DNA of 64,000 bases from an uncultured Candidatus Saccharibacteria bacterium (GTDB lineage: Bacteria; Patescibacteriota; Minisyncoccia; Phycocordibacterales; DATGWK01), in NCBI GenBank assembly GCA_964428845.1, contig CAYRZH010000001.1, forward strand, positions 204,445 through 268,444. The letters run 5' to 3'. How positions within the stretch are numbered: position 1 is the first letter of the stretch; every line of letters starts with the position of its first letter. Shown here piece after piece: positions 1 through 64,000 of the stretch. Below the pieces are notes generated by a model that saw only the letters and a list, made by a program, of their open reading frames with translations, had not been told where the DNA came from and searched no databases. Position numbers and translations under genes: made by a program.

Positions 1-523
1 GTCGGGGACATTCTCTCACAGATCAGTCCCTCGACTTCAGCATCAATAAAATCGTTCATCTTAAGTCCGAACTTTGCCAGAATATCAGCGTACACGCCGT
101 GCATGAAAGTGTCCGTACCGAAGCCAAGATGGGCCAGCAGATCGCGCTCAACTTTGCGGAGCTCGTCGATACCGCCTGGGGCCTCGAACTCGAACATGGG
201 GAAGATGAGATCATGCCGACCAGGGATCGGGTTCGGTTCCTGCCGGAAGCTTGTCGAAACACAGAAGACGCCCGGCAGAGTCGGATCCCGAAGAAGTTCT
301 TCCTCCAGATCCATCTGGCCGGTTTGTGGAAGCGACCAGAGACGTCCCGCGTAGCTGAAGGTTCCGATCGTTCTCGGGTCCTCACACGCCGCGAGAATGC
401 TTAGTCGATTCCCGGTGTGGACCTCGACGAAATCACGACCGAGAAAAAACTGCCGGAGACGTTGGACCACAAGGTTGAATTCCCGAGGGTTAATCGGCGC
501 GATGACTGTCATACCAGCTCCTT
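1..523 (-). CDS. Class II aminoacyl-tRNA-synthetase-like catalytic core paralog (EpmA/GenX- or AsnA-like), 5' part only; the gene runs off the left edge. Lies in a G+C-rich region.
   Basis: Reverse-strand translation from the ATG at 523 gives MTVIAPINPREFNLVVQRLRQFFLGRDFVEVHT ... SFRQEPNPIPGRHDLIFPMFEFEAP. This matches class II motif 1/2 architecture (compare EpmA RRFFADRGVLEVETP ... CRSFRNEE.GRYHNPEFTMLEWY). There is no anticodon-binding domain before the core. SD-like GGAGCTGG sits upstream of the ATG. Confidence 0.5.
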
Positions 524-645
524 CTTGTTTGGGGTTTCTGGTTATTCAGTTTTGAGGCACTTTCCTAATGCACGACGAGTGCAACAGTTCTAAAACTTAA
601 GTGTAGCATATGGCTTAGCTGGTACAAGGTGTGGTTTGTTTTGGT

Positions 646-662
646 GCGCGATGAGGGACTCG
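646..662. repeat. Partial copy of the tRNA-Val 3' end (GCGCGATGAGGGACTCG), att-like
   Basis: 16/17 nt identical to the 1747-1763 segment inside tRNA-Val and to the copy at 1596-1612. Confidence 0.5.
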
Positions 663-705
663 GTCATGACTAACTTTATAGCTCAATGTGGGTATTGTTT
701 TTACA

Positions 706-734
706 TTGACAACTTACCTTAAATCTGATACAAT
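706..734 (+). promoter_or_regulatory. Sigma70-type promoter TTGACA-17-TACAAT driving P1, followed by a ~160-nt leader with a 12-bp stem (gtcgccatagcc...ggctgtggcgac)
   Basis: Exact consensus hexamers with 17-nt spacer were read directly from the sequence. Confidence 0.45.
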
Positions 735-892
735 CAAAGGTGGAAAATATGCTCATTTAAAAGAACTACTTCGTTGTCGCCATAGCCTAGAGTGGCTTTA
801 CACAGGCCTTTCCCGGCTGTGGCGACAATGTGTTGCCCAGACTCTCATAATCCGCTGACCCAAATGGGAAAGCAAATCAAAGGAGAAATCCG

Positions 893-1495
893 ATGAATAC
901 GACGATGAGCACCAAGCAACTCCAGTCACTTCTGGACCTCGCTGAACAGAAGGGGCTCACTCCAGAGCGCATGACTGTGATTCTTGCCTCTGGAGTCCTC
1001 GCAGATGTCCTTGATGCCGGTGCGCTTCTTTCGAACCGTGGAGCGGTTCGTCGGGCCCTGGGTCTCGGACCGCTCGAGTTCCAGATCACCGTGGACTACA
1101 CCCTCGACCTCGCTGCGATGATCGCAGCCGGCAAGTACGACTACGTCAACCCCGACATCATGGCCGGCAGTTTCCCGATCAAGGGAGAAGGCAAGCGGGA
1201 ACTGACAGCCCAGCTCGTCCACTTCAACCGTGTCATCTCATCAGATGATGTGGAGAAGGAACTCTCCAAGAAAGGCCTGCGGCCCGCCACGATCGAGGAA
1301 CTCCTTGCCTTCGGGGCGACATTCCCTGAAGTGCAGCGCAGATTCCCGATCATCGCTCTTGGCTCTGTCGCCGAGGTCCGCGGCCGCCGGAGCGTTTCGG
1401 CTCTCGGCGGGGACAGGTCCGGGCGCAACCTCTACCTGTACTGGCGTGTCAGCGATTGGCTTGGGCTCTGCCGTTTCCTCGCCCTCCCCAAGTAG
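893..1495 (+). CDS. Uncharacterized protein, family member P1 (G+C-rich cassette gene)
   Basis: 200-aa ORF with SD AAAGGAG 8 nt upstream. Its core (YDYVNPDIMAGSF...LVHFNRVISSDDVEKEL) aligns with P2 and P3 (NPxIT.ENY ... F.VKVF.I...VSSDD.L). It is followed by a GC-clamp terminator. Confidence 0.5.
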   Translation: MNTTMSTKQLQSLLDLAEQKGLTPERMTVILASGVLADVLDAGALLSNRGAVRRALGLGPLEFQITVDYTLDLAAMIAAGKYDYVNPDIMAGSFPIKGEGKRELTAQLVHFNRVISSDDVEKELSKKGLRPATIEELLAFGATFPEVQRRFPIIALGSVAEVRGRRSVSALGGDRSGRNLYLYWRVSDWLGLCRFLALPK

Positions 1496-1514
1496 TTCTC
1501 TTCTCTGGTTCTCA

Positions 1515-1555
1515 CCCCGCGCGGGCTTAAATGTTCGCGCGGGTTTTCGTTTTAT
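1515..1555 (+). terminator. Rho-independent terminator (CCCGCGCG-loop-CGCGCGGG + T-tract)
   Basis: Perfect 8-bp GC stem followed by TTTTCGTTTT. Confidence 0.6.
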
Positions 1556-1595
1556 TAGCTACTCTCTCTTCACAGAGAAACGATACGTCTTTGTG

Positions 1596-1612
1596 CGCGC
1601 TGAGGGACTCGG
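1596..1612. repeat. Second partial copy of the tRNA-Val 3' end (GCGCGCTGAGGGACTCG), att-like
   Basis: 17/17 nt identical to the 1747-1763 segment of tRNA-Val. Confidence 0.55.
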
Positions 1613-1744
1613 TCACGCGTATTCGCCTGCTGGCGAATCGCGCGACCCCGGCTCGGCGCCGTCGCGCCTGCGCCCTTCTCGTCCCTCATCGCGTCCTAAT
1701 GATGCTTCGTTCGGAAGCCTCCCAGGCTCCCTCACGAATCATTA

Positions 1745-1817
1745 TGCGCGCTGAGGGACTCGAACCCCCGACCCACTGAGTGTAAATCAGTTGCTCTACC
1801 AACTGAGCTAAGCGCGC
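1745..1817 (-). tRNA. tRNA-Val (anticodon TAC)
   Basis: Reverse complement folds as a 73-nt cloverleaf. Acceptor GCGCGCT/AGCGCGC, D-loop AGTTGGTA, anticodon loop TTTACAC, T-loop TTCGAGT. CCA is not encoded. Confidence 0.85.
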
Positions 1818-1885
1818 GTATTTGTCTTGCGAAGTAACAATATTCTATAACCCCAACTTTTTCAACTCTGTGATAGTATCTCGGC

Positions 1886-2668
1886 ATGGATATTCCCATT
1901 CTCTTCGAGGACGAAAACTACATCATCATAAACAAACCAGCCGGTCTCGTGGTGCATCCAGACGGAAAAACCGACGAACCATCTCTTACCGATTGGCTTA
2001 TTAAAAATTACCCAAAAATGAAAGGGGTCGGTGAGCCACTCAAACTTTCAGGCGGCGAGACCATCGATCGTCCAGGAATAGTTCACCGGCTAGACAGAGA
2101 CACCTCTGGCGCTCTTGTGATAGCCAAAACCCAAAAAGCCTTCGAGGATCTCAAGGAAAAATTTCAAAACAGAGAAGTTTCTAAAAAATATCATGCGTTT
2201 GTCTATGGAGAGGTAAAGGAGAGCGAGGGCGTGATCGACCGACCTATCGGCAGGAGCAATAAAGATTTTCGAATGTGGTCAGCCCAGCGTGGTGCAAGGG
2301 GTGAGCTTCGCGAGGCGCTGACTCATTACCGTGTACTCGCGCGGGGGGTCACTGGACAGGTGGGCGAAGAGGGGAGCGCACCCGAGAAATTTACTTTCGT
2401 AGAGATCGAGCCAAAAACCGGCCGCACCCACCAGATACGCGTTCATTTTAAAGCTATAAACCACCCTGTGATTTGCGACCCACTCTACGCTCCAAAAAGG
2501 GAGTCCGCACTTGGTTTTAAAAGGCTCGCGCTGCATTCTCGGTCGATAGGTTTTGTTGGTATTTCAGGGAACGCGATCGAGGCTACCGCACCGTATCCGA
2601 AGGATTTTCAAGATTCTATAGAGGCTGCCGAAGAAGCCGCCGACCTTGAGCGAATTGCGAAAGAGTGA
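1886..2668 (+). CDS. RluA-family pseudouridine synthase
   Basis: HRLDRDTSGALVIAKT catalytic motif; 260 aa. Confidence 0.85.
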   Translation: MDIPILFEDENYIIINKPAGLVVHPDGKTDEPSLTDWLIKNYPKMKGVGEPLKLSGGETIDRPGIVHRLDRDTSGALVIAKTQKAFEDLKEKFQNREVSKKYHAFVYGEVKESEGVIDRPIGRSNKDFRMWSAQRGARGELREALTHYRVLARGVTGQVGEEGSAPEKFTFVEIEPKTGRTHQIRVHFKAINHPVICDPLYAPKRESALGFKRLALHSRSIGFVGISGNAIEATAPYPKDFQDSIEAAEEAADLERIAKE

Positions 2669-2693
2669 GGCCTGTGATACATTGGTGTCCATT

Positions 2694-3131
2694 ATGGAAA
2701 CGCACGGAATCACAATTTCACCGGTAAATATGGGAGAGCGAGCCAAGCTCGATATTCGTGCTGGTGACACTGTGAAAGTGTGGCAGAAGATTCAGGAAAA
2801 AGGCAAAACTCGTCTTCAGGGTTTTGAGGGTCTTGTTTTGGCCGTAAAACATGGCAAGGAAGCAGGGGGAACTTTTACTGTAAGAAAGGTGGCAAGTGGT
2901 GTCGGCGTTGAGAAAATTTTCCCAATCTATTCTCCAGTTATAGATAAAATTGAGATCACGAAGCGTTCAAAGGTTCGACGTGCCAAGCTCTATCATATTC
3001 GCGATAAGGCTGCTAAGGAGGTGAAGCGTCAGATGAGAAATATCAGGGTCAGCCGTGATGAGGAAGTAGCGGAGGCGCCAGCGACTCCAGCTGAAGCTCC
3101 GAAAGGGGAGGGGGAAAAGGTGGGGAAGTAA
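2694..3131 (+). CDS. rplS: 50S ribosomal protein L19 with a short acidic/Ala-Pro C-terminal tail
   Basis: METHGITISPVNMGERAKLDIRAGDTVKV ... FTVRKVASGVGVEKIFPIYSPVIDKIEI ... RRAKLYHIR matches the L19 consensus. Start chosen at the internal ATG that matches the family N-terminus. Confidence 0.85.
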   Translation: METHGITISPVNMGERAKLDIRAGDTVKVWQKIQEKGKTRLQGFEGLVLAVKHGKEAGGTFTVRKVASGVGVEKIFPIYSPVIDKIEITKRSKVRRAKLYHIRDKAAKEVKRQMRNIRVSRDEEVAEAPATPAEAPKGEGEKVGK

Positions 3132-3280
3132 GATCGATCACTGTAGTAGTGGAAGCGATTGTTCTTAGCCCCCAATAAAATGATGGTGGAAATAAAAGAG
3201 ATTTATTTACATTTTTTAAATATATATTGGTATACGCTATATGCTTGAGGGAATCCCCATTATTTGATACAATGCATTAA

Positions 3281-3964
3281 ATGGGGAATAGCGGGCCAAA
3301 ACCAAAAGGCAAAATAAAGATTAAATGGTCCTCAAATTTTGCCTATGCCATTGGGCTTATTGCCACAGACGGAAACCTTTCTCCAAGTGGTCGTCATATA
3401 GTCTTTACATCTAAGGACTTTGAACAAATAAATAATTTCAAGAAGATTCTACGTTTAACAAATAAAATAGGGAAAAAGGGAAATGGTAGTAGTAAGGAGA
3501 AAAAATATTATGTCTTGCAATTTGGAGACGTCCTATTTTATTCATTTCTCGGGAAAATAGGCATATCTCCTGCAAAATCCAAAACCATAGGCCCTATTCA
3601 AGTTCCAGATAAATTCTTTTTTGATTTTCTAAGGGGATGTTTTGATGGCGATGGGTGCAGTTATAGTTATTGGGATAAGCGTTGGAAATCCAGCTTTCTT
3701 TTCTATATTTCCCTAGCTTCCGCGAGCGAACCTTTTATTTCTTGGGTTAGAAAAAAAGTAAAGCAGTTTGTGGGCGTATCTGGCCACGTTAGCAAACTAA
3801 AAAATGCTTCAGGTTTTCAATTGAGATATGCAAAAAACGATGCAAAGAAGATTGTTTATGAAATGTACAGAAAACCTAATAGTGTTTTCTTGAAAAGGAA
3901 AAAGTTGAAAATCAACAGATCTTTGGCTATTATGAGCCAATTCCCCAAAAGACGACTAAAGTGA
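3281..3964 (+). CDS. LAGLIDADG homing endonuclease, free-standing, very AT-rich
   Basis: Two LAGLIDADG motifs: YAIGLIATDGNL and FLRGCFDGDGCS. Own promoter-like TTGAGG-17-TACAAT lies upstream. The gene ends 16 nt before tRNA-Leu. Confidence 0.8.
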   Translation: MGNSGPKPKGKIKIKWSSNFAYAIGLIATDGNLSPSGRHIVFTSKDFEQINNFKKILRLTNKIGKKGNGSSKEKKYYVLQFGDVLFYSFLGKIGISPAKSKTIGPIQVPDKFFFDFLRGCFDGDGCSYSYWDKRWKSSFLFYISLASASEPFISWVRKKVKQFVGVSGHVSKLKNASGFQLRYAKNDAKKIVYEMYRKPNSVFLKRKKLKINRSLAIMSQFPKRRLK

Positions 3965-3979
3965 TTTGGTAGGATAAAT

Positions 3980-4061
3980 GCGCGGGTGTTGTAATTAGTA
4001 GCCAAGCACGCTTGAGGTGCGTGTGCCGTAAGGCGTGGAGGTGCAAGTCCTCTCCCGCGCA
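3980..4061 (+). tRNA. tRNA-Leu (anticodon GAG), type II with long variable arm
   Basis: Acceptor GCGCGGG/CCCGCGC, 3-bp D-stem with 11-nt loop as in E. coli tRNA-Leu, anticodon arm CACGC-TTGAGGT-GCGTG, 13-nt variable arm, T-arm GGAGG-TGCAAGT-CCTCT. Confidence 0.8.
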
Positions 4062-4079
4062 CAGTTCTTGTTTTTATAT

Positions 4080-4154
4080 GGTGCCTATGGTGTAACGGTT
4101 AACACTGGAGCTTGTGGAGCTCTCGATACCGGTTCGATTCCGGTTAGGCACCCA
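4080..4154 (+). tRNA. tRNA-His (anticodon GTG) with G-1
   Basis: G-1 + GTGCCTA acceptor pairing with TAGGCAC, anticodon loop TTGTGGA, T-arm ACCGG-TTCGATT-CCGGT, discriminator C. Confidence 0.8.
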
Positions 4155-4288
4155 CGGTTTGACAGAATGCTTAAAAAGTTATATCGTCTAAGACAGAAAG
4201 GTCCTCTTACTATTTCGGTGTCGTGATAAAAGCATGTCGACACATGCACGACTACGCTCCACACTTGGAGTGTTGAGGGGATTGAAAA

Positions 4289-4676
4289 ATGAAGATCCGC
4301 GTCAATTTCCAGGTTAGATGCAAGAATATGAGATGCATTCCGGGCTATAAGGCCAAAGAGACTGAGGGGGAAGATGTTTGGTGGGGGAAGTGACTTCTCG
4401 GGTATCATCAATTCTCCCGCAATACCGCGTGTGGGGGAGATTATTTTTATCACTGACAAGACCACCTTATGGCCTGGAATCGTTGTTGTTGAAAATGTGC
4501 ATTATTTTCTGGAGGGAGGAATTCTTAAGCCTGAGCTTGAATGCAACGACAGTGTCATCGATCTCAGTCGATATGCCAATATTCCCTGGATGTCATCATG
4601 GTCCGGTGTGGAAAAGTGGTTCCGTGATATCGAAAGGGTACTGGGCGAAGTGGGGTTCAGAGAGGAAGAGGAATAG
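4289..4676 (+). CDS. Hypothetical protein, possibly frameshifted: ORF 4289-4393 continues in +1 frame as 4374-4676; acidic C-terminus
   Basis: Two overlapping ORFs would read as one ~130-aa protein if a +1 shift occurs near 4375. No recognisable motif. Confidence 0.2.
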
Positions 4677-4751
4677 TCATTAGAGAAAACTGTCCTTGTA
4701 TCTGATTCGGCAAGTGCCCAACCAGGTCCATTCAATTGAAAGGAGTAAGCC

Positions 4752-5399
4752 GTGGGTATCGGGACAAATATTTTCGGCTCTTTTCTCACATTGAATTTGG
4801 CAAATCGTCGCCGGCGGGGAATGGCTATGTTCGGACACAAAAAGCCTGATTCAGCCGCACGTATTTTGGGTAGGGGAACGACCGACCGCTTCAAACTCAT
4901 CGACGAGTTCGAGGTCGTCGTGCCGATGGATTATGTTCACGCCACCTGTCTCTCTGATCTTGCGAGGGATTTCGGACACATGATCTCCCCTTTTTACCCT
5001 GTATTGACTGACGACAACTACAGAAACGTGACGACCCGCATGGAGCCAGGGGAAAGATTTGTGGCAAAGATTTTTCACATTGTTGGGCTGGAAACTTCTT
5101 TTGCCTGTCTGGGTTTGCTTGATCGGGAGAGAGCCATTCTGGCCGGGGCCCAGGGGCTGGCTCTCGTTTTTCGGGTGGCGAAGGACAGACTACCTCCCGA
5201 TCTCTGGACAGTTTCTTTCGACAGACCAGACGCATTGTTCTTCGATAGCCACAACGGCTGTCACCGGGTGCCGACCATTGGGCCATCCAGACAAAATCCC
5301 GGCAAGGGAGAGTTCCACTCCGGCTTCTTTGAACCCTTCGAGGGGGATAAGGGTTGGGATGCTCGCTTCTGTCTTCTCTGTCTTGTTCGTCAAGGGTAG
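4752..5399 (+). CDS. Uncharacterized protein, family member P2 (G+C-rich cassette gene)
   Basis: GTG start 6 nt after AAAGGAG. Core FEVVVPMDYVHAT...YPVLTDDNYRNVTTRMEPGERFVAKIFHIVGLETS...AILAGAQGLAL...LWTVSFDRPDAL ... FCLLCL aligns with P3. Confidence 0.5.
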   Translation: MGIGTNIFGSFLTLNLANRRRRGMAMFGHKKPDSAARILGRGTTDRFKLIDEFEVVVPMDYVHATCLSDLARDFGHMISPFYPVLTDDNYRNVTTRMEPGERFVAKIFHIVGLETSFACLGLLDRERAILAGAQGLALVFRVAKDRLPPDLWTVSFDRPDALFFDSHNGCHRVPTIGPSRQNPGKGEFHSGFFEPFEGDKGWDARFCLLCLVRQG

Positions 5400-5417
5400 A
5401 TTTTCTAAGTGTTCCCG

Positions 5418-5452
5418 GCGGCCCCGCGCTCGCGCTCGGGGTCTTTCTTTTA
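5418..5452 (+). terminator. Rho-independent terminator (CCCCGCGC-TCGC-GCTCGGGG + TCTTTCTTTT)
   Basis: GC-clamp hairpin plus T-tract. Shares the GCGCTCGGGG half with the terminator at 19231. Confidence 0.6.
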
Positions 5453-5579
5453 TAAATAATGATTTTAAGGATGGGTAAAACACAAGTATGTAGATGTTGG
5501 TGCGTTTGTCTGTTTAAACTTGGTTTCAACTTCCTGATACTGCGGCACCCACAATTTTTCTTCTGATATACTTTTCCTA

Positions 5580-6209
5580 ATGGTTGAAAGCGCTGAATTT
5601 GGTGTAAAAAAAGATCAACTCCCAGACGACAAATTAAACAGTATTATAGAAAAATACTGCGCCTCCTTGGTGGTTCCAAAAGATAAACCAAAGAAACAAT
5701 TTTTTCTTTGCCCAGTCGGCCTTATTGGGTCTGGCAAGACAACGGTTTTAAAGCCTTTGGCCGAAAAATTGAATCTTGTGCGTATATCTGGAGATGAAAT
5801 TAGGAAGATACTTTATGACCTGGGTTTTGATTATGATCGAACGTGGGAGATAGGGAGTATGGTTGTTGAAAGATATGCCAGAGAAGGATACAGCATTGCT
5901 CACGATACTGATTGTGCTACTCCAAAAACTATTGAGGCGATAAATAAACTCTCTAAGGAATTGGGTGCCCAGGTAGTATGGGTGCACGTCAACCCTCCAG
6001 AAGAATTTATTTTAAATAAGTTAAGGAAATATAAACACACATGGCTATATCGTGACGGTGAACATGCCATATCCAATTATTTAAGCCGAAAAAAAGTGCA
6101 CGAAAATTTACCAATGAATTTTCTTTATTCGTTTGATACATCTAAACCCAATCTCGACGAACAAATAGAACAAGCTTCGGAAGTCATTTTAAACAAGACC
6201 CAATTTTAA
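5580..6209 (+). CDS. P-loop NTPase / small kinase-like protein (Walker A GLIGSGKTT), AT-rich
   Basis: Walker A motif and ~210-aa size typical of AAA_33/zeta-toxin-like or nucleoside-kinase-like proteins. Family not assignable by eye. Confidence 0.55.
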   Translation: MVESAEFGVKKDQLPDDKLNSIIEKYCASLVVPKDKPKKQFFLCPVGLIGSGKTTVLKPLAEKLNLVRISGDEIRKILYDLGFDYDRTWEIGSMVVERYAREGYSIAHDTDCATPKTIEAINKLSKELGAQVVWVHVNPPEEFILNKLRKYKHTWLYRDGEHAISNYLSRKKVHENLPMNFLYSFDTSKPNLDEQIEQASEVILNKTQF

Positions 6210-6365
6210 TGTCTTTAGCCAGCCATAACTCCTCTTTTTATAAAATCAATAGATTCTCTCATAAGAATCTATTGATCATATTCGAGGGATGTGTATGATG
6301 AGAACAGAATTAATTTATGGGCAAATAAGGTTTTAACCCCGACTGAAATCAACAGGAGCATAGAG

Positions 6366-6581
6366 ATGAAAGCCGCAAGCTTGTCCCACCGTCAATGGTT
6401 TACTCGAGAGGGGCCTGATCGTCGCGTTTACGAGAGACTCCCTGGCCTTCCGGAGATTGTAGAGGGGGTCATGGCGATTCCAGTCCGACCGATTACGCCT
6501 ACTGTAAGACAACCAGGCTACTACATTCCAGCGGATGAATCGGTCGAAGTATGTCCTTCGAGATGTGTTCGGGTCGCATAA
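6366..6581 (+). CDS. Small hypothetical protein (72 aa) in a moderately G+C-rich patch
   Basis: CAGGAG SD 8 nt upstream of ATG. No recognisable motif. The opposite-strand ORF 6333-6611 is an alternative. Confidence 0.2.
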   Translation: MKAASLSHRQWFTREGPDRRVYERLPGLPEIVEGVMAIPVRPITPTVRQPGYYIPADESVEVCPSRCVRVA

Positions 6582-6633
6582 GGGCGTCATCGCAGGGGGG
6601 CAGAATGCCACCCTTTTTTCTTAGCCAAAATAG

Positions 6634-6765
6634 TATTTATGGACACGACGGGAGTTGAACCCGCAGTATTTAGTTGGTAAAACAAAATACCTAAACCGTT
6701 AGCGTGCCCATGACGCGATATACCACTCCGCGCCTAGGCAGACTCTAACAAAGACACATTCAAAT
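6634..6765. repeat. 132-bp direct repeat, copy 1 (tRNA/tmRNA-3'-end-like: reverse strand reads GCGGGTTCAACTCCCGTCGTGTCCA)
   Basis: 130/132 identical to 8095-8226. Contains a T-arm-like GGGTTCAACTCCC and a D-arm-like GAGTGGTATAT. Confidence 0.7.
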
Positions 6766-6901
6766 ATTTATTAAGTATACCCACCCCTCATCCCACCGCC
6801 AATCTTTCTGGATTTTTGTGACAGTTTGGTTCTTGTAGTTAGTGTTCGGTAAACAGTTAATGCAGCTTGTACCCCCCATTTTCCTAGGGTATAATTTCCT
6901 T

Positions 6902-7312
6902 ATGAAAAAAATAATCATAATTATTATTGCAATCGTCGTTGTTGTTGGTGGGGTTTGGTTTTATAAAAATAATGTGACAAGAACAAATATGAGCCCAAAA
7001 GAAACATACAAAGTAATTAACGACGAGTTGGCAAGGACGAAGAGTTTTGATGAATATGTTGCCGTCATGCTAAAGTATACCTCCTCAAAAAGCGATAACT
7101 CTGAGTTCAAAGATATGGTTGCAAACATGGACGATACGGAGAAAGAGAATTTTTTTAAATACTTACAAGAAAACAACATTATCCCCACTGACGCTCAATT
7201 ATCAGAGAAACTGACTGATAGCGAGCATGCAACTGTGAGCTGGAATGATTCCGATAACAAGACCAAAAGTATTGATATGGAAATAGACGGCGGTTCTTGG
7301 AAGATTAAGTAA
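6902..7312 (+). CDS. Membrane-anchored hypothetical protein (single N-terminal TM helix, Lys/Asp-rich ectodomain)
   Basis: MKKIIIIIIAIVVVVGGVWFY N-terminus; AT-rich; lies between the 132-bp repeats. Confidence 0.45.
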   Translation: MKKIIIIIIAIVVVVGGVWFYKNNVTRTNMSPKETYKVINDELARTKSFDEYVAVMLKYTSSKSDNSEFKDMVANMDDTEKENFFKYLQENNIIPTDAQLSEKLTDSEHATVSWNDSDNKTKSIDMEIDGGSWKIK

Positions 7313-7583
7313 CTCTAAATACTCCCTTTTTGGGGTCCGGGTAGGGTTAAAAAAGAACCGAATTAAGCTAAAACTGCTATACTTTGCATGTCAGAAGTGT
7401 AGATCGTCGCATCGTTCCTTTTCTTAAATATAGTTCTGATTTCCTCTACGACGGCACCCAAATGATTTTGAATAAACACATATCAACTTGGTCTAGTTTT
7501 GCGTAACTCCTTTTCCAGTTTTGTTTTTGCTTTAAAAAATCTCTAAATCTAAAAAGAATACACCACAAAGAAAGGAGATCGAC

Positions 7584-7973
7584 ATGGATCTTTCGGTGGT
7601 CATGGCTCGCCGAATTGTTACGACAGCTCTTGGTTATGTCGGCACACCTTATAGTTGGGAGGAGTTTAATTGTGTTCACTTTATAAGAAAGGTATATCAG
7701 GATGTTGGAATTGTTTTTCCTCGGCTTGTTAAAGAGATGGATCCTCCTGCAGATTTCCATCTTTCAGAGGAAGAGTTCGAAGAAATGCCGCTTGGTCGGT
7801 CTGTGTTTTTTAAAAGAAAAACTAGCAATCTACCCAGGAGTTGGACTCACATTGCTATTATTGTTTCTCCAAATGAATTAGTTCATTGTGCTCGCCGTCT
7901 GGGGTTTGTAGTTGTGACGCCGAAGTTAGAATTCCTCGAGACATACGCACTCACCCCAAAACCACTCTCATGA
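7584..7973 (+). CDS. NlpC/P60 (C40) family cell-wall peptidase
   Basis: GTPYSWEEFNCVHFIRKVY (Cys of the catalytic dyad) and a downstream His (THIAIIVSPNELVHCARR). Confidence 0.6.
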   Translation: MDLSVVMARRIVTTALGYVGTPYSWEEFNCVHFIRKVYQDVGIVFPRLVKEMDPPADFHLSEEEFEEMPLGRSVFFKRKTSNLPRSWTHIAIIVSPNELVHCARRLGFVVVTPKLEFLETYALTPKPLS

Positions 7974-8094
7974 GGGTGGTTTTTTATAATGTGATAGAAT
8001 TTTTTGCTGGGGCTAGAGCAACAAGATGTGGATTTTTACGCAGAATTGGAGGTTTATTATTCTCGGGTATAGCGACTTTCCTTCTCGTATAGAA

Positions 8095-8226
8095 TATTTA
8101 TGAACACGACGGGAGTTGAACCCGCAGTATTTAGTTGGTAAAACAAAATACCTAAACCGTTAGCGTGCCCATGACGCGATATACCACTCCGCGTCTAGGC
8201 AGACTCTAACAAAGACACATTCAAAT
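8095..8226. repeat. 132-bp direct repeat, copy 2
   Basis: 130/132 identical to 6634-6765. Followed by a bidirectional terminator CCGCCTCGAAAGGCGG at ~8248-8270. Confidence 0.7.
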
Positions 8227-8517
8227 CTTTTTTAAGAAAAGATAAATACAAAAACCGCCTCGAAAGGCGGCTTTTGCGATATTCTGTCTTACCAACCTCT
8301 GAATTATATATAACTCTCTCTCACTGTCAAAAAAAGACCGCCCCTTCCCGACGGTTTTTCTGGGACCCAAACTCACCAATATGAAAAATATGCAAAAATA
8401 TTCTCTTCCGACAATTGGGGGAAGGTAATTTGACAAATCTGTAAAATAGTGTAAACTCCCGTCCAGAACATTCGTGGCTTGTGGCCACAATAGCCGATCT
8501 TTCAATGGAGAACATGG

Positions 8518-9000
8518 ATGAACTCGGGAACAAACCTCGACGATAAGTCATCTTCGACTGATGGTAGTTGGTTCCTTTTCAACTTCGTGATCGTTGCTCT
8601 CATTATTTTGGCATTGGGCATCTCTGTCCCATCCTGCCGTCGGTACGCACAGAATGAGAGTGTCCGTATCCAGACCAAAGAGGTAGCCTTGAGGTTGGAC
8701 ACCCAGACTACCGAGGCCGGTGTCTATGTGAGGGTGCCGGAGGAGGAATTGCCTGACACCGATCTGTGGGGAACCAAACTCCGGGTTCAGTACGCGCAGG
8801 GTGGGGTGGCGGAGACGATCAGAGTCACCAGTGCCGGGCGTGACAAGTTGTTCGGGACCACCGACGACATCTCTTCCTACTGCCTTTCTACCAACCTCAA
8901 GGGGATTGGCACAGGTCTTCGAGACAATGCCGAGGAGGCCTCACGCAATGTCGCCAAGGGTCTCGTCGAGGGGGTCAAGGAAGGTCTCAAGAAGAAGTAA
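8518..9000 (+). CDS. GspG-like pseudopilin / type IV pilin-like protein on a G+C-rich segment; N-terminal prepilin motif degenerate
   Basis: Hydrophobic N-terminal helix (FLFNFVIVALIILALGISVPSCRRYAQNESVRIQTKEVAL) like pilin alpha1. C-terminal DLWGTKLRVQY...IRVTSAGRDKLFGTTDDI resembles the GspG signature (DPWG..Y.Y....SLG.DG..GG..DDI). Confidence 0.45.
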   Translation: MNSGTNLDDKSSSTDGSWFLFNFVIVALIILALGISVPSCRRYAQNESVRIQTKEVALRLDTQTTEAGVYVRVPEEELPDTDLWGTKLRVQYAQGGVAETIRVTSAGRDKLFGTTDDISSYCLSTNLKGIGTGLRDNAEEASRNVAKGLVEGVKEGLKKK

Positions 9001-9084
9001 GTCTTTTGCTTGGTTTTCACCAACTCCGATTTTGTCGATACACCGTCCACCCCCCCGTGGCCGGTTTTTTCTTTTACGGGGAAG

Positions 9085-9129
9085 CTTCGTACGAAGGATT
9101 TGACATATACCCCCTGGGGGGTATATGAT
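9085..9129 (+). promoter_or_regulatory. csoR-copA promoter with embedded candidate CsoR operator. TTGACA(9100-9105)-18-TATGAT(9124-9129); the spacer is the inverted repeat ATATACCCCC-TG-GGGGGTATAT. A perfect 12-nt palindrome CTTCGTACGAAG lies at 9085-9096 just upstream.
   Basis: Read directly from sequence. C5/G5 inverted repeats are typical of CsoR operators. Confidence 0.5.
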
Positions 9130-9135
9130 ACCGAT

Positions 9136-9399
9136 ATGAACACAAATAAAATAAAAATGCTTCGTCGGTTGAAAATTATCGAGGGGCAGGTTCGTGGTCT
9201 GCAGGAAATGGTCGAGAAGGGTACTTATTGTATTGACGTTATTACCCAAGGTTCGGCGATCAAGCAAGGTCTATCAAATGTCGAAGATATGCTCATGGAG
9301 CATCACCTCTCACATTGCGTAGTCAAACAGATAAAAGAGGGGACTCCCGATAAAGCTGTAAATGAGGTTCTTAAAGTTTACAAACTCAAACGTAAATAA
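9136..9399 (+). CDS. csoR: CsoR/RcnR-family copper-sensing repressor
   Basis: [38 protein letters not shown]...HHLSHCVV contains the CsoR C-H-C ligand pattern. Confidence 0.75.
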
Positions 9400-9404
9400 A
9401 AAAT

Positions 9405-11729
9405 ATGAGCCAAATTAAAACTTACAGAATAAAAGGAATGCACTGTGCTTCGTGCGCGGGCATCATCGAAAGGACTTTGAGGAAGATACAAGGGGTCCAG
9501 TCTGCTGAAGTCAATTATGGTACCGAAAAAGCGAAGATAGTTCTTGATGAGTCAAAAACAAGTGTACGAGAACTTTCGGGGAAAATAGAGCCACTCGGCT
9601 ATTCTCTTTCTTTGGATCAAGAAAATCCACATAGTCACAACCCCCAGTCGGCTGACGAAATGGGAATGTCCGCCGATGAGCATAGCGGACATCTCGGAAT
9701 CAGTCAGTCAAAAAAAGAGAAGCTCGCCGAAGTTGCCAGTATGAAGACCAAGGTAATTTCTTCCATTCCTCTTGCCGCCGTCTCAATCTTTGTGATGGTT
9801 TGGGAAATTCTCATCAGGTATGGAGTGGCGACAGAGATGAGTGATATTGCCGAGGAATTTTTTCATCACCTCCTGCCTCTTATGGCGACCTATACACTCT
9901 TTGTGGTGGGTAAGCCCTATCTTCTAGGTTTCTTTAGGTTTCTCCGATACGGCAAGGCAAATATGGATACACTGATCGGTATTGGAACTACCGCCGCCTT
10001 TTTGTACAGCTTCGCAATAACCGCTTTCGAAGAAACACTCCGCCCTTTTATAAACGTCGACTATCAGTACTACGACGTGACGATCGTGGTTGTCACCTTC
10101 ATTGCTCTCGGCAAGTATCTTGAGGCACGCTCAAAGATAAAGACTGGTGATGCTATAGAAAAACTTCTTAATCTTCAAGCCAAAACAGCTTTGGTCGTTC
10201 GAGATGGGAAAGAAGTAGAGATTCCAGTAAATGATGTAAAACACGGAGATTTGATAATCGTAAAACCAGGGGCAAAGATTCCGGTAGACGGTCTCATTGT
10301 GGAGGGAGGCTCTTTTGTCGATGAGTCCATGGTTACTGGGGAGCCAATGCCTGCCCAGAAAAAGGTCGGCGATGGTGTGGTATCCGGAACCATCAATACA
10401 ACCGGCTCGTTTACATTCAAGGCTACAAAAGTCGGGTCCGAGACTTTGCTCGCCCAGATCATAAAGATGGTCGAGGACGCCCAAGGAAGCAAGGCACCTA
10501 TCCAGGCGCTTGCGGATAAGATCTCGGCAGTTTTTGTGCCTATCGTCCTAGTGATCGCATTTCTCACTCTCGGCGCATGGCTCGTTGTCGGCTCGCAGTA
10601 TCTAGGATTCTCTCAAGCCCTTTCATTTGGTCTTGTTTCTTTTGTAGGAATTCTTGTGATCGCATGCCCATGTGCTCTCGGTCTTGCCACACCTACGGCA
10701 ATCATTGTCGGGGTTGGTAAAGGGGCGAAAGAAGGGATTCTTATCAAAGACGCAGCTACACTTGAGAAACTTCATAAGGTAAACACACTCGTCGTCGATA
10801 AGACGGGAACTATTACCAAGGGCAAGCCAACGCTCGTCGATATAGAGAATCTATCAAAATTTAAAGAAGAAGAACTTGTCTCAATACTCACCTCGCTTGA
10901 GAAGAAGTCAGAGCATCCGATCGCACATGCTATTGTCGATTATGCGCGCACAAAGAATATACCGATATCCGACGTTTCGGGTTTCGAAAGTATTCGTGGT
11001 GGGGGACTTAAGGGAACGATCGGCAATACAGAGTACTTTGTCGGTAGTGCGAAGTTTATAACCAACTTAAGAATTCCTTTTGATATTACGAGACTGGAAG
11101 AGTTTACAGCACAAGGCAAGACACCGGTCATTCTTGCTACAAAAGAAAAAGTTCTTGCTTTTGTGATGGTGGCCGACGAGATAAAAAAGGAATCTGTTGC
11201 GGCGATAAAAGATCTAAAGGACCTTGGAATCAATGTAGTCATGCTTACTGGTGATGATGAGAAAGCTGCGAAGTACGTAGCGTCTCTTGTCGGGATAGAT
11301 GATGTGGTCGCCCATGTGCTTCCTGAAGATAAGTTGAAAAAAATTCAGGAACTCCAATCGAGAGGTCGGGTGGTTGCTATGGCTGGTGATGGTGTAAATG
11401 ACGCACCAGCTCTTGCCCAGGCCGATGTGGGTATTGCCATGGGAACTGGAACAGATGTGGCGATCGAGTCAGCCGGCATCACACTTCTTGGTGGTGATAT
11501 TTCAAAACTTGTAAAAGCTATCAGACTTTCGAAGATTACCATGCGAGGGATCAAGCAAAATCTTTTCTGGGCATTTATCTACAACATTGTCGGCATACCA
11601 CTTGCAGCAGGAGCTTTGTATCCGGTCTTCGGATGGCTCTTGAACCCCGTCTTTGCGGGTTTTGCCATGGCGATGTCGTCGGTGTCTGTGGTGTCGAACT
11701 CGCTTCGTATTAAAGCTAAAAAAATATAA
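9405..11729 (+). CDS. copA: Copper-translocating P1B-type ATPase with N-terminal HMA domain
   Basis: [11 protein letters not shown] (CxxC), CPC ([11 protein letters not shown]), [17 protein letters not shown]. Confidence 0.9.
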
Positions 11730-12161
11730 TGACCAAACTCTTCTCATTACTAATTATCACGAGTATCCTAGTAATAGGGGTTTTGGATTTACCTCAATGA
11801 ATCATGGAGCTGATCATACTACCGGTTGCATTGCTTCAGTTGTAAACAATACTCCATGTCCTGAAAACATTGTGGAGATGTCTGTCCATCACATACAGGC
11901 ATTCGTTTCATTCTTCAGTGTGGTTCCGTCAATTCCGTTTATCTTCTTGCTCGCACTTCTGTTCGCAGTATTTCTTGGTACGAGATTTCTTTATATAAAA
12001 CAGCAGAATTTACTTTCGATCAACCTAGGATTATTGCGGGTCCAGCATGGTCCCGAACGCCAACTAAGTCGTCCACGGAAAATTACTCGCTGGCTTTCAT
12101 TATTTGAAAATAGTCCTTCATTGCATAGGATTTCCATTACTATTTCTAATCTCAAAAACCT

Positions 12162-12362
12162 ATGCAAACAAAAAAATCTAAAGGCAGTAAAAAATATAAA
12201 ATTATCGATCCTGCGGTGGCATTCGACCTTGTCTGCGGAATGGAGCTTGATTCAGACAGTATTAAGGCAAGCGCAGACTACAAGGGCAAAACCTACTATT
12301 TTTGTGCCATCCACTGCAAGAATCACTTCGTAGCTGATCCTGTGAAGTATGCAGGAGAGTAA
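12162..12362 (+). CDS. YHS/TRASH-domain small metal-binding protein
   Basis: VCGMELD...GKTYYFCAIHCKNHF matches the YHS-domain cysteine pattern. The overlapping 226-aa ORF 11653-12333 is probably non-coding in the overlap. Confidence 0.6.
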   Translation: MQTKKSKGSKKYKIIDPAVAFDLVCGMELDSDSIKASADYKGKTYYFCAIHCKNHFVADPVKYAGE

Positions 12363-12385
12363 ATTATTAATCTAATAACAAAAAC

Positions 12386-13030
12386 ATGAACAACAATCAA
12401 AACAACAAAATCTTATACGGTATCGGTGGAATCGTAATCGGAATTCTCCTTGTTTCGGTCCTCACTCCAATGTTTCGCTATGGTGGCTATGGAATGATGA
12501 ACTGGGGAAGTAATTCGGCGTACGAGCAAAGAGTGGTTAGAAACAGACAAATTGCCAGCACAATCGATAAGCATTTCATTGAGCAGATGATTCCTCATCA
12601 TGATGGAGCAATTGCTATGGCAAACCTCGCACTCCAAATGGCAAAACGTCCGGAGATTAAAATCTTAGCAACATCCATTATTGCGGCCCAGACGGCAGAG
12701 ATTCAAGACATGAACGGTTGGTATAAGGATTGGTTTGGAGCGACTGTTCCGAGAGTAGGCGCGGGAATGATGAGTGGCGGCATGATGTCGCAGAGTGGTA
12801 TGCATATGGGCGGGCAGGAGGATATGAAAGCCCTAGAAAATGCCGCAGACTTTGATAAGGCATTTATCGAGCAAATGATTCCGCATCATCAGTTGGCAAT
12901 CATGATGGCGAATATGCTTCAGTTCGGAACAAACAGGCCTGAGATGCAGCAGCTCGCGAAGAACATTATCTCTTCTCAGTCAAAAGAAATTCAGCAAATG
13001 CAGACTTGGTATACGCTATGGTATAAATAA
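12386..13030 (+). CDS. DUF305-family protein (ferritin-like, copper-resistance associated), internally duplicated
   Basis: Two repeats of FIEQMIPHH..AI.MAN. Confidence 0.65.
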   Translation: MNNNQNNKILYGIGGIVIGILLVSVLTPMFRYGGYGMMNWGSNSAYEQRVVRNRQIASTIDKHFIEQMIPHHDGAIAMANLALQMAKRPEIKILATSIIAAQTAEIQDMNGWYKDWFGATVPRVGAGMMSGGMMSQSGMHMGGQEDMKALENAADFDKAFIEQMIPHHQLAIMMANMLQFGTNRPEMQQLAKNIISSQSKEIQQMQTWYTLWYK

Positions 13031-13047
13031 ATATTCAATTACTAACT

Positions 13048-14079
13048 ATGACTACACAAACACAAAAATACACCTTCCATGTCCATGGTATGCATTGCAA
13101 TTCCTGTGTTCTCCTGACCGAAAGTGTTCTTGGTGATCTCCCCAATATCACTCATGTCAAATCAAGTCTAAAAAAACATTCGGTAGAGGTTATCGGAGAC
13201 TTTGGCAATAAGACACCGGAGCAGATTGCAGAAGAGCTTACTCTTCCACTAAAGTCTCATGGCTACAGTGTTTCAGTCGAAAGGAAGAGACATGACGCCA
13301 AATGGAGTGATTTTAAGATTGCGGTCCCGGTCGCACTCGGCTTTGCCGCGCTTTTCGTGGTACTGCAGAAAATGGGGATCGTGAATCTAGTCAGTGCCGG
13401 TAGCGTTACCTACGGTACGGCATTTGTTATCGGTATAATCGCCTCGCTTTCAACTTGCATGGCGGTGGTCGGAGGTCTGGTCCTCTCGATGTCTGCCACT
13501 TTCGCCAGAGAAGGGGACAGGGTTCGACCACAACTCATGTTTCATGCGGGACGGATAGCCTCATTCTTTGTACTTGGAGGTGTGATAGGGGCGATAGGAT
13601 CGGCCTTCACGCTCAATACTTCTGCAACGTTCATCTTGAGTTTTTTGGTAGGGATCGTAATGCTCATCCTCGGCATCAATCTTCTGGATATTTTCCACTG
13701 GGCCAAGAAACTTCAACCATCCATGCCGAAGTTTATCGCCAAACATGCCCATGGAGTTTCAAAATTCAACCACACTCTCACACCGGTTCTTGTGGGTATC
13801 GCAACATTTTTCCTGCCATGTGGCTTTACTCAATCAATGCAACTCTATACACTTACGACCGGAAGTTTCTTGCGAGGTGGCTTGACCATGCTAGCTTTTG
13901 CCCTGGGGACACTCCCGGTCCTGGCACTTATTAGTTTCAGTTCATTTAGTATTCAAAAGAGTTCTGGGTCCGGAATATTCTTCAAGACTGCCGGGTTGAT
14001 TGTGATTTTGTTTGCCCTTCTCAACCTTATCAATAGCCTGGTGGTTATCGGGGTCGTGCCACCAGTATTTGATTTCTAG
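13048..14079 (+). CDS. HMA-domain (MHCNSC) protein fused to a polytopic membrane domain (DsbD/CcdA- or TauE-like permease)
   Basis: N-terminal HMA CxxC. At least 6 hydrophobic segments with conserved Cys (STCMAV, FFLPCGF). Confidence 0.55.
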   Translation: MTTQTQKYTFHVHGMHCNSCVLLTESVLGDLPNITHVKSSLKKHSVEVIGDFGNKTPEQIAEELTLPLKSHGYSVSVERKRHDAKWSDFKIAVPVALGFAALFVVLQKMGIVNLVSAGSVTYGTAFVIGIIASLSTCMAVVGGLVLSMSATFAREGDRVRPQLMFHAGRIASFFVLGGVIGAIGSAFTLNTSATFILSFLVGIVMLILGINLLDIFHWAKKLQPSMPKFIAKHAHGVSKFNHTLTPVLVGIATFFLPCGFTQSMQLYTLTTGSFLRGGLTMLAFALGTLPVLALISFSSFSIQKSSGSGIFFKTAGLIVILFALLNLINSLVVIGVVPPVFDF

Positions 14080-14095
14080 TATAATAATTCAATTT

Positions 14096-14482
14096 ATGAA
14101 GACAACCGTTATTTCTTTGGTCATAGCCGCAATACTTATCGTCGGGGCTTTCATGATTGCCCGAGGAGATTTTTCAAGAACTGGCCAGCCGGCAAACAAC
14201 ATCAGTGTTGTCGATGGGAAACAAATCATAGTGATCACGGCTAAAGGGGGGTACAAGCCACGACAAAGCGTGGCCAAAGCGGGGATTCCTACGATCATTC
14301 GTTTTAATACTAATGGCACTTTTGATTGCTCTTCTTCAGTTCGTATTCCAAGTATGAATATTAGTCAGATTTTGCCACGTTCTGGATCTACGGACATAGA
14401 TATCGGTAGTGGCACACTCGGAGTACTCAAAGGGTCGTGCGGTATGGGGATGTATCCGTTTGAAATTGTATTTGAGGGGTAA
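14096..14482 (+). CDS. Membrane-anchored cupredoxin-like protein (putative copper-binding)
   Basis: Single TM, then a beta-rich domain with Cys/Met/His candidates (FDCSSSVRIP ... GSCGMGMYPFE). Confidence 0.35.
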   Translation: MKTTVISLVIAAILIVGAFMIARGDFSRTGQPANNISVVDGKQIIVITAKGGYKPRQSVAKAGIPTIIRFNTNGTFDCSSSVRIPSMNISQILPRSGSTDIDIGSGTLGVLKGSCGMGMYPFEIVFEG

Positions 14483-14528
14483 AAAGGGGGTAGTTTTTTC
14501 AAAGATAGATTCCCAGCGGGTCGAGATA

Positions 14529-15050
14529 TCAATACTCGATATTTCTTGCTCCAATCAACCCTCTAGAAAAGGGGTGCTTAACCTCCATCATTTCTGTTAC
14601 CAAATCCGCTCTTTCCAAAAATTCTCTCGGGCAATAACGGCCCGTCATGATCAAATGATCAAGCTTGGGAAGATATTTGCAGATAAAATCACTGACAGAT
14701 TCTTTAGTGAGGAGCCCGAGTGAAAGGGCAACCCATATCTCATCAAGGATCAAAATATTCCATACCTTTCTTTCAACCTCTTTTGCGGAATATGCTAAGG
14801 CATCTTTGGCTGCCTTCACGTGATCTTCGAAAGGTATTTTATCGTTTTCTTTAAAAACAAAACCTTTTCCTTTTTTTGCAATCTTAAAATCCGGTGTGAT
14901 TTTTTTTGCGAGCTTATCTTCACCAGATTTCCAAGGTCCTTTTATAAACTGCACCATTAGGACTCTACTTCCATTTCCAACCGCCCTCATCGCCTGACCG
15001 ATAGCAGCTGTCGTTTTCCCTTTTCCGTTACCCGTAAAGATAATAAACAT
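14529..15050 (-). CDS. Cob(I)yrinic acid a,c-diamide / cob(I)alamin adenosyltransferase (CobA/BtuR family)
   Basis: MFIIFTGNGKGKTTAAIGQAMRAVG P-loop and ILILDEI. Sits 5 nt downstream of nrdJ. Confidence 0.8.
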   Translation of the reverse strand: MFIIFTGNGKGKTTAAIGQAMRAVGNGSRVLMVQFIKGPWKSGEDKLAKKITPDFKIAKKGKGFVFKENDKIPFEDHVKAAKDALAYSAKEVERKVWNILILDEIWVALSLGLLTKESVSDFICKYLPKLDHLIMTGRYCPREFLERADLVTEMMEVKHPFSRGLIGARNIEY

Positions 15051-15055
15051 GGTAG

Positions 15056-17371
15056 TTATATTGCTATTTCGCAGACACCACCCACACACGCAAGTTCTTT
15101 CTTGAGATCAAGCTCGTCAGTTTTTTCGTAAGTCACTATCTTCGAGTAGTCGATATGTTTCATACGTTCCGACAGTTCCAGATATTTTTTTTCATCGATA
15201 GCTTCATAGGGCGCCAGCTGATAGACGTGGTTGTCTCGCGGCAGGAAAGAGAGGCCGCCCACGATATCCCAATTTTTATAAATCCAGTTTGCCACCTCGA
15301 TCCATTCGTCATCTCCCACCGAGACAGTTACGGAAGGGTTGTGTTCGGTGTAGTTCGTCTTTACAATCTTCCAATATTCGAGCTGGTCTAGCGCGCTTAG
15401 ATCATCTTTAAAAATCGATCCTTCTGGGGCTTTGACTGGGAATTCGAGTACATAGGTGGTTGCCGATTCTTTGGGTTGGCCGATCTCTGGATGAAAGGGT
15501 ATTCCTTGATCCTTGAGCATCTTGAAAAGACCATCAGTCGCTGATATTCGAATTCTCCTTATATAGTATTGAGAGTGTCTTGGATGCATGCCAGAAGAGC
15601 AGTCGACCATCTGCGACAATGTCCCCGATGGTTTAACGCAGGTGATACACGTCGAAGGATTCACCCCGAATCTTTTAGAGTAAACTCGATTTATTTTTAA
15701 GGTCTCATCTTTTAGTTTTCTTAATACTTTTGGATTTCTTAAAATCTTTGAATCCCACTGGCCAGTTATCGAGACTCCGAGCAGGCGCTCGTTTTCACAT
15801 CTTTCCCTCCATTCCTTTGAGAGATAGGGGAAATTGGTTAGAGTGGCTTGATATGTGCCAAGTATTGTTGCCAGCCGAATCTTTTTCAAGAGGGAAGCTT
15901 CATCATCTTCGTCACGAGCGACGACTTCTGATAAATTACAAAATTGTTTCGATTGTAAAATAATCTCACCGCAAGGGTTTGTACCGATAGGACCGATGAT
16001 CGATGTTCCGGAAGAATCAAAATATCCTTCATATTTTTTTAAAGTCTCCAATCTTCTTTCTGGAAGGGTTTTGGCCAATGATCCGCGGTTGAAAATGCCT
16101 CTTTCGCCCGACCCAGACTTCATGAGCGCTGCCCACTCTTCAACAAACTCCGTATTTGATGGTTTTTGTATATAGACCGCAGAGTTGTTGGCGAGCATTC
16201 TTTGTGGCTCATTTACGTAAAAAGCACCCTTTTTTGCGTCTCGAATATCCACATCATCTAGATCTGACAAAGAAATCATAGCGCTACGTCTCACGCCTCC
16301 GGAGACAACACAATCGCCGATCATACAGATGATGTCGTGCACATCTATATTTCGCAATCTCTTCCCTTGGCGAGCAAGCATTTTTTCTCTGGTGAAGTCT
16401 AGCAATCTCTTCAAAGGTTCTGGTCCAGACGCCTTGCCTCCCATCGTTTTCAGGCGGGATCCGGCTGGGCGAAGTTCTGACAAATCAAAATCTATATCTT
16501 TACCTTCTGCCCAGGTCTTCATGCCTAGGGCTAGAGCGTCGGCCCAACCCTCTTTGTTGTCAGGAACTATATGTGTTGGAAGTTTTTTGCCGGTCTGAAG
16601 ATTTATCTGTGGGAACTTTTGAACATTTTGACTTTCCACAGACCAACCGGCGCCTGTGCCGCACATGGAGATATACATGATCTCGGCTAGATCCTGGAAG
16701 TTGGTCGGTGCAACATATGAACAATTGTACGCACAGACATTTGTTTTTTTTGCCGCGATCCCGGCAAACTGCAAGAGTCGCATTGAGGGCATGGCTCTCT
16801 GTTCAAGAATTCCTTCTCGGATTTCTTTATATTCAGATTCTTTTAGTTTTGTTCCAAGGTTTTCTTTCATGAAGCCCATATAACGGTCGACTGTCTCTAT
16901 CCAGGTCTCTCTGCGTTTCTCCTCATCGATCCAGCGAGAATAGCTGCGATAGTAAACAAATTCTCCAAGTGGATTTCTGAAATATTTTTTGCTGTCTTCG
17001 GAAAGTTTTCTTACTTTTGGAGGAACTTTTGTACCTTGAGCCCTAAGGCGGGCGCGTTTTTCGCGGTATAAAATATAGGCTTTTGCGGTTTTTACGTATT
17101 CGCTCAAGATGAGCTCTTTTTCTACCGTATCCTGTATACCTTCGACCGTCGGAACAAAGTTCTTGTATTTTTTTGTGATACGAAGTGCGTCCGCATAAAC
17201 CTTATTTGCCACCAGTTCGGCCTCCTTAAGCGAGCCTTCAGCCGAAGCGATCATCGCTTTGCGTATCGCGTTGACGATCTTCTGAATATCGAAAGGGACG
17301 ACCGACCCATCTCTTTTTTGAATACTTTTTACCACTGGCTCGACCATTAAGTTTCTTTTTTTTGGTGACAT
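15056..17371 (-). CDS. nrdJ: Class II (adenosylcobalamin-dependent) ribonucleotide reductase
   Basis: 771 aa; NPCGEI active-site motif; N-terminal ATP-cone-like region. Confidence 0.85.
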   Translation of the reverse strand: MSPKKRNLMVEPVVKSIQKRDGSVVPFDIQKIVNAIRKAMIASAEGSLKEAELVANKVYADALRITKKYKNFVPTVEGIQDTVEKELILSEYVKTAKAYILYREKRARLRAQGTKVPPKVRKLSEDSKKYFRNPLGEFVYYRSYSRWIDEEKRRETWIETVDRYMGFMKENLGTKLKESEYKEIREGILEQRAMPSMRLLQFAGIAAKKTNVCAYNCSYVAPTNFQDLAEIMYISMCGTGAGWSVESQNVQKFPQINLQTGKKLPTHIVPDNKEGWADALALGMKTWAEGKDIDFDLSELRPAGSRLKTMGGKASGPEPLKRLLDFTREKMLARQGKRLRNIDVHDIICMIGDCVVSGGVRRSAMISLSDLDDVDIRDAKKGAFYVNEPQRMLANNSAVYIQKPSNTEFVEEWAALMKSGSGERGIFNRGSLAKTLPERRLETLKKYEGYFDSSGTSIIGPIGTNPCGEIILQSKQFCNLSEVVARDEDDEASLLKKIRLATILGTYQATLTNFPYLSKEWRERCENERLLGVSITGQWDSKILRNPKVLRKLKDETLKINRVYSKRFGVNPSTCITCVKPSGTLSQMVDCSSGMHPRHSQYYIRRIRISATDGLFKMLKDQGIPFHPEIGQPKESATTYVLEFPVKAPEGSIFKDDLSALDQLEYWKIVKTNYTEHNPSVTVSVGDDEWIEVANWIYKNWDIVGGLSFLPRDNHVYQLAPYEAIDEKKYLELSERMKHIDYSKIVTYEKTDELDLKKELACVGGVCEIAI

Positions 17372-17540
17372 ATTTTATTTAGTTAATAAGTTAATTGATT
17401 ATGAAACTAGTATATCAAACGAATATAGTGAATTTCAAAAAAATAGGGGATAAAAATTTTCTGCGCGCCAAAGTGTTTGGTCTGTCAATTTGAGTTGCTC
17501 TGGAAGCTTGGTATACTACTATCAATAAATATCGAAATTA

Positions 17541-17845
17541 TGAAATCACCACTGCCACAAGAGGCGTATCATAGAAATGCTCATATCTATAAAATTCTTG
17601 CCAACTCAAAACGGCTTGAAATCCTAAATCTTCTGAAAAAGGGGGAACTTGGTGTCGAGCAACTGCTGAAAGTCACTAGATTATCCAAGGCAAATCTCTC
17701 CCAACACCTTGCGCTGTTGCGACACAATGGGCTGGTTCAAACAAGACGCGACGGTCTAAATATTTTTTACCGCATAGTTGACCCAAGAATTGTCGAACCT
17801 TGCAAAATTCTTCACAATTTGCGTCACAGACAGCTCGTGGTTTAG
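17541..17845 (+). CDS. ArsR/SmtB-family transcriptional regulator
   Basis: AHIYKILANSKRLEILNLLKKGELGVEQLLKVTRLSKANLSQHLALLRHNGLV wHTH. Promoter-like TTGAGT-16-TATACT upstream. Confidence 0.7.
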
Positions 17846-17857
17846 CCCCAACCCCTT

Positions 17858-18832
17858 ATGTCTAAAAATATTTTTATCACAAGGAAAATTCCCGAGGTTG
17901 CTGAAAAGATGCTTACCGGAAAAGGTTATGTGGTAGATGTAAATCCTCATGACCGAAGCTTGAGCCAGCGAGAACTTGTTCGTTTTCTGCGTAAAAAGCC
18001 CTATGATGCTGTGCTTTCTTTGCTTACCGACCATCTTGATGCCTATGTGTTTGATGCGGCGCCAAGTATAAAAATTTTTGCTAACTACGCTACCGGTTTT
18101 GACAATATCGATATCGCCGAAGCCAAGAAGCGTGGTGTTACGATCACAAATACGCCAGCACCACTTTTATCAGAGTCTGTGGCCGAACACACCATTGCTA
18201 TGATCTTGGCTTTAGCGACCCGAATCGTTGAAGCAGACAGATTTACTCGTCGTGGGAGATACAAAGGCTGGGAGCCTATGGGTTTTGTTGGGGTCGGAGT
18301 TGCAGGCAAGACCGTTGGTCTTGTGGGTGCTGGCCGGATAGGCGAGCGTGTGGCGATCTGTCTAAAGTCTTTTGGTTTGAAGATTATTTACCACGATGTT
18401 TCTCACAATGAAAGAATAGAAAAAGAATGCGGGGCGCAGTATATAAATACGATTGAGGAACTTTTGGCGCAGGCAGACTTTGTTACTTTACATGTTCCAC
18501 TTCTTGACTCTACTAGACACCTTATAAACGAAACACGTCTGCGTATTATGAAACCGACTGCGTTTATAATAAACACTGCCAGAGGGGCGGTTATTGACGA
18601 GTCGGCTCTCGAGAGGGCTTTGAAACAAAAAATCATTTCGGGTGCCGCGCTCGATGTTTTTGAATTCGAGCCGAAAATCACTCCAGGTCTTACTAAGTTG
18701 GATAATGTTATCCTCACACCGCATATTGGCTCGGCCAGTGCTGAAGCAAGGAATCAAATGGCAGAAATGGCTGCGCAGAATATTATAGATTTTTTAGAAG
18801 GGAAAACTCCGCCGAACATTGTGAGTTCTTAG
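17858..18832 (+). CDS. D-isomer-specific 2-hydroxyacid dehydrogenase (glyoxylate/hydroxypyruvate reductase or PGDH-like)
   Basis: GKTVGLVGAGRIGERVA NAD-binding site; catalytic R/E/H pattern (TARGAVID...HIGSA). Confidence 0.75.
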   Translation: MSKNIFITRKIPEVAEKMLTGKGYVVDVNPHDRSLSQRELVRFLRKKPYDAVLSLLTDHLDAYVFDAAPSIKIFANYATGFDNIDIAEAKKRGVTITNTPAPLLSESVAEHTIAMILALATRIVEADRFTRRGRYKGWEPMGFVGVGVAGKTVGLVGAGRIGERVAICLKSFGLKIIYHDVSHNERIEKECGAQYINTIEELLAQADFVTLHVPLLDSTRHLINETRLRIMKPTAFIINTARGAVIDESALERALKQKIISGAALDVFEFEPKITPGLTKLDNVILTPHIGSASAEARNQMAEMAAQNIIDFLEGKTPPNIVSS

Positions 18833-18876
18833 TCCAGATTTCCGAGTTTGTAGATATACACATCGTCGGTCGACAA

Positions 18877-18910
18877 CTGTTTGACAGTATATTTTGTGGA
18901 GCTATACTGC
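18877..18910 (+). promoter_or_regulatory. Promoter TTGACA-16-TATACT of mini-module 1
   Basis: Consensus-like hexamers, preceded by the repeated motif TAGATATACACA. Confidence 0.35.
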
Positions 18911-19009
18911 TCACAGATCAGTACCTGCTGGGCCGTTTTGTTCAGGGGTGTAGCCTCCTGATTGGAAGGATGTTACTTCTCAAAACGATTCAGCGAAAGG
19001 AGGTGATCC

Positions 19010-19162
19010 GTGTTCGACTCGATCGGATGGCCCGCCAAGGTCCCGAAGAGGCGTCATAGGCTCTGTGCGAGTGTCGCCGGCCACGCGATGCCGCGCCGGC
19101 ACGCTCGCCGCCGGAACGCGAACCCCGACACCCTCAACCCTGTGGCCACAACCACGTCCTGA
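19010..19162 (+). CDS. Small Arg-rich ORF 1 (50 aa, GTG start) with KVPKRR motif
   Basis: AAAGGAGG SD 6 nt upstream. Followed by the terminator at 19231. The motif is conserved with ORF 2 despite compensating indels. Confidence 0.3.
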   Translation: MFDSIGWPAKVPKRRHRLCASVAGHAMPRRHARRRNANPDTLNPVATTTS

Positions 19163-19230
19163 CACCGAACAACGCCCAACCAAAAAGAAAGGACCCTCTC
19201 TGCCGCCGATCTCGTGTCGGCGCGCCTTCT

Positions 19231-19265
19231 CCCCCGAGCGCTATCGCGCTCGGGGGATTTTCTTG
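19231..19265 (+). terminator. Rho-independent terminator CCCCCGAGCGC-TATC-GCGCTCGGGGG + ATTTTCTTG
   Basis: Perfect 11-bp GC stem. Confidence 0.65.
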
Positions 19266-19289
19266 TCGAAAAATCTAGATATACACAGC

Positions 19290-19320
19290 AGGGAATTGAC
19301 GCCTTTCTGCAGGAGCGCTA
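19290..19320 (+). promoter_or_regulatory. Promoter TTGACG-17-TACTCT of mini-module 2
   Basis: Preceded by the same TAGATATACACA motif as module 1. Confidence 0.3.
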
Positions 19321-19422
19321 CTCTCTCATGTAGAGAACGTATCGTGTAGGCGAGCGACGCCTAGTACGTTTCGGCCAAGACTGCACGCTTCGGCGTAAAG
19401 TCTAGTAAAAGGAGGATGAGCA

Positions 19423-19500
19423 TTGCAGATCACCCTGCAGATCGCGGCCTCTCTGCCGGACAAGGTTCCCCGAAGACGTCAGATCAGGATGACGGAGTAA
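19423..19500 (+). CDS. Small Arg-rich ORF 2 (25 aa, TTG start) with KVPRRR motif
   Basis: AAAGGAGG SD 7 nt upstream. The alternative ATG at 19416 gives a 43-aa ORF in another frame. Confidence 0.25.
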   Translation: MQITLQIAASLPDKVPRRRQIRMTE

Positions 19501-19609
19501 GCGGTGGACGCGTGGACACAACCTGTGTCCGTGTGGTTCTCGCGTGACCTTCGGTGACTCCTGGTCTCCCCGGTATCAACCGGTTCACACAACGGATGTG
19601 TAACGGCGT

Positions 19610-19655
19610 ACTCACCCCCCTAATGCCTATCGGCTCTTAGGGGGGTTTCATTTTT
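19610..19655 (+). terminator. Rho-independent terminator CCCCCCTA-loop-TAGGGGGG + TTTCATTTTTT
   Basis: GC stem plus T-tract. Confidence 0.55.
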
Positions 19656-19703
19656 TATATATCCAATATAATCTTTATGCAGAACCATGAAAGGAGATGA
19701 AGA

Positions 19704-20291
19704 ATGGCACGAGCGCGAGAAAGTGTGTTGAGGGTCTATGTGGTTCCGGGTGGCAAAATGCCAGAAAGGAAGACCCCCGGAGCAATCGGTTTTGATGCGT
19801 ATCTTCGAGCCGTTGTTTCGCCTACGGAACTCGATCCCGATAACCCAAACCTACGAAAAACTCTTTTTGATTTCAGAGAAAGACCCAAAGAAAAGAAGGT
19901 TAGTCAGCGGGTAAAGAGGGTGGGTGGTGAGCTTGTCTATCGGATGAGGCCGGGTGAATCTGTTCTTGTTGCTATTGGTTTCGTATGTGAAATGCCATTC
20001 CCGATGTTTTATTGGGTGGCCCCAAGAAGTGGTCTTGCCTCGAAGTGGGGTATCACAGTTACAAATGCTCCTGGTACTGTCGACCCCGACTATCGAGGTG
20101 AAGCCGGTGTTCTAGTCTACAACAGGAACAGAACCACTTTCGATCTGAAGCATAGAATGAGAATTGCCCAGGTCATTTTTCAGGAAGCACTTATCCCTAG
20201 GTTGAGTCGGGTAATGAAGTTCGGTGCCCTTTCTGGCACAGAGCGTGGTGTCGGGGGCTTCGGTTCCACAGGTTTGCGTGATAACAGGTAA
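19704..20291 (+). CDS. dUTPase/dCTP-deaminase-family protein (second dUTPase homolog in window), intermediate G+C
   Basis: GTVDPDYRGE and RGVGGFGSTG motifs. Terminator CCGGC-TCTAT-GCCGG-T5 at ~20289-20316. Confidence 0.65.
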   Translation: MARARESVLRVYVVPGGKMPERKTPGAIGFDAYLRAVVSPTELDPDNPNLRKTLFDFRERPKEKKVSQRVKRVGGELVYRMRPGESVLVAIGFVCEMPFPMFYWVAPRSGLASKWGITVTNAPGTVDPDYRGEAGVLVYNRNRTTFDLKHRMRIAQVIFQEALIPRLSRVMKFGALSGTERGVGGFGSTGLRDNR

Positions 20292-20445
20292 AAACCGTCC
20301 GGCTCTATGCCGGCGTTTTTCTTTTATTTTGAGCCATATTATCTACAGACTTTTATTGACAATGATTTTCCAGGGGATACACTTTTTAACAGATAGACTG
20401 GAGAGTGCGGACCAATTTTATCAATATGGTGGATTGGGTAAAAAT

Positions 20446-22128
20446 ATGAAATATTCCAAGAACTTGTCGACGTTTGTTGTTATTGCCGGGATTTTTGCGA
20501 TTCTTTTTGTTGCGGGAGGTCTTCAGGGGCAGATTTCGTATGGAGAATTCGCGGCTGTTGTAAGCAGGGAAGAATCTGGGGAGGACGATGATTTGGAGCA
20601 AGATTTTGAGGAGATGATTCAGTACCAGGCCGAGATAGCAAAGGAAGAGGCTCTTGAAGCCCAGGGTGTGCCATCTGCCGCAACCACCATGGCTTTACCA
20701 GAGAGTCCCCAGACTCCAGAAAATATTGTCGTAGATAACGAAACTCCGAATATTGTTGTCATTGTCAATGACGACCTTCCCGCCCTCGACGGTAGGCTTT
20801 TCAACTTTATGCCGATTACTAAAGATATTTTTGTAAATCACGGCATAACCTTCTCGGATTTTCATTCCTCAAACCCGGTTTGTTGTCCCGGTCGAGCCAG
20901 TCTCTTGAGTGGTCAGCATTCTCACAACCACGGCCAGACTAGTAACACAGGAATGAAATTTGACGCAACCATCGCTCTCCCTAAACGGTTGGATGATATC
21001 GGGTACCACACTATTCTTGTTGGAAAATATCTGAACCCATATGGTTCTAAATGCTCCGGTCCGTTCAAGATCTATTGTTGGCCGAATAAACCCACTGGGT
21101 ATGATGAATGGGCTGCGGTAAAAGAAAGGGAATATTATACGTACGATATGGTTGTATGGAATGAATCTCTCGCTTCCACGACGATAGAGCACTACGGCTC
21201 TGCACCGGAAGACTACTCAACGGATGTCTTTGCCCAAAAAGCAGTAAATTATATCCAGAACGCACCAACAAGCACACCTCTCTTTTTGTGGGTTGCGCCG
21301 TACGCACCTCATGCTCCTACGCTTGCCGCACCCAGATATACTGGGACCAACTGTAAACCGACGAAATGGAAGCCGGCTAGCTGGCACGAAGCTGATGTGA
21401 GCGATAAGCCGTTATGGATCAGACTTAAGGCCAATACAAGCACGGGCAACGGCAAGGATCTTGCTAAGATATGTAAAAGCATGCTTGCCGTGGATGACCT
21501 TGTGGGAAATGTTCGGGACGCCCTGATCCAGACTGGACGGCTAGACAACACAATCTTTATTTTCACGAGCGACAACTCTATGTTGAATGGTGAACATGGT
21601 CTAGAGCAGAAGGGAATTCCACACAACACACTCGTTCCGTTCATCATTTCTTGGCCACAACAGTATGGCACTGTGGCAAGAACTATTACCGAAAGGGTAC
21701 AAAACTACGACCTTGCCCCAACCCTCTGTGAGATAGTGGGATGTACCATGCCTGATCCCGATGGACTAAGCTTTAAAGCTCTTCTTGACGGCACGGCTAC
21801 TAGCTTAGGCAGGGATGTGGTCTTGGACGAAGCTCCAAAGAAAAATAGCTACATACCGATCTGGTACGCCGTAACCACCACATCTGTCTCACCTCTGGCG
21901 TCAGAAGGATGTGCAGCAGCTTCCACCGGAGGATGCAAATGGCACTACATAGAGTATCCAACTACAGGAGAAAAGGAACTCTACGATATCTCAAATGGTC
22001 CATGTTGGGCGTGGTCAGTAGGACAACCAGGAGACCCTTGCGAGCTCGATAACCAGATAAACAATCCTGCCTATGCTTCTATCATAAGTACTCTACATAC
22101 GCGACTTGAGCAGCTAAAGGCGGAGTAG
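20446..22128 (+). CDS. Cys-type sulfatase (formylglycine-dependent), secreted
   Basis: Signal peptide MKYSKNLSTFVVIAGIFAILFVAGG. Sulfatase signature NPVCCPGRASLLSGQHSHNHG (C-x-P-x-R). Confidence 0.75.
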   Translation: MKYSKNLSTFVVIAGIFAILFVAGGLQGQISYGEFAAVVSREESGEDDDLEQDFEEMIQYQAEIAKEEALEAQGVPSAATTMALPESPQTPENIVVDNETPNIVVIVNDDLPALDGRLFNFMPITKDIFVNHGITFSDFHSSNPVCCPGRASLLSGQHSHNHGQTSNTGMKFDATIALPKRLDDIGYHTILVGKYLNPYGSKCSGPFKIYCWPNKPTGYDEWAAVKEREYYTYDMVVWNESLASTTIEHYGSAPEDYSTDVFAQKAVNYIQNAPTSTPLFLWVAPYAPHAPTLAAPRYTGTNCKPTKWKPASWHEADVSDKPLWIRLKANTSTGNGKDLAKICKSMLAVDDLVGNVRDALIQTGRLDNTIFIFTSDNSMLNGEHGLEQKGIPHNTLVPFIISWPQQYGTVARTITERVQNYDLAPTLCEIVGCTMPDPDGLSFKALLDGTATSLGRDVVLDEAPKKNSYIPIWYAVTTTSVSPLASEGCAAASTGGCKWHYIEYPTTGEKELYDISNGPCWAWSVGQPGDPCELDNQINNPAYASIISTLHTRLEQLKAE

Positions 22129-22253
22129 CGTTTTCTTGTCCACTTTTTTTCGAGATAAATTAATCTACTTTATTAGAATAGAGATATAATGGGGGTGGAA
22201 AGTAAGAGTTCTTTTCTGGTTTGAGCGTACTCGAACAAACAAGAGGAGAGCAC

Positions 22254-22901
22254 ATGTTGGCAGCCCTACCCCCCGTCCCAGCTAGAAGCAATGGACTCCT
22301 GGCGCACACCACAGATGGGAAAGGAGAAATTCAGACAGTTGCGGTAGACATCGAGGGGAAAAATCATCGTGGACAGGTCGACCCTCTTGGTATCCGAGAG
22401 CGGTTTCCGATCCGAGCGAGTGTAAGGCTCGGGGCTACTACGTGTGGAGTTGGCAGTTTCTGCCAGGCTTTGTCACGAGACCCATTCGACATAAGCATTG
22501 GCGCTAACCGACTTCTTAGCCATCCCGGCTTCCAAGTCACCAGGCACGCACTGTCACTTGATTTGGCGATGCCCACCCCAAGAGAGCTTGGGTTTGGGAG
22601 CCCCGTCTGTTGCGAGAGGATCATTGTCAAGGCTTTCGATCATGGCTTGTTGCCGTGTCCTCATGATCTCGGTCCTGAAACGGTTCTCCAATGCAAAGCC
22701 CTACCAAACTGTGTTTGTATGGGTATGTGGCCACTGTACACAAAAGAAGGGGGCTTTATCTTTTGTGTCAGAAGCGTGACCGTGGAGACTGCTTCGCGCA
22801 TCAAGGTACTGCGTGAACTCTGCTGTGGCAATGCCAACCCAGACTCTCTCTGGCCTCTCGATCAGCCCTTTGCTTTCGCTCTTCCGCATCTTCCGACATA
22901 A
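22254..22901 (+). CDS. Cys-rich hypothetical protein on a G+C-rich segment
   Basis: AAGAGGAG SD. CC, CxxxC and CVC clusters. No recognisable family. Confidence 0.3.
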   Translation: MLAALPPVPARSNGLLAHTTDGKGEIQTVAVDIEGKNHRGQVDPLGIRERFPIRASVRLGATTCGVGSFCQALSRDPFDISIGANRLLSHPGFQVTRHALSLDLAMPTPRELGFGSPVCCERIIVKAFDHGLLPCPHDLGPETVLQCKALPNCVCMGMWPLYTKEGGFIFCVRSVTVETASRIKVLRELCCGNANPDSLWPLDQPFAFALPHLPT

Positions 22902-22925
22902 CTAGTTTCCAGTTGTGCTCTGCTA

Positions 22926-22960
22926 CCCCGCACGATCAGTGCGGGGCTTTCTTTTTGGTA
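22926..22960 (+). terminator. Rho-independent terminator CCCCGCAC-GATCA-GTGCGGGG + CTTTCTTTTT
   Basis: Perfect 8-bp GC stem plus T-tract. Confidence 0.65.
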
Positions 22961-22981
22961 AATGTCTTGTAGGATAGGATC

Positions 22982-23902
22982 ATGTCTGATCTCAAGATCC
23001 TCATAACCAAACCCACCAAAGACTACGAGCTCTTGGACAGCGGAGAAGGTGAGAAGCTCGAGCGTTTTGGGAAAATTGTGCTATCCCGGCCAGACCCCCA
23101 GGCCCTGTGGTCCAAAAAACTTCCTGATTCGGAGTGGCAAAATACCAACGCTGTTTTCGTCCATGCTGGGAAAGCAGGCCGTTGGCAGATCAGAGGAGAG
23201 ACACCAAAATCCTGGAATATAGAGTTGGGCGGATTAAATTTTCTTATTAAACTTTCTTCTTTTAAGCATACTGGTGTTTTCCCGGAGCAGCAGGGAAACT
23301 GGGATTGGATAAGAGAAACTATCAAAAAAGCCAGTGGTGCCAGTCCTCGCGAGGAGGCGACTGGTGTCGGTAATTCGCGCGAAATATCTGTTCTAAATTT
23401 ATTCGGTTATACCGGCGGCGCCACACTTGCCGCAGCTCGTGCCGGAGCCAAAGTTTGTCATGTCGATGGTTCAAAGATTTCTATAGATTGGGCGTGTGAA
23501 AACGCTAAGCTCTCAAATCTAGAAGCGAAACCTATCCGCTGGATACTCGATGATGCGATGGCCTTTGTGAAGAGGGAAGTAAGGCGCGGCAATCTCTACG
23601 ATGGCATCATTATGGACCCGCCTACTTATGGTCATGGGCCAAAGAAAGAGTTGTGGCAAATAGAGAAGAATCTTCCAGAACTCATAAGAGAATGCAAAAA
23701 AATCCTTTCACCTCGCCCACTCTTTGTCCTCATAAATGGCTATGCCTCGGGCTTTTCTGGTACAGCTTATAGAAACAACTTGGCCGAACTTGTCTCGGGC
23801 CGCGAGGGAGAGATAGAAGCAGGAGAGCTTGCGATAGAAGAGGCAAAAAGTGGTCGACTTCTTCCCGCCGGTATTTTTGCTAGATGGAGGAGTGTTGGGT
23901 AA
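22982..23902 (+). CDS. Class I SAM-dependent rRNA methyltransferase (RlmI/RlmK-like)
   Basis: LNLFGYTGGATLAAARAGA ... DGIIMDPPTYGHG SAM-MTase motifs I and IV. Confidence 0.7.
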   Translation: MSDLKILITKPTKDYELLDSGEGEKLERFGKIVLSRPDPQALWSKKLPDSEWQNTNAVFVHAGKAGRWQIRGETPKSWNIELGGLNFLIKLSSFKHTGVFPEQQGNWDWIRETIKKASGASPREEATGVGNSREISVLNLFGYTGGATLAAARAGAKVCHVDGSKISIDWACENAKLSNLEAKPIRWILDDAMAFVKREVRRGNLYDGIIMDPPTYGHGPKKELWQIEKNLPELIRECKKILSPRPLFVLINGYASGFSGTAYRNNLAELVSGREGEIEAGELAIEEAKSGRLLPAGIFARWRSVG

Positions 23903-23983
23903 TAGTTGTGAGATTGTAATAGAAATGATATTTTGACGTCGAAGTAAGCACTGTATTAATTTAATTATAATTAGAATAAAAAC

Positions 23984-24784
23984 ATGATTGAATCTGTTGA
24001 AATCAAAAGACTTTTGAAAATTGGCCAAGTTTTTTTAATCATCTTGACTATATTTGTTCTTGCGGGCGTTTTCTATGTTTTCCGACTCTTCGGCAACGTC
24101 GAGCGCAATACTCCGATCAGTAATCTTGTCACCGTAAACGGGCAAGGGGAAGTGTTTGCTCTACCAGACATTGCCACTTTCTCGTTTGGTGCTACCGCCA
24201 ACGCAAAGACAGTTACGGAAGCTCAAGCTCAAGTGACAAAAAAGATCAACAAGGCCCTCGACCTCATGAAAGCAGCGGGAGTTGAGGAGAAAGATATAAA
24301 AACAACTGATTATAGCGTCTATCCGAAGTACGAATATTCAAATTATATCTGTACTCAAGCTTACTGTCCTTCACCAAACCAGAGACTGGTTGGCTATGAA
24401 GTAAGTCAGAATATCTCTGTGAAGATAAGGAAAATAGAGGATTCCGGAAAAATTCTAGAGTCTCTCGGTTCGACCGAAGTTACAAATATCAGTGGTTTGC
24501 AGTTCACTATTGATGATGAAGACAAGCTTATGGCTGAAGCTCGGGCTTTGGCTATCGCAGACGCTAAAGAAAAGGGAAAGATTTTGGCGCGAGATCTGGA
24601 TGTGAAGCTTGTTAAGATTGTAAACTTCTATGAGTCCGGCAATCAGCCAATCCCTTATTATCGAGATGGTATGGAGTTTGGGATGGGTGGAGACAATCCA
24701 TTACCAACAATTGCTAAAGCCGAAATCCCTACTGGCCAGAGCAAGATCGTCTCAAACGTTTCTATCACCTACGAGATAAGGTAA
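23984..24784 (+). CDS. SIMPL-domain (DUF541) protein, membrane-anchored
   Basis: N-terminal TM. Beta-rich domain with layout typical of SIMPL/oxidative-stress-defence proteins. Judged by eye only. Confidence 0.45.
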   Translation: MIESVEIKRLLKIGQVFLIILTIFVLAGVFYVFRLFGNVERNTPISNLVTVNGQGEVFALPDIATFSFGATANAKTVTEAQAQVTKKINKALDLMKAAGVEEKDIKTTDYSVYPKYEYSNYICTQAYCPSPNQRLVGYEVSQNISVKIRKIEDSGKILESLGSTEVTNISGLQFTIDDEDKLMAEARALAIADAKEKGKILARDLDVKLVKIVNFYESGNQPIPYYRDGMEFGMGGDNPLPTIAKAEIPTGQSKIVSNVSITYEIR

Positions 24785-24865
24785 CCCAGGTTTCCAAGTT
24801 GACTTTCTATTCCAAAGGCGTAATATACCTTTACGCCTGCGGGCGTTTTTTAATACAATAAAAAG

Positions 24866-25045
24866 ATGAAAATCGTTGATTACGTCAAAGAAACAAGGAA
24901 TGAATTGCGGCACGTAAGCTGGCCTACAAGGAAGCAGGCTTTTGTTTTCACTGCGATTGTTATTGCTATCTCTCTAGCCGTGGCGGGGTTCTTGGGCCTT
25001 TTCGACTTCATTCTATCGCTCGTTTTGAGTAAGTTTGTGATTTAG
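24866..25045 (+). CDS. secE: Preprotein translocase subunit SecE (59 aa; below the ORF-track length cutoff)
   Basis: MKIVDYVKETRNELRHVSWPTRKQAFVFTAIVIAISLAVAGFLGLFDF. Position immediately upstream of nusG is conserved. Confidence 0.65.
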   Translation: MKIVDYVKETRNELRHVSWPTRKQAFVFTAIVIAISLAVAGFLGLFDFILSLVLSKFVI

Positions 25046-25082
25046 GATTATCGGCATTTAGAGTTCTTTTGTTTAATTCAAT

Positions 25083-25628
25083 ATGTCAAAGCAAAAAATA
25101 GAAGAAGGGCGAAATTGGTATGCTATCCATACATACGCTGGTTATGAAAACGCTGTGATGAGAAATCTCAAACAGCGAATAGAGTCGCTTGGTATGGAAG
25201 GTAAAATTTTCAATGTCATAGTTCCAACCGAAAAGAAGATCAAGATAAAAGCAGGGAAGAGAGTCGAAGAAGAGGAAAAAATATATCCAGGATATATTTT
25301 GGTGGACATGATCGTTACTGATGATTCTTGGTACGTAGTGAGGAATACTCCTCGCGTGACAGGCTTCGTAGGATCTGGGGTCTATCCTGTGCCTATTAGT
25401 AAAAGTGAGGTGGAGAACCTATTTTCTCGTATGAATGCTGATACTGCCAAGCACAATATTGATCTTGTCTTGGGAGACGCCATAAAGATTGTCGATGGGC
25501 CGTTTAAAGATCTTGAAGGTAAAGTAAGTGAGATAGATACAGAACGCGGGAAAGTGAAGGTTTTGGTGGCGATGTTTGGTCGCGAGACGCCCGTAGAACT
25601 CGACTTCTTGCAAGTAAAAAAGATATAA
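25083..25628 (+). CDS. nusG: Transcription termination/antitermination factor NusG
   Basis: NGN and KOW (GDAIKIVDGPFKDLEGKV) domains. Confidence 0.9.
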   Translation: MSKQKIEEGRNWYAIHTYAGYENAVMRNLKQRIESLGMEGKIFNVIVPTEKKIKIKAGKRVEEEEKIYPGYILVDMIVTDDSWYVVRNTPRVTGFVGSGVYPVPISKSEVENLFSRMNADTAKHNIDLVLGDAIKIVDGPFKDLEGKVSEIDTERGKVKVLVAMFGRETPVELDFLQVKKI

Positions 25629-25659
25629 GGTATCTTTTAGTTTCTAAAGGAAAACAAAT

Positions 25660-26085
25660 ATGGCCAAAAAGGTAGTTAAAAAAGTAAAAATCCTAGCGCC
25701 TGCGGGTAAGGCAACCCCCGCACCGCCAATCGGCCCGACACTCGGTCAGGCTGGTATCAACATTGGCGACTTCGTGACGAAGTTCAATGCGGCCACTTCC
25801 AAAATGGCTGGAGACATGATTCCGGTAGAAATCTCTGTCTACGAGGATCGAACATATTCTTTTGTTTTAAAAACTCCACCTGCTTCGAGCCTCATTCTCA
25901 AAGCGATCAAGGCTCCAAAAGGGTCGGGGACCAATCTAACCGTGAAGGCTGGCAAAATTACTAAGGCTCAAATCCGCGAGATCGCTGAAAAGAAGATGCC
26001 AGATCTAAATGCCCATGACGTGGAGGCGGCTATGAAGATCATCGAAGGATCTGCCCGATCCATGGGGGTTGAGGTGAAGGGATAG
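25660..26085 (+). CDS. rplK: 50S ribosomal protein L11
   Basis: [14 protein letters not shown]...; terminator AACTCGC-TGGCAC-TGCGAGTT-T4 downstream. Confidence 0.9.
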
Positions 26086-26169
26086 AGACAAACAAAAACT
26101 CGCTGGCACTGCGAGTTTTTGTTTGTAGCCCGTGGTACTTTTTGGTATTCTTTAAACAAATAAACAGTC

Positions 26170-26772
26170 ATGAAACATAAAGAAATCACTTTAAGCAAGG
26201 GTATTTTTGGTCTAGAATCGAATTTTAAGGACAGGTTTTTTAATGATTATGAGAGAATGCACCATCTTGTAAGCCACTTTCGTGGTTTAGGTTGCAAGAT
26301 CGTTCTAACCCAGGGCAGTTATGACATGGTTCATATCGGGCATGCTCGTTATCTCGAAGAGGCAAAACGACACGGAGATTTTTTGATTGTTGGTGTTGAT
26401 AGTGATGAAAAGATAAAACACCGAAAGGGACCAGATAGGCCGGTGGTTCCGCAGGAGGAGAGACTGGAAATGCTCACACATTTGAGATGTGTTGATGTTG
26501 TTATGTTGAAAGAGCTCAAAGATAAAAAGTGGCAACTTATAAAAACAGTCCGCCCTGATGTGCTTGTAGCCACGAAAGAAACCTACAACAAGTCCCAATT
26601 AAAAGAGTTGAAAAAATATTGTGGGAAGGTAGTAGTTTTAGATCCTATGGCGACGACGACTACAAGTGCAAAGATCAGACTTTTGCAGATAAAAACTGCA
26701 AAAAAATTGGAGAATTCTCTCACACCAAAACTGATCGAAACCATTCAGCAGGTCCTTAGTGGAGTTAAATAA
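26170..26772 (+). CDS. Cytidylyl/adenylyltransferase-like nucleotidyltransferase (HldE domain II / TagD-like)
   Basis: KIVLTQGSYDMVHIGHARYLEEAKRHGDFLIVGVDSDEKIK HxGH motif. Confidence 0.6.
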   Translation: MKHKEITLSKGIFGLESNFKDRFFNDYERMHHLVSHFRGLGCKIVLTQGSYDMVHIGHARYLEEAKRHGDFLIVGVDSDEKIKHRKGPDRPVVPQEERLEMLTHLRCVDVVMLKELKDKKWQLIKTVRPDVLVATKETYNKSQLKELKKYCGKVVVLDPMATTTTSAKIRLLQIKTAKKLENSLTPKLIETIQQVLSGVK

Positions 26773-26774
26773 AA

Positions 26775-27608
26775 ATGGAGACGATTTGCATTGCCTATGT
26801 CCCGGTATTACACGACGGATATAGAAAATTTTTTGAAAAATACAAAGGATCTACGCTCTATGTCTTTGGGCCAGAAATTATCTCTGAATTTACCCATCTT
26901 TCAAAAGAGATACGGCAGTTGGACCCCGCTCTTATCAAAAAGGCGATTGAAAGCTGGGGTATTTTTGAGGTCGTAAAGGTTTTGGGTAAGGAAGATCTGA
27001 AGACAATCGCGGAAACTACTGCACTACTCGTATTCCCTGACGAAGACGTGTCGAGAGATCTGGCCGCGAAATATTTTCCTGATAAGAAAACTGTATTTGA
27101 GCGTATTTTCCTGCGCTTAGACAAACACAGATCAATGGAAGAAAAGCCGGTCGAAGCAGACCAAAAAATATCTTCAGAACAATTTGATAGGGAAATTATC
27201 TCCAAACTGAAAGATGAAGCAAAAAAAAGTTCCGACTGGTGGAGAGGGATCGGAGCCGCCATTATAAAAAATGGGGAAATTATACTCATGACCCACAATA
27301 AGCATGTGCCATCGGAACATACCCCGTATGCTATGGGTGATCCAAGGAACAATTTTCATAAAGGAATAGGTATTGAATACTCATCTGTTCTTCATGCTGA
27401 AGCCGGACTTATTGCCGAGGCGGCGAGAAAGGGGATCTCTCTTGAGGGCGCCACCATGTATGCGACCACATTCCCTTGTCCTCCTTGTGCAAAACAGGTC
27501 GCTTATTCAGGTATAAAGAAACTTTATTATGCCGGTGGGTACGCTATTTTAGACCAGGAAGTAATTCTCAAAAGTCAGGGTGTGGAAATAATTTTTGTGC
27601 AGATGTAA
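26775..27608 (+). CDS. dCMP/cytidine deaminase-family protein with an N-terminal extra domain
   Basis: HAEAGLIAEAARKG ... PCPPCAKQV zinc-binding motifs. Confidence 0.7.
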   Translation: METICIAYVPVLHDGYRKFFEKYKGSTLYVFGPEIISEFTHLSKEIRQLDPALIKKAIESWGIFEVVKVLGKEDLKTIAETTALLVFPDEDVSRDLAAKYFPDKKTVFERIFLRLDKHRSMEEKPVEADQKISSEQFDREIISKLKDEAKKSSDWWRGIGAAIIKNGEIILMTHNKHVPSEHTPYAMGDPRNNFHKGIGIEYSSVLHAEAGLIAEAARKGISLEGATMYATTFPCPPCAKQVAYSGIKKLYYAGGYAILDQEVILKSQGVEIIFVQM

Positions 27609-27653
27609 AAGAAAACCCGTTCCTGTTGGAACGAGTTGTTATCAAGAATGGTG

Positions 27654-28232
27654 TCAGGTTCTGCCTGCTACAAGTGCTCGTTCTTCTGGGCTCAGGTCGC
27701 TTTCTTGGGTTCCCGTGCGGAGCTTCTCGAAGACTATTGCTCTGGCGAGACTCTCGGCCTCGGACTCGGCGCCCTTGAAGAATGGGGGTGCTACACGTCC
27801 ACTTCCGTCAGGTACCATCATGTGTACATGAAGATGCTCGATGCTGCCCGCGGATAGTGTCGCATCTCCATCTCGGATCAGAACTCCACAACTCTTGATC
27901 CCGTATTTGGTCAGGATTGTGAGGTAGGCCGTGATAGCGGACGACATTTCGTCTTGCCGAAGTTGCTGTATGCCAGTCACATGTCGTCTTGGTACAATCA
28001 AGAAATGTTTCGCCGTGTGGTCCTCGGGGGGTCTACAGGGCCAGGCCATGCAGTTAGGATCTTCAAAAATTATCTGATTGTAGTCTCTGTCGATTTGACA
28101 GAAAGGACAGCGTCCCGCCAACATCTCTTCGACCCCTCGACAATACTGTGCATATCTACGAGCTCGCGAAAGGCAAGCGAGCTTGTTTCGGTCTGTGATC
28201 CCCGAGATTACCAGGGCTGTTTGTCCATCCAC
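27654..28232 (-). CDS. HIT-family hydrolase/nucleotidyltransferase, G+C-rich xenolog
   Basis: GRCPFCQI and HLHVHMMVPDG histidine triad. Aligns with the adjacent AT-rich HIT gene. Confidence 0.7.
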   Translation of the reverse strand: MDGQTALVISGITDRNKLACLSRARRYAQYCRGVEEMLAGRCPFCQIDRDYNQIIFEDPNCMAWPCRPPEDHTAKHFLIVPRRHVTGIQQLRQDEMSSAITAYLTILTKYGIKSCGVLIRDGDATLSAGSIEHLHVHMMVPDGSGRVAPPFFKGAESEAESLARAIVFEKLRTGTQESDLSPEERALVAGRT

Positions 28233-28289
28233 CTCAAATCTCCTTTGTTAATGGTTCCGGGACCAATCTAGTCTATTATTAAAGAATTA

Positions 28290-28751
28290 TCAAGTCGTTA
28301 ATTTCTTGTAATTCTTCGGCTGGCCAAATTTAAATTTCCAGGCTTCACTTTCGCCAAGCGCCTTGAGGTCCGGCTCTATCAGATGGGCATGAATATGAAG
28401 GACACTACTGCCATAGTTTCCGTTTTCTGGGTCACTACCAAATCGGATTGCAATCCCGCCGCCCGGGATTTTTCTTTTTTTAGTCTGCTTAGCAAACATC
28501 TCTATTAGTTCTTTACCGGACTCTGGATCCATCTCCTCTATGTGCTCGATATGCGTCTTATAAATCGCCAGCAACTGGTGCTTTATTTTCTCATAAGGCC
28601 ACTGGTTGTCTGTAAGCAACCAAAATTTCCCCTCGTCGATGATTGGGTTTTTGTGATATTTGTCCAAGTTTTCGATACAAAATGGACAGTGGCCCTGTTT
28701 TTTTATTTCTTCCATTACTGCTTTCTGATCTTCACGCCTCACCGAATCCAT
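28290..28751 (-). CDS. HIT-family hydrolase/nucleotidyltransferase, native AT-rich copy
   Basis: GHCPFCIENL and HIHAHLIEP. Start set after the folA stop; the upstream ATG at 28799 would overlap folA. Confidence 0.6.
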   Translation of the reverse strand: MDSVRREDQKAVMEEIKKQGHCPFCIENLDKYHKNPIIDEGKFWLLTDNQWPYEKIKHQLLAIYKTHIEHIEEMDPESGKELIEMFAKQTKKRKIPGGGIAIRFGSDPENGNYGSSVLHIHAHLIEPDLKALGESEAWKFKFGQPKNYKKLTT

Positions 28752-28761
28752 ATTTATGTAT

Positions 28762-29253
28762 CTATTTTTTTCGTTCATATGTATAGAATGTACAGTCAAA
28801 CTTATTTTTCTCGTCTTTCTGGTGAAATTCCTCTGAAATTAAATTCCACTCATCTTTGTCGAATGTGAAGTAGACATCTCCGTCGGCAACTGTGTCGATA
28901 ACAGTAAGCATCAACCTATCCGTGAAAGGTAGAGCGAGCTTATATACTTCCGCTCCTCCGATTACGAAGACATCCTCTCCTTCTGCTATTTTTGCCGCTT
29001 CGTCCCACGAATGGATGACGACACAACCAGACGCCTGGAAGTCTTTTTGTGTTGTAAGGATTATATTTTTTCGCTCGGGGAGTGGCTTGCCAAGACTTTT
29101 TAGTATAGATTCGTAAGTCTTTCTTCCCATCAAAACAGTGTGCCCCTTTGTGGTTGAAGAAAAATGTTTTAAGTCCCTCGGTAAATGCCAAGGGATTTCA
29201 TTGGCGTGACCGATAACACCATTTTTGGAAGTGGCGACAATGATAGAAATCAT
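28762..29253 (-). CDS. folA: Dihydrofolate reductase
   Basis: MISIIVATSKNGVIGHANEIPWHLPRDLKHFSSTTKGHTVLMGRKTYESI. Confidence 0.85.
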   Translation of the reverse strand: MISIIVATSKNGVIGHANEIPWHLPRDLKHFSSTTKGHTVLMGRKTYESILKSLGKPLPERKNIILTTQKDFQASGCVVIHSWDEAAKIAEGEDVFVIGGAEVYKLALPFTDRLMLTVIDTVADGDVYFTFDKDEWNLISEEFHQKDEKNKFDCTFYTYERKK

Positions 29254-30161
29254 ATTGCGACAGGAATGGCTTTTATGCCCGGGTGAGGGTTGTAGTCGGA
29301 AAGTTCAAAGTCTTCTCTTCTGAAATCAAAAAGATTATTTTTGTTTGTATTTAGGGTAATGGTCGGCAGAGCTCTAGGTTCGCGCCCGAGCATCGTTTCT
29401 ACGGCGGGAATCTGGTCTACATAGATGTGAGCATCAGAAAAACTGTGAACATATTCGTAAGGAATCGTCTTGGTAATGTGGGCGATCATCAAGAGAAGAG
29501 ACGCATATTGGATCATGTTGGAGGGCACTCCCACCGGCACGTCTGCCGACCTCTGAATCATGTGGAGGGTTAATTTTCCATCAATAATTCTTAAATGAAC
29601 CCAGCCATGACATGGGCACACGACCACCTTTTGCTGCTTGCCTTTTCCTCTGCCCATATATTGGGGGATCCACGGCGTGACGAAATGTGTTCGAAGTTGG
29701 GGTTCTTCGATCATCTGTTCGATTATGTGCTTCCACTGGTTGAAAGAGGTTCCTTCGGAAGTCGGAAAATCATGAAATGCCGGACCGTAGGATCCCGGAC
29801 CAAGATCACCAGTCTCAAGGCCGCGTTTGGCACATTTTTCTGGAGTTGCCCAAGACTTCCACCAAAAGCACCCAAATTTTTCCAGCTCGTCGAGGGTTCG
29901 AGCTCCGTTTATGAAGCCGCATATTTCAGCAATGGCTTGCTGCCAGACAGTTACAGCCAAAGTCTCTGAAACTTTTGGATTCATATTCCGCTCCGTGATC
30001 ATCGGGAAACCGTTTTCAATCTTGAATCGCATCGGTTCTGGCCCGATAAGAGTGACGGCGTCGACGCCTTGCTGGCTAGGAGAACGGACACCTTTTGTAA
30101 GTATATCTCTAAGCAATCTCTGGTATTGACCGTCTGGTTGTCGTTCCGAATATGGTTTCAT
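29250..30161 (-). CDS. thyA: Thymidylate synthase (ThyA)
   Basis: CPCHGWVHL nucleophile region; 4-nt overlap with folA. Confidence 0.9.
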   Translation of the reverse strand: MKPYSERQPDGQYQRLLRDILTKGVRSPSQQGVDAVTLIGPEPMRFKIENGFPMITERNMNPKVSETLAVTVWQQAIAEICGFINGARTLDELEKFGCFWWKSWATPEKCAKRGLETGDLGPGSYGPAFHDFPTSEGTSFNQWKHIIEQMIEEPQLRTHFVTPWIPQYMGRGKGKQQKVVVCPCHGWVHLRIIDGKLTLHMIQRSADVPVGVPSNMIQYASLLLMIAHITKTIPYEYVHSFSDAHIYVDQIPAVETMLGREPRALPTITLNTNKNNLFDFRREDFELSDYNPHPGIKAIPVAI

Positions 30162-30252
30162 GGTCGCTAAATTCTAGCACTTTTATTTTATTTACGGCAG
30201 TAGTACCACCGACTTTTTTCTGATATCCTGAACTCAACTTAAATAAACATGA

Positions 30253-31428
30253 ATGAAAGACAAACAAATTGAAAAACTCATTCAGTCCGAGAAAAAGCGC
30301 CAGAAATCGGTAATAAACCTGATAGCTTCAGAGAATTATGTTTCGGATGATGTTCTGGAAGCACTTGGTTCTGAACTTACAAATAAATATGCTGAAGGAT
30401 ATTCGAGCCTCCGCTACTATGGGGGGAATGAGTTTTCGGACAAAATCGAGACTCTCTGCAAAGACCGGGCCCTAAAACTTTTTGGACTTTCAGAAAAAAA
30501 ATGGCACGTAAATGTCCAGCCGCTCTCCGGTTCACCGGCCAATCTCGCTGTCTACGCCGCCCTTGTTTCGCCCCATGGAAAAATAATGGGGATGAGCTTG
30601 GATCATGGTGGTCATCTGACGCATGGCCACAAAGTTTCTATTACTGGGAAATTTTGGAATCAGATTCCCTATGGAGTAGATAGGAGTAGTGAGATTATAA
30701 ACTATAAAGATCTTAAAAAAATAGCTGTAGAACACAAGCCAGATATTATTGTGGCTGGTTTTACTGCCTACCCGCGCACTATAGATTTCGATAAGTTTCG
30801 AGAGATAGCCGATGCTTGTGGCGCGTATCTTCTAGTAGATATGTCTCATATTGCTGGTCTCATTGCTGGAGGTGCGTACCCGAGTCCATTTCCATACGCT
30901 GATATTGTCACCACCACAGTACACAAGACCCTGCGCGGACCGCGAAGTGCCATGATTTTTGTCAGAAAGGATGAGCGAAACCTAGACAAACTTATCGACA
31001 AAGCAGTTTTCCCCGGTCTCCAAGGTGGGCCGCATTTGAATCAGATCGCCGCAGTCGCCGTGGCACTTAAAGAAGCAGATTCTCCAGCCTTTAAAAAATA
31101 CATCTCACAAGTTGTTAAAAATGCCAAAGTTCTTGCTAACGAGCTTATGCGCCTAGACTGGCGCGTGGTTTCTGGTGGTACGGACAGCCATCTTGTCTTG
31201 GTGGATACATGGATGGGAGGGAAGGGGATCCCGGGTAAAGAGGCTAGTAGTCGACTAGAGAAAGAGGGGATCATTGTAAACAAGAATACTATTCCTTTCG
31301 ACAGCCGTTCCCCGTTTGATCCTTCCGGGATTCGCTTGGGTACAGCTGCAGAAACTACCCGCGGGAAAAAAGAAAAAGATATGCTTGAGATTGCACGAAA
31401 GATCAATAAAATTTTGAGAAAGAAGTAA
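30253..31428 (+). CDS. glyA: Serine hydroxymethyltransferase
   Basis: ASENYVSDDVLEA...VTTTVHKTLRGPR PLP-Lys region. Confidence 0.9.
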   Translation: MKDKQIEKLIQSEKKRQKSVINLIASENYVSDDVLEALGSELTNKYAEGYSSLRYYGGNEFSDKIETLCKDRALKLFGLSEKKWHVNVQPLSGSPANLAVYAALVSPHGKIMGMSLDHGGHLTHGHKVSITGKFWNQIPYGVDRSSEIINYKDLKKIAVEHKPDIIVAGFTAYPRTIDFDKFREIADACGAYLLVDMSHIAGLIAGGAYPSPFPYADIVTTTVHKTLRGPRSAMIFVRKDERNLDKLIDKAVFPGLQGGPHLNQIAAVAVALKEADSPAFKKYISQVVKNAKVLANELMRLDWRVVSGGTDSHLVLVDTWMGGKGIPGKEASSRLEKEGIIVNKNTIPFDSRSPFDPSGIRLGTAAETTRGKKEKDMLEIARKINKILRKK

Positions 31429-31857
31429 ATGTCGACTATCCTAAAAATCATCCGGCTCGACAAAAGCATGAAAATGCCAGCTTACGCCTATCAGGATGAC
31501 GGAGCCTTCGATCTGTACTCGAGAGAGAGGATAACGATAAAACCTGGCGAACGTCTTTCTATCCCCACTGGTCTTAAAATGGAAATTCCTCCAGGATACG
31601 TTGGTTTTATTTGGGATAAAAGTGGGCTCTCACATAAGTTTGGTCTCAAAACTTTTGGTGGCGTGGCTGATGCCGGTTATCGCGGAGAGATTTTGGTTGG
31701 TATGATGAATTTGGGTACCGAACCATACACATTCGAGAAAAACCATAAGTTAGCGCAAATGACTATCCAACTCCGCGAGAAAGTGGACATCGTCGAGGTA
31801 GAGGAGCTCGGGGAATCTACTCGCGGTGAAGCTGGTTTTGGCAGTACGGGAAAGTAA
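31429..31857 (+). CDS. dut: dUTP diphosphatase (canonical, AT-rich)
   Basis: AGYRGEILV and RGEAGFGSTGK motifs. Confidence 0.85.
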   Translation: MSTILKIIRLDKSMKMPAYAYQDDGAFDLYSRERITIKPGERLSIPTGLKMEIPPGYVGFIWDKSGLSHKFGLKTFGGVADAGYRGEILVGMMNLGTEPYTFEKNHKLAQMTIQLREKVDIVEVEELGESTRGEAGFGSTGK

Positions 31858-31872
31858 CGGGGCACTGCAATT

Positions 31873-33600
31873 ATGTTCAATATTCAAGAGATAATTAAAA
31901 AAGAATTAGAGAAACTGGGACTCGATCTAGGGTCCGGCGTCCCTACCAGCGCCGAGACTTCTTCAAGTCTACTTGAACATCCAAAAACGCTTGAGCATGG
32001 CGACTATTCTTTTTTTATAAAAGACAAGGCGATAGATGTTTCGAAACTTCCAATCGACAAAATCAAACATAAATATATAGAAAAGGTAGTGGTGGTCGGA
32101 AAATTTATAAATTTCTATCTGTCGAAGCAGTTTTTTACCGATTCTCTTGAGGAAATTCTAGAAAAAAGCGATCAATTTGGGAGAAATAAAAATCTGGATG
32201 GAGAAAAAATAATTATAGAGTACACTGACCCCAATCCATTTAAAGAGTTCCACATCGGCCACCTCATGAGTAATGCCATTGGGGAGTCTCTTTCTCGTCT
32301 TCTCGAGTGGGGTGGGGCAAATGTAAAAAGAGCTTGTTACCAAGGAGATGTCGGACTCCATGTGGCCAAAGCTATTTGGGCCATGAAAAAACTCACTCTC
32401 GAAATGCCGGACATATCGGCGAACCTCTCCCAAAAGGTAGAATTTCTCGGCAAAGCCTATGTCTATGGGGCACGATCATATGAAGAAGACCAAAACTTTA
32501 AAAAAGAAATCGATGAGCTCAATAAGATTATCTACGAGAAGAGTAGTCTGGAAATAAACAAACTCTACGAATGGGGGAGAGAGGCCAGTCTCAAACATCT
32601 CGACTCTATATATAAAAAACTTGGAACTACTTTCGACTACTTTTTCTACGAGAGTGAGGCAGGCAAGGTCGGAATGTTTCTTGTTGAGGAACTTTTAAAA
32701 AAGGGAATACTAGCGAAGAGTGATGGGGCCGTGATATTTAAGGGTGAAGAGTATGGCTTGCACACCAGGGTTTTTGTTACATCTCAAGGCCTTCCGACAT
32801 ACGAGACAAAAGAGCTTGGTCTCGCCAAGATGAAATCTGATCGCGAGGACTTCGATCGTTCTATCGTTGTCACAGCAAGTGAGCAGGGCGACTATTTCAG
32901 AGTGGCTCTCAAAGTTCTTGGATTTGTCGATTCGACTGCTGAAAACAAAACTCGTCATGTTTCTCATGGGATGCTCCGGTTTGCCGAAGGCAAGATGTCT
33001 TCGAGGAAGGGCAATATTATTACTGGGGAATCTCTTGTCACTGACGTCGAGGAGCTTGTTTTAGAAAAAGTCCGAGACCGAGAACTTGGTGCTGAAGAAA
33101 AAGAAGAAATAAAAGAAGCGGTAGCGGTCGGAGCCATAAAATACTCTATTTTAAAACAGTCGCCAGGGCACGATATCATTTTCGATTTCAACAGATCTCT
33201 CTCGTTTGAAGGTGACTCGGGGCCATATTTGCAATACACCTACGCTCGAGCCAATTCTGTTTTGGAAAAAGCTAAAAAAGAAAATATAGAAGTGATTGGG
33301 GAAAGTGGTGCTGTGAGCAAGACTGCCCCTGAGGCGGCCGCCAAAACTACCGAAATCGAAAAATTACTTTATCGTTTCCCAGAAATAGTCTCGCGTGCTT
33401 TAAATGAGCAAGCTCCACAGTATATAACCACGTACTTGACCCAGATCGCTTCAGCATTCAACAACTTTTACGCCAACAACCAAATAGTCAATGTAAAAGA
33501 TGAAGAGTCTCCGCACAAAATCCTCCTGACAGAAGCTTTTAGGATTGTTATGAAGAATGGGCTCTATTTACTCGGCATTAGGGCACTAGATAAAATGTAG
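31873..33600 (+). CDS. argS: Arginyl-tRNA synthetase
   Basis: FKEFHIGHLMSNAIGESL HIGH region; 575 aa. Confidence 0.9.
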   Translation: MFNIQEIIKKELEKLGLDLGSGVPTSAETSSSLLEHPKTLEHGDYSFFIKDKAIDVSKLPIDKIKHKYIEKVVVVGKFINFYLSKQFFTDSLEEILEKSDQFGRNKNLDGEKIIIEYTDPNPFKEFHIGHLMSNAIGESLSRLLEWGGANVKRACYQGDVGLHVAKAIWAMKKLTLEMPDISANLSQKVEFLGKAYVYGARSYEEDQNFKKEIDELNKIIYEKSSLEINKLYEWGREASLKHLDSIYKKLGTTFDYFFYESEAGKVGMFLVEELLKKGILAKSDGAVIFKGEEYGLHTRVFVTSQGLPTYETKELGLAKMKSDREDFDRSIVVTASEQGDYFRVALKVLGFVDSTAENKTRHVSHGMLRFAEGKMSSRKGNIITGESLVTDVEELVLEKVRDRELGAEEKEEIKEAVAVGAIKYSILKQSPGHDIIFDFNRSLSFEGDSGPYLQYTYARANSVLEKAKKENIEVIGESGAVSKTAPEAAAKTTEIEKLLYRFPEIVSRALNEQAPQYITTYLTQIASAFNNFYANNQIVNVKDEESPHKILLTEAFRIVMKNGLYLLGIRALDKM

Positions 33601-33672
33601 TTCTAAAGGTGAGTTATCGAGAGCCTCTCTTTTTGCATAAATGTCTAAAAATGCTAGTATTTTCCTTATATT

Positions 33673-36600
33673 ATGGCCGAAGAGACTAAAAAAAATGTGG
33701 GGAAAAGTGAAGTTGCGCTTGCGGAAGAAAAAATTCTAAGGTTTTGGAAAGAGAACAAAATTTTTGAGAAAACTCTAGCGAAAAAATCGCCTGGCGGTGA
33801 GTATGTCTTCTACGATGGCCCACCATTTGCCACTGGTCTTCCTCATTATGGTCATATTTTGGTGAGTGCTATCAAAGATACGGTGCCGAGGTACTGGACC
33901 ATGAAAGGCAAACATGTAGGGCGACGTTGGGGTTGGGATTGTCATGGTCTGCCTATCGAGAATATTGTCGAAAAGGATTTAAAAATTTCTGGGAAAAAGG
34001 AAATAGAAGCTCTCGGTGTAGAAAAATTTAACGAATACGCTAAAAGTAAAGTGCTTGATTATGTGAACCAATGGAAAGAAACGGTCGAGCGTATCGGCCG
34101 TTGGGTGGATTTTGATGGTTCATACAAGACGATGGACAACACCTTCATCGAGTCTGTCTGGTGGGCACTCAAAGAGATTTGGGATAAAGATTTAATTTAT
34201 GAAGGTACCCGAGTATTGCCATACTGCCCGCGCTGCGAGACTCCTATCGCCAACTCCGAGATCGCCATGGACAACAGCTATAAAGATATCACCGACATTT
34301 CGGTGTATGTGAAGCTCGAGCTCGTGCCTGAAGAAAAAACGGGTCAAGAAAGTGAACTTAAAACATATCTCCTGGCCTGGACGACTACTCCCTGGACCTT
34401 GCCAGGCAATACTGCCGCGGCAGTAAACAAAGACTTAATGTATGTAAAAGCAAAAGTCACGCCCGCTGCTGGTGGTGGAGCCACTCCATACTTCCTAATT
34501 TTTGCTAAAGAAAAGCTCGCCGCTATTTCTAGCCTGGCAAAGGACGCGAAGCTTGAGGTTGTTTCCGAGATTAAGGGCAGTGATATCGTCGGCAAACCCT
34601 ACAAACCACTTCTAGAATATTTTTCTGGAAAAAATATTAAGAATAAAGAAAATGGCTGGAAGGTTTATGCGGCGCCATATGTCACAGCCGAGACCGGAAC
34701 AGGCATCGTGCATCTCGCGCCTGGATACGGCGAAGAGGATATGGAGTTGGCAAAAGATAATAACATTCCATTTGTGATGCATGTTGGTGCCGATGGTAAA
34801 TTTGTTTCTGAAGTGGGAGATGGCCTCGCTGGGCTCAAGGTAAAACCGAAACCGACTCCAGAAGATCCACAAGGACACCAGTCTTCAGATATCTTGATTA
34901 TCAAAATTTTAGCCGCTCGTGGTGCGCTCTTTGCCAAAGAAAAGATTGTTCATTCGTACCCACACTGTCACCGTTGCGAAACCCCCCTCTACTATTTTGC
35001 TATTCCAGCTTGGTTTATAAAAATCAGCGAAGTAAAAAAACGCATGATTGCCTTAAACGAGAAGATAAACTGGGTTCCCGAACACTTGAAACACGGCAGA
35101 TTTCTCAAGGGACTTGAGGGTGCGCCCGATTGGAATATTTCTAGAAACCGTTATTGGGCTTCGCCTCTGCCTATTTGGAAATGTGACAAATGTCCAGAAA
35201 CTACTTTCCTCGGTTCACTCGAGGATATAAAAAAACATGCTCCAGCCAAAAACAAATACTTCGTGATGCGTCATGGAGAGGCGGAGAACAATCTTCTTAA
35301 GGTTTTATCTTCTGACCCAAAGAACAATCATCGACTTACTGATAAAGGAAGAAACGATGTGGCTGTGTCGGCTCGGCTTTTAAGAAAGAAAAAAATCGAT
35401 GTTATCTACGCATCATCTTTTATCCGTGCCAAAGAGACCGCACAGATCGTGGCCGAGGCACTCGGTCTTTCTAGCGACAAAATCGTCGTTGACGATCGAT
35501 TGGTAGAAATAAACTTCGGTGAGCTTAGTGGTAAGCCGATCAAAGCCTATCCAGAGTTTTACGGCTACTCATATAAAGAGGCTTTTGAAAAGTCGATGCC
35601 TGGCGGTGAGAATCTTTCTCTCGTGAAAAAGAGAGCGGGTGATTTTATTTCCGAAATTGAGGAGAAGGAGAATGGTAAAAATATTCTCATCGTCAGTCAC
35701 GAAACTCCGATCTGGATGCTCGAGGCGGCTGCCGCGGGTGCCACCATAGCCCTGTCCGTAAAGATCCGCGAAGCGAAAGATGATGTCATCGGAACCGCCG
35801 AGTTGCGCACGCTCGATTTTTCACCTATCCCTCACAATAAAGATTACGAGCTTGATTTCCATCGGCCATATATCGATAAGATTATTTTCCCTTGCGTTTG
35901 CGGAGAGGGACAGATGCGGCGTATTCCCGAAGTGATCGACTGCTGGTTCGAATCTGGTTCTATGCCGTTTGCCCAAAGCCACTATCCCTTCGAAAATAAA
36001 AGAAATTTCGATAAGAATTTCCCGGCGCAGTTTATCGTCGAATATATTGCCCAAACGCGAACCTGGTTTTACTATACCCACGTTTTGTCGGCAATTCTTT
36101 TTAAAGATATTTCATTTGAAAACGTCATTGCTCATGGGACGGTGCTTGCGGAAGATGGACAGAAAATGTCTAAATCTAAGGGAAATTTCCCAGACCCATC
36201 TCATGTTTTCGACAAATACGGTGTGGACGCATTGCGATTCTATCTTCTGTCATCGCCCCTGATGAAATCCGAAGATCTTAGTTTTTCTGAAAAGGGAGTC
36301 GATGAGGTATACAAGAAAATAATTTTGCGTCTGCGAAACACCCTATCTTTCTATGAGATGTATAAAGGGAACCACACTCCGACGCATTCTCCAAGAGCCG
36401 AGACCATCCTTGATCGATGGATTCTCTCGCGTCTAGCCGAGGTCAATCAACAAGTCGGGCGGGCCATGGATTCATACGAGATCGACCAGGCCCTGCGCCC
36501 AATCGATGGATTTATCGAGGATCTGTCGGTCTGGTTTTTGAGACGCTCGCGTGAAAGGCTAAAAAGCGATGATGCCACAGAAAAAAATTCTGCACTTGAT

Positions 36601-37227
36601 ATCTTCCACTCCGTTCTACTAGAACTCTCAAAAATTATCGCACCATTCACTCCTTTTATTTCCGAAGATTTGTACAAGAGACTTGGCGGGGCCTTAGAAA
36701 GTGTTCACCTCGAAAGCTGGCCAAAGGCAGGGCATACAGATCAGGGTGTCATCGAGGAAATGGCAGAGGTTCGGAGAATAGTAGGCTTCGGACTCGAAGC
36801 ACGCGCCAAGGCGGGCATAAAGGTGCGTCAGCCGCTCTCGGAGCTTAAAGTTAGAAACTCCAAAATTAGAGACAAAGAAGAACTTCTAGGTCTTCTCAAA
36901 GATGAAATAAACGTTAAACAAATTTCTTTTGACGAGAAAATTGCAGACGAAGTTTCTTTAGATACAAATATTACCGAGACTCTCAAGGAAGAAGGGGATT
37001 TGCGAGAGTTTATTCGATTTGTACAAGATCTTAGAAAAAAGAAAGGCCTCAAGGCAGGAGAAGGGGCTACACTAGAGATGCATACCGACGAGTCAGGAAA
37101 AAGATTTGTTACTAAATTTGAAAAGGAAATATTAGGAAGTGCCTTTATAAAAAATATTTCTCACTTAGAAAGTTTGGAGGGCGAAACTTTCGAAATGAAT
37201 GGTACTAAATTTGTACTCTCTTTTTAG
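33673..37227 (+). CDS. ileS: Isoleucyl-tRNA synthetase with an in-frame ~200-aa histidine-phosphatase (phosphoglycerate-mutase-like) domain inserted in the zinc-knuckle loop
   Basis: HYGH and KMSKSKGN class I motifs. Insert YFVMRHGEAENN ... LTDKGRNDVAVSARLL ... ILIVSHETPI lies between IWKCDKCPETTF and FPCVCGEGQMRRIPEVIDCWFESGSMP. Confidence 0.9.
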   Translation: MAEETKKNVGKSEVALAEEKILRFWKENKIFEKTLAKKSPGGEYVFYDGPPFATGLPHYGHILVSAIKDTVPRYWTMKGKHVGRRWGWDCHGLPIENIVEKDLKISGKKEIEALGVEKFNEYAKSKVLDYVNQWKETVERIGRWVDFDGSYKTMDNTFIESVWWALKEIWDKDLIYEGTRVLPYCPRCETPIANSEIAMDNSYKDITDISVYVKLELVPEEKTGQESELKTYLLAWTTTPWTLPGNTAAAVNKDLMYVKAKVTPAAGGGATPYFLIFAKEKLAAISSLAKDAKLEVVSEIKGSDIVGKPYKPLLEYFSGKNIKNKENGWKVYAAPYVTAETGTGIVHLAPGYGEEDMELAKDNNIPFVMHVGADGKFVSEVGDGLAGLKVKPKPTPEDPQGHQSSDILIIKILAARGALFAKEKIVHSYPHCHRCETPLYYFAIPAWFIKISEVKKRMIALNEKINWVPEHLKHGRFLKGLEGAPDWNISRNRYWASPLPIWKCDKCPETTFLGSLEDIKKHAPAKNKYFVMRHGEAENNLLKVLSSDPKNNHRLTDKGRNDVAVSARLLRKKKIDVIYASSFIRAKETAQIVAEALGLSSDKIVVDDRLVEINFGELSGKPIKAYPEFYGYSYKEAFEKSMPGGENLSLVKKRAGDFISEIEEKENGKNILIVSHETPIWMLEAAAAGATIALSVKIREAKDDVIGTAELRTLDFSPIPHNKDYELDFHRPYIDKIIFPCVCGEGQMRRIPEVIDCWFESGSMPFAQSHYPFENKRNFDKNFPAQFIVEYIAQTRTWFYYTHVLSAILFKDISFENVIAHGTVLAEDGQKMSKSKGNFPDPSHVFDKYGVDALRFYLLSSPLMKSEDLSFSEKGVDEVYKKIILRLRNTLSFYEMYKGNHTPTHSPRAETILDRWILSRLAEVNQQVGRAMDSYEIDQALRPIDGFIEDLSVWFLRRSRERLKSDDATEKNSALDIFHSVLLELSKIIAPFTPFISEDLYKRLGGALESVHLESWPKAGHTDQGVIEEMAEVRRIVGFGLEARAKAGIKVRQPLSELKVRNSKIRDKEELLGLLKDEINVKQISFDEKIADEVSLDTNITETLKEEGDLREFIRFVQDLRKKKGLKAGEGATLEMHTDESGKRFVTKFEKEILGSAFIKNISHLESLEGETFEMNGTKFVLSF

Positions 37228-37228
37228 T

Positions 37229-37825
37229 ATGTTCTATCATACCCACAATACAGAAGCTTTCGTTCTGACTGCATTGCCTTCAGGAGAATCTAGCAAATAC
37301 GTATATCTATTTACAAAAGACCTCGGCCTGGTCGGAGCGCATGCTCAAGGAGTGAGAGATGTGAAGTCGAAGTTGCGTTATGCCCTCGACAACCTATCTT
37401 ACTCGAGAGTTTCTTTGGTGAGAGGTAAAAACTCCTGGAGACTCACCAACGCTGTGCCCCATAAGAATTTCTTTCTCGAGTTTCGCGATGACCAACCCAA
37501 GCTCATCTTATGTGCCAATACTCTTGCCCTTATAAAAAAGCTTGTTGCCGGCGAAGAAAAAAACCACAAACTTTTCGAAATTCTCGACAGTGGCTTTTCT
37601 TTCTTAGAGAGAGAAAGGCTTTCGTCTGACAACATAAAAAACGTCGAGGCGATCTTTATGTTGAGAATTCTAGATAACCTCGGCTATCTAGGTGACGAGG
37701 CCGTGCTCGAGCAGTTTGTCTTGGGCGACGCTTGGAGCCATGAAATGCTCGTAGAGATGGAGAGGGAACGACGAAATGCCGTTTTTGCTATAAATAAATC
37801 TCTCGAAGCGAGCCATATGATATAA
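37229..37825 (+). CDS. recO: DNA repair protein RecO-like (short form)
   Basis: N-terminal OB fold: EAFVLTALPSGESSKYVYLFTKDLGLVGAHAQGVRDVKSK...YSRVSLV. Confidence 0.55.
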   Translation: MFYHTHNTEAFVLTALPSGESSKYVYLFTKDLGLVGAHAQGVRDVKSKLRYALDNLSYSRVSLVRGKNSWRLTNAVPHKNFFLEFRDDQPKLILCANTLALIKKLVAGEEKNHKLFEILDSGFSFLERERLSSDNIKNVEAIFMLRILDNLGYLGDEAVLEQFVLGDAWSHEMLVEMERERRNAVFAINKSLEASHMI

Positions 37826-37833
37826 TTTTTGTC

Positions 37834-39771
37834 ATGGCGTTAAACTCTAAAGGCGGAAAGATAGAAAAGCTTGAAAAAGATCTTTATTCACGAGAGGCCC
37901 CACAAATAAGCGGTTTTGAGCGTGAACCTCTCAAGCCTCAAAGGAAAGGTAACAGTGCTGGTTGGAGTGAAAACGAGGACTTGGCCAAGGAACTTGCCAC
38001 CGAATACAGCGAGCCAAAGAAAACCTCTTTTTTCACAAAAGTTTTCATTGCTTCCATAATATTTTTCGTGGTGGCTGCGGGTATCGCCGCCTATATCCTT
38101 CTCGGTGGTTTCAACGTAATTTCTTCAAAAAATGTAGATATTCTCGTCGAAGGACCGATCGCCGCGGCGGCAGGGGAAGAGTTGGTCCTCGATATAACTG
38201 TCTCCAACAACAATAACGTCCTTCTCGAGCAAGTGGAACTTTTTGTAGAGTACCCCGAAGGTACCAGGATGTCGGAAGATCTAACAAAAGAACTTGTCCG
38301 AGACAAGATATTGTTTGACGATATACCATCAGGGAAGACGGGAACAAAAACGATCAAAGCTGTTCTTTTTGGCGAAAAAGATAGCGCCAAAGATATAAAG
38401 ATGACTCTTGACTATAAAGCTCGTGGAGCCAACGCCTCATTTTCTAAACAAAAAACCTATAGCATTGTTATAAAGTCGTCACCGATTCTTATGGAAGTGG
38501 CGTACCCCAAGGAAGTCAACGCTGGCCAGGAGATAACCTTCACCCTAAACATAACCTCAAATTCTGCGGCTCTTGTCCGTAATCTTATCCTCCGAGCAGA
38601 GTATCCGTTTGGCTTTAGTTTTACGGGTTCAGTTCCAAAGACGAGCTCTGATAATAATGTCTGGCGTGTTGGCGATCTCAATCCCAAAGAGAAACGAACA
38701 ATAGTCATAAAGGGAAAAATAGAGGGGCAAAATGAGGAAGAGAGGACTTTTAGATTCAACACCGGGATTGCCAAAGAGAATGACGAAAACCAAATTGGGG
38801 TTGATTTCATCTCTCTTTCCCAATCAATTTTAATTAAAAAACCATTCATCGATCTTGCTGTAAAGCTAAATCAAAGCAACGAAAAAGAATACTTCACCAA
38901 GATAGGTGAGCACGTGAGAGGGGAAATTTCTTGGTCCAACAGCTTACCGATTACGATCAACGACATCGAAGTTTTGGTCAAACTTTCTGGAAGTGCCTTG
39001 GACCGCAATACAGTAAGGCCGAGCCGCGGAGGTTTTTACCGATCGGCAGACAACACTATCACCTGGGACAAAAACAGTCTTCCAGAGCTTCGCTCTATCG
39101 GTCCAAACGATACAAATTCTGTCGGTTTCGAATTTAGTTCTATTCCGAGTTCACAGAATCTCATTGCCACTGGCAGGAATCTAGAAATGAATGCAAATAT
39201 TTCTGTCAAAGGAACTCGCATAACCGAAGATGGTGTCTCGCAGACAGTGACCACTTCATTTGATAGGAAGGTCAAGATACTAACCAATCTCTCGCTCAAT
39301 GGCCGCACTCTTTATTCGACAGGACCGTTTAGAAATACGGGGCCTGTGCCGCCCAAGGCTGAAGTTCCAACCTCGTATACTATCGTCTGGACGCTCTCCA
39401 ACACTTTCAATGATGTCACCGGGGCATCCGTCAGTGCGACACTGCCGCCATACGTCAAGTGGCTAAACGTCTTTAGTCCTACGAATTCGAACATTGTTTA
39501 TAACGCAGAGAATCGCACTATTGTTTGGAACAGTGGGGAAGTGAAGGCCGGTAGTGGTTTTAGTTCGCCTGCACAGGAAGTTTCTTTCCAGATTTCTCTT
39601 GAGCCGAGCTTAAGCCAAGTCGGAACAGTGCCGGCTTTGGTAGAAAATATTCAGTTTACAGGCACAGATCGATTTACTGGTAAAGTTATCGGTGAGTCGA
39701 AGTTGCCTCTCACGACCAGAGCAAGTACGGACCCTACCTACAATATCGGCAATGAGACGGTTGTGAGATAG
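37834..39771 (+). CDS. Large membrane-anchored extracellular protein with repeated beta-sandwich (CARDB/DUF11-like) modules
   Basis: N-terminal TM (FFTKVFIASIIFFVVAAGIAAYILL) then repeated ~100-aa beta-rich units. Typical CPR surface protein. Confidence 0.45.
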   Translation: MALNSKGGKIEKLEKDLYSREAPQISGFEREPLKPQRKGNSAGWSENEDLAKELATEYSEPKKTSFFTKVFIASIIFFVVAAGIAAYILLGGFNVISSKNVDILVEGPIAAAAGEELVLDITVSNNNNVLLEQVELFVEYPEGTRMSEDLTKELVRDKILFDDIPSGKTGTKTIKAVLFGEKDSAKDIKMTLDYKARGANASFSKQKTYSIVIKSSPILMEVAYPKEVNAGQEITFTLNITSNSAALVRNLILRAEYPFGFSFTGSVPKTSSDNNVWRVGDLNPKEKRTIVIKGKIEGQNEEERTFRFNTGIAKENDENQIGVDFISLSQSILIKKPFIDLAVKLNQSNEKEYFTKIGEHVRGEISWSNSLPITINDIEVLVKLSGSALDRNTVRPSRGGFYRSADNTITWDKNSLPELRSIGPNDTNSVGFEFSSIPSSQNLIATGRNLEMNANISVKGTRITEDGVSQTVTTSFDRKVKILTNLSLNGRTLYSTGPFRNTGPVPPKAEVPTSYTIVWTLSNTFNDVTGASVSATLPPYVKWLNVFSPTNSNIVYNAENRTIVWNSGEVKAGSGFSSPAQEVSFQISLEPSLSQVGTVPALVENIQFTGTDRFTGKVIGESKLPLTTRASTDPTYNIGNETVVR

Positions 39772-39816
39772 GGCAGCGAGCGGTATAGTAGACACCATTA
39801 AACATTCTAAATATCC

Positions 39817-41226
39817 ATGGAAGACAAGAAGAAAAAGGGAAAGGCTGGCAGCGTCAGTGAAGGAAGACCAGACTCCGGCGGCGAAAATAGCGGAAAAATG
39901 GAAAAAATAATCTCTCTTGCTAAAAGGCGCGGCTTTATCTACCAAGGTTCGGAAATATACGGTGGCTTGGCCGGTACCTGGGACTACGGACCACTGGGCG
40001 TGGCACTCAAGAATAATATAAAGAATTTGTGGTGGAAAAGGTTCGTGAGCGACCGGGAGGATATGTATGGAGTGGATACCGCTATCCTCATGAACCAGAA
40101 AGTTTGGAAGGCTACCAAGCATACAGAGGTTTTCGCAGATCCGATGGTGGAGTGTAAGAAATGCAAGCACCAGTTCAGGGGTGATCAGGTAGAAGGGAAT
40201 AAGTGTCAGGACTGCGGTGGGATGCTCGGAGAAGTGAAGACGTTTAACACAATGTTCAAAACCCACGTCGGCGCGTCAGAAGATGCTGCCGCCACTTCCT
40301 ACCTTCGCCCCGAGACCGCACAGGGCATGTTTGTAAATTTTAAAAATGTCGTCGACTCATTTCACCCGAAGCTTCCGTTTGGCCTCGCACAAACAGGGAA
40401 GGCTTTTAGGAACGAAATAGCTCCACGCGACTTTCTCTTTCGAGCCCGCGAGTTTGAGCAAATGGAAATAGAATATTTTATCCGAGCGGGCGAATGGGAA
40501 AAATATTTTGAGTACTGGAAAACTGAAATGATCTCATGGTTTGAGCAACTTGGAGTCGCTCGTGGCACTGTGCACGAGCTTGAGGTGCCAGCAGAAGATC
40601 GGGCGCACTACTCGGAACGCACTATTGATTTTGAATTCGACTTCCCGTTTGGAAAAAAAGAACTAGCCGGCCTTGCCTACAGGACCGACTTCGATCTTAA
40701 AAACCATGCTTCGGCTAGTGGTGTGGACCTGTCGTATTTTGATGAGGAGACGAAGGAGAGATTTACTCCTCATGTTATTGAACCTACATTTGGTCTCGAC
40801 AGACTTATTCTTGCCATTTTCTCGAGTGCTTACAGTGAAGATGACTTGGGTGGAGAAAAAGCAGATATGAAGGAAGAAGTGGCCGACAAAATTGAGAAAG
40901 CCGAGAAACGTGTTTTTCTGAAACTCGCACCCGCAGTCGCCCCTGTGCGTGTTGCAGTTTTTCCTTTACTTAAAAATAAGCCGCAACTAGTCGAGAAGGC
41001 TCGCGAAGTTTACGGTATGCTCAAAAAAGAAATTTCAGGAGCCGTAGTTTTTGACGACAACGGCAACATCGGCAAGCGCTACAGAAGGCAGGATGAGATC
41101 GGCACGCCGCATTGTGTCACTATAGATTTTGATACTTTAGAAAATGACACGGTCACACTCCGCGATCGTGATACGGGGAAGCAGGAGAGGGTGGAGGTAA
41201 AAGAGCTCAAAAAAGCTTTACTTTAG
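39817..41226 (+). CDS. glyQS: Glycyl-tRNA synthetase (class II, dimeric alpha2 type)
   Basis: FRNEIAPRDFLFRAREFEQMEIEYF motif 2; 469 aa. Confidence 0.9.
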   Translation: MEDKKKKGKAGSVSEGRPDSGGENSGKMEKIISLAKRRGFIYQGSEIYGGLAGTWDYGPLGVALKNNIKNLWWKRFVSDREDMYGVDTAILMNQKVWKATKHTEVFADPMVECKKCKHQFRGDQVEGNKCQDCGGMLGEVKTFNTMFKTHVGASEDAAATSYLRPETAQGMFVNFKNVVDSFHPKLPFGLAQTGKAFRNEIAPRDFLFRAREFEQMEIEYFIRAGEWEKYFEYWKTEMISWFEQLGVARGTVHELEVPAEDRAHYSERTIDFEFDFPFGKKELAGLAYRTDFDLKNHASASGVDLSYFDEETKERFTPHVIEPTFGLDRLILAIFSSAYSEDDLGGEKADMKEEVADKIEKAEKRVFLKLAPAVAPVRVAVFPLLKNKPQLVEKAREVYGMLKKEISGAVVFDDNGNIGKRYRRQDEIGTPHCVTIDFDTLENDTVTLRDRDTGKQERVEVKELKKALL

Positions 41227-41252
41227 GGCATATTTCTTCTGCAGCGCTACTA

Positions 41253-41282
41253 TTGACTCGAGCACCGTTTGTATGATATAAT
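41253..41282 (+). promoter_or_regulatory. Promoter TTGACT-18-(TG)TATAAT of P3, followed by a conserved structured leader (stem GCACAG..CTGTGC, then GCTTC-TTCG-GAAGC just upstream of the SD)
   Basis: Promoter plus leader are ~85% identical to 42880-42990 upstream of P4. Confidence 0.45.
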
Positions 41283-41366
41283 TTCGCACAGAAAGAGTAT
41301 GGCACTGTGCTGTATTCTAGTTCTCTGAACCGCTTCTTCGGAAGCACAGCAAGAAAGGAAAATGTC

Positions 41367-42071
41367 ATGAGCGCGAAACGCGTGTGTGACATGAGCCCAA
41401 GAAACGTGTGTGACATGAGCTGTGGGGCGATGCATGAGTTTGCATTGGCCCTCGACAAGGCCGGTTTTACCGCTAGTCTTGTACAACAGGTCATCAACTC
41501 GGGTGGCAACAAGCTCGCGAGAGCAATGCGTGCTGCTCTCACAACAGGAGTCGTGGTGGATGACCGGTTCGAACTGGTCGACTCCTTCGATGTCGTTGTG
41601 CCCGACGGCTACGACCACGCAACCCGTTTGGGGACGTTCTGGAGAGAACACGGCGAAGAGTTCGATTGCTACAACCCCTCCATCACCGACGAGAACTACA
41701 GCGGAGCGACAAACAAACTCGTCCCTGGTCGGGGGTTCAGGGTGAAGGTTTTCCAGATCAGGGGGGTCGTGTCATCCGACGATTGCCTGGCTCACCTGCG
41801 TTCGCAGAAGGCTGTACTTGTTGGCGCCCAAGGTGCGAGTCTTGCCTACGAACAGGGCAAGAACATGCTACCAGTCAACCGGTGGTCAGTCTCCTTCGAT
41901 GATAAGGATGCGCTTTTGGAAGACCCCAGTGGCTGGCATTGGGTGCCGGACGTGCTCCGCCACTCGGACGGTAGCTTCAGGTTCAATCTTGGTCAGTTCG
42001 AGTTAAACTGGAACGACGGCTTCTGCCTTCTCTGCTTCTGCGGCTTTGAGCCCGAGTCCTCTGGCGCCTAG
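41367..42071 (+). CDS. Uncharacterized protein, family member P3 (G+C-rich cassette gene)
   Basis: FDVVVPDGYDHAT...YNPSITDENYSGATNKLVPGRGFRVKVFQIRGVVSSDDCLAHL...AVLVGAQGASL...RWSVSFDDKDAL...FCLLCF. Tandem 16-nt duplication near the N-terminus (VCDMS x2). Confidence 0.5.
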   Translation: MSAKRVCDMSPRNVCDMSCGAMHEFALALDKAGFTASLVQQVINSGGNKLARAMRAALTTGVVVDDRFELVDSFDVVVPDGYDHATRLGTFWREHGEEFDCYNPSITDENYSGATNKLVPGRGFRVKVFQIRGVVSSDDCLAHLRSQKAVLVGAQGASLAYEQGKNMLPVNRWSVSFDDKDALLEDPSGWHWVPDVLRHSDGSFRFNLGQFELNWNDGFCLLCFCGFEPESSGA

Positions 42072-42086
42072 GCCGCTCGAAGCCTT

Positions 42087-42800
42087 CTTCGAACCCATAA
42101 CCCTTAGACCCTCAATCCCCAGTTTGCCAAACGGCAGGCTGGGGATTTTCTTTTACGGGAAACCAACATTATCTGTAAAACCTATAAGCCCTTGACTTTT
42201 TATATAATTATGCTAAGATCCAGGCAGAAATCAGCGGCGAAATGGTGTTCAGAGTAGCCACATAAACAAGATCTTTCAAGGGAGAAGTGTCATGAATAGC
42301 CTCTCGTGTCGTCGGGGTTTCTCGTTTGTCGAGCGTGTGATCGTGATCATCATTGCTTGCATCCTGGTATCGATCGTCATTTCGCGCTTCGGGCCCAACG
42401 GCCCGGCGCCGCAGGTGATGGTTACCACCCCGAGCGGTGAGGAGGCGGAAGTCAAGGTCGGCGAGATCATTATGGTGACCTTGAGGAGAGGCAAAGGCCT
42501 CAGCTATCACCTCGAAGAGGGGACCTACCTGATCAGTGCGATCGAGTACAATGGAGTGAACTGGGAAGTTGGTCTCCGCAAACTCGGGAAACCCGGATTC
42601 CCCAGACTCACTTACTTTCTGAGTGACTATGTGTTCAAGAAGGAGACGAGTACCTATATCTGGGTTCAGGTGATCGAACCCACTGATCCGCAGTACAAAG
42701 ATCTCATGGTCGAGTTCGCCAAGGGGGGTGGTAAGTAGGAAGAAGGGAGTGTGACACAAGTCGCCGACCATGGGGTTGGCGATTTTCTTTATCCATCCAT
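42087..42800. repeat. Copy A of a ~715-bp 100%-identical direct repeat (terminator + prepilin-like gene); part of a 1.6-kb tandem duplication
   Basis: Identical to 43684-44398 at an offset of ~1598 bp. Begins with a strong terminator (12-bp stem CCCCAGTTTGCC-AAAC-GGCAGGCTGGGG + ATTTTCTTTT). Confidence 0.85.
42292..42738 (+). CDS. Prepilin-type N-terminal cleavage/methylation-domain protein (pseudopilin-like), copy A
   Basis: RRG|FSFVERVIVIIIACILVSIV matches G-F-x-x-x-E with hydrophobic helix; 148 aa. Confidence 0.5.
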   Translation: MNSLSCRRGFSFVERVIVIIIACILVSIVISRFGPNGPAPQVMVTTPSGEEAEVKVGEIIMVTLRRGKGLSYHLEEGTYLISAIEYNGVNWEVGLRKLGKPGFPRLTYFLSDYVFKKETSTYIWVQVIEPTDPQYKDLMVEFAKGGGK

Positions 42801-42822
42801 TTCTTTATGCCGCACTCTCTTC

Positions 42823-42870
42823 ATGAAATTTAATAAAAAGATACTAAAGAGTGGTTTGCGTCTCATTACT
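42823..42870 (+). pseudogene. Duplicated 5' fragment of the M16 peptidase gene (MKFNKKILKSGLRLIT) left at the duplication junction. It runs in-frame through the P4 promoter/leader.
   Basis: Near-identical to the N-terminus of the intact gene at 44421. Confidence 0.55.
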
Positions 42871-42879
42871 GCGCTACTA

Positions 42880-42909
42880 TTGACTTGTGTACCATTCGTA
42901 TTATATAAT
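42880..42909 (+). promoter_or_regulatory. Promoter TTGACT-18-TATAAT of P4 plus the conserved structured leader
   Basis: Paralogous to 41253-41366. Confidence 0.45.
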
Positions 42910-42990
42910 CTCGCGCAGAAAGAGTATGGCACTGTGCTGTATTCTAGTTCCCTCAAACCGCTTCTTCGGAAGCAAAGGAAGGAAATGCCC

Positions 42991-43698
42991 ATGAGTAGTG
43001 GGAATGTCCGACTGATCACGTCTGGTCAAAAGTTCGAATTAGCGGCGGCGCTCGTCAAGGCGGTTCCGGAATTAGATTCGATGCCATTTGAGACTGCCCG
43101 GCGATGGATCGGCGATCAGAAGGCTATTGCCTGCGCCCTGTCGCAGGCTCTCATGCCGGCCGAGGTCGTTGGGGCACAGAAGACTATCCTCCGTCTGATT
43201 CCCGGTGCCGAGGCTCTCACCCTCGGACCCACCGACGGCCAGGCAACGATCGCAGAGTCAAGGGGCGTCTTCAACAACGTCGACCCCGGCTTCACGACCT
43301 GGGGAACAAACGTCCCCGGAGTCGCCACCGGGGAGATCGCTGTCTCTGTCTACGAATTGGTTGCAGACGCTTCCTTCGAGCAGATGTTCGGGTCGCTCCC
43401 CGCACGCCTCGGCGCGCTCTGTCTCACACAGGCTCAAATCATCAAGTTCGTACTAACACGCCAGCGTCACCTCCGCACCGACGGCTACGCCACGTTCTTC
43501 CTTTTCGAAGTGGGAAGCGAGTTTTTCGTCGCGCACGTGTACCTGCCCGCCGGTGGCGACCCCCATGTGCACTTCTACCGCCTCTCGGGCGCCTTCGGCT
43601 GGCACCGCGAGCACCGCCATCGCATCGTGGTTCCGCAACTCACCCCTGCCCGTCCCGGAATCCTGCCCCCAGCTCGATTCTCTGCTTCGAACCCATAA
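42991..43698 (+). CDS. Uncharacterized protein, divergent family member P4 (G+C-rich cassette gene)
   Basis: SD AAAGGAAGGAA 8 nt upstream. Retains only parts of the family core (FNNVDPGFTTWGTNVPGVATGEIAVSVYEL vs YNPSITDENY...LVPGRGFRVKVFQI). The C-terminus runs into repeat B. Confidence 0.4.
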   Translation: MSSGNVRLITSGQKFELAAALVKAVPELDSMPFETARRWIGDQKAIACALSQALMPAEVVGAQKTILRLIPGAEALTLGPTDGQATIAESRGVFNNVDPGFTTWGTNVPGVATGEIAVSVYELVADASFEQMFGSLPARLGALCLTQAQIIKFVLTRQRHLRTDGYATFFLFEVGSEFFVAHVYLPAGGDPHVHFYRLSGAFGWHREHRHRIVVPQLTPARPGILPPARFSASNP

Positions 43699-44398
43699 CC
43701 TTTAGACCCTCAATCCCCAGTTTGCCAAACGGCAGGCTGGGGATTTTCTTTTACGGGAAACCAACATTATCTGTAAAACCTATAAGCCCTTGACTTTTTA
43801 TATAATTATGCTAAGATCCAGGCAGAAATCAGCGGCGAAATGGTGTTCAGAGTAGCCACATAAACAAGATCTTTCAAGGGAGAAGTGTCATGAATAGCCT
43901 CTCGTGTCGTCGGGGTTTCTCGTTTGTCGAGCGTGTGATCGTGATCATCATTGCTTGCATCCTGGTATCGATCGTCATTTCGCGCTTCGGGCCCAACGGC
44001 CCGGCGCCGCAGGTGATGGTTACCACCCCGAGCGGTGAGGAGGCGGAAGTCAAGGTCGGCGAGATCATTATGGTGACCTTGAGGAGAGGCAAAGGCCTCA
44101 GCTATCACCTCGAAGAGGGGACCTACCTGATCAGTGCGATCGAGTACAATGGAGTGAACTGGGAAGTTGGTCTCCGCAAACTCGGGAAACCCGGATTCCC
44201 CAGACTCACTTACTTTCTGAGTGACTATGTGTTCAAGAAGGAGACGAGTACCTATATCTGGGTTCAGGTGATCGAACCCACTGATCCGCAGTACAAAGAT
44301 CTCATGGTCGAGTTCGCCAAGGGGGGTGGTAAGTAGGAAGAAGGGAGTGTGACACAAGTCGCCGACCATGGGGTTGGCGATTTTCTTTCTCCCTATCT
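43684..44398. repeat. Copy B of the ~715-bp identical direct repeat
   Basis: See copy A. Confidence 0.85.
43890..44336 (+). CDS. Prepilin-like protein, copy B (identical to copy A)
   Basis: Identical ORF translation. Confidence 0.5.
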   Translation: MNSLSCRRGFSFVERVIVIIIACILVSIVISRFGPNGPAPQVMVTTPSGEEAEVKVGEIIMVTLRRGKGLSYHLEEGTYLISAIEYNGVNWEVGLRKLGKPGFPRLTYFLSDYVFKKETSTYIWVQVIEPTDPQYKDLMVEFAKGGGK

Positions 44399-44420
44399 CC
44401 CTTTATGCTACACTCCCTTC

Positions 44421-45689
44421 ATGAAATTTAATAAAAAAACTTTGAAAAGTGGCCTGCGTCTCATTACTGTGCCACTCAAAGACAGTCCTGCTGTCACAGT
44501 ATTGGTGATGGTTGAGGCCGGTTCAAAATATGAGACCAAGGAGATAAATGGACTTTCACATTTCCTCGAGCACATGTGCTTCAAGGGGACAAAGAAACGC
44601 CCCAACTCCATAGACATAAGTCGCGAGCTCGACTCTATCGGTGCCCAATATAATGCATTTACTTCTCAAGAGTACACTGGCTACTATGCGAAGGCTCATC
44701 CCAAGCATTTAGCAAAAATCCTCGACGTTATCTCCGATATGTATCTCGATCCTGTTTTCGATAGTCGTGAGATAGAAAAAGAAAAAGGAGTAATCGTGGA
44801 AGAGATAAATATGTATGAGGATATGCCCCAGCGCCACGTCCACGACATTTTTATGGAGCTTCTGTACGGCGACACTCCTGCTGGTTGGAACATTGCCGGG
44901 ACTCGCCAGCGGGTCAAAGCTATGACCCAGAAACATTTTATTGACTATCGCTCCAAACACTATGTGGGGAAGGGAACTGCGGTGATCGTTGCCGGAAGCT
45001 TCGATGAAAAAAAACTTGCAAAAGATGTCGAAAAAGCTTTTGAGAAAATCAGCACAGCAAAAAAGCATTCGAAGATAAAAGTTGCAGAGAAGCAAAAAGA
45101 ACCGAAAGTATTTATAAAAGACAAAAAGACAGACCAGACCCATCTAGTTCTCGGCGTGCGGGCTTTCGATATTTTCAATAAAGATATTGCCAAGCTGAAG
45201 GTTTTAAGTGCCGTGCTTGGTAGTGGCATGAGCTCGAGGCTATTTCAGAAACTGCGCGACGAAATGGGTGTCGGATATTATGTGAGATCTGGTAGCGACG
45301 AATACACCGACCACGGCTATCTAGCTGTCTCTACGGGCGTCGACAAGTCACGTGTTGTGGAAGTTATTAAAGCTATTCTAGAAGAATTTAGGAGACTCAC
45401 CCGCGAGACCGTTCCACCAGCCGAGCTTGCGAAAGCCAAAGAATATCTTGTCGGTAACATGTATTTGGGCTTGGAATCTTCTGATGCACTCGCCGAATTT
45501 TATGGTTTTCAAGAAATTTTAAAACATAAAAATGAAACTCCCGCCGAAATTGCAAAGCAGATCGAGAAAGTGACAGCACAAGATGTGAAAAATATAGCAA
45601 AAAAAATATTCAAAAATCAGTCTCTAAATCTTGCACTTATCGGTGAGATAAAGGATAAAAAAGATCTTTCCAGATCATTTCGTCTTTAA
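44421..45689 (+). CDS. M16-family zinc metallopeptidase (insulinase/pitrilysin-like)
   Basis: HFLEHMCFKGT inverted zinc-binding motif HxxEH. Confidence 0.8.
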   Translation: MKFNKKTLKSGLRLITVPLKDSPAVTVLVMVEAGSKYETKEINGLSHFLEHMCFKGTKKRPNSIDISRELDSIGAQYNAFTSQEYTGYYAKAHPKHLAKILDVISDMYLDPVFDSREIEKEKGVIVEEINMYEDMPQRHVHDIFMELLYGDTPAGWNIAGTRQRVKAMTQKHFIDYRSKHYVGKGTAVIVAGSFDEKKLAKDVEKAFEKISTAKKHSKIKVAEKQKEPKVFIKDKKTDQTHLVLGVRAFDIFNKDIAKLKVLSAVLGSGMSSRLFQKLRDEMGVGYYVRSGSDEYTDHGYLAVSTGVDKSRVVEVIKAILEEFRRLTRETVPPAELAKAKEYLVGNMYLGLESSDALAEFYGFQEILKHKNETPAEIAKQIEKVTAQDVKNIAKKIFKNQSLNLALIGEIKDKKDLSRSFRL

Positions 45690-45791
45690 TTGTTTACAAT
45701 CTCATCGTCTTTCTTTCGTCTTCTGATTCAGTTTTGCCAACCCACTTTACAGGGTTTTTAAAAATTAGCTCTGGTGCTATGATATTCGTAT

Positions 45792-46886
45792 ATGGATTCT
45801 GACAAAAACGGTCTTCTTTTCCGAGTCAGTAGTGGTACGATCGCCAAAATTATCCTCATCGGTATCATTTTTTGGTTAGCATTTTTCCTGCGAGACATGG
45901 TCTTTGTTGTTCTTATGGCGGTGGTCGTAGCTTCTTCGATGGAGCCCTCGGTAAGATGGTTTATTGAAAGGAGGATCCCACGTCTCCTCGCTGTGCTCAT
46001 TATATATTTTTCCCTAGCCATTCTTCTCATCGGGATGTTCTATTTCCTCATCATTCCGCTTCTTGGCGATCTTCAGGGTTTCCTTAGCGCTCTGCCCGGC
46101 TACCTCGGATCGTTTAGCTCTTCCTACACTGCCACATCGAACATTCTAGATGGATCAGCGCTCGGACCAAGCTCTCGTAGCACGGTAGAAAATCTGATCG
46201 GCAATCTCCCTATCTCGGAAATTGTTTTGAAAGCCAATGCGACCATCTCGGCCCTTTCCAAAAATTTCTTCGGGGCCGCGAGTGCCGTCTTTGGTGGTGT
46301 TTTGAGTTTCGTTCTTATCATCGTCCTATCTTTTTATCTCTCTGTTCAACAAGACGGTATTACAAATTTCCTCAAGACAGTAACCCCATCCAAACATCGA
46401 AAATATGTCATAAACCTCTGGAGTAGGGCAGAGAAGAAGATCGGTCTTTGGATGCAGGGCCAGCTACTCCTCGGTGTGATTGTTGCCGTTCTTGTGTATC
46501 TCGGCCTAACTCTCCTTGGAGTAAAACACGCTCTACTTCTAGGCTTTCTTGCTGGTGTCTTCGAACTCATCCCTCTTTTTGGTCCGATTCTTTCAGCCAT
46601 TCCTGCTGTCGCTGTGGCTTTCGTAGACAGTGGTTTTACCATCGCTCTCGTGGTTGTCGGTCTTTATCTTATAATCCAGCAATTTGAAAGTCAGCTTATC
46701 TACCCACTTGTCGTAAAGAAAGTCGTGGGAGTTCCGCCCATTATCTCTATCGTTGCCTTGGTAGTCGGAGCCAAGCTCGCCGGTTTCATCGGTCTTCTCC
46801 TTTCTGTGCCGCTCGCGGCCATTCTTATGGAATTTTTCAATGACCTTGAAAAAGATCGTATCTTGGAAGAGAGCAAAGGTAAATGA
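45792..46886 (+). CDS. AI-2E family transporter (PerM/YhhT, UPF0118)
   Basis: 8 TM segments; conserved FELIPLFGPILSAIPAV region. Confidence 0.7.
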   Translation: MDSDKNGLLFRVSSGTIAKIILIGIIFWLAFFLRDMVFVVLMAVVVASSMEPSVRWFIERRIPRLLAVLIIYFSLAILLIGMFYFLIIPLLGDLQGFLSALPGYLGSFSSSYTATSNILDGSALGPSSRSTVENLIGNLPISEIVLKANATISALSKNFFGAASAVFGGVLSFVLIIVLSFYLSVQQDGITNFLKTVTPSKHRKYVINLWSRAEKKIGLWMQGQLLLGVIVAVLVYLGLTLLGVKHALLLGFLAGVFELIPLFGPILSAIPAVAVAFVDSGFTIALVVVGLYLIIQQFESQLIYPLVVKKVVGVPPIISIVALVVGAKLAGFIGLLLSVPLAAILMEFFNDLEKDRILEESKGK

Positions 46887-48331
46887 AGTCTAAAAAATTT
46901 TATATAACTACCACGCTGCCGTACGTGAATGCCGACCCGCATATCGGATTTGCTTTGGAAATTGTTCAGGCCGATGTTCTGGCACGTTACCACGCACTTA
47001 TGGGAGAAGAAGTTTTTTTCAATACTGGTACGGACGAGCACGGTTTAAAGATTTATCGCAAAGCTATAGAAACAGGCAAAGATCCCCAAAGTTACACAGA
47101 CGAGTATGCAGAGAAATTCAGATCGCTTAAAGAAAAATTGAATCTGTATCCTGGTTTGCACTTTATTCGCACGACAGACCCACACCACAAGAGTGCCGCC
47201 GCAGAGTTTTGGAGGCGCTGTAAGAACAACGGAGACATTTACAAGAAGAATTATAAAATAAAATACTGTGTTGGTTGCGAGCTAGAAAAAACAGAATCGG
47301 ATCTTCTGGAAGGCAAATGTCCAATCCATCCGAGCCTAAAGATTGAAATTATTGAAGAGGAAAATTATTTTTTCCGCTGGTCGAAGTATCGTGACGCTCT
47401 CTTGAAAATGTATGCCGATAGACCAGATTTTGTAGTGCCGCACTTTCGGTTCAATGAGATCAAAGCTTTCATCGAACGTGGTCTTGAAGATTTCAGCATC
47501 TCTCGCCTGAAAGAGAAAATGCCTTGGGGTGTCTCTGTGCCCGATGATCCTGATCACGTTATGTACGTATGGTTCGACGCCCTCGTGAACTATATTTCCG
47601 TGCTCGGCTGGCCAGAGGACGAAGTAAATTTTGAAAAGTTTTGGGGGACGATCAAGTCGCCTGTGGCTCTTCAGGTGGCCGGCAAAGACAACCTCCGCCA
47701 GCAGTCAGCCATGTGGCAAGCCATGCTTATGTCTGCTGGGTTACCGACATCTCGACAGATTGTCATCCATGGCTTCATCACGAGCGGGGGACAGAAGATG
47801 AGCAAATCCCTAGGCAATGTCATCGACCCATACGAGATCGTAGATGAGTACGGCATCGACGCTCTGCGATATTTTCTGATGCGTCATGTCCACCCTTTCG
47901 AGGATAGCGATTTTACTATCGCTCGCTTTAGAGAGGCATATAATGCCGATTTGGCCAACGGGCTAGGGAATCTTGTGGCTCGTATTACCACCCTTGCCGA
48001 AACCAATCTACCGAAGCCGATCAAACCGCCGAAGGAGGGTAAATTTGAGAAAGAATACACAATGGCTTTGGAGTCATATAAATACGACCAGGCTCTCGAT
48101 TTTGTTTGGAGGAAAATCCAGGCTCTAGATCAGAAAATAAATGAAACGGAACCTTTTAAACTTGTAAAAAGAGATTTGGAGGCTGGCCGCAAGTTGATTA
48201 TCGAGCTTGCAGAAGAACTCTATGGGGTAGCCTGTATCTTGATGCCATTTATTCCGGCCACGGGGGAGATTATAAAGAAAACAATATTAGAAAACAAAAA
48301 ACCGGGAACTCTTTTCCCTCGCAAGGATTAA
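46883..48331 (+). CDS. metG: Methionyl-tRNA synthetase (short form)
   Basis: PYVNADPHIGF (HIGH) and KMSKSLGN motifs; CxxC-x-CxxC knuckle. Confidence 0.9.
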   Translation: MKSKKFYITTTLPYVNADPHIGFALEIVQADVLARYHALMGEEVFFNTGTDEHGLKIYRKAIETGKDPQSYTDEYAEKFRSLKEKLNLYPGLHFIRTTDPHHKSAAAEFWRRCKNNGDIYKKNYKIKYCVGCELEKTESDLLEGKCPIHPSLKIEIIEEENYFFRWSKYRDALLKMYADRPDFVVPHFRFNEIKAFIERGLEDFSISRLKEKMPWGVSVPDDPDHVMYVWFDALVNYISVLGWPEDEVNFEKFWGTIKSPVALQVAGKDNLRQQSAMWQAMLMSAGLPTSRQIVIHGFITSGGQKMSKSLGNVIDPYEIVDEYGIDALRYFLMRHVHPFEDSDFTIARFREAYNADLANGLGNLVARITTLAETNLPKPIKPPKEGKFEKEYTMALESYKYDQALDFVWRKIQALDQKINETEPFKLVKRDLEAGRKLIIELAEELYGVACILMPFIPATGEIIKKTILENKKPGTLFPRKD

Positions 48332-48400
48332 GTTTTTCGATTGCCTGGTTTTGTCCACTGCCCCGCCTCGTTGGCGCCAAAAAATTATCAAATAAAAACC

Positions 48401-49246
48401 ATGCCAGATTTCATTGATATCCACTCCCATCTGAACTTCGATAACTATGCCGCCGACTATGATGCCGTGGTGGCACGCCTCAAGGCGACAAACACCTGGA
48501 CTATCACGGTAGGTACGGACTACGAGAGTTCTCTTCGTGCCTGTGAAATCTCCGAAAAATTACCAGAATCATTTGCCTCTGTTGGTCTCCACCCCAACGA
48601 TACAGGGTCGGCCGAAACAACCTCCAACGACGCAACTTCCAGTAACACAGCTTCTAACCCTGAATCCCACCAAACTTTTGACGAAGAGAAATTCGCCACT
48701 CTTCTGTCTCGACCCAAGGTCGTGGCAGTGGGGGAGTGTGGGCTCGATTATTCTCGTATAGAAGGTGCCGATACTTCAATAAAAAACCAACAAAAAGAAA
48801 TCTTTGAAAAGCATATTGATCTTGCCTTGAGGCACGACAAGCCACTTATGATTCATTGCCGCGACGCTTACGATGATCTTCTAGAAATAATTTCCTATCA
48901 CAGAAGATCGGCGGGCGACAAACTTCGCGGCAACGTTCACTTTTTTGCTGGCACAGTAGAGATTGCTGAAAAATTTCTTGATCTTGGATTTACACTTTCT
49001 TTTACCGGCGTTGTTACCTTTGCTAGAAATTACGATGAGGTAATCCGCTTCGCCCCTCTGGAGATGATAATGTCTGAAACAGACGCCCCATTTGTTTCTC
49101 CGGTACCGTACCGTGGTAAAAGAAATGAACCTTCTTATGTTATTGAGATTGTAAAAGCCATCGCAGACATAAGAAACGAACCATTAGAAAAAGTAAAAAA
49201 AGCCTTTGTTTCTAATGCTTTTAGGGTTTTTGGTCTAAAAAAATGA
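48401..49246 (+). CDS. tatD: TatD-family metal-dependent hydrolase with a Ser/Thr-rich insert
   Basis: IDIHSHL, GECGLDY, HCRDAY motifs. Confidence 0.8.
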   Translation: MPDFIDIHSHLNFDNYAADYDAVVARLKATNTWTITVGTDYESSLRACEISEKLPESFASVGLHPNDTGSAETTSNDATSSNTASNPESHQTFDEEKFATLLSRPKVVAVGECGLDYSRIEGADTSIKNQQKEIFEKHIDLALRHDKPLMIHCRDAYDDLLEIISYHRRSAGDKLRGNVHFFAGTVEIAEKFLDLGFTLSFTGVVTFARNYDEVIRFAPLEMIMSETDAPFVSPVPYRGKRNEPSYVIEIVKAIADIRNEPLEKVKKAFVSNAFRVFGLKK

Positions 49247-49404
49247 AGCGGACGCAATCTGTTGCAAAGGGCTTTTATATGTGATAGTCTTTCAAAACTC
49301 GGGTTTAGTAATTCTTAATTTATTTTTTAACACCGACAAGTATATTGGTTTAGGATTTGATCAAACAAATGAAGGCAACCGAACACAAAGACACAGGAGA
49401 AAAA

Positions 49405-49875
49405 ATGCATGTATACGAAGTGGGTTATCTTGTGGTACCCAATCTCACCGAAGAGAAGGCTACTTCAGAAGCTTCCGCTATCCGTTCACTTGTTGAGGGG
49501 AATGGTGGTGTTGTCATCTCCGAAGAATTTCCTAAAATAAGGGATCTTGCATATTCCATGTCTAAAGTCGTCGAATCGGTAAAAACAAACTACAACCAAG
49601 CCTACTTTGGTTGGATCAAATTCGATTTGCCAGTTCTTAACTTGGCTAAAATTGAGTCACAGTTGCGAGAAAGCAAAAATATCCTTCGTCATCTCATTAT
49701 AAAGACTATCCGCGAAAACACTATTTTTTCTCCTCGCGTAGGGGAGTTGACGGTAAAAAGGCCAGACGAAGAAGCTCCAAAAGAGGGTCCAATTTCTCCA
49801 CCTGTGACTGAAGACAAGAAACCTGTCTCTCAAGATGAAATAGATAAAAGTATCGACGCATTAGTTATAAGTTAA
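49405..49875 (+). CDS. rpsF: 30S ribosomal protein S6 with C-terminal extension
   Basis: MHVYEVGYLVVPNLTEE matches the S6 N-terminus. AGGAGAAAAA SD. Confidence 0.8.
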   Translation: MHVYEVGYLVVPNLTEEKATSEASAIRSLVEGNGGVVISEEFPKIRDLAYSMSKVVESVKTNYNQAYFGWIKFDLPVLNLAKIESQLRESKNILRHLIIKTIRENTIFSPRVGELTVKRPDEEAPKEGPISPPVTEDKKPVSQDEIDKSIDALVIS

Positions 49876-49888
49876 ATCTCAAATAAAC

Positions 49889-50359
49889 ATGTATCTAAAC
49901 AAAGCTCTTATTATAGGAAATCTTACAAGAGATCCTGAAGTTAAATCGCTACCATCAGGGATTCAAGTTGCGACCTTCTCGGTTGCCACAAACCGTGTCT
50001 GGAAAGACAAAGCTGGGGCTAAACAAGAGAATACAGATTTTCATAACGTCGTAGTTTTCGGCCGCCAAGCAGAGATTGTTGGTCAGTATCTAAGAAAAGG
50101 GGCATCAGTGTTGGTCGAAGGTAGAATGCAGACGCGAAGTTGGGACGGACAGGATGGTGTCAAAAAGTATAGGACAGAGATTGTCGCCGATCGAGTCCAG
50201 TTTGGCCCTAGGCGCGATGGTGCCGCGGGAGGAGTAGGAGAAAGCGGCGCAGGAAAGTCTCCTTCCAAGAAAGGAAAGGAAAAAGTTGACAGTGCTGATA
50301 CGATTGATACTATAGAGTATCCTTCAGAAGAAATTAAGCCGGAAGACATCCCATTTTAA
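49889..50359 (+). CDS. ssb: Single-stranded DNA-binding protein
   Basis: OB fold plus acidic C-terminal tail ...EDIPF. Confidence 0.9.
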   Translation: MYLNKALIIGNLTRDPEVKSLPSGIQVATFSVATNRVWKDKAGAKQENTDFHNVVVFGRQAEIVGQYLRKGASVLVEGRMQTRSWDGQDGVKKYRTEIVADRVQFGPRRDGAAGGVGESGAGKSPSKKGKEKVDSADTIDTIEYPSEEIKPEDIPF

Positions 50360-50376
50360 GTTCAATTTCAAAAAGT

Positions 50377-50583
50377 ATGGAAAAAAAGCAGTGCTTCTTC
50401 ACCCAAAATAATATAAAACACATCGACTATAAGGATGTCGAAATTCTAAAGAAGTTTCTAAATCCTCACGGCCGAATGATCTCCCGAAAGAAAACGGGAG
50501 TGTGTTCCAAATCCCAGCGCCAGTTGGCTGTTGCTGTTAAACAAGCAAGGTTTCTAGGCCTTCTTCCATACGTCGCGAGGTAG
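50377..50583 (+). CDS. rpsR: 30S ribosomal protein S18
   Basis: CFFTQNNIKHIDYKDVEILKKFLNPHGRMISRKKTG. Confidence 0.85.
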   Translation: MEKKQCFFTQNNIKHIDYKDVEILKKFLNPHGRMISRKKTGVCSKSQRQLAVAVKQARFLGLLPYVAR

Positions 50584-50802
50584 GGTTTGTATATCTAACT
50601 TTGAGCTTGTAGGTCTTCGAATAGACACCGAGATGAAGTAGAGGAAGGTGTCGTCGGAGGGGGCTCTCGGAGGCCGCGTAGGCGGCCGAGAGGGAGCAAA
50701 AAGCCAGTAGGCTTTTATACGTACCCCGAAGATGATACCTTCCTCTATTTCGTTTAAAATATCCGTGCGAGGTGAGGTGGCCTATTCGAGTTCGAGGGTC
50801 TC

Positions 50803-51366
50803 TTAGCTAACTCTGTCAGTATACTCGCCGGTTTCTGTATTTATTCTTACTACGTCGCCTTCCTCTACGAACATCGGTACTAGGAGTGTCGCTCCCGTTT
50901 CAAGCTTTACTTGCTTATTGCCACCCTTAACGGTGTCACCACGGACAGCTGGATTGGCCTCGGTCACTTTCAAATCCACTTTTATCGGTAGTTTTACCCC
51001 AATAATTTTTTCATCAAATACCAGTGCCGGTATTACAGAGTTTGCTTTCACGAAACGCATCTGTTCGCCGAGCACGCTTTCTGCAAGCATGAACCGTTTA
51101 CTTGGATCTGAAGTCTCGCAAAACCAGAACTCGCCACGGTTTGTGTAGAGATATTTTATTTCCTTTGTGGAGATGTCGGCTTCTTCTACTTTATCGGACA
51201 CGTGAAACGAGATTTCAGATACTTTTCCTGTCACCAAATTCTTCAGCTTTACAGCATTAACAGGTTTCCGCTGTTGTTTTCTAAAAACGTGTGAGCTTAG
51301 AACCTCGTAAGGTTCTTTTTCGACGACAATATATTTCCGTTCTACAACTTCGTTATATTCGAGCAT
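50803..51366 (-). CDS. efp: Elongation factor P, with the modification loop KPGKG replaced by RKQQRKP
   Basis: Three-domain EF-P. Loop VFRKQQRKPVNAVKLKNLVTG versus E. coli [21 protein letters not shown]. Confidence 0.85.
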   Translation of the reverse strand: MLEYNEVVERKYIVVEKEPYEVLSSHVFRKQQRKPVNAVKLKNLVTGKVSEISFHVSDKVEEADISTKEIKYLYTNRGEFWFCETSDPSKRFMLAESVLGEQMRFVKANSVIPALVFDEKIIGVKLPIKVDLKVTEANPAVRGDTVKGGNKQVKLETGATLLVPMFVEEGDVVRINTETGEYTDRVS

Positions 51367-51390
51367 AGTAGGGATATACTAACCGAAGTC

Positions 51391-52407
51391 CTATATTTCA
51401 ACAAGTCTCTTTCGGATTTCTTTTAGTATGTCGTCGGCAACCTTCTTGTTTTCGTGTAAGTACTGTCGAGTGGCATCATAACCCCTGCCGAGCTTTGTCT
51501 CTCCGTGCGCGTACGAGGTTCCAGTCTTAGTTATAATCCCCATTTTTTCACCAAGGGCAATTATCTCACCCTCTTTCGAAATTCCTTCGTTGTACATGAG
51601 GTCAAACTCCGTTTGTCTGAAAGGCGCTGCTACCTTATTTTTTACAACTTTGGCTCTAATACGTGAACCCATAACCTCTTCACCTTTCTTTATTTGAGCA
51701 ATGCGGCGAATATCGATACGGACTGAAGTATAGAACTTCAGGGCTTTCCCGCCCGGGGTCGTTTCTGGATTACCAAACATCACCCCGATCTGCATGCGTA
51801 TCTGGTTTATGAAGATAATTATAGTTTTAGACTTGGCAACTATTCCAGTAAGCTTCCTTAGCGCTTGAGACATGAGTCGCGCTTGTTTGCCTACATGTTG
51901 AGCTCCCATATCGCCTTCTATCTCGTCCTTTGGTGTTAGGGCCGCTACCGAGTCGATAACAATGACGTCGATCTTGCCAGAACGAACCAGACTCTCAGTT
52001 ATCTCAAGAGCCTGTTCTCCAGTATCGGGTTGAGAGATAAGCAATTCTTCAATTTTTACCCCGAGTTTCTTGGAGTATTCTGGGTCCATGGCATGCTCTG
52101 CATCTATGTAGGCGCAGATGCCACCCTTTTTTTGAGCTTCAGCTACGACGTGGAGTGCTAACGTAGTTTTTCCAGAAGACTCCGGCCCAAATATTTCTAT
52201 AATTCTGCCGCGCGGCAAGCCACCGACCCCTAGGGCGGCATCAAGCCCAATCGATCCAGTCGGGATTACATCTACTCCCACCCGCGCCTTTTCACCCAGC
52301 TTCATGATGGCGTCTTCACCAAATTTCGTCTTTATCTGATCAATCGTGTCTTTTATATTTGCTCCCACTACTTTCGGCTCTTTCGGTTCTTTTGTTTTTT
52401 TATACAT
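51391..52407 (-). CDS. recA: Recombinase RecA
   Basis: GPESSGKTT Walker A; full-length conservation. Confidence 0.95.
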
Positions 52408-52408
52408 T

Positions 52409-52774
52409 TTATTTTCTTACCAATTCATTCGGTTCTTTAAGGATTAATTCAACCAATCTTTCTTTTTCTCTGCCGAACTTGTCGTGAACTGAAATCTTAA
52501 ATATGTTGTAGCCAGAGGAAAGTATCACTTTTTCTTTAAACCACCCGGCTTCATCGACTGTGATTTGCCGGTCGTTCAGACTGATAAAAGAAATATTTTT
52601 GACTTTTCCCACTATTTCTACGACAGAGTTTTCGGTGGTAAAACCGCTTGTTGGCTCTTTGATCTCAAGCCCAGGACCATTTATAAGATTTCTGGACTCG
52701 TAAGCGGCATATCCACCGATTATAAAAAGCACCAGTGTCACTGTTATCGACCTTAGGACAATGCTACGTTTCAT
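52409..52774 (-). CDS. Small secreted/membrane-anchored hypothetical protein
   Basis: N-terminal TM/signal sequence; no recognisable motif. Confidence 0.35.
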
Positions 52775-52799
52775 GGATAAATTATCTTTAAATTATATA

Positions 52800-55037
52800 T
52801 CAATTTTGGGTGTCTTGATCTTCACTCGTTGGAGCTTCCGTTGCGTAACCTTCACTGCCGATAACATCACGTGGTTTTGCCCCAGAACCGCCGCTTATCA
52901 CTCCACGTTCTTCGAGCATATCGATGAGTCGAGCCGCCCTGGCATATCCGATCCGAAGTTTTCTCTGCAGATATGAAGTAGATGCTTTTCCGGCTTTCAT
53001 TATTATTTCTCTGGCTTCTTCGTATAATTCATCATCAGCATCGTCGCCACCGTCCGCGCTGTCAAAGAACGAATCAGAACCAGCACTTTTGGATTCGGCT
53101 GTAACATCGATCTCTTGGGGTATCTCGTCCTTATAGCTATCCTTTAGAAACTTAACAACATTTTTTACTTCATTTTCTCCGATAAAGGCCGATTGGACTC
53201 GCTGTGGATTCGACATATCACCCGAGATATACAACATATCGCCGGCTCCGAGTAGTTTTTCTGCTCCTCCAGCATCTAAGATCGTTCTCGAGTCGATCTG
53301 GGATGCCACCTGGAAGGCAATTCTTGTTGGGATATTGGCCTTGATGATTCCTGTAATGACGTTTACCGATGGACGTTGGGTCGAAAGAACAAGGTGTATG
53401 CCGACAGCCCGGCTCATCTGGGCAAGTCTAATGATTCCAGCTTCTAGTTCGCGTGGATAGACCTGCATAATGTCAGCCAATTCATCAATAATGATTACGA
53501 TGTAGGGCATATTTTCGGGAGTGTTTTCGTCTTGTTCTGCATTCCTGGAGCCTTGTTTTTGGACTTTTGAAAGGGCCGGCTCGAGAATATTCTTGTGATA
53601 AGACTCGATATCTCTGACATGAGCCGCCTCTAGGATATCAAAGCGACGATCCATTTCCTTTGCCGCCCACTTCAAGGAAAGGATAGTCTTTTTAGGGTCA
53701 GTTATGACAGGAGTGAGAAGATGTGGAATCTGATTGTAGAGAGTTAGTTCCACTCTCTTTGGATCGATCATTATGAACTTAAGATTTTCGGGGGAGTTTC
53801 TGTACAAGAGTGAAGTAATGAGCGAGTGGATCGCCACCGATTTTCCGGAGCCAGTTGCTCCAGCGAGAAGGACATGAGGCATTTTGGCTATGTTTCCGAA
53901 ATGGGATTTACCAGAAACACCCTTCCCAAGCGTAATTAGAAGTGGCTTTTCTGATCTTGTGTATTCTTCGCTACTCAAGAGACTCCCGAGACCAACGACA
54001 GTCTTTACACTATTTGGAATTTCAATACCAACAAGTGATTTCCCTGGTATCGGAGCTTCAATGCGTATAGGATGAGCCGCGAGTGCCAACGACAAATCGT
54101 TTTGAAGCCCGACTATTCGAGAGAGTTTGACTCCCTCGGCTGGTTTGAGTGCATATCTGGTTACGGATGGCCCGATAGAAATTTCATCCATCTCGACATT
54201 GATACCGAAGTTCTGAAGTGTCCTTTTTATTATGTTCGAGTTGGCTTTTATGTCACCGACACCAGGTTTCCCTCTATCGAATTCCAGGAGGCTCAACGGC
54301 GGTGGAGTATAGGGCTTTTGGCTCGAAAATCTGAACAATGCACCCTTAGTCGATTTGCCTCTTTCTGTAGCGTCCATAGATGGATTCTCAACCACCCTTC
54401 GGTCGAAACTTTTAGCCGTGGCCTCCTCTGTAGTGGCTCCATTGTACGAGACGTCTGCACCAATGATCTTGCCGAGGTTGGTATTTTCAGTTCCCATGGC
54501 TCCCGCCTCGGCTACCAGTTTCTCCTTCTTTTTGAAAATCCTGGATACTGGTTTTAAGATGAATTGCAATCTAAGGGCCGAATCAAAAATCAAAAGAAAG
54601 GAAATTATGACGAGCCCGATTAAGATGATCACCGTGACTGGGGTATCAAATAGTTTTACAAGAGGAGCCGAGACGAAGGAGCCGACTATTCCACCCGCCT
54701 TTAGACTTATGTTGATAAGGCCCAACCCGGAAAAGAAAAAGATCAAGGCTCCAATTATCTGGGTCGCTGCCATACTCCTTTCTCTTGGTTTTAGAAATGA
54801 AATTCCTAAGACTATGAGAACCACTGGAAGTAGGAAGTAGCCCGTACCAACTAGATGCGAAAAGAAAGAGTAAAATTTCTCTCCAGCCCACCCAGCCTTC
54901 TTAAATGAGGCCAGAAATAGGAAGATTGCGATAATAAAAAACGCGATAGCCAAGACTCCTTCTCCAGTCTCGCGTTTTACACTTTTGAATACGTTTAGTT
55001 TTGAGGGTGGTTTATTCTTTCCGTTCTTGCGTGCCAT
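52800..55037 (-). CDS. ftsK: DNA translocase FtsK/SpoIIIE
   Basis: N-terminal TM domain, Walker A LLAGATGSGKSV, IIIDELADIM, C-terminal gamma (wHTH) domain. Confidence 0.9.
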   Translation of the reverse strand: MARKNGKNKPPSKLNVFKSVKRETGEGVLAIAFFIIAIFLFLASFKKAGWAGEKFYSFFSHLVGTGYFLLPVVLIVLGISFLKPRERSMAATQIIGALIFFFSGLGLINISLKAGGIVGSFVSAPLVKLFDTPVTVIILIGLVIISFLLIFDSALRLQFILKPVSRIFKKKEKLVAEAGAMGTENTNLGKIIGADVSYNGATTEEATAKSFDRRVVENPSMDATERGKSTKGALFRFSSQKPYTPPPLSLLEFDRGKPGVGDIKANSNIIKRTLQNFGINVEMDEISIGPSVTRYALKPAEGVKLSRIVGLQNDLSLALAAHPIRIEAPIPGKSLVGIEIPNSVKTVVGLGSLLSSEEYTRSEKPLLITLGKGVSGKSHFGNIAKMPHVLLAGATGSGKSVAIHSLITSLLYRNSPENLKFIMIDPKRVELTLYNQIPHLLTPVITDPKKTILSLKWAAKEMDRRFDILEAAHVRDIESYHKNILEPALSKVQKQGSRNAEQDENTPENMPYIVIIIDELADIMQVYPRELEAGIIRLAQMSRAVGIHLVLSTQRPSVNVITGIIKANIPTRIAFQVASQIDSRTILDAGGAEKLLGAGDMLYISGDMSNPQRVQSAFIGENEVKNVVKFLKDSYKDEIPQEIDVTAESKSAGSDSFFDSADGGDDADDELYEEAREIIMKAGKASTSYLQRKLRIGYARAARLIDMLEERGVISGGSGAKPRDVIGSEGYATEAPTSEDQDTQN

Positions 55038-55248
55038 ACGAAGAATAATAACACACAGGTTTTGCTGCCAGATTTGTTGATTATTCAAGGGTCCGAGGTA
55101 GGAGATACATGAAAACGAAAAAAGAATAAAGAAAGCAAAAAGAGAAGGTCTAAAAGGACACTTGATTTTTTGTCCTAAAAGGCATACACTTCCATAAAAG
55201 ACACATAAAGGACACTGTTTTGTCTTTAATTATAAAGGACAAAAAATC

Positions 55249-56061
55249 ATGAATGAATTTTCTCAAGGTGATTTGGATAATAGCAAGAATATCCTTAATA
55301 TAGAACATAAAAGTGCAGGTATGAATAATACAGAATCGCTAAAATTGTCCTATAAAAGAATCCGCGGGATAGTAACTGCGATCTACATGGTGACCAATTT
55401 CTTGCCAGAAAATGACCCTCTTCGCAAGTCGTTGAGAGGCCAGGCACTAAAGCTTTTGTCTTTTATAAACCTCTCGATATTTTCATCTCAAGCAAGTATT
55501 AGAGACGTCGTCCAAAACATTTATTCTTGCTCAAATGAGATTGTCTCGCTTCTAGAAATTGCTTTTTACTCTGGGTATATCTCCGAGATGAACTATCAAA
55601 TATTGCGAAGAGAGATGGATGCCTATACTGACGAATCAGGGCTATTTTATAAAACTGTAAAAAACAATCCGAGTTTGCCGGATCATCTAAAGGACATTTT
55701 TCGAGATCAGCAGGGGAATCAGTCCGGGGTTGATATAAAAGACAAAATCGACAAATATAAAGGACAAAAAAAGTCTCTGGCTAAACAGGTAGTTGGCTTG
55801 TCGAGCAGTGGACTGAAGGACAATATAAAAACTCTCCCAAGTCTCAATAAATCAAGCCCTGTATATGCAAAAAAGCAAAGCAGAAAGGACCAGATAATAT
55901 CAGTTCTGCAGAAAAAGGGTGAGATAACCATAAAGGACATATCTAGCAATATAGTTGATTGTAGCGAGAAAACGATTCAGCGTGAGCTCATTTCGATGGT
56001 GAAATCCGGTATTCTAAAAAGGAATGGGGAAAGGAGATGGAGCACATATTTGTTGGCCTAA
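55249..56061 (+). CDS. Hypothetical protein with C-terminal winged-helix (DeoR/HTH_11-like) domain
   Basis: ISVLQKKGEITIKDISSNIVDCSEKTIQRELISMVKSGILKR. Confidence 0.35.
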   Translation: MNEFSQGDLDNSKNILNIEHKSAGMNNTESLKLSYKRIRGIVTAIYMVTNFLPENDPLRKSLRGQALKLLSFINLSIFSSQASIRDVVQNIYSCSNEIVSLLEIAFYSGYISEMNYQILRREMDAYTDESGLFYKTVKNNPSLPDHLKDIFRDQQGNQSGVDIKDKIDKYKGQKKSLAKQVVGLSSSGLKDNIKTLPSLNKSSPVYAKKQSRKDQIISVLQKKGEITIKDISSNIVDCSEKTIQRELISMVKSGILKRNGERRWSTYLLA

Positions 56062-56545
56062 TCGTTAGCAAAGGTCTATACAACCAGATCAATTTGATCG
56101 AAAACTTACCGAAAAGTCTAATTTTTCAAAAAGCCAAAAAAAGCCAGGGTTATCCACAGATTTTCTTTGCGTCTAGATCTTGTAAGGGCTAGTATATACC
56201 CTAGGCACGGAGTGTTTTGCAATGCTTTTGCCTTGTGATATACTCTCGCCTATACCAGAGATTCTGGGTGTAAGAATATGGCCCTTTTGGCGTCATCATT
56301 CTTAGACCACTGTCCGAACTCAAGGACTTTGAAAATTAAATAGAGTTCAATTGTTTACTCTACTGTAACTCCTATTTCCTCAATTCATGTCAAGACTGAA
56401 TTCCATTAGTATTTGTCCTCTAGACTCACACATCTTGTGTCGATGAAAAAATATGAGGTGTGTGGGATTTAGGAAACGTCTGGAGAAATCCAGGCGATTG
56501 AAATTTATTATTAGTTTATTTATTAGAATAGAAATTTACCAATTT

Positions 56546-58606
56546 ATGAATTTAACTAAGTCAACAAGTGCGAAAGTTATCGCTGGTCTTGTTGGTTTGG
56601 CTCTTGCGATAGTTTTTGTTGTAACACCAGTTACTACAAAGGCTCAAACAATTGCTGAACTACAGGCGCAAATCAATGCGCTTCTAGCAACAATCGCATC
56701 ATTACAAGGATCAGTTGGCGGTACAAGTGGCAGCATGTCATATACCTTCAATTCTGATTTAACTGTTGGTAGCACAGGATCTGATGTCGTTGCCCTTCAA
56801 ACTTATTTGGAGGAACGCGCTTTCCTAACCATGCCATCTGGTGTTGCTAAGGGATATTTCGGTCCTCTTACACAGGCAGCTACCAAGTCTTGGCAAGCTA
56901 GCGTAGGACTTCCGTCAACAGGTTACTTTGGCCCTCTTTCGAGAGCTAAAATCAACGCTGTTGCTCCGGTAGTTCCACCGGCAACCAGCGGCTGTCCAGC
57001 AGGCGCAATGTACAATTCAGTAACGGGCGCACCATGTACAACAACCCCAGCTCCAACAGCAGGCTGTCCAACAGGTGCACTCTTCAATTCACAGACAGGC
57101 GCACCATGTACGACAGTTCCACCAACGGGCGCCACTGAAGGTTCAATCACAACAAGATTGGCCGCTACACCTCCAGACAATGCCAACGTTCGCCAAACAA
57201 CGGACGTTCTTGTTTATGGAATCGAGGTGGAAGCTGTAGGTTCAGATATGCTAACTGACCGTGTAGATTTGCAGGTTTCTGTTACGCCAACGGGCGGTTC
57301 AGCTTCAAATCCTGGAATCTTCATCAATAAAATTGCAGCTTGGCAAGGAAGCACGATGTTGAAGTCGTGGCCTATTAGTTCAACAAGTTTCTCTAAGGAT
57401 TCTGCAGATCGTTATCACATAATCCTTAGCGGTCTTGGTGTGAATGTTCCTAGGGGAACAAAGAAGGATATAACCTTCAGTTTCAGTGTTAACGCTCTCA
57501 ACTCTACAGATGCTAACCGCGCTGTTACTGTCCAGGGTTATGCTGGAAACACACAGAACGTTCGTGCAATGGATACCGCTGGATTCGCTTCTTACGCTGA
57601 TATGTCTGGTTCGGCCAATACCCGATCTCACACATTCAAGCCAGCAGGTTCCTCTACACTTACGGTTTCTTTGAACAACACCTTGACACCAAAGGCGGCA
57701 AATCACAAACTAAGTACGACAAACGGAATCACAAAGTTGATTATGCAAGGATTCTCGGCTAAGTCTGAATCTGGTGATTCTAAAATCACTAAGGTTATCG
57801 TAGCTTCAAACGCTACAGCTACAGCCGGTATGCCTTCAACACTTTATCTTTGTGATGGTGCTGATACTGCCTGCGCAAGTCCTCTTGGCAGTGTTACTGC
57901 CGGAAATGCAGATGGAGTTCAGTCACTATTCAGTAGTTTGAGCCTTTCGGTTCCACAGGACACAACTAGGAATTTCTTGATTGCTGCTGATTTCCCAACA
58001 ACAGGTGGAGGTCAACAGGCAAGTACATCCCTTATGACAAACAGCGTCCAGTGGGAACAACCTGATGGTTCAACGTCAAGTACTACCCCTTCAAGTGAAA
58101 TTGCTGGTAATGACCACTATAACGCCGCTGAAGTACCAATCTGGACACTTATCAGTGCTCCAACACCAGTTATTTCAGAGCCTGGTTTTGCTACTGCCGC
58201 TTCAAGCTCGATCTCTGCAACCTTGACGTTTACAGTTAAGGGAGAAGGAGGCGCTTTGACAAAGCCTGTTATTGGAGACTTCGGTCTATGTTTTGCTTCT
58301 AGTACCCAGACTACTTACACCGCTGGTGGTGTAAATTGTATTGGTGCTGGCGCTTCAGGATTCACTTCAGTAATTGAAGGCATCTCTCCATCGGACAGCG
58401 AAGTTGGCGATGGTGGAATGTACACGGTAACTGTTAAAGCAACCTTGAGTACAACCGGTGCAGCAGGGGCAAACGTTCCTCCTGCTTCGGCCAACTACAT
58501 GCTCGTGGCCACATCGACCCGTGCAACAGTTGGAAGCAACAACTTAAGGCAGACTTGGAACGTATCGGATTGGCACACACCATTCGCTTACCTAACAAGA
58601 AACTAA
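56546..58606 (+). CDS. Secreted cell-surface protein: signal peptide, peptidoglycan-binding domain, Cys-containing GCP.GA.(Y/F)NS.TGAPCTT repeats, long Ser/Thr/Gly-rich region
   Basis: GSTGSDVVALQTYLEERAFL...GYFGPLTQAATKSWQASVGLPSTGYFGP matches the PG_binding_1 pattern. Confidence 0.55.
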   Translation: MNLTKSTSAKVIAGLVGLALAIVFVVTPVTTKAQTIAELQAQINALLATIASLQGSVGGTSGSMSYTFNSDLTVGSTGSDVVALQTYLEERAFLTMPSGVAKGYFGPLTQAATKSWQASVGLPSTGYFGPLSRAKINAVAPVVPPATSGCPAGAMYNSVTGAPCTTTPAPTAGCPTGALFNSQTGAPCTTVPPTGATEGSITTRLAATPPDNANVRQTTDVLVYGIEVEAVGSDMLTDRVDLQVSVTPTGGSASNPGIFINKIAAWQGSTMLKSWPISSTSFSKDSADRYHIILSGLGVNVPRGTKKDITFSFSVNALNSTDANRAVTVQGYAGNTQNVRAMDTAGFASYADMSGSANTRSHTFKPAGSSTLTVSLNNTLTPKAANHKLSTTNGITKLIMQGFSAKSESGDSKITKVIVASNATATAGMPSTLYLCDGADTACASPLGSVTAGNADGVQSLFSSLSLSVPQDTTRNFLIAADFPTTGGGQQASTSLMTNSVQWEQPDGSTSSTTPSSEIAGNDHYNAAEVPIWTLISAPTPVISEPGFATAASSSISATLTFTVKGEGGALTKPVIGDFGLCFASSTQTTYTAGGVNCIGAGASGFTSVIEGISPSDSEVGDGGMYTVTVKATLSTTGAAGANVPPASANYMLVATSTRATVGSNNLRQTWNVSDWHTPFAYLTRN

Positions 58607-58654
58607 GCTTCTTGTGGTCTTCTGGTAAACTTAGGTTTATCACTAGATTAGCTT

Positions 58655-58690
58655 AACAAAACCGCCCCCTCGTGGGGCGGTTTTGTTTTG
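58655..58690. terminator. Bidirectional rho-independent terminator AAAACCGCCCC-CTCGT-GGGGCGGTTTT
   Basis: Perfect GC stem flanked by A/T tracts. Confidence 0.7.
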
Positions 58691-59019
58691 TCTGGAAAGT
58701 TCAATCGGAGAGATTTTTGGGCACTTTTTTTGTATAATAGTTGGTATGGAGAAGTATTTTAATAAGACCTTTTTTAAATTCCTAACAACTTTTTTGGTAA
58801 TCCTCTTTTGTAGTCTTATTGTTTTCTATATAGCATCTATGGCTTGACTTCGACATAGGTTTCGTTATAGTTCTATCTGTTGAGGCCGAAGACAATAGGC
58901 AGCTCGAAGGCTTAGTGACAAGACGGAGAATAAGCTAGAGCAGAGGTCCTATCGAGGTTTACCACCCTAGTCTTTTGTGTGGCCTTTATAAAGGTCGTTT
59001 TGTTTATTAGAAAAAAATT

Positions 59020-59508
59020 ATGGCAGTATCAAAATCTAAGAAAAAAGAAGTGCTCGAAAGTTTAAGCCCAGTTCTTAAGAATTCAGAGTCTGTGGTCTTT
59101 ATAAATTTTCATGGCCTTTCTTCTAACGATGCAAATTCATTCAGAAAAGCACTGAAGAATAAAGAAGTTAGACTAACAGTTGCCAAGAAGACCTTGGTGA
59201 AGAAAGCTCTTGAGGAAGCCAAGATCCCCGGCACCATGCCAGAACTCAATGGAGAACTTGCCTTGGCCTACGGCGCTGACGCCATTTTGCCGGCAAGCGA
59301 AGTGTATTCATTCCAAAGGAAACTAGATAATAAGATATCTATTTTGGGGGGAATTTTCGGGGGAAAGTTTGCTGGTAAGGACGAGATGGTGACGATCGCC
59401 CAGATTCCACCACTCCCTGTGCTGTATGGGCAGTTTGTAAATCTTATAAATTCTCCAATTCAAGGGTTTGTGATGGCACTAAGTGAGATAGCTAAAAAGA
59501 AAGCTTAA
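59020..59508 (+). CDS. rplJ: 50S ribosomal protein L10
   Basis: Family-typical length and composition. Upstream 300 nt may be the L10 leader. Confidence 0.85.
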   Translation: MAVSKSKKKEVLESLSPVLKNSESVVFINFHGLSSNDANSFRKALKNKEVRLTVAKKTLVKKALEEAKIPGTMPELNGELALAYGADAILPASEVYSFQRKLDNKISILGGIFGGKFAGKDEMVTIAQIPPLPVLYGQFVNLINSPIQGFVMALSEIAKKKA

Positions 59509-59529
59509 TAATTAACTAAAAGAAAAAAT

Positions 59530-59952
59530 ATGGAAGAAACAAAGGTAACTGATGGTGGAGCTAGCGCAGAAACGGCAGAGACCCCCTCAAAGTTCAAATC
59601 AATAGTCGAAAGCATAGAAAAGATGTCAGTTCTAGACTTACACGAACTCGTCAAGTTTCTAGAGAAGAAATTTGGAGTTTCTGCGGCTGCGGTAGCTGTG
59701 GCTGCCGCACCAGGTGCCGCTGGTGCCCCAGCTGAAGAGAAATCAACATTTAACGTCAATCTAACTGACGGTGGTGCCCAGAAGATTGCTGTTATTAAGG
59801 TTGTCAAAGAGTTGCTTGGTTTGGGCCTTAAGGAAGCAAAAGATCTTGTTGACGCCGCTCCTTCTAAACTTAAGGATGGTATGAAAAAGGAAGAGGCAGA
59901 AGCCCTCAAGAAAAAGATCGAAGAAGCCGGTGGAAAGGTAGAATTGAAGTAA
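59530..59952 (+). CDS. rplL: 50S ribosomal protein L7/L12
   Basis: Ala-rich hinge and [11 protein letters not shown]...KVELK C-terminal domain. Confidence 0.9.
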
Positions 59953-60015
59953 CAAAAGGTTTCAGAAGGGTGGTCTTCTAAGACGGGTGTTTGTGCTATA
60001 CTGTCGCCAATAATT

Positions 60016-60636
60016 ATGGACATCTTGGAGAAAATCTTTGGAAGTAACGCTAAGGTTAAAATAATGAGGATTTTCTTGTTTAATCCTTCTGTTCCTTATG
60101 ACTTGATGTCCGTTTCCTCGAGAGCCAAGGTTACGAAAGAAACAGCCCGCAAAGAGCTTAAACTTCTACAGGAAATTTGTCTTATTAAACCAAGATCTTT
60201 CTTCAAAGATTTTGTGGTCAAAGATGGGAAGAGGCGCTTGGTAAAGAGGAAAAAAGTTAGGGGGTGGATATTGAATGAAGAATTTTCGTATCTTATCCCT
60301 CTTCAGAATCTTTTAATCCACACCAGTCTTCTTGGGGATAGAGAAATAATCAATAAATTCAGTAAAGTTGGCCGTGTTCGATTGTTGATAATTTCTGGTA
60401 TTTTCATCCAAGAGCGAGAAAGTCGGGTGGATTTGCTCATTGTTGGAGACAGTCTAAAAAAACCCGCCATAGACTCGGTTATTAAACGTATTGAGTCTGA
60501 AGTTGGGAAAGAGCTCGCCTACGCGGCTTTTGAGACCACGGACTTTCAGTATAGGCTCGGCATGTACGACAAGCTCATACGCGATATCCTCGATTATCCT
60601 CATAGAAAAGTCATAAATAAACTAGGTATTGCCTAA
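60016..60636 (+). CDS. Hypothetical protein with N-terminal winged-helix-like region
   Basis: No recognisable catalytic motif. Confidence 0.35.
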   Translation: MDILEKIFGSNAKVKIMRIFLFNPSVPYDLMSVSSRAKVTKETARKELKLLQEICLIKPRSFFKDFVVKDGKRRLVKRKKVRGWILNEEFSYLIPLQNLLIHTSLLGDREIINKFSKVGRVRLLIISGIFIQERESRVDLLIVGDSLKKPAIDSVIKRIESEVGKELAYAAFETTDFQYRLGMYDKLIRDILDYPHRKVINKLGIA

Positions 60637-60766
60637 AACGCGCCATAAACCCGTTATCCACAAGTATTTTTTACTGACTTGGGAGCCTTTTAGGTAGTGA
60701 TATAATAAGTACGTAGGTTATTAATTAATTTATTAGTATTAATGAGCATATTGGCGTGATTGTCAT

Positions 60767-61474
60767 ATGTCTCACCAAACGCGTATGATAGTAGAAACAT
60801 GGGGGAATGTGCTAACTGCTACATTCCAGAATCTTTGGGGGGGTATTGCAAATTTTGTCCCAAACTTGATTATTGCCATCCTTATAGTTGTTGTCGGTTG
60901 GCTAATCGGAGCACTCCTCGGAAGAGTTATTTCTCAAGTTATAAGATCACTTAAGATCGATGAGGCTTTGAGAAAAGCTGGTGTTGAGGACGCTCTTGCT
61001 AAGGGCGGGATGATGCTAAACTCGGGCAATTTTGTCGGAGGACTTGTAAAATGGTTTGTCATTGTTGTATTTCTTGTCGCTGCCTTTGATGTTTTGCAAC
61101 TCACACAGGTGAATGCTTTCCTACAGGAAGTAGTTCTTGGCTACCTACCACGAGTAATAGTTGCCGTATTAGTTCTTCTAGTGGCTGCTGTAATCGGTGA
61201 CATTATGCAGAAAGTTGTCACCACGTCAGCAAAGACTGCAGAAATAAGATCAGCTCGCTTCCTTGGCGTTGTAACAAAGTGGGCAATCTGGATCTTCGCG
61301 ATTCTTGTGGCGATGGTTCACCTCGGAATCGCTTCTGTGTTTATCCAAACACTCTTTACTGGTGTTGTTGTGGCTTTGTCACTTGCACTCGGCCTTGCTT
61401 TTGGACTTGGAGGACAGGATTCAGCTTCAAGGTTTCTTGAAAAAGTTAAACACGACATTTCTCACAAAGAATAG
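60767..61474 (+). CDS. Polytopic membrane protein (MscS-TM-like / CPR-conserved hypothetical)
   Basis: Six hydrophobic helices; terminator AAAACCCCG-TTTCTTA-CGGGGTTTTTT at 61497-61530. Confidence 0.45.
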   Translation: MSHQTRMIVETWGNVLTATFQNLWGGIANFVPNLIIAILIVVVGWLIGALLGRVISQVIRSLKIDEALRKAGVEDALAKGGMMLNSGNFVGGLVKWFVIVVFLVAAFDVLQLTQVNAFLQEVVLGYLPRVIVAVLVLLVAAVIGDIMQKVVTTSAKTAEIRSARFLGVVTKWAIWIFAILVAMVHLGIASVFIQTLFTGVVVALSLALGLAFGLGGQDSASRFLEKVKHDISHKE

Positions 61475-62004
61475 TAGTTTTTAAAGTTTTCGATCAAAAA
61501 ACCCCGTTTCTTACGGGGTTTTTTGATTTATTAGATGTTTACCCTCCAAAATTTGACAGTTAAAATACAATGGCTATACTATCCCTACAGCTTTATGAGT
61601 AATTACTTCAGAACTTTAACAAAGCGGAAAAGATAACGCGTGTCATTTTGTTGTTATCTTCGGCCGCTTCGAGCGGTTTTTTTGTTTCTTGTCGTCGTGA
61701 GAGTTGAGGTTTGCGAGACCCCTGGTACACTCGCGGTCTGAAAGCTTACGACGGTACGAAACGGTTTCCACGATTGAACTGATTGAATTTTGAAAATTGA
61801 ATTCTGTCGCACATCTTGTTTTCTGAGGTCTTATAGATGTGCAGACAGACGCTCCGGCATGAGTAATGCTGGAGCATGCCGAGCTATCCGCGAGCAAGCG
61901 GGTGGTTCGGCAACAGGTGAAAAATAAGTATCGTGTTGTGTCGGGTTGATAAAAATGATTCTACACAACAGGTTACAATGGAAAATTGTGGTTTTTACAT
62001 TTCC

Positions 62005-64000
<1,996 letters not shown>

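What the first reader, a model, noticed from the sequence alone, without database searches (positions are those of the whole stretch)
6634..8226. 132-bp near-identical direct repeats (tRNA/tmRNA-3'-end-like) flanking a 1.33-kb segment with an NlpC/P60 peptidase and a membrane-anchored protein
Copies at 6634-6765 and 8095-8226 differ at 2 positions. On the reverse strand each ends ...GCGGGTTCAACTCCCGTCGTGTCCA, which is T-arm plus acceptor-like, and carries GAGTGGTATAT, which is D-loop-like. I could not fold either into a complete canonical tRNA because no matching 5' acceptor strand is present.

They therefore look like duplicated 3' portions of a tRNA or tmRNA gene. These would be attL/attR of a small integrated or decayed element whose cargo is a cell-wall hydrolase, or a duplicated unusual RNA gene.
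Basis: seen in the sequence. Interest (0 to 1): 0.5.

Follow-up and report, generated by a model that had tools for sequence, protein, structure and literature searches.

The report
Duplicated tRNA-like RNA with antisense partner
The two repeats are two complete copies of a gene for a compact, alanine-type tRNA-like RNA that comes with its own small antisense RNA, a conserved two-RNA module in candidate-phyla bacteria that I found described nowhere; they are not the ends of an inserted element.

Summary
The repeat is real: 132 nt with 2 mismatches, extendable to about 142 nt. On the minus strand each copy is a complete 70-nt tRNA-like gene. The RNA has a 4-bp mini D arm, a 10-layer anticodon-like arm, a normal T arm and no encoded CCA, and a 5' hairpin precedes it. 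It falls below Rfam's tRNA and tmRNA thresholds, and ARAGORN does not call it.

Relatives in Patescibacteria metagenome contigs keep all three helices through compensatory changes. Six independent loci carry, on the same strand, a near-consensus promoter, a 14-20 nt stretch complementary to the arm's 5' strand and loop, and a hairpin with a U-run. The complementary stretch co-varies with the arm. In the window this small RNA lies upstream of copy B (about 8296-8245, minus strand).

A related contig has tRNA-His directly next to the NlpC/P60 gene. Copy A therefore sits in about 3.3 kb inserted at tRNA-His, and the 1.33-kb "cargo" is not a unit.

Function is inferred only. My best guess is an alanine-accepting tRNA mimic held in check by its antisense RNA, in the manner of a toxin-antitoxin pair.

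The parts
6640..6709 (-). tRNA-like RNA, copy A (70 nt). It has a 7-bp acceptor stem with G3:U70 and discriminator A73, a mini D arm (CUAA-CGGU-UUAG), a 10-layer anticodon-like arm whose loop is UUUACCA, and a T arm (GCGGG-UUCAACU-CCCGU). No CCA is encoded.
   Evidence: Rfam tmRNA model 30.5 bits, below its gathering score of 47. Cloverleaf-like fold, z = -2.6. My own covariance model scores it 99.1 bits. Helices covary in relatives.
6712..6734 (-). 5' hairpin of copy A (GGCGCG-GAGUGGUAUAU-CGCGUC), ending 2 nt before G1. Its loop contains UGGUA, which is complementary to the arm loop UACCA.
   Evidence: Read. The stem covaries in L154 (GACGUGA/UCACGUC) and L155. The A/B difference at 6733 turns a G.U pair into A-U.
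6634..6775 (.). Direct repeat, copy A. It holds the hairpin, the tRNA-like RNA and about 40 nt of upstream sequence.
8095..8236 (.). Direct repeat, copy B.
8101..8170 (-). tRNA-like RNA, copy B. It differs from copy A by C71 to U, so that pair 2:71 is G.U.
   Evidence: Rfam tRNA model 21 bits, below its gathering score of 29. My own covariance model scores it 96.5 bits.
8173..8195 (-). 5' hairpin of copy B (GACGCG-GAGUGGUAUAU-CGCGUC).
8303..8330 (-). Perfect sigma-70-type promoter (TTGACA, 16 nt, TATAAT) for the small antisense RNA.
   Evidence: 12 of 12 matches.
8245..8296 (-). Small antisense RNA of about 50 nt (ends predicted, not mapped). Its segment 8297..8278 (GGUUGGUAAGACAGAAUAUC) pairs with the arm's 5' strand and loop (GGUAUUUUGUUUUACCAACU) over 20 bp, 4 of them G.U. 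An intrinsic terminator follows at 8277..8248.
6774..6802 (-). Weak promoter-like site upstream of copy A (TTGGCG, 17 nt, TATACT). By eye, an extended -10-like TGTTAGAGT also lies about 7 nt before the hairpin in both copies.
   Evidence: 9 of 12 matches; the rest is read. Inference only.
6902..7312 (+). 136-aa protein with a hydrophobic N terminus and no family match. It lies inside the insertion at tRNA-His and is context, not part of the RNA module.
7584..7973 (+). NlpC/P60 peptidase gene. It is the native neighbour of tRNA-His in a relative and is context, not cargo.
   Evidence: Pfam. An 85% identical homologue lies next to tRNA-His in L168.
4081..4153 (+). tRNA-His(GUG), the integration target.
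7453..7460 (+). GGCACCCA, a copy of the last 8 nt at the tRNA-His 3' end (4147-4154). It marks the right end of the inserted DNA. A further copy, GGCACCCAC, lies at 5544-5552.
   Evidence: (family D7).

Best explanation
SHOWN. Each repeat is a whole gene on the minus strand. It encodes a 23-nt hairpin, a 2-nt spacer and a 70-nt compact tRNA-like RNA. That RNA has an alanine-type acceptor end (G1-C72, G2-C71, G3:U70, A73), a 3-4 bp mini D arm that keeps the GG of a D loop, and an anticodon-like arm lengthened to about 10 layers. Ten layers is about the height I would expect for the normal D-stem plus anticodon-stem stack (my estimate, not modelled). The variable region is only 1-2 nt, the T arm is canonical, and no CCA is encoded. 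The gene is duplicated. Copy A lies in DNA inserted at tRNA-His; copy B lies beyond the NlpC/P60 gene. Upstream of copy B, a consensus promoter is placed to drive a predicted small RNA of about 50 nt. Its first 20-25 nt are complementary to the 5' strand and loop of the anticodon-like arm, and an intrinsic-terminator-like hairpin follows. No transcript has been observed. The same pair, tRNA-like RNA plus cognate antisense RNA, recurs in five other Patescibacteria-type metagenome loci. The arm sequences differ between loci and the antisense segments match them. The gene order is swapped in some lineages.

INFERRED. (1) AlaRS charges the RNA, because G3:U70 and A73 suffice for AlaRS by established knowledge. 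(2) The antisense RNA opens and masks the anticodon-like arm. The predicted duplex is -27 to -32 kcal/mol, against -5 to -7 for the hairpin. This would neutralise the tRNA-like RNA or mark it for cleavage. (3) The pair behaves like an RNA-toxin/RNA-antitoxin or tightly self-regulated module. An alanine-accepting tRNA mimic with a non-alanine 'anticodon' (UAC here) would be harmful if free, either by misreading codons or by jamming the tRNA or tmRNA machinery. A strongly expressed antisense RNA would keep it silent. Its patchy, insertion-like distribution fits an accessory or selfish module.
For: Structure:
- The acceptor stem, arm and T arm fold in both copies.
- In 9 sequences, 94.9% of cells are paired and 14 of 20 pairs show changes on both sides. 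None of 500 shuffles reaches this, and slid controls give 35-53%.
- RNAalifold finds the same three helices on its own.
- Acceptor positions 4-7 and T-stem positions 1-2 were not fixed by my search pattern. They are paired in 35 of 36 and 18 of 18 cases, with swaps such as CG to GC and AU to CG.
- Both differences between copies A and B keep their pairs.

Antisense partner:
- Contiguous complementarity of 20, 17, 19, 17, 14 and 16 nt occurs in the window, L154, L155, L146, L156 and L160. Only 0-1 of 100 arm shuffles reach these lengths.
- Cognate duplexes are -27 to -32 kcal/mol; non-cognate ones are -6 to -20.
- All 9 non-Watson-Crick positions are G.U on the transcribed strand. If the other strand were read, the runs would fall to 8-12 nt.
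- A promoter with 10-12 of 12 matches lies directly before every antisense segment.
- The terminator scan finds terminators after the segment in the window, L146, L156 and L160.

Anticodon-like loop: the centred 7-mer of every arm loop has U at position 2.

Patchy distribution:
- The module sits between femAB and ybeY in L146 and L160 only. Those two genes abut in 7 other loci.
- Relatives that share the tRNA-Val, tRNA-Leu and tRNA-His context lack the RNA.
- Copy A lies inside an insertion.
Against: - No expression, charging or toxicity data exist. Everything functional is inference.
- G3:U70 in the more distant relatives (L156, L146, L160, L134, L147) was imposed by my search pattern. It is unbiased only for the window's RNA and for the close relatives L154 and L155 as one lineage.
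- Position 37 of the loop is C in 5 of the 8 loci, which is unusual for a decoding tRNA.
- Copy A has no antisense gene of its own.
- In L134 and L147 no convincing antisense partner was found in the short DNA available.
- Only about 6 independent loci are known, from one pattern scan of one metagenome collection.
- The module also occurs next to housekeeping genes (rnr, ybeY), so a housekeeping role is not excluded.
- The terminator scan did not flag the hairpins in L154 and L155. I read those by eye.
Confidence: 0.45

Rival explanations
1. The repeats are attL/attR (duplicated 3' part of a tRNA or tmRNA gene) of a small integrated or decayed element whose cargo is the NlpC/P60 hydrolase.
For: The direct repeats are near-identical and 1461 bp apart. 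The region lies downstream of tRNA-His, in variable DNA.
Against: Both copies are complete genes that include the 5' acceptor strand, the upstream hairpin and about 40 nt more. No integrase match turned up in the ORFs I scanned between 4374 and 9000. In L168 the NlpC/P60 gene lies directly after tRNA-His, with no tRNA-like RNA or 136-aa ORF before it. Window homology to L168 begins at 7460, in the middle of the supposed cargo.
Confidence: 0.03
2. It is a minimal tmRNA, consisting of the tRNA-like domain only, as in jakobid mitochondria. It would work with SmpB in ribosome rescue without tagging, and the antisense RNA would tune its level.
For: The Rfam tmRNA model aligns both ends (30.5 bits). 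The RNA has G3:U70 and A73, no canonical D stem, and a long helix where tmRNA has P2. Other 67-77-nt RNAs from the same scans pass Rfam's tmRNA gathering score (L136 63.3, L127 56.2, L145 55.2, L144 51.8 bits). In L156 the RNA lies next to the RNase R gene.
Against: The score is below the family threshold of 47, and ARAGORN finds no tmRNA. The D loop is of the tRNA-Glu type, and ordinary tRNA-Glu genes score 35-40 bits with my model. The arm ends in an anticodon-like loop with U33. By reading, neither the small RNAs nor the flanks hold a conserved tag reading frame (sequences). The distribution is patchy rather than universal. No smpB was seen nearby.
Confidence: 0.12
3. The RNA is a non-ribosomal alanine carrier. 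AlaRS would charge it, and a Fem-type or other aminoacyl-tRNA-dependent transferase would use it for cell-wall synthesis, like the non-proteinogenic tRNA-Gly of staphylococci.
For: The acceptor is alanine-type with an atypical body. The module lies next to a FemAB-family gene in L146 and L160 (Pfam E = 1e-46), next to an NlpC/P60 gene in the window, and about 1 kb from PBP and Mur-ligase genes in L154.
Against: Seven other femAB-ybeY loci have no room for the RNA, so Fem enzymes in these bacteria do not depend on it. The NlpC/P60 neighbourhood results from an insertion. The idea does not explain a dedicated antisense RNA or the varying anticodon-like loops.
Confidence: 0.1
4. The small RNA is a trans-acting regulator of mRNAs elsewhere in the genome, and the tRNA-like RNA is its stable sponge or decoy (or the reverse).
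For: The small RNA is built like a regulatory RNA: a 5' seed followed by a terminator. Established knowledge supplies a precedent: the tRNA-precursor fragment 3'ETS-leuZ sponges small RNAs in enterobacteria.
Against: The seed varies freely between lineages and always tracks the arm. That is not expected if conserved mRNA targets constrained it. In the 64-kb window the seed's only good target is the two tRNA-like genes. A sponge would not need an alanine-type acceptor, a T arm or tRNA dimensions.
Confidence: 0.15
5. They are decaying tRNA pseudogenes that were duplicated by chance and have no function.
For: They fail the tRNA-finder thresholds. They lie in variable DNA near tRNA genes.
Against: The helices are kept by compensatory changes across lineages whose arms have diverged completely. 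The partner antisense segment, its promoter and its terminator are also kept.
Confidence: 0.03

Closest known systems
tRNA-like domain of tmRNA (Rfam RF00023) and the domain-only mitochondrial tmRNA of jakobids
   Same: A 7-bp acceptor stem with G3:U70 and A73, no canonical D stem, a GG-containing loop after the acceptor stem, a long helix in place of the anticodon arm, and a canonical T arm. The Rfam tmRNA model aligns both ends.
   Different: It scores 30.5 bits against a threshold of 47. It has no mRNA-like domain, no pseudoknots and no tag. The helix is short and ends in an anticodon-like 7-nt loop with U33. The D loop is of the tRNA-Glu type. It has a dedicated antisense RNA. Its distribution is patchy.
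Allo-tRNAs and other non-canonical bacterial tRNAs whose identity and anticodon do not match (Mukai et al. 2017, PMC5389517)
   Same: They are tRNA-shaped RNAs from environmental bacteria. Some carry G3:U70 together with non-alanine anticodons, they are often found near toxin-antitoxin loci or mobile DNA, and some are toxic in E. coli.
   Different: Allo-tRNAs have 8/4 or 9/3 acceptor/T stems and a long variable arm. This RNA has 7/5 stems, a 1-2-nt variable region, a reduced D arm and a lengthened anticodon stem. The paper's text contains no occurrence of 'antisense'.
Antisense-controlled toxin-antitoxin modules: type I, and type VIII in which the toxin is itself an RNA
   Same: A compact two-gene module in which a short RNA is strongly expressed, terminator-ended and extensively complementary to the other gene's product. 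It occurs patchily and in islands, and the two partners co-evolve.
   Different: The 'toxin' here would be a tRNA-like RNA rather than a peptide mRNA. The two genes lie in tandem on the same strand rather than overlapping. Toxicity is untested.
Canonical tRNA (Rfam RF00005), especially tRNA-Glu (D loop) and tRNA-Val(UAC) (anticodon loop)
   Same: The acceptor and T arms are canonical. The D-loop sequence AACGGUUUAGG is identical to that of many tRNA-Glu genes. The loop UUUACCA resembles the window's own tRNA-Val loop UUUACAC. The overall length is 70 nt.
   Different: There is no U8/N9 linker and the 5' strand of the D stem is absent. Position 37 is C. It scores 21 bits against the threshold of 29, and ARAGORN does not call it.

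Membership tests
Canonical tRNA | Passes the curated covariance-model threshold or a tRNA finder | tested here: not met
   Rfam RF00005 gives 21 bits against a gathering score of 29. ARAGORN finds only Val, Leu and His in the window.
Canonical tRNA | 7-bp acceptor stem and 5-bp T stem with a 7-nt T loop | tested here: met
   GGGCACG pairs with CGUGUCC, and the T arm is GCGGG-UUCAACU-CCCGU. Both covary in relatives.
Canonical tRNA | U8/N9 linker and a 4-bp D stem with an 8-11-nt loop | tested here: not met
   The acceptor stem is followed directly by CUAA-CGGU-UUAG. The region is 3 nt shorter than in a tRNA.
Canonical tRNA | 5-bp anticodon stem and a 7-nt loop with U33 and a purine at position 37 | tested here: inconclusive
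   The centred 7-mer is UUUACCA. U33 is present, position 37 is C, and the stem has about 10 layers with a U.U mismatch.
tmRNA | Passes the Rfam tmRNA gathering score or ARAGORN's tmRNA mode | tested here: not met
   30.5 bits against 47. ARAGORN reports none.
tmRNA | Alanine identity: G3:U70 and A73 | tested here: met
   Read from the sequence. Actual charging cannot be tested here.
tmRNA | mRNA-like domain with a resume codon, tag frame and stop, plus pseudoknots | tested here: not met
   Only 13-26 nt lie between the two strands of the arm. By reading, I found no conserved tag frame in the flanks or in the small RNAs (sequences).
Integrated element bounded by attL/attR derived from a tRNA gene | One full gene plus one 3' fragment as the direct repeat | tested here: not met
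   Both copies are full length and include upstream sequence.
Integrated element bounded by attL/attR derived from a tRNA gene | An integrase or recombinase inside | tested here: not met
   Pfam, PADLOC and PHROGs scans of the ORFs between 4374 and 9000 gave no recombinase match. Only ORFs of 96 aa or more were scanned.
Integrated element bounded by attL/attR derived from a tRNA gene | An empty site in a relative that matches the repeat boundaries | tested here: not met
   The empty site in L168 joins tRNA-His to window position 7460, not to the repeats.
Antisense-RNA toxin-antitoxin module (type I / type VIII-like) | A short antisense RNA with its own promoter and terminator, complementary to the partner and co-varying with it | tested here: met
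Antisense-RNA toxin-antitoxin module (type I / type VIII-like) | The partner is toxic when the antisense RNA is absent | not testable with these tools
   This needs expression experiments.
Allo-tRNA | 8/4 or 9/3 acceptor/T-stem configuration and a long variable arm | tested here: not met
   The configuration is 7/5 and the variable region is 1-2 nt. The definition is taken from PMC5389517.

The most novel reading that the evidence does not exclude
A new class of two-RNA addiction or defence module in which the toxin is a tRNA itself. The toxin would be a compact, alanine-accepting tRNA with a non-alanine anticodon (UAC, UAA, CGA, AUC or GUC in different lineages). When free, it would insert alanine at the wrong codons or block the tRNA or tmRNA machinery. 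The antitoxin would be a co-evolving small antisense RNA that unzips and masks its anticodon arm.
Probability: 0.25. Interest if true: 0.9.

Novelty: new variant of a known kind. Interest (0 to 1): 0.7.

Why it matters
If the pair is real and expressed, it adds a new kind of non-canonical tRNA-like RNA to bacteria. As far as I could find, it would also be the first case of a tRNA-shaped RNA with its own dedicated antisense RNA. It would give a concrete, testable handle on several questions:
- Do cells carry deliberately mis-identifying tRNAs, and how are they kept safe?
- How far can a tRNA body be reshaped (D stem replaced by a longer anticodon stem) and still serve?
- What small-RNA regulation exists in Patescibacteria, where I know of little that has been reported?

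For annotation, it warns that near-identical 'tRNA-end-like' repeats can be whole genes that tRNA finders miss. The real insertion boundaries lie at short tRNA-His end repeats.

Tried and rejected
- A viral scan with the T arm plus acceptor sequence gave 0 hits.
- Exact-protein look-ups for the window's own NlpC/P60 and CopA proteins were not on record.
- CopA-anchored relatives (L001-L006) share the tRNA context but lack the RNA.
- I considered a two-piece tmRNA with the small RNA as the coding piece. I rejected it because reading the small RNAs gave no conserved reading frame, and the pairing segment sits at the extreme 5' end, which is the wrong topology.
- I considered a T-box-like attenuator. 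I rejected it because in L146, L156 and L160 the small RNA lies downstream of the tRNA-like gene and nothing follows its terminator.
- I considered an invertible DNA switch bounded by the inverted repeat. I rejected it because the promoter is inside the repeat pair in some loci and outside in others, and all mismatches are G.U on one strand only.
- I tested a functional link to FemAB and did not find it conserved.
- L109 (Gammaproteobacteria) shares GGGCACG...AACGGTTTAG but has no matching 3' acceptor strand, so I treated it as a chance match.
- Literature searches for a tRNA-like or tmRNA-like RNA with an antisense partner found nothing relevant.
Full report
**1. The observation.** Window 6634-6765 and 8095-8226 are 132 nt long and differ at two positions, 6642/8103 and 6733/8194. 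The similarity continues to about 6775/8236. A 20-nt probe from the repeat matches only these two places, against 0.00 expected by chance. The ORFs between the copies are a 136-aa protein with a hydrophobic N terminus and no family match (6902-7312) and an NlpC/P60 peptidase (7584-7973; Pfam 24.8 bits, cut-off 23).

**2. What each copy is.** ARAGORN calls only tRNA-Val, tRNA-Leu and tRNA-His in the window. Rfam at its gathering thresholds finds nothing at the repeats. With relaxed thresholds, the tmRNA model aligns both ends of a 73-nt stretch in copy A (30.5 bits, threshold 47). The tRNA model aligns copy B (21 bits, threshold 29).

The 5' acceptor strand is GGGCACG (6709..6703 on the minus strand). 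It pairs with CGUGUCC over 7 bp through a G3:U70 wobble and is followed by discriminator A.
- The RNA is 70 nt long and CCA is not encoded. The window's tRNA-His gene also lacks an encoded CCA.
- The fold has four parts: the acceptor stem, a mini hairpin (CUAA-CGGU-UUAG) directly after it, a long arm (GUAUUU-U-GUU / AAC-U-AAAUAC), and a canonical T arm.
- Read as a tRNA, the 5' strand of the D stem and the U8/N9 linker are missing. The anticodon stem is lengthened to about 10 layers, and the variable region is 1-2 nt. The loop can be read as UUUACCA, that is U33 with 'anticodon' UAC and C37.
- A 23-nt hairpin (GGCGCG-GAGUGGUAUAU-CGCGUC) ends 2 nt before G1.
- Both differences between the two copies keep a base pair. 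C71 to U gives G.U, and in the hairpin a G.U pair becomes A-U.

**3. Organism and surroundings.** The CopA protein encoded 1.2 kb away has 80-85% identical homologues. The named ones among the best hits are labelled Candidatus Paceibacterota, Parcubacteria or Patescibacteria. The window also holds the start of a 23S rRNA gene and a LAGLIDADG ORF.

- Relatives fetched through CopA (L001-L006) share the order tRNA-Val, L19, tRNA-Leu, tRNA-His. After tRNA-His they carry a serine-recombinase island with the copper genes, and they have no copy of the tRNA-like RNA.
- The NlpC/P60 protein has only two close homologues. One of them, on L168, lies directly downstream of a tRNA-His gene.
- Window homology to L168 starts at 7460, immediately after GGCACCCA (7453-7460). 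That octamer repeats the last 8 nt at the window's own tRNA-His 3' end (4147-4154). A third copy, GGCACCCAC, lies at 5544-5552. The two downstream copies share a longer 14-nt context.
- About 3.3 kb has therefore been inserted between tRNA-His and the NlpC/P60 gene, probably as two tandem pieces. Copy A and the 136-aa ORF lie inside the second piece. The NlpC/P60 gene is native flank, and copy B lies beyond it.
- This refutes the attL/attR reading of the 132-nt repeats. The '1.33-kb cargo' is not a unit.
- None of the ORFs scanned between 4374 and 9000 matched a recombinase.

**4. Relatives of the RNA.** My first scan, of species genomes, was wasted on ordinary tRNA-Glu genes, which share the D loop AACGGUUUAGG.

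- I then designed a second pattern. It required GGG, a short spacer, CGGTTT, a gap of 24-36 nt, the T arm, and TCCA at the right distance. It gave 2 viral and 36 metagenome loci.
- L154 and L155 are close relatives (92.6 and 88.3 bits with a model built from the window's group). L156, L146, L134, L160 and L147 are more distant (36-46 bits).
- On these nine sequences, 94.9% of cells are paired and 14 of 20 pairs show changes on both sides. No shuffle out of 500 reaches this, and slid controls give 35-53%. RNAalifold predicts the same three helices.
- The search pattern fixed only acceptor pairs 1-3 and the inner three T-stem pairs. The free pairs are complementary in 35 of 36 cases (acceptor 4-7) and 18 of 18 cases (T stem 1-2).
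- The mini D stem also changes in step: CUAA/UUAG, GGA/UCC, GAA/UUC, GAG/CUC, AAA/UUU and AGA/UCU (read). Part of its 3' strand was fixed by the pattern.
- The centred 7-mer of every arm loop has U at position 2. The 'anticodons' are UAC (window, L154, L155), UAA (L146), CGA (L160), AUC (L156) and GUC (L134).
- A caveat applies. G3:U70 in the distant relatives was imposed by the pattern. It is unbiased only in the window's RNA.

**5. The antisense partner.** While aligning the flanks, I saw the same layout upstream of copy B, L154 and L155. It is a near-consensus promoter, then a short segment, then a hairpin with a U-run, and about 100 nt later the 5' hairpin and the tRNA-like RNA.

- The short segment is complementary to the 5' strand and loop of the arm. 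In the window, GGUUGGUAAGACAGAAUAUC (8297..8278) pairs with GGUAUUUUGUUUUACCAACU over 20 bp.
- A systematic search of 800 nt on either side, on the same strand, found partners in six loci. Upstream partners occur in the window (20 nt), L154 (17) and L155 (19). Downstream partners occur in L146 (17), L156 (14) and L160 (16). Only 0-1 of 100 arm shuffles reach the observed length.
- A GC-rich group (L143, L157, L161) shows a weaker 16-nt case.
- Every antisense segment starts 4-8 nt after a promoter with 10-12 of 12 matches. The terminator scan finds a terminator after it in the window, L146, L156 and L160. In L154 and L155 I read the terminators by eye.
- The arms differ completely between loci, and the antisense segments follow them. 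Cognate duplexes are -27 to -32 kcal/mol, non-cognate ones are -6 to -20, and the arm hairpin alone is -5 to -7.
- All nine non-Watson-Crick positions are G.U on the transcribed strand. If the other strand were read, the runs would fall to 8-12 nt. The constraint therefore acts on RNA, not on DNA.
- In the window, the seed occurs once, and its only good targets are the two tRNA-like genes. Copy A has no antisense gene of its own, but its arm is identical to that of copy B.

**6. Distribution.** In L146 and L160 the module fills a gap of about 285 nt between ybeY and a FemAB-family gene. In seven other loci found through FemAB homologues, those two genes abut or overlap. Elsewhere the module lies after RNase R (L156), near tRNA-Glu and the cell-division cluster (L154), or in the tRNA-His insertion (window copy A). 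It is therefore a patchy, self-contained module, not tied to any protein gene I could identify.

**7. How it most likely works.**

- *Shown:* a conserved tRNA-shaped RNA with an alanine-type acceptor end, plus a cognate small RNA gene that co-varies with it and has its own promoter-like and terminator-like sites.
- *From established knowledge:* G3:U70 with A73 is sufficient for AlaRS, which ignores the anticodon. The 10-layer arm has about the height I would expect for the D-stem plus anticodon-stem stack, so tRNA dimensions would be kept (my estimate, not modelled).
- *Inferred:* the RNA is charged with alanine. The small RNA invades the arm and masks the loop. The pair acts like an RNA toxin with an RNA antitoxin, or as a tightly self-limited RNA. 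I put about 0.25-0.3 on the toxin-antitoxin reading specifically.
- *Rivals:* a domain-only tmRNA working with SmpB, an alanine carrier for Fem-type transferases, a regulator-and-sponge pair, pseudogenes, and the att-site reading. I give the evidence for and against each of these in the Rival explanations section.

**8. Comparison with what is known.** The RNA fails the tests for canonical tRNA, tmRNA and allo-tRNA.

- It resembles the tmRNA tRNA-like domain at its two ends.
- It resembles tRNA-Glu in its D loop and tRNA-Val(UAC) in its arm loop.
- The nearest published relatives in spirit are the allo-tRNAs with G3:U70 and non-alanine anticodons found near toxin-antitoxin loci (PMC5389517). 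Their architecture is different, and the paper's text does not contain the word 'antisense'.
- Rfam 15 has no family that reaches threshold here. Four literature searches found no description of such a pair.

**9. Verdict.** The att-site interpretation is refuted, and the 'duplicated unusual RNA gene' alternative is upheld and extended. I rate it a new variant of a known kind (non-canonical tRNA-like RNA), with a partner RNA that may make it something new. The function remains untested.

Noticed in passing
window 4147-4154, 5544-5552, 7453-7460; L168 324-921: The last 8-9 nt at the tRNA-His 3' end (GGCACCCA[C]) recur twice downstream. The two downstream copies share a 14-nt context (TACNNCGGCACCCA). 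L168 shows the uninterrupted tRNA-His to NlpC/P60 junction. This suggests two tandem insertions without an integrase (4155-5552 and 5553-7460). The second carries an AAA_33 kinase-like ORF (5580-6209), a 96-aa ORF, tRNA-like copy A and the 136-aa membrane protein.
   Followed up: partly
L127 1715-1983 (same sequence in L129); L136 9516-9586; L144 1357-1433; L145 5-81: These are 67-77-nt RNAs consisting only of a tmRNA-type tRNA-like domain, with a CGGUUUCGAC-type D-loop analogue. They pass Rfam's tmRNA gathering score (52-63 bits). In the viral contig L127 the RNA starts 2 nt after a 65-aa ORF ending ...EENAEEFVKDYIQKGGE, which looks to me like the prokaryotic ubiquitin-like protein Pup (recalled resemblance, not scanned). 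In L136 it lies in an array of 13 tRNA genes. No antisense partner was found for these.
   Followed up: partly
window 6712-6734 and 8173-8195; L154 and L155 equivalents: In the window's subgroup, the loop of the 5' hairpin (UGGUA[A]) is itself complementary to the anticodon-like loop (UUACCA), like a second partner site in cis. L156 and L134 also have a hairpin 1-2 nt before G1, but without this complementarity. The role is unexplained. It could affect 5' processing.
   Followed up: partly
L156 about 7085-7160; L134 about 270-420: Another small transcription unit appears to be shared by two loci. After a -10-like box comes GUCGAAnUAaUCUCGAC-UGGUGGA, and a terminator follows. It lies just downstream of the tRNA-like/antisense module. 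It may be a further small-RNA family.
   Followed up: no
L001 5794-16235; also L002, L004, L006: In close relatives, the CsoR-CopA copper cluster is part of an island that begins at the 3' end of tRNA-His. The island starts with a large serine recombinase (Resolvase, Recombinase and Zn_ribbon_recom domains), HTH_36 and DUF5659 genes. In the window, the copper genes lie beyond NlpC/P60 and copy B, without that recombinase.
   Followed up: no
window 3281-3964: A free-standing LAGLIDADG-type ORF (227 aa) lies just upstream of tRNA-Leu. In L001 no gene is called between the L19 gene and tRNA-Leu, so it is probably another small insertion.
   Followed up: no
L143 9683-9749 (same in L157, L161): A GC-rich 67-nt tRNA-like RNA with an encoded CCA and only about 5 acceptor pairs. 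It has a 16-nt G.U-rich complementary segment 115 nt upstream, the same spacing as in the window's group. It may be a distant member of the same kind of module.
   Followed up: no
L003 10692-12145: A diversity-generating retroelement pair (bAvd plus reverse transcriptase) lies a few kb from the copper island in one relative.
   Followed up: no

Follow-up and report, generated by a model that had tools for sequence, protein, structure and literature searches.

The 870-nt gap between a D-2-hydroxyacid dehydrogenase gene and a dUTPase/dCTP-deaminase-like gene is the site of two tandem units that are real, were missed by annotation and are unsurprising to a specialist. Judged from their sequence, they are probably two lineage-specific small-protein genes. 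We read them as diverged paralogous mini-genes, separately transcribed and encoding small, highly basic peptides, and hold this fuller reading with about even confidence. In each unit, a sigma-70-type promoter, strong in unit 1 and weak in unit 2, precedes a leader of about 93 nt, followed by a strong ribosome-binding site, a short ORF and a terminator. Pairing of the leader with the Shine-Dalgarno sequence (SD) would throttle translation, and a 12-mer upstream of each promoter may bind a factor, so that both units would be switched together. The ORFs would be translated into peptides of 50 and 25 amino acids with a pI of about 12, having in common the basic patch P-x-K-V-P-(K/R)-R-R-(H/Q). 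If this is true, two unannotated small basic proteins are added to a Patescibacteria genome; small proteins are routinely missed in such reduced symbiotic bacteria, and no regulation of them is known.

Genomic setting and anatomy of the two units

The gap lies in a 64-kb window (the whole stretch of DNA that was analysed) of 45% G+C from a Patescibacteria (CPR, Parcubacteria-like) genome. The surroundings are ordinary and metabolic, with nearby genes for ribonucleotide reductase (RNR), an ArsR-family protein at 17477–17845, the dehydrogenase, the dUTPase-like protein and a sulfatase; tRNA genes also lie in the window, as does the beginning of a 23S rRNA gene. The top matches of the flanking proteins are at most 72% identical and come from MAGs labelled Patescibacteria, Saccharibacteria, Nomurabacteria and similar. 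The closest genomes are distant, with 70–72% identity for conserved enzymes. The features of the region, all on the + strand, are:

17858–18832, +: D-2-hydroxyacid dehydrogenase gene, flanking the gap upstream
18851–19275, +: unit 1, the first tandem unit
18851–18862, +: 12-mer TAGATATACACA, copy 1, exact match, the −35 hexamer beginning 30 bp downstream; putative shared cis-regulatory site
18881–18908, +: unit 1 promoter, TTGACA-16-TATACT, from the promoter scan, 11 of 12 matches
18914–19009, +: unit 1 5' leader, about 95 nt, predicted three-way junction; transcription start inferred from the −10 position
18995–19009, +: unit 1 SD, GAAAGGAGGTGATCC, abutting the GTG at 19010, with 6 nt from the GGAGG core to the GTG
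19010–19162, +: ORF1 by ORF translation, GTG start, 50 amino acids, pI 12.0, MFDSIGWPAKVPKRRHRLCASVAGHAMPRRHARRRNANPDTLNPVATTTS
19030–19056, +: common block of unit 1, GCCCGCCAAGGTCCCGAAGAGGCGTCA, encoding PAKVPKRRH
19230–19266, +: unit 1 intrinsic terminator, 12-bp GC-rich stem (19230–19257) with loop TATC and T run, −27.0 kcal/mol
19276–19665, +: unit 2, the second tandem unit
19276–19287, +: 12-mer TAGATATACACA, copy 2, exact match, the −35-like hexamer beginning 20 bp downstream
19296–19324, +: unit 2 promoter-like site, weak, TTGACG-17-TACTCT, found by eye, 8 of 12 matches, below the scan threshold
19408–19415, +: unit 2 SD, AAAGGAGG, with the TTG at 19423 coming 7 nt later
19423–19500, +: ORF2 by ORF translation, TTG start, 25 amino acids, pI 11.5, MQITLQIAASLPDKVPRRRQIRMTE
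19455–19481, +: common block of unit 2, GCCGGACAAGGTTCCCCGAAGACGTCA, encoding PDKVPRRRQ
19614–19657, +: unit 2 intrinsic terminator, arms 19614–19623 and 19637–19646, then TTTCATTTTTT with the T run, −22.8 kcal/mol
19704–20291, +: dUTPase/dCTP-deaminase-like gene, flanking the gap downstream

The initial annotation had described two tandem G+C-rich modules, each running from promoter through leader, SD and ORF to terminator. All the parts are where it placed them, the order is found in both units, and the G+C fraction of the gap is 0.56–0.65 versus 0.45 for the window. Both ORFs, of 50 and 25 amino acids, were recovered with the translations it quoted; the promoter of unit 2, at 8 of 12 matches, is the weaker part of the claim. 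The leader of unit 2 is about 92 nt long. Between stop codon and terminator lie 3' untranslated stretches of 67 nt (unit 1) and 113 nt (unit 2), and the transcripts would measure about 350 and 330 nt, respectively.

Allowing up to one mismatch, the 12-mer TAGATATACACA has four matches in the 64-kb window, with 0.15 expected, and none of 100 shuffles reaches four. Outside the landmarks the units are barely alike, their global alignment giving z = 1.5–2.0 over shuffles. That the 12-mer is exact while its surroundings have diverged almost to randomness points to continuing constraint. The offsets to the −35 element, 30 and 20 bp, differ by one helical turn (10 bp), so that the 12-mer would face the same side of the DNA helix in either unit. 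Most likely it serves both units as a regulatory, protein-binding site that couples their expression. As such it would be a candidate operator in a phylum with almost no known cis-regulatory sites. The 12-mer was also considered as the target-site duplication of a mobile element and rejected as such: there are no terminal inverted repeats, and all that was found near the ends of unit 1 is a 7-nt inverted word (TCGACAA).

The SDs of both units are of the type usual in the genome and ideally spaced. All 15 nt of the unit 1 SD are perfectly complementary to the 3' tail of bacterial 16S rRNA, for which we assumed the canonical anti-SD sequence, the organism's own 16S gene lying outside the window; the runner-up in the window has 10 nt. 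In 1.66 Mb of other loci the longest such complement is 14 nt, and the cases of 13–14 nt there precede ordinary ATG-led genes. The leader of unit 1 is predicted to fold into a three-way junction that is closed by a helix between the 5' end and the SD. In predictions for the full-length RNAs, pairing probabilities in the unit 1 SD are 0.15–0.97 and reach at least 0.67 in four of the six bases; in the unit 2 SD the first base has 0.34 and the other five 0.94–1.0. Taken together, pairing at 0.67–1.0 is predicted for nine of the twelve. With most of the SD predicted to be paired, translation from a very strong ribosome-binding site is probably throttled; according to these models, the leader probably masks the SD partly in each unit.

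A more far-reaching proposal puts the 15-nt complement itself at the centre. The two transcripts would then be regulatory RNAs specific to Patescibacteria and acting on the ribosome, in which the leader-masked complement titrates or parks the 30S subunit when the leader opens. The complement would be degenerate in the second copy, the ORFs would be secondary, and the units would be switched together via the 12-mer. We consider this very improbable.

Coding signals in the ORFs and the common block

One sign that the ORFs are small-protein genes is their codon-position composition. GC1, GC2 and GC3 are 0.61, 0.63 and 0.82 in ORF1 and 0.54, 0.42 and 0.77 in ORF2, the third position being raised in exactly the frames defined by the SDs. 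Measured against open frames of locally shuffled sequence, the excess in GC3 gives p = 0.005 (ORF1) and 0.006 (ORF2), and by Fisher's test p = 0.007 and 0.013, respectively. A comparable excess is seen in about 1% of equal-length windows of 23S rRNA and in no window of the units outside the ORFs. For both ORFs, the log-odds of codon usage favour the ORF frame, where they are positive, over the five others, where they are negative, in a test that is biased by the stop codons in those other frames. Two criteria for small ORFs, a ribosome-binding site at proper spacing before an open frame and codon-position periodicity, gave 6 and 7 nt with 50 and 25 codons for the first and p of about 0.005 per ORF for the second. 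Both start codons are non-ATG (GTG and TTG). An open stretch of 50 codons has a chance of about 0.27 at the local G+C content by our own estimate, so the length of the ORFs carries no weight.

Other G+C-rich ORFs of the window likewise have high GC3 and strong terminators of their own. The most G+C-rich among them (893–1495) encodes a conserved Patescibacteria protein with 174 homologues across Patescibacteria. With such a native gene in the same genome, high G+C is no argument against a native coding sequence, and the idea that the units were imported from a G+C-rich donor is weakened.

The phase-specific rise in G+C runs on for a short distance beyond both stop codons, and the frame of ORF2 is open for 18 further codons past its TAA. 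These observations would fit an origin that the initial annotation had also offered, as decaying remnants of one or two longer G+C-rich genes, tandem-duplicated and then truncated by nonsense or frameshift mutations, in which the periodicity persists without present function. The 67 and 113 nt between stops and terminators, the tandem duplications with diverged bodies elsewhere in the window, the missing homologues and the fact that the ORFs were not called are in line with such an origin. Decay is at odds with the intact state of the unit 1 promoter and of both SDs, both starts and both terminators, as well as with the constraint implied by an exact 12-mer amid diverged sequence. Moreover, comparison in six frames with protein families and with the window's other genes gave no similarity. 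We regard an origin by decay as quite improbable.

Both ORFs contain KVP(K/R)RR, as the initial annotation had noticed, and the motif extends to PAKVPKRRH in ORF1 and PDKVPRRRQ in ORF2. The block encoding it starts at an identical distance from the 12-mer in both units, 179 nt. The best local alignment between the units at the DNA level lies within both ORFs, in frame; four of 300 shuffles reach its score (p about 0.013), and we estimate the chance of the best alignment falling in both ORFs in frame at about 0.03. The 20-mers around the motif align without gaps, with 14 of 20 positions identical and the reading frame kept. An alternative alignment with +2/−2 gaps has 18 of 18 positions identical, the identical 8-mer CCCGAAGA then being read in different frames in the two units. 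The frame-compensating +1/−1 indels described before are thus wrong: a gap-free alignment works, and the gapped form has +2/−2.

In the ungapped 27-nt alignment there are nine differences, six of which are at the third codon position, and four codons differ synonymously. When a similar number of substitutions is placed at random, an equal or better peptide score is obtained in 0.3% of trials (P = 0.003), a test that has two paralogues to work with and assumes the ungapped alignment, the +2/−2 one being equally possible. Peptide similarity alone, over all nine frame pairs, is at chance level (95 of 300 shuffles reach it), and the likeness between the peptides, which differ two-fold in length, is confined to nine residues. 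Selection on the peptide rather than on the RNA, as first argued from the indels, loses that argument and gains others, namely GC3, the in-frame block, the placement of substitutions and the unstructured ORFs.

ORF1 has eight arginines in 50 residues (16%), and by our own arithmetic about 13% arginine codons would be expected from the local base composition. The arginine share is about what the G+C content predicts and is no signal, so that 'Arg-rich' falls away as a notable trait of these ORFs. The stretch RRHARRR in ORF1 resembles the arginine-rich motif of the lambda and P22 N proteins, and likewise fits the G+C content. By analogy with other arginine-rich peptides, the basic patch might bind RNA or DNA, a suggestion we find doubtful. 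A boxB-type hairpin with a GAAGA loop can be drawn by eye in unit 1 only, with a mismatch, and none can be drawn in unit 2. Both peptides are hydrophilic, with GRAVY values of −0.79 (ORF1) and −0.48 (ORF2) and top 11-residue Kyte-Doolittle windows of 1.1 and 1.2.

Separately, the motif was considered as a relic of 16S rRNA helix 45 read backwards. Reverse-complemented, helix 45 of E. coli agrees with the common block in nine of ten bases. The idea was dropped because the Bacillus sequence differs and the distance to the SD is not collinear.

RNA structure and regulatory readings

Alternatively, each unit may be a small RNA gene, about 350 nt long for unit 1 and 330 nt for unit 2, that is non-coding or has a dual function; the common block and the C- and CU-rich stretches would then be sites acting at the RNA level. 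These sites could pair with target mRNAs at their purine-rich ribosome-binding sites, and the SD-like sequence would be a structural part. We consider such genes unlikely, if still credible. The units are complete from promoter to terminator and have long untranslated parts, no gene was called here in the source annotation, and the SDs are predicted to pair with CCUCC-like sequences of the same RNA. The 3' half of unit 1 is C- and A-rich and mostly unpaired in the prediction, and the gapped alignment of the block, with 18 of 18 positions identical and CCCGAAGA in different frames, would suit a conserved RNA site.

Fold z-scores of −2.8 (unit 1) and −3.6 (unit 2) for the whole units, and of −2.7 for the unit 1 leader, also speak for RNA genes, but the minus strand scores equally well, and segment by segment the whole-unit values trace back to the terminators and the leader of unit 1, the only parts that fold better than shuffles. 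The unit 2 leader has z = −0.8, the ORF bodies −0.5 and +0.6 and the 3' parts −0.9 and 0.0 (unit 1 and unit 2, respectively), no better than shuffles. The predicted overall architectures differ between the units, and RNAalifold found no helix common to both around the block, leaving the units without a common structure either overall or at the block. Rfam 15 gave no match above the gathering threshold in 18850–19660; at E-values up to 10 there were terminator-like chance matches only, the best with 21.7 bits for a threshold of 49.5. ARAGORN found no tmRNA or tRNA in the gap, and an inspection by eye for the conserved cores of RNase P, SRP and tmRNA gave no match. A model with RNA alone leaves two things unexplained: the frame-specific GC3 excess in both ORFs and the 15-nt SD directly before a start codon.

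Dual-function small RNAs such as RNAIII of Staphylococcus, which encodes hld, and SR1 of Bacillus, which encodes SR1P, are similar to the units in being transcripts of a few hundred nucleotides with an ORF of 25–50 codons and long, C-rich non-coding parts. The units differ in having no sequence or structural relation to them, and in 3' parts that are structured no more than chance.

Two of the functions offered in the initial annotation, leader peptides and toxin-like peptides, connect the small ORFs with regulatory loci of known types. As leader-peptide transcription attenuators, the units would act in series on the dUTPase-like gene: short ORFs with runs of arginine codons precede strong terminators on the same strand, directly 5' of that gene. 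Attenuation would call for an antiterminator, and no such pairing was found, the best competing duplexes having −12.4 and −10.1 kcal/mol versus −27.0 and −22.8 kcal/mol for the terminators. A TATAAT, at a site that the promoter scan did not list, and an SD lie after terminator 2 and before the start of the dUTPase-like gene, and may serve that gene separately. The arginine content is what base composition predicts, and relatives have the dUTPase-like gene without such a leader.

Points of resemblance to type I toxin mRNAs (hok, ldr, zor and aapA) are the arrangement in tandem, the transcript length of about 350 nt and the predicted pairing of the SD with the 5' end. SD-masking 5' leaders are typical of such mRNAs, and tandem copies are frequent at loci of these kinds. 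The units differ in that their peptides are hydrophilic and basic, with no membrane helix (top hydropathy windows 1.1–1.2), and in that no promoter for an antisense RNA was found; the promoter and terminator scan of the minus strand of the units gave no promoter-like or terminator-like site. A hydrophobic segment and an antisense promoter, by which type I toxin-antitoxin pairs are defined, are thus both missing. Even taken together, attenuators and type I toxin mRNAs are extremely improbable, and neither function could be upheld.

Search for relatives and comparison with small-protein genes

Relatives of the units were sought at the protein and DNA levels. The 50-residue peptide has no match at E ≤ 0.001 among 1.84 billion protein representatives, and Pfam, PHROGs, NCBIfam and the PDB gave nothing for either peptide. 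In viral contigs, the peptide search found no homologue and searches with two DNA patterns gave chance matches only, as did a DNA search of phage and plasmid records. In metagenome contigs, a strict pattern (12-mer plus motif), built like the other DNA patterns from features common to both units, had no match; a looser motif had 74, about the chance expectation, which were unrelated, mostly in G+C-rich contexts and without extended similarity. The expression KVP[KR]RR, searched in six frames of 1.7 Mb, gave one chance match only, and the window contains no further copies of the units. In relatives, the dUTPase-like gene (14 genomes) and the dehydrogenase gene (four loci) have other neighbours and no such element, and BLASTN and nhmmer comparisons of the units with those loci gave chance words only.

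ORF1 and ORF2 are absent from a collection of 15 billion proteins in which the neighbouring genes are present, from which it follows that the source annotation did not call them. Conservation in a relative, by which the initial annotation had proposed to judge its ORFs, was not seen: no homologue was found in any collection searched. As the lineage is poorly sampled, the absence of relatives is weak evidence. As neither the peptides nor the DNA gave a homologue in these collections, and as synteny is not kept in relatives, function can be approached only by inference, and the question of RNA or protein has to be answered from the sequence itself. Tests intrinsic to it, namely codon-position G+C, placement of substitutions between paralogues and fold z-scores of segments, can separate coding sequence from RNA in the absence of relatives.

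The units behave as ordinary orphan small-protein genes and belong to no curated RNA or protein family. Like other orphan small-ORF genes missed by gene callers, they have SD-led frames (25 and 50 codons), a promoter and a terminator of their own, no called gene and no database homologue. They differ from the usual cases in being two diverged tandem paralogues, in the exact upstream 12-mer and in the unusual length of their leaders (about 93 nt) and 3' parts. On their own, having no homologues and no functional link to their neighbours, the units change no open question.

Phage morons are autonomous cassettes of promoter, ORF and terminator with a base composition unlike that of their neighbours. 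The units are similar in being self-contained, between unrelated genes and of deviant G+C (0.56–0.65 versus 0.45), with the promoter of unit 2 being weak. They differ in lying outside any prophage, among metabolic neighbours and with rRNA and tRNA genes in the same window, and in having no PHROG or phage DNA match. Another G+C-rich gene of the genome is a native Patescibacteria gene, so deviant G+C need not mean import. The SD of unit 1 equals in length the longest one in the phage contigs.

Additional copies of the 12-mer

The 12-mer that stands exactly at 18851-18862 and 19276-19287, upstream of the predicted promoters of the two tandem, probable small-ORF mini-genes (units 1 and 2), has a third, degenerate copy, TATATATCCAAT, identified by eye at 19656-19667. 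It matches at 8 of 12 positions, lies immediately 3' of terminator 2 (the intrinsic terminator of unit 2) and, also by eye, overlaps the -10 region of the downstream dUTPase-like gene. The presence of this copy would be consistent with units 1 and 2 having arisen through unequal crossing-over at short repeats.

Two copies with one mismatch were also found. One, TAGATATACAAA, is located at 50586-50597 in a 443-nt gap on the minus strand (50360-50803), with convergent genes on either side; this gap also contains GC-rich stretches able to form hairpins. The other, at 28147-28158, lies within a HIT-family ORF, at its 5' end.

Other repeated regions

A 142-nt direct repeat (6634-6775 and 8095-8236, 97% identity) encloses two small AT-rich ORFs. 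At 41244-44476, there is a tandem pair of units of about 1.6 kb each, the right parts of which (42075-42878 versus 43672-44476) are 97% identical across 805 nt and the left ends (41244-41356 versus 42871-42984) 88% identical. The GC-rich ORFs between the repeated ends, of 254 and 315 amino acids, resemble each other only at the N-terminus and have no Pfam match. After each unit come a 14-bp-stem terminator, identical in both, and a conserved minus-strand ORF of 187 aa. The region resembles a cassette that has been duplicated and whose body varies.

Another gap at 22150-22960

This gap, of about 800 nt, contains the following features:

22185-22190, TATAAT
22221-22901, candidate ORF of 226 amino acids with a TTG start
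22926-22946, terminator

The candidate ORF was not found in a collection of 15 billion proteins, has no match in Pfam or Rfam and lacks an excess of G+C at third codon positions (GC3); its fold z-score, relative to shuffled sequence, is just -1.3.

Base composition and rRNA genes

The ORF at 893-1495 has the highest G+C of any in the window (G+C 0.61, GC3 0.73). Its product, a hypothetical protein with no Pfam match, is conserved: 174 homologues are spread over the Patescibacteria. Strong gene-to-gene G+C differences therefore seem native to this genome.

The rRNA genes appear to be unlinked at this locus: a 23S rRNA gene starts at 62005 (region 62005-64000), and directly upstream of it are protein-coding ORFs rather than a 16S gene.

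Follow-up and report, generated by a model that had tools for sequence, protein, structure and literature searches.

What does a histidine phosphatase do inside an isoleucyl-tRNA synthetase (IleRS)? This question is raised by the ileS gene of a window of 64,000 nucleotides (the whole stretch of DNA that was analysed, from an uncultured Candidatus Saccharibacteria bacterium), in which a second enzyme appears to be embedded in the synthetase. This architecture is real, widespread in the candidate phyla radiation (CPR) and not among the characterised enzymes. We describe below the protein and its relatives and then weigh the functions which could account for them.

A type-2 synthetase enclosing a histidine phosphatase

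The reading frame of ileS is continuous from ATG to stop (Table 1), and the predicted protein is a full type-2 IleRS, with no signature of a functional synthetase or editor missing. The original prediction had claimed as much from canonical HIGH/KMSKS motifs and type-2 flanks, and the searches agree with it. The NCBIfam equivalog model TIGR00392 (ileS) is matched with 844.3 bits for a cut-off of 621.4, the insert notwithstanding, and Pfam recognises tRNA-synt_1 in two separate stretches (E=2.8e-127) together with Anticodon_1 and DUF5915. The type is indicated by the E values (about 1e-207 to IleRS2 versus about 1e-72 to IleRS1) and by the presence of DUF5915 at the C-terminus. An AlphaFold2 model of the whole protein, a check that had been suggested for this architecture, was obtained with a mean pLDDT of 89.8 and a pTM of 0.83; IleRS2, yeast IleRS and Thermus thermophilus IleRS are the best PDB and Foldseek matches of the whole protein, with TM-scores of 0.83-0.93 (target-normalised) against 8c9d, 8wnd and 1ile. 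The N-terminal part comprises the first half of the Rossmann fold, the CP1 editing domain and the start of the second half, and ends after the first strand and helix of the zinc knuckle. The C-terminal part completes the catalytic domain and also holds the SC-fold, the anticodon-binding domain and, at the C-terminus, DUF5915. Among homologues, G60 and H61 of the HYGH signature are invariant, and W758, E790, Q794 and W798 of the catalytic domain are also listed as invariant. The mupirocin-resistance enzymes MupA and MupB (NF000257/NF000258) were considered and rejected (659 and 709 bits, cut-off 1900), the similarity being only that of IleRS2 in general.

The position of the insert is sharply defined. 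In the alignment with Priestia megaterium IleRS2 (8c8v), residues 17-524 correspond to 13-479 and residues 721-1090 to 480-853, i.e. about 196 aa are cleanly inserted between two residues that are neighbours in an IleRS lacking the insert. When CPR relatives without the insert are aligned, its edges fall behind the helix GSLEDIKK (about aa 523) and ahead of PHNKDYELDFHRPYID (about aa 721). The hairpin of the zinc knuckle, which belongs to the second half of the Rossmann-fold catalytic domain, carries the phosphatase at its tip and, as had been proposed, between both Cys pairs (CDKC and CVC); the host insertion is probably CP3. Since residue 523 aligns to 1ILE chain residue 480, C504 and C507 are equivalent to C461 and C464 of T. 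thermophilus IleRS, which we take to be zinc ligands. Both linkers of the insert have a pLDDT of 93-95, corresponding to a rigid docking in the model.

The assignment of this ~200-aa insert to the histidine phosphatase superfamily, initially based on motifs, is borne out by Pfam: His_Phos_1 (PF00300) is matched over aa 530-693 with 113.1 bits for a gathering cut-off of 21.7 (E=1.7e-32), and with E=7.7e-34 when the insert is scanned by itself. The domain is a PhoE/PspA-like member of branch 1 with the alpha/beta fold and, modelled separately, it reaches high confidence as the whole protein does. Its full catalytic set includes the RHGE (533-536) and VSHE (674-677) motifs which had been noticed at the outset, but the "LTDKG" segment, listed with them as a hallmark, reflects ordinary family conservation (L555, T556, G559). 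In the 120 best full-length homologues, R533, H534, R585, E646 and R654 are invariant (120/120) and N540, aligned to a catalytic residue of PhoE, is kept in 116. Moreover, R533, H534, R585, E612 and H676 are intact in all the copies examined at the insertion sites B and C described below, fused to ValRS or TsaC, or standing alone. Mean identity among homologues is 41% for the insert versus 66% and 55% for the N- and C-terminal parts of IleRS; the insert diverges faster than the synthetase core and its catalytic residues are nonetheless invariant or nearly so. These features suggest that the phosphatase is complete and apparently active, and that it is kept by selection.

Candidate identities were tried with NCBIfam equivalog models. 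The dPGM_arch model gave 89.5 bits for a cut-off of 225 and the remaining dPGM models (NF038349, TIGR01258 and others) scored lower; PspA phosphoserine phosphatase (NF045917) gave 67.1 bits for 350 and CobC alpha-ribazole phosphatase (TIGR03162) 66.7 bits for 162.9. No equivalog cut-off was reached for PspA, CobC, dPGM or GpmB, and the resemblance to PspA and CobC is confined to the fold and active site.

A frameshift or a chimeric assembly can be excluded, given the continuous frame, a GC content across the insert (0.43-0.47) which is the same as in the flanks, an identical protein recorded independently from an NCBI contig of 269,714 bp, and the presence of the same architecture in 120/120 best full-length homologues, from independent Parcubacteria/Paceibacteria assemblies. 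This last result also answers positively the question of lineage distribution raised with the original prediction. No intein (Hint) or homing-endonuclease family was detected in the Pfam scan at E<=0.01, in line with the initial remark that intein signatures are lacking, and nothing contradicts what was said of the junction residues; no repeats flanking the insert were found.

Table 1. Features of the ileS locus, in window coordinates
Feature	Residues	Position	Strand	Basis or remarks
argS (arginyl-tRNA synthetase), directly upstream of ileS		31873..33600	+	Pfam tRNA-synt_1d, DALR_1, Arg_tRNA_synt_N
ileS, type-2 IleRS with nested histidine phosphatase	1184 aa plus stop	33673..37227	+	ORF, TIGR00392, AF2, Foldseek
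IleRS N-terminal part	1-523	33673..35241	+	aligns to 8c8v residues 13-479
HYGH (class I HIGH signature)	58-61	33844-33855	+	motif search
WTTTPWT (CP1 editing)	236-242	34378-34398	+	editing motifs conserved
GTGIVH (CP1 editing)	342-347	34696-34713	+	editing motifs conserved
First Cys pair of zinc knuckle, C504-D-K-C507 (CDKC)	504-507	35182..35193	+	
Nested histidine phosphatase domain (~197 aa)	524-720	35242..35832	+	Pfam match aa 530-693 = nt 35260-35751
RHG motif, R533-H534-G535	533-535	35269..35277	+	H534 predicted phospho-accepting nucleophile; aligned to PhoE RHG
R585, second phosphate-binding arginine	585	35425..35427	+	invariant 120/120; aligned to PhoE SxxxRAxxTA segment
E612, predicted general acid/base	612	35506..35508	+	E 119/120, D 1; aligned to PhoE LREIxLGxWEG Glu
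H676, second active-site histidine (VSHE 674-677)	676	35698..35700	+	H 119/120; aligned to PhoE LIVTHG His
IleRS C-terminal part	721-1184	35833..37224	+	aligns to 8c8v residues 480-853 and 938-1024
Second Cys pair of zinc knuckle, C741-V-C743 (CVC)	741-743	35893..35901	+	insert-free relatives align here
KMSKS	831-835	36163-36177	+	motif search
recO-like gene		37199..37825	+	29-nt overlap with ileS 3' end; Pfam RecO_N, RecO_C

Fused and free-standing forms, insertion sites and charge

The architecture had been presented as unfamiliar, which holds for the characterised IleRS enzymes; it is not rare, since the public IleRS sequences of Patescibacteria that have it number well over a hundred. In addition, the phosphatase is a separate gene (hp) between argS and an insert-free ileS in 67 species genomes, most of which bear the label Staskawiczbacteria or Nealsonbacteria. 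Among 80 related loci, 67 have this (argS-)hp-ileS order and five have the phosphatase inside ileS; of the eight others, several stop at a contig end directly after the phosphatase, one (L064) has its ileS in the opposite orientation, and L077 and L078 have neither argS nor ileS nearby. More distant relatives (L089, L064) still adjoin ileS, and a few standalone relatives lie away from it (L077, L090). In most loci the phosphatase gene begins 3-9 nt after argS, and it ends just before ileS. The nested domain is the counterpart of this free-standing gene of sister lineages. The neighbours are conserved as well: nearly all related loci have argS 5' of the standalone phosphatase, as the left neighbour of the phosphatase/ileS unit, and a recO homologue lies 3' of ileS in most of them. 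The argS...recO context matches that of insert-free orthologues, which argues that the fused ileS is the housekeeping copy.

Four distinct internal insertion sites, called A, A2, B and C, were found in IleRS, and P0312, P0336 and P0276 hold two or three phosphatase copies per IleRS. P0312 lies in an unrelated gene neighbourhood, i.e. it has inserts without the argS-hp-ileS order. Site-A fusions fall in three separate places in the phosphatase tree and in the IleRS-core tree alike, which suggests, on the basis of rough neighbour-joining trees without support values, that the phosphatase entered ileS independently and more than once. With a phosphatase gene that closely follows argS and ends just before ileS, end-to-end fusions would be expected to arise most easily; none (neither ArgRS-hp nor N-terminal hp-IleRS) was found among 333 phosphatase-containing proteins. 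Sites A, A2 and B lie on either side of the conserved PEVIDCWFESGSMP segment which, by comparison with T. thermophilus IleRS, presumably carries the Trp lining the Ile pocket, and the insertions appear to lie always in loops around the synthetic site. Other enzyme domains occur in IleRS as well: a serine hydrolase occupies the same IleRS loop in P0063, and P0378 combines His_Phos and GNAT domains in one IleRS, with GNAT further along.

Outside IleRS, the fusion partners of the phosphatase are a ValRS, known from a single low-coverage contig with an in-frame stop, and TsaC. Both are adenylate-forming enzymes of the tRNA world. TsaC is also fused in CPR to Ogt, TruB, a 2H phosphoesterase, GNAT, Nudix and others, and because CPR fusions are so promiscuous, fusion alone is weak evidence of a shared function.

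The standalone copies differ from their neighbours in charge, with a mean net charge of +7.1 per 100 aa versus +0.5 to +2.5 for IleRS and ArgRS of the same loci; two of their extra basic positions flank the catalytic Glu, and no correlation of phosphatase charge with GC was found. The anciently fused clade has a mean net charge of -2.5 per 100 aa, and the window-type insert is not basic. We infer that the basic standalone copies may point to a polyanionic partner.

Candidate functions of the nested phosphatase

The catalytic activity of the phosphatase, its coupling to IleRS and the identity of its substrate are inferred. By analogy with the standard mechanism of the superfamily, R533, R585, N540 and H676 would hold the terminal phosphate, H534 would attack it to give a phospho-histidine intermediate, and E612 would protonate the leaving group and then activate a water molecule. 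We propose, with about even chances of being right, that the protein is a bifunctional IleRS whose phosphatase acts on something bound at the synthetic site, as an accessory hydrolase working in cis on a phosphorylated ligand that visits this site. The substrate of first choice would be a 2'/3'-phosphorylated or pyrophosphorylated tRNA acceptor end, in which case the domain would serve in repair or quality control, by analogy with CP1; AMP or PPi, as a nucleotide product, would come second.

A simpler history may account for the fusion. An ordinary small-molecule phosphomonoesterase (PhoE-, PspA- or CobC-like), acting on phosphoserine, a sugar phosphate, a nucleotide or some other metabolite and with no mechanistic tie to aminoacylation, could have hitch-hiked into ileS, given neighbouring genes in a streamlined genome, tolerant surface loops on IleRS and the co-expression which a fusion guarantees. 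We hold this to be possible, though somewhat doubtful. The closest structures are metabolite phosphatases and the window-type insert lacks the basic character; the strong and specific basicity of the standalone enzyme, unlike its neighbours, and scores under all the equivalog cut-offs fit such a phosphatase poorly. The promiscuity of CPR fusions (e.g. TsaC-Ogt), together with the serine hydrolase of P0063 and the GNAT domain of P0378, suggests a permissive insertion hot spot, and gene order conserved among related orders could be simple inheritance without selection, which weakens the case for coupling. However, permissiveness does not readily explain why the easy end-to-end fusions are absent when difficult internal insertions were made at four sites, apparently several times, and in the P0312 lineage without the usual neighbourhood; two or three catalytically intact copies in one IleRS are also hard to square with co-expression.

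Within the proposal of a bifunctional IleRS, the most specific version is that the phosphatase forms a third catalytic site, besides synthesis and editing, which strips a 2'/3'-phosphate or pyrophosphate off the tRNA acceptor end. Damaged or toxin-blocked tRNA-Ile would thus be made rechargeable, and in sister lineages this task would fall to the strongly basic free-standing form, acting in trans. In this precise form the idea is speculative and rather unlikely; it would give the histidine phosphatase superfamily its first nucleic-acid-directed member known to us. We know of no reason why tRNA-Ile in particular should need dephosphorylation.

It is less probable still that the domain removes products, hydrolysing AMP or the terminal phosphate of PPi so as to pull activation forward or to recycle phosphate in organisms with minimal metabolism. 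This would suit the choice of partners, as IleRS, ValRS and TsaC all turn ATP into acyl-AMP and PPi and finally release AMP, as well as the location of sites A, A2 and B around the synthetic site; nucleotide-like phosphomonoesterases, CobC for one, are among the nearest relatives, and PhoE accepts AMP among many substrates. However, small products diffuse freely, so that tethering and precise placement would bring little kinetic gain, AMP hydrolysis would be wasteful, and the strongly basic standalone proteins would be left without explanation. For PPi hydrolysis no branch-1 precedent was found, the MutT1 paper giving no support.

A protein-directed or regulatory phosphatase is very improbable. 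It would remove an inhibitory phosphorylation of the synthetase, e.g. by HipA-like toxin kinases, or, in a variant, a phospho-metabolite sensed through the phospho-histidine state would tune IleRS activity. The protein phosphatases SixA, PGAM5 and Sts of the superfamily share the fold, and a domain tethered in cis, in several copies, would be well suited to protecting its own enzyme; GltX and TrpS are phosphorylated near KMSKS by toxin kinases, and HipA-like kinases target class I synthetases. Finally, an assembly or frameshift fusion, an intein or mobile insertion, or a decayed pseudo-domain can be dismissed with near certainty, even though the architecture is unusual and some database relatives are frameshifted or truncated fragments, in view of the continuous frame and uniform composition, the independent record and shared architecture, the absence of Hint or endonuclease families (Pfam) and of flanking repeats around an insert that is itself a conserved enzyme domain, and the conserved catalytic residues and confident models (whole protein and domain) described above.

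Relation to known enzymes and significance

The whole synthetase is held in common with the known type-2 IleRS (P. megaterium IleRS2 8C8V/8C9D, T. thermophilus 1ILE and yeast 8WND; E=1.8e-207 against 8c8v), including HIGH, KMSKS, CP1, the zinc-knuckle hairpin, the anticodon-binding domain and the type-2 C-terminal domains. However, these enzymes have about 10-40 residues between the Cys pairs, whereas here the hairpin bears a 197-aa enzyme domain, and the embedded phosphatase is absent from all the matched solved IleRS structures. A 2026 survey of IleRS evolution makes no mention of such an embedded domain, and no description of an IleRS with an embedded histidine phosphatase was found in the literature searched.

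On the phosphatase side, PhoE (the broad-specificity enzyme of Geobacillus stearothermophilus, 1EBB/1H2E) and PspA (the phosphoserine phosphatase of Hydrogenobacter, 4IJ5) belong to the same superfamily branch 1, but they share only 26% identity with the insert, which lies below all NCBIfam equivalog cut-offs. They are free-standing and metabolic, whereas the present enzyme is nested in a synthetase or operon-linked to it, and is strongly basic in its free-standing form. Other branch-1 domains are covalently joined to another enzyme, as in the Rv2228c-type RNase H/acid phosphatase (NF005567; the window protein scores 84 bits for a cut-off of 326), mycobacterial MutT1 (Nudix + RHG) and PFK-2/FBPase-2; all are end-to-end fusions, while here the domain is nested in the catalytic domain of its partner.

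The functional analogy that we favour is with CP1, likewise a hydrolytic domain within the Rossmann fold of IleRS, which acts on the tRNA 3' end swung over from the synthetic site. CP1, however, is an ancient domain that all IleRS, ValRS and LeuRS possess, and it hydrolyses esters and is of unrelated fold; the phosphatase is restricted to particular lineages, has been recently and apparently repeatedly acquired, and sits at other loops. Aminoacyl-tRNA synthetases are, to our knowledge, among the most conserved enzymes and new catalytic domains in their cores are rare; CP1 is the classic example, and it revealed a layer of translational quality control. In the present family IleRS has gained a second hydrolase, apparently active, around its synthetic site, seemingly more than once, in a large radiation of ultra-small bacteria. 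If coupled to aminoacylation, it would represent an unrecognised step in CPR, possibly tRNA-end repair, product removal or regulation, and should the tRNA-end version be true, a new type of tRNA repair as an integral part of a synthetase. Since nature offers the enzyme both fused and split, recombinant proteins would allow such a step to be tested directly. If uncoupled, the family would be a clean natural case of domain nesting in an essential enzyme at several sites, informing how much insertion a class I catalytic domain tolerates.

Embedded-enzyme variants of IleRS are already recognised by curators, since NCBIfam NF040702 ("ileS_w_GNAT") describes an IleRS with an extra N-acetyltransferase; this is another domain, and the window protein (294 bits, cut-off 1999) is not a member. 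Some of the IleRS fused to the phosphatase are annotated merely as "isoleucine--tRNA ligase" or "class I tRNA ligase family protein".

Window IleRS and its nested phosphatase

The original prediction described a continuous ORF for a type-2 isoleucyl-tRNA synthetase (IleRS, gene ileS) carrying a histidine phosphatase insert of about 200 residues, and this description was borne out throughout. The ORF is uninterrupted over its whole length (see table) and an identical protein is recorded on an NCBI contig of 269,714 bp. The synthetase part is a complete type-2 IleRS: the predicted HIGH and KMSKS signatures were found as HYGH and KMSKS, together with both motifs of the CP1 editing domain, and the protein scores 844 bits with the NCBIfam IleRS equivalog model (cut-off 621). 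In Pfam searches, the class I synthetase catalytic family (tRNA-synt_1) is broken into two stretches, Anticodon_1 and DUF5915 are also matched, and His_Phos_1 is found at residues 530-693 (113 bits for a gathering score of 21.7, E=1.7e-32), the insert scanned by itself giving E=7.7e-34.

When the protein is aligned with the solved IleRS2 structure of Priestia megaterium, residues 17-524 correspond to chain positions 13-479 and residues 721-1090 to positions 480-853, so that an insertion of about 196 residues separates two positions that are neighbours in a normal IleRS. Insert-free relatives place its edges at the short helix GSLEDIKK (upstream) and at PHNKDYELDFHRPYID (downstream). As proposed from the sequence, the insert lies between the two Cys pairs of the zinc knuckle, CDKC (504-507) and CVC (741-743). 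By alignment offset, these pairs correspond to Cys461/464 and Cys502/504 of T. thermophilus IleRS, which we take to be one of the two zinc sites of that enzyme.

Artefact, intein and pseudo-enzyme explanations were all rejected. Base composition is uniform over both insert junctions, no repeats were found flanking the insert, and the PF00133 plus PF00300 architecture is present in all 120 best full-length homologues (50-62% identity to the window protein, 1124-1292 aa), which come from NCBI, ENA, JGI and Logan assemblies. The IleRS with an embedded phosphatase is therefore confirmed as real, and an assembly fusion of two genes cannot account for it. The reported lack of intein signatures agrees with Pfam, which gave no intein or endonuclease family in the window protein at E<=0.01. 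Among the 120 homologues, mean identity is 41% for the insert versus 66% and 55% for the IleRS parts; R533, H534 (the predicted nucleophile), R585, E646 and R654 are invariant, E612 and H676 are each kept in 119 and N540 in 116. Such retention of predicted catalytic residues in spite of fast divergence is the signature of an enzyme that would be kept active by selection. These alignments show a conserved IleRS-phosphatase chimera whose predicted phosphatase active site is intact.

Judged by its sequence, the insert belongs to branch 1 of the histidine phosphatases as a short domain of the PhoE type: PhoE (E=4.5e-28) and PspA rank first when the family profile is compared with solved structures, and the insert reaches none of the curated NCBIfam subfamily cut-offs (dPGM, PspA, CobC and GpmB included). 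The AlphaFold modelling that had been suggested gave a confident full-length model (mean pLDDT 89.8, pTM 0.83), which gives TM values of 0.83-0.93, normalised to the target, when superposed on IleRS2 and on the yeast and Thermus enzymes. The phosphatase domain modelled alone has a pLDDT of 94.4, and both of its linkers reach 93-95 in the full-length model, which suggests a predicted rigid docking rather than a loose tether.

The families of both parts, IleRS and phosphatase, are well known, and there is precedent for synthetases that carry additional domains; a combination of IleRS with a GNAT domain already has an NCBIfam model. We found no description of an IleRS with a histidine phosphatase domain in the literature that we searched, and a text search of a 2026 preprint on IleRS domain evolution gave no mention of phosphatase-bearing IleRS. 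Sequences of this kind have stood in public databases for years, with generic names.

Table. Location of the window features and of selected genes at related loci (L handles, loci; P handles, proteins or protein clusters)
Feature	Location	Strand	Remarks
ileS with nested phosphatase	window:33673-37227	+	uninterrupted ORF, 1184 aa
Phosphatase insert	window:35242-35832 (aa 524-720)	+	aligned with insert-free relatives
Nucleotide/translation housekeeping cluster	window:26775-42071		deaminase, folA and thyA (- strand), glyA, dut, argS, ileS, recO
645-aa DUF11 protein	within window:26775-42071		apparent N-terminal hydrophobic segment
Class II synthetase with HGTP anticodon domain	within window:26775-42071		GlyRS-like look from sequence
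23S rRNA gene	window:62005-64000		start present, cut by window end
Phosphatase gene and insert-free ileS	L004:4184-7646		195-aa phosphatase and 955-aa IleRS, genes 8 nt apart
Frameshifted insert-bearing ileS	L088:4775-6210		gene call broken into two
P0312, IleRS with two phosphatase domains	L092:7001-11260		no argS upstream
P0245, ValRS-like	L084:366-3851		four His_Phos_1 domains
P0327, TsaC-phosphatase fusion	L086:977-2140		
P0389, P0390 and P0391, TsaC-phosphatase fusions			

Free-standing phosphatase genes beside ileS

An exhaustive search with the insert only retrieved 1056 proteins at E<=1e-10. About 157 best representatives were classified: 98 contain segments of IleRS, and in about 50 the phosphatase stands by itself. 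The second group includes some fragments of IleRS and many genuine proteins of about 190 residues that start with MKLNNKYYILRHG and end with GELRELN. Two groups of candidates were discarded. Short matches on long contigs (P0007, P0018, P0027 and others), considered as separate genes, have out-of-frame junk at their start or end and are frameshifted fragments, and proteins of 723-766 aa starting near residue 452, considered as split ileS, are explained by contig-end truncation (L087) or by a frameshift (L088). The L088 frameshift lies near residues 404-409 and could reflect either an error in sequencing or a true interruption of the gene.

A phosphatase gene located between argS and ileS was first seen on loci L001, L002 and L004. 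With the tight standalone phosphatase clade as query, a scan of species-representative genomes gave 79 loci, labelled mostly Staskawiczbacteria, Nealsonbacteria or generic Patescibacteria, and 80 loci were classified after combination with the earlier ones. In 67 loci, the phosphatase is upstream of an insert-free ileS on the same strand, 53 times within 200 nt (L004, L022, L032 and L053 are examples of this arrangement), and in 5 it is nested in ileS, with an insertion site matching that of the window. Several of the remaining 8 are cut at the contig end directly after the phosphatase, and another, L064, has ileS on the opposite strand. Neither argS nor ileS is found near the phosphatase in L077 and L078. 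The phosphatase is preceded by argS almost everywhere, often with a spacer of 3-9 nt, and recO lies downstream of ileS. This gene order is also that of the window, where argS is followed by the phosphatase-bearing ileS and then by recO. In 14 loci with a gap of 0.4-2.2 kb between phosphatase and ileS, there is no conserved third gene: the gap holds no ORF or unrelated accessory genes (by sequence Fic-like, Nudix-like, radical-SAM-like, CYTH-like and others). More distant phosphatase relatives lie beside ileS in L089 and L064 and elsewhere in L077 and L090. The phosphatase clade is tightly and nearly universally linked to ileS in these genomes.

In the insert-free ileS of L004, L022 and L032 and in the fused ileS of L057, HIGH is replaced by G-x-H-H (GVHH, AVHH, GAHH, GIHH), which we read as the swapped signature motif reported for mupirocin-hyper-resistant IleRS2; EMHKS replaces KMSKS in the IleRS of L004, L022 and L032. 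The standalone phosphatase is therefore found upstream of two ileS types that differ strongly, with about 35% identity between them.

In rough neighbour-joining trees without support values, built for the phosphatase and for the IleRS core, one large clade unites the fused genes of the window type, those of L055, L057 and L058 are nested among split-type lineages, and L073 and L074 make up a third fused group. These placements, the same in both trees, are suggestive of at least three independent fusions at one loop.

Free and fused copies also differ in charge. The free-standing phosphatases (L005-L081 loci) have a mean net charge of +7.1 per 100 residues and a pI near 9.5, the IleRS and ArgRS of the same loci being near neutral (+0.5 to +2.5), and this basicity shows no correlation with GC content. 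The five copies with a recent fusion have kept a basic charge; in the window-type clade, where the fusion is ancient, the mean is -2.5, similar to the host IleRS. Two positions that are basic solely in free-standing copies flank the catalytic Glu. A free enzyme seeking a polyanion, or a polyanion-bound partner, would be expected to look strongly basic, and a tethered phosphatase could lose this charge.

Insertion sites, copies and other fusion partners

The phosphatase occurs at several internal sites of IleRS and in multiple copies per enzyme. The IleRS of P0312 and P0336 have a normal short zinc knuckle and two phosphatase domains, one after SGSMPYA (site B) and one where the SC-fold helix gives way to the anticodon-binding domain (site C). 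The number rises to three in P0276, which uses B, C and a site just past the second Cys pair (A2). The zinc-knuckle loop used in the window (site A), A2 and B flank PEVIDCWFESGSMP, a conserved stretch of the catalytic core, and the core catalytic residues R533, H534, R585, E612 and H676 are intact in every additional copy. The P0312 lineage includes six near-identical members on contigs of up to 1.06 Mb and has an unrelated gene neighbourhood. Its neighbours are POR, PurA, DAHP synthase and an SLH-domain protein, a setting that looks to us more metabolically capable than expected for Parcubacteria.

A sample of 333 phosphatase-containing proteins, biased toward sequences related to that of the window, includes no ArgRS-phosphatase or N-terminal phosphatase-IleRS fusion; the position of the domain is internal in all cases. 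With argS, the phosphatase gene and ileS in this order and so closely spaced, losing a stop codon would be enough for such an end-to-end fusion.

The same phosphatase clade is fused to TsaC (threonylcarbamoyl-AMP synthase) in four clusters with 52-65% identity. We down-weighted this fusion as a functional clue because TsaC of CPR bacteria is joined to many unrelated domains, most often Ogt/MGMT, and also TruB, 2H phosphoesterase, GNAT, Nudix and methylpurine glycosylase. The architecture of the ValRS-like P0245, with its phosphatase domains in the catalytic domain, is real at the domain level and is kept as an aside only: its single source is a contig of low coverage that may have been assembled twice and has an in-frame TAA within the fourth copy, and the gene may be a pseudogene or contain an error.

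Two IleRS sequences carry further domains. P0378 (JGI contig, 11.3 kb) has an in-frame IS200/REP-type Y1 tyrosine-transposase-like domain in its N-terminal half (aa 340-461), a histidine phosphatase (680-854) and a GNAT acetyltransferase (935-1063). The fragment P0063 (Logan contig, 14.3 kb) combines a site-A phosphatase with a serine hydrolase (alpha/beta-hydrolase) just before RRIPEVLDVW; its first zinc-knuckle Cys pair is lost, the second probably too, and its loop looks like a hot spot for the accretion of enzyme domains.

Possible function and window neighbourhood

We infer that the phosphatase has catalytic activity and that its function is tied to that of IleRS. In the reading that we favour, with about even confidence, it would serve IleRS as an accessory hydrolase and would act, in cis, on some phosphorylated ligand located at the synthetic site. 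Such a coupling is favoured by (i) the apparently repeated, position-specific nesting while easier end-to-end fusions are absent, (ii) the multiple intact phosphatase copies per enzyme, (iii) the P0312 lineage, which is independent of the argS neighbourhood, (iv) the rigid docking predicted by AlphaFold and (v) the charge pattern of free and fused copies. The main rival explanation is that an unrelated metabolite phosphatase hitch-hiked into a tolerant loop. We consider it rather unlikely, with three observations in its favour: the nearest structural relatives are metabolite phosphatases, protein fusions are promiscuous in CPR bacteria (TsaC-Ogt and many others), and the loop or its vicinity houses other enzyme domains as well (the serine hydrolase of P0063, the GNAT domain of P0378).

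For the accessory hydrolase acting in cis, our first choice of substrate, itself a doubtful one, would be a phosphorylated tRNA acceptor end, which best explains the basic free-standing form and is analogous to CP1 editing. A still more doubtful second choice is the removal of AMP or PPi, which would best explain the chemistry common to IleRS, ValRS and TsaC; the literature gave nothing usable on pyrophosphatase in Parcubacteria. MutT1 was considered as an earlier example of an RHG domain that cleaves phosphoanhydrides and was dropped, since the MutT1 paper does not state this activity.

Finally, in the housekeeping cluster of the window, recO overlaps ileS by 29 nt. No 16S rRNA gene was found upstream of the 23S rRNA gene within the window, and the rRNA genes may therefore be unlinked. 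The 1996 nt of the 23S rRNA gene span only model positions 1-1612, which leaves about 380 nt extra, probably an insertion or an intron.

Follow-up and report, generated by a model that had tools for sequence, protein, structure and literature searches.

Two head-to-tail units (n=2), each with a different variable-protein gene, P3 or P4, lie between the glycyl-tRNA synthetase (GlyRS) gene and the M16 peptidase gene in the window, the 64,000-nucleotide stretch of DNA analysed here. The account that we favour, and hold to be somewhat probable, is that diverged homeologous units were joined at a microhomology junction, after coding sequences (CDSs) had been exchanged, and that a 704-bp block was later gene-converted. 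The locus would then make two alternative ligand-binding proteins. What we infer in this account is the order of events, the inter-lineage origin of the units, and that the block became identical through gene conversion. Ordinary recombination and gene conversion explain the pattern better than a new cassette-swapping system.

An accessory island at the GlyRS-M16 junction

The gene order up645-GlyRS-M16-AI2E-MetRS is kept in approximately 65 of 80 Paceibacteria loci. Unrelated inserts occupy the GlyRS-M16 junction in about 24 of the 65 syntenic loci. The junction is an insert hot spot in Paceibacteria, and both units form an accessory island in this otherwise conserved junction of a genome from the Paceibacteria, which belong to the candidate phyla radiation (CPR). 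Genes within ~8 kb of the units encode RecO, a DUF11 protein, GlyRS, M16, an AI-2E transporter, MetRS and TatD. The features of the locus are listed in Table 1.

Table 1. Features of the two tandem units, their borders and a related gene in the window.
Feature	Position	Strand	Evidence
P3 paralog, third family member in the window, 41% identity, unrelated flanks	4752..5399	+	tblastn E 3e-35
GlyRS gene, left island border	39817..41226	+	ORF, synteny
Unit 1 promoter (TTGACT-18-TATAAT, 41253-41282) and type-A leader with two hairpins (41300-41347)	41244..41366	+	
P3, predicted DGR-type variable protein, 234 aa: N-terminal helical module and C-terminal C-type-lectin-like domain	41367..42071	+	
P3 variable-region equivalent, alignable to template repeats of L003 and L011	41925..42042	+	alignment
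Near-identical block copy 1: P 3' UTR, terminator, promoter, prepilin-like gene, terminator	42087..42790	+	703/704 identical to copy 2
Prepilin-like ORFan gene copy 1, 148 aa	42292..42738	+	TIGR02532 domain
M16 5' stub: 32 nt upstream and 16 codons from ATG 42823, ending at junction 42870/42871	42791..42870	+	
Unit 2 promoter (42880-42909) and type-A leader	42871..42990	+	
P4, predicted DGR-type variable protein, second family; likely start ATG 42991 (alternative 42985)	42991..43698	+	
P4 variable-region equivalent, alignable to VR and TR of L010	43521..43645	+	alignment
Near-identical block copy 2, including prepilin-like gene copy 2 (43890-44336)	43685..44388	+	repeat comparison, ORF list
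Intact M16 peptidase gene, right island border	44421..45689	+	Pfam Peptidase_M16 and M16_C; synteny

When a genome collection was scanned with M16, the best match was 65% identical, and no close relative was present in the collections searched. None of the 80 loci carries a P3, P4 or pilin homolog. Exact-sequence searches with P3, P4, the pilin-like protein and P0001 matched no recorded contig. No strain with P3 alone or P4 alone at the GlyRS-M16 site was found among the collections searched, and no other P alleles at this site were recovered from public data. The lack of a close relative and of a single-P strain in these collections counts against the favoured account.

The units share a 704-bp near-identical block

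The units span 41244-42870 and 42871-44468 and meet in a novel Y/X junction, which identifies the array as a tandem segmental duplication. Each unit contains, in order, a strong sigma-70 promoter, a conserved two-hairpin leader, a variable-protein gene, a terminator, a prepilin-like gene with its own promoter and terminator, and the M16 promoter and 5' end. The first-pass annotation described an exact 1.6-kb tandem duplication with ~715-bp flanks identical to the base. The two tandem units are real, but near-identity covers only 704 bp, and no more than 44% of the unit is exact. The block copies lie at an offset of 1598 and end at 42790, not 42800, with a single mismatch (42103 C vs 43701 T); positions 42104-42790 match perfectly. 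Near-identity is restricted to the 3' flank. No further copies of the block or of the pilin-like gene were found in the window.

Chance cannot produce the identity of the 704-bp block. It is sharply bounded by diverged homologous flanks, with 62% identity on the left and 78% on the right, the pattern of a conversion tract. The right-hand value comes from the M16 5' region (42791-42870 vs 44389-44468). In copy 1 the block has terminators at 42114-42157 and 42758-42792 and a promoter at 42192-42219. The identity is best read as an anomaly, a homogenised tract rather than a preserved docking site. The block was also considered as a mobile insert. This candidate was rejected because the left end of the block is the native 3' UTR/terminator motif of the gene superfamily; the block also has neither terminal repeats nor target duplications.

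At an offset of 1627, the promoter-leaders (41244-41329 vs 42871-42956) share 88% identity, in keeping with the ~85% annotated previously. When the junction and the RBS region are included and gaps are counted, they are 77.5% identical. The promoters and the leader hairpins are intact in both units, and the differences cluster in the spacer. The window has just two occurrences of the leader motif, and neither an exact nor a degenerate scan for the leader pattern gave a match in metagenomes. As the Rfam PhotoRC-I RNA (RF01716), the leaders scored 27.7 and 24.4 bits, below the threshold of 45.

A metagenome-assembly artefact could mimic such an array if two haplotypes, or the chromosome and a 1.6-kb circle or other locus, were threaded through the 704-bp repeat, possibly with a collapsed consensus. 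The source is a MAG contig of 269,714 bp, the exact repeat exceeds the span of short reads, and another traversal of the graph (P3 to block to M16) fits the sequence equally well. In addition, the one remaining mismatch lies 17 nt from the repeat edge, as is also expected from an assembler that collapses internal variants, and this counts against the favoured account. However, the junction of the stub and leader 2 shares at most ~6 nt with either parent, too little for any k-mer overlap to have created it. Every resolution still needs block-stub-leader2-P4-block, that is, two block copies per molecule, and the units have distinct, intact promoters and leaders. We consider such an artefact very unlikely.

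The M16 stub and the proposed joining of the units

The in-frame M16 5' stub at 42823 noted in the first-pass annotation is present. It has 16 codons and stays open through leader 2 into P4; this open frame is not significant, as 10% of shuffled sequences also lack a stop. Compared with the true M16 5' end, the stub has 8 nt differences but a single amino acid change. With 8 random substitutions, at most one amino acid change has a probability of 1e-4, and with 4 substitutions the value is 0.039. The estimate of synonymous bias rests on 16 codons, which counts against the favoured account. Because the differences are almost all synonymous, they suggest that the units diverged as functional loci before they were joined. 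The units thus appear to be old or from different lineages.

Under the favoured account, two already diverged versions of the locus, one bearing P3 and one bearing P4, would have been joined head to tail. Microhomology would have joined M16 codon 16 (CATTACTG) to the start of the promoter region (CGCTACTATTGACT), leaving the 16-codon stub. The microhomology CTG(C)GC.ACT was read from the sequence at the duplication junction. DNA uptake followed by homology-facilitated illegitimate recombination may have produced the join, or else unequal exchange did so. Gene conversion would later have homogenised the 704-bp segment, which is bounded by non-homologous or highly diverged DNA. This second event is needed since an inter-lineage origin predicts diverged blocks, a point against the favoured account. 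Homology-facilitated illegitimate recombination is an established process, and so is tandem duplication followed by gene conversion, the concerted evolution of repeats. The locus resembles the outcome of these processes in its microhomology junction and in its sharply bounded identical tract within diverged homologous DNA, with a presumed donor lineage and presumed conversion.

Alternatively, an old tandem duplication may have arisen in situ in one genome, with long divergence, replacement of one CDS and recent conversion of the 704-bp block. The simple Y/X join of one segment (41244 to M16 codon 16) with visible microhomology agrees with such a history. So do an identical tract inside homologous DNA that is diverged on both sides, and promoters and leader hairpins that are intact in both copies with changes mostly in the spacer. 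In contrast, a neutral stub should gain amino acid changes, and only one was seen among the 8 nt differences (the P of 0.039 applies even if only 4 of these fell on the stub). Furthermore, a recombination-prone tandem repeat persists for long only with selection on both copies. We regard an old duplication in situ as possible, though rather unlikely.

P3 and P4 belong to different families

P3 and P4 had been described as barely alignable, and this was borne out by BLASTP, where their similarity is not significant (best E 1.1). Their global nucleotide identity, the value against which the earlier reading was to be checked, is 0.51, at the level of shuffled sequence (mean 0.48, maximum 0.51) and unlike the flanks. 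A profile-profile match of the two families is colinear and not significant (probability 6.9%). AlphaFold (AF2) models of both proteins match C-type-lectin/FGE-like folds with the same top hit, 8oks_B, and in both models the variable region lies on a predicted C-type-lectin-like fold. Any homology of P3 with P4 would rest solely on this modelled fold class. P3 and P4 are two different Patescibacteria families, functional analogues of one fold class and not recent paralogs.

Each protein is 54-71% identical to members of its own family in other genomes, and the two are mutually unalignable, so gradual divergence is a poor fit, as the first-pass annotation proposed. Because P3 and P4 cannot be aligned while the neighbouring non-coding DNA is 78-88% identical, gradual divergence fails and a whole-CDS exchange took place. 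Sequence comparisons support an exchange of whole CDSs and modules between short conserved flanks. P3-type homology is confined to 41340-42091 (76% to L096), from the RBS patch to ~20 nt past the stop, and the P3 leader type is absent from the closest P3 relatives. The unit 1 leader is 84% identical to that of L097 and 78% to that of L015, and the unit 2 leader plus N-module is 77% identical to L097. The type-A leader precedes different CDSs in three genomes. N-terminal modules are common to members of both families, and in P4 an N-module like that of L097 is combined with a C-domain like that of L015. The two families also have a conserved 3' motif in common, and a hairpin with a 15-bp stem lies 43 nt past the P3 stop and 14 nt past the P4 stop. 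The C-terminal extension of P4 (13-20 aa) ends within the near-identical block.

In the favoured account, whole CDSs and N-modules would have been exchanged, before the join, between short conserved patches, namely the RBS-proximal leader and the 3' UTR/terminator motif. Such exchange would account for a P3-type CDS behind a leader type otherwise found with P4-type genes.

The first-pass annotation proposed cassette replacement or gene conversion at a docking site. Whole-CDS exchange is the part that stands; the flanks are not fixed, and the block is a homogenised tract. A fuller version of this idea is a recent exact tandem duplication in which the central ORF was then replaced at a docking site by a dedicated cassette-swapping system working between fixed flanks. 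The CDS-precise limits of P3-type homology between patches common to leader and 3' UTR types are consistent with such a system, as are the varied CDSs behind the type-A leader, the shuffling of N-terminal modules between families and the 703/704 identity of the 3' flank. Nevertheless, the 88% identity of the leaders and the 78% identity of the stub, with its synonymous bias, argue against the units being recent copies of one another. The window encodes no integrase, invertase or RT, and the neighbouring genes are housekeeping genes. There are no extra leader or block copies in the window to serve as silent donors, and public data gave no alternative alleles. We therefore consider a dedicated cassette-swapping system unlikely. 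Likewise, the suggestion that the locus diversifies one gene between fixed flanks found no support, since leader and stub have diverged, and a programmed diversifying locus is unsupported because no recombinase, silent donors or alternative alleles were found.

Family genes are 7-16 points richer in GC than their hosts at 7/7 loci. P3, P4 and the paralog at 4752-5399 have no matches in Pfam, NCBIfam or PHROGs, and a tblastn search of phage genomes gave no match. A GC-rich ORF at 893-1495 was considered as a further family member and was not supported (probability 4.6%).

Relation to DGR variable proteins

The P3 family includes P0005 (L003), P0004 (L011/L012) and P0002 (L096), and the P4 family includes P0123 (L010). 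Avd (bAvd) and RVT_1 genes adjoin P0005, P0123 and P0004. The TR/VR pairs of the homologs have mismatches only at TR adenines, and L096 has a template repeat downstream. Since homologs of both families lie beside Avd/RT and show adenine-only template mismatches, P3 and P4 are, judged by sequence family, probably DGR-type variable proteins. This affiliation, with its C-terminal variable region, was overlooked by the earlier annotation.

No template repeat matching P3, P4 or the paralog at 4752-5399 was found within the window. When the RT and Avd proteins from L003, L010 and L011 were compared with the window by tblastn, no match was better than E 0.7. For adenine mutagenesis to act on the variable regions of P3 and P4, the RT, Avd and template repeat would have to lie beyond the window. 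The lack of an RT and template repeat in the window for current DGR activity on P3 and P4 counts against the favoured account. The orphan P4-family gene P0154 is invariant over 22 contigs. Orphan target-type genes may simply be inactive.

Comparison with known systems

CPR bacteria are obligate episymbionts with the highest DGR density among cellular lineages. DGR targets with the C-type-lectin fold include TvpA of Treponema denticola, Mtd of Bordetella phage BPP-1, archaeal AvpA and CPR 'clade 2' (PMC5758913, PMC8144416, PMC5006420). Like these targets, the P3 and P4 families include members with adenine-specific TR/VR mismatches, and the variable region of P3 and P4 lies at the extreme C-terminus of a predicted CLec-like domain. 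As in CPR DGR targets (PMC8144416), no TM or Pfam domain is recognisable. Unlike usual targets, P3 and P4 have no RT, Avd or template repeat in the window, and two heterologous members stand in tandem behind near-identical regulatory DNA. CPR DGRs are reported to have, as a rule, one adjacent target (PMC5758913). Remote or non-adjacent targets occur in Treponema denticola and in Lineage-4 DGRs (PMC5758913). P3 and P4 resemble these as target-type genes away from any RT in the window; a target counts as remote when its matching template repeat lies in another part of the genome, and the comparison for P3 and P4 covers the 64-kb window only.

Modular, intragenic recombination of DGR targets was proposed by Roux et al. 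2021 (PMC8144416). In agreement with this model, N-modules appear to be swapped between both C-terminal families, and P4 is itself a mosaic. The locus would go beyond the model in that whole CDSs were also exchanged, from the conserved leader to the 3' element, and frozen in a tandem array. Neisseria pilE/pilS and integron cassettes likewise have variable coding cassettes between conserved flanks. Unlike pilE/pilS, the window holds no promoterless silent donors that share flanks. Unlike integrons, it has no integrase or attC-type site, and no repeated site occurs beyond the units. In contrast to both systems, each variable gene here forms a full transcription unit under its own promoter.

The locus exemplifies two variable-protein families that are interchangeable behind one regulatory leader, and variable-protein genes that are uncoupled from the retroelement and physically linked to a pilin-like gene. 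Should population data reveal other P genes at the site, there would be a recombinational repertoire layer atop DGR hypermutation. In its present state the locus is instructive and mechanistically ordinary, combining an insertion hot spot, homeologous recombination and gene conversion.

The prepilin-like gene

The 148-aa ORF matches the TIGR02532 GFxxxE domain at 16.6 bits (cut-off 16.3), and it is below threshold for Pfam N_methyl (15.2 vs 21.2). Its N-terminus (RRGFSFVERVIVIIIACILV) has the prepilin GFxxxE motif followed by a hydrophobic helix. A search of 5.8e9 proteins returned only the ORF itself. The pilin-like gene follows P3 and P4 where relatives carry TR-avd-RT. No general link of variable-protein genes with pilin genes was found, and a pilin-like neighbour occurs at L010 only.

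The favoured account would have two alternative ligand-binding proteins made from near-equivalent promoters, each paired with the same pilin-like protein. A more elaborate proposal is two-tier diversification of variable C-type-lectin proteins in this CPR lineage, in which DGR adenine mutagenesis of the C-terminal variable region would be combined with exchange of whole CDSs and N-terminal modules, the conserved structured leader and the conserved 3' hairpin acting as homology arms (docking sites). The variable protein would work with the pilin-like protein, for example as a pilus-associated host-attachment adhesin. We consider this proposal very improbable. The sole remote full-length relative of the prepilin-like protein is P0188 (26% identical), and the GC3 of the prepilin-like gene (0.72) matches that of P3 and P4.

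Anatomy of the tandem array

Two head-to-tail units lie between the glycyl-tRNA synthetase (GlyRS) gene (39817-41226) and the M16 peptidase gene (44421-45689). Unit 1 (41244-42870) carries P3 as its central ORF and unit 2 (42871-44468) carries P4. At an offset of 1598, positions 42087-42790 equal 43685-44388 save for one base (42103, C vs T), and 42104-42790 has no mismatch to the second copy. This 704-bp block starts 27 nt ahead of the hairpin of the first terminator and reaches the T-run of the second, and thus consists of the P gene 3'UTR and one whole small transcription unit. Past 42790 identity drops sharply, 42791-42870 being 78% identical to 44389-44468. This stretch contains 32 nt of M16 upstream sequence and 16 M16 codons from an ATG at 42823, and so the M16 stub previously reported at the junction is present. 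At an offset of 1627, identity between the promoter-leaders (41244-41329 and 42871-42956) is 88%.

The first-pass annotation had described an exact 1.6-kb tandem duplication with identical flanks of about 715 bp. A two-copy tandem repeat is essentially right, but 44% of the unit is exact, and near-identity is confined to the 3' flank, which is 704 bp long, has one mismatch and ends at 42790. The description of P3 and P4 as barely alignable was borne out, as the best BLASTP match between them had an E value of 1.1, which is not significant, and their global nucleotide identity (0.51) is that of shuffled sequences.

Features of the two units and of related loci (window coordinates unless a locus is named)
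Feature	Coordinates	Strand	Remark
P3	41367-42071		central ORF, unit 1
P4	42985/42991-43698		central ORF, unit 2
TTGACT-18-TATAAT promoter	41253-41282; 42880-42909		consensus scan and sequence
Leader, ~80 nt, two hairpins			between promoter and P gene, each unit
Type-A leader two-hairpin region	41290-41350; 42917-42975; L097 511-585; L015 1693-1760
15-bp-stem intrinsic terminator	42114-42157; 43712-43755		after P gene; consensus scan
Second promoter	42192-42219; 43790-43817		consensus scan
148-aa ORF (pilin-like)	42292-42738; 43890-44336
Second terminator	42758-42792; 44356-44390		then M16 upstream region and start; consensus scan
Third P3-family member	4752-5399	+	41% identity to P3, E 3e-35

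Relationship of P3 and P4 to retroelement targets

Neither P3 nor P4 had a match in Pfam, NCBIfam or PHROGs. Both fall into sizeable families of hypothetical proteins from Patescibacteria, with 171 hits for P3 and 65 for P4. The two families share a layout of variable N-terminus, conserved core and hypervariable final ~40 residues. A bAvd and/or RVT_1 gene lies directly downstream of P0005 (locus L003) and P0004 (L011/L012) in the P3 family and of P0123 (L010) in the P4 family. Some 340-460 nt downstream, each of these three genes has a copy of its 3' end, 118-123 nt long, in which the mismatches sit at adenines. P0002 (L096), the closest relative of P3, also has a downstream template repeat (TR), and the 3' ends of P3 and P4 can be aligned to the TRs of their homologs. 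Since an accessory protein (Avd)/reverse transcriptase (RT) context and adenine-limited TR mismatches define diversity-generating retroelements (DGRs), P3 and P4 belong to two DGR variable-protein families. By family and fold they are of a kind known from the candidate phyla radiation (PMC5758913, PMC8144416, PMC5006420). They are best called analogous members with one fold class and architecture rather than recent paralogs. At L011 one DGR has two target genes (226 and 277 aa) on either side of the RT, and both variable regions match a single TR (L011 2950-3081, 3462-3579 and 5737-5868).

In contrast to a DGR cassette, which has an RT, an Avd and a TR nearby, the 64-kb window encodes neither RT nor Avd and contains no TR for P3, P4 or the 4752-5399 paralog. 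On this basis P3 and P4 are orphans or, as known for some DGRs (PMC5758913), remote targets. The 4752-5399 paralog has unrelated flanks, with neither the leader found in both units (type-A leader) nor the 704-bp block. Orphan family members were also found in L001, L004-L009 and L015. P0154, a P4-family protein of L004-L009 with no RT inside 6 kb, is exactly the same in 22 contigs from different samples; orphan copies are thus not necessarily being diversified. A GC-rich 200-aa ORF at 893-1495 (+) has a P3-like layout (N-terminal helices, 'VISSDDV' motif). Its hhalign probability against the P3 family is only 4.6%, and it is possibly a fourth, very distant member.

The 148-aa product encoded in each block has a prepilin GFxxxE N-terminus and scores just over the TIGR02532 cut-off and under the Pfam threshold. 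Among 5.8 billion proteins it matched only itself, and among 1.8 billion representatives it had one remote full-length relative (26% identity); it is otherwise an ORFan. Its position is occupied by TR-avd-RT in the closest P3 relatives. GC3 is 0.72 for the pilin-like gene, 0.69 for P3 and 0.71 for P4, compared with 0.44-0.50 for host genes. In 7/7 other genomes examined (L001, L003, L004, L010, L011, L015 and L096), the GC content of P3- and P4-family genes exceeded that of their host loci by 7-16 percentage points, an excess that could reflect frequent transfer or a compositional constraint tied to adenine mutagenesis.

Leaders and exchange of coding sequences

The type-A leader was found in two further genomes. 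At L015 it lies upstream of P0122, a P4-family gene. At L097 it precedes P0181, with 77% identity over 194 nt that include the ~43 first codons; the residues they encode share 69% identity with the P4 N-terminus, but the C-terminal domain differs. Both hairpins are preserved, with compensatory pairs at 3/17, and the sole Rfam match, PhotoRC-I, was sub-threshold. The type-A leader is possibly a cis-regulatory RNA not described before.

The closest P3 relatives (L096, L003 and L011) have another leader, which resembles leader 1 only in its last ~25 nt, near the RBS. Nucleotide homology of the P3 type (76% to L096) covers 41340-42091, from this RBS patch to 20 nt beyond the stop. These limits, together with the leader distribution, indicate that a P3-type CDS now stands behind a leader usual for P4-type genes. 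A 3' motif (CTTAGACCCT…CCCC hairpin) is kept downstream of the genes of both families and of P0181. N-terminal modules of ~40 residues are common to P3- and P4-family members at ≤57% identity, and P4 itself combines an L097-like N-module with an L015-like C-domain, as a mosaic. Modules are commonly exchanged in the P3/P4 superfamily, in line with the modularity and intragenic recombination that have been proposed for DGR targets (PMC8144416). As history, the earlier claim of a swapped central ORF is supported, but a programmed mechanism is not in evidence. The window yielded neither a recombinase nor a silent donor copy, and public-data searches yielded no alternative allele.

Junction and origin of the array

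At the junction (42870/42871), M16 codon 16 (…CATTACTG) is fused to the opening bases of the unit (CGCTACTATTGACT…). Unit 1 begins 17 nt past the GlyRS stop (…TTCTGCA followed by GCGCTACTATTGACT), and the intact M16 gene reads CATTACTGTGCCACT at the equivalent point. Comparison of the three sequences places the join at a CTG/GC.ACT microhomology.

The leaders differ by 12%, mostly in the promoter spacer, with the -35 and -10 boxes and both hairpins intact. The 32 nt upstream of M16 differ by 31% between stub and intact gene, and the 16 codons of the stub have 8 nucleotide differences that cause 1 amino-acid change. These divergences argue against either unit being a recent copy of the other. 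With 8 random substitutions, ≤1 amino-acid change has a probability of 1e-4; even if just 4 of them hit a neutrally decaying stub, the value is 0.039. Because of this synonymous bias, both M16 5' ends seem to have diverged as functional ends, in separate lineages.

The most economical history would be the joining of two diverged versions of one locus, one P3-bearing and one P4-bearing, through homology-facilitated illegitimate recombination after DNA uptake or through unequal exchange. Gene conversion would afterwards have homogenised the sole segment of continuous homology, the 704-bp block, which meets non-homologous CDS ends on its left side (62% identity immediately beyond the block) and a 12-nt patch with 7 mismatches on its right. 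The main alternative starts from an old duplication in situ, again with gene conversion afterwards. An assembly artefact at the array is a less likely alternative. It would fit an exact repeat longer than short reads and a single mismatch 17 nt from the repeat edge. However, the stub-leader junction has no k-mer common to it and either parent, and every graph resolution requires two block copies per molecule.

The stub ATG is in frame across leader 2 into P4 (42823-43698, +), and NCBI calls a 291-aa fusion (P0121) whose N-terminus, LRLITALLLTCVPFVLY, resembles a signal anchor. The corresponding frame of leader 1 has a stop. An open frame from stub to P4 is statistically ordinary, as 10% of shuffles are stop-free.

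Genomic setting

When one genome per species was scanned with the M16 protein, no close relative emerged; the best match, at 65% identity, came from Ca. Paceibacter. The order DUF11 protein-GlyRS-M16-AI-2E transporter-MetRS is kept in ~65/80 loci (L016-L095). GlyRS and M16 mostly adjoin, and ~24 of the 65 syntenic Paceibacteria loci have an insert of 0.4-5.5 kb between them. The inserted accessory genes are unrelated (NUDIX-like, DUF559-like, histidine phosphatase and ABC transporter genes among them), and none of the scanned GlyRS-M16 loci has a P3, P4 or pilin homolog. The site is a general insertion hot spot and not a docking site dedicated to P genes. A NUDIX-like gene recurs there in L049, L057, L060 and L083.

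Known processes account for the repeat architecture: insertion at a hot spot, a junction at a microhomology, recombination between homeologous copies, and gene conversion. The novelty lies in their combined product, in which one conserved structured leader precedes two heterologous variable-protein genes. Each of these genes is paired with an identical pilin-like ORFan, and both are uncoupled from a retroelement. Two-tier diversification, with leader and 3' element as exchange arms and the pilin-like protein as functional partner, would be an improbable reading of the locus.

Elsewhere in the window, a 1184-aa isoleucyl-tRNA-synthetase-like protein (33673-37227, +) has a His_Phos_1 domain at residues 530-693, an unusual insertion that splits the parts of the class I catalytic domain. 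A LAGLIDADG-domain ORF (3281-3961, +) lies directly upstream of tRNA-Leu and tRNA-His genes, and a 23S rRNA gene (+) starts at 62005 and continues past the window end (64000).
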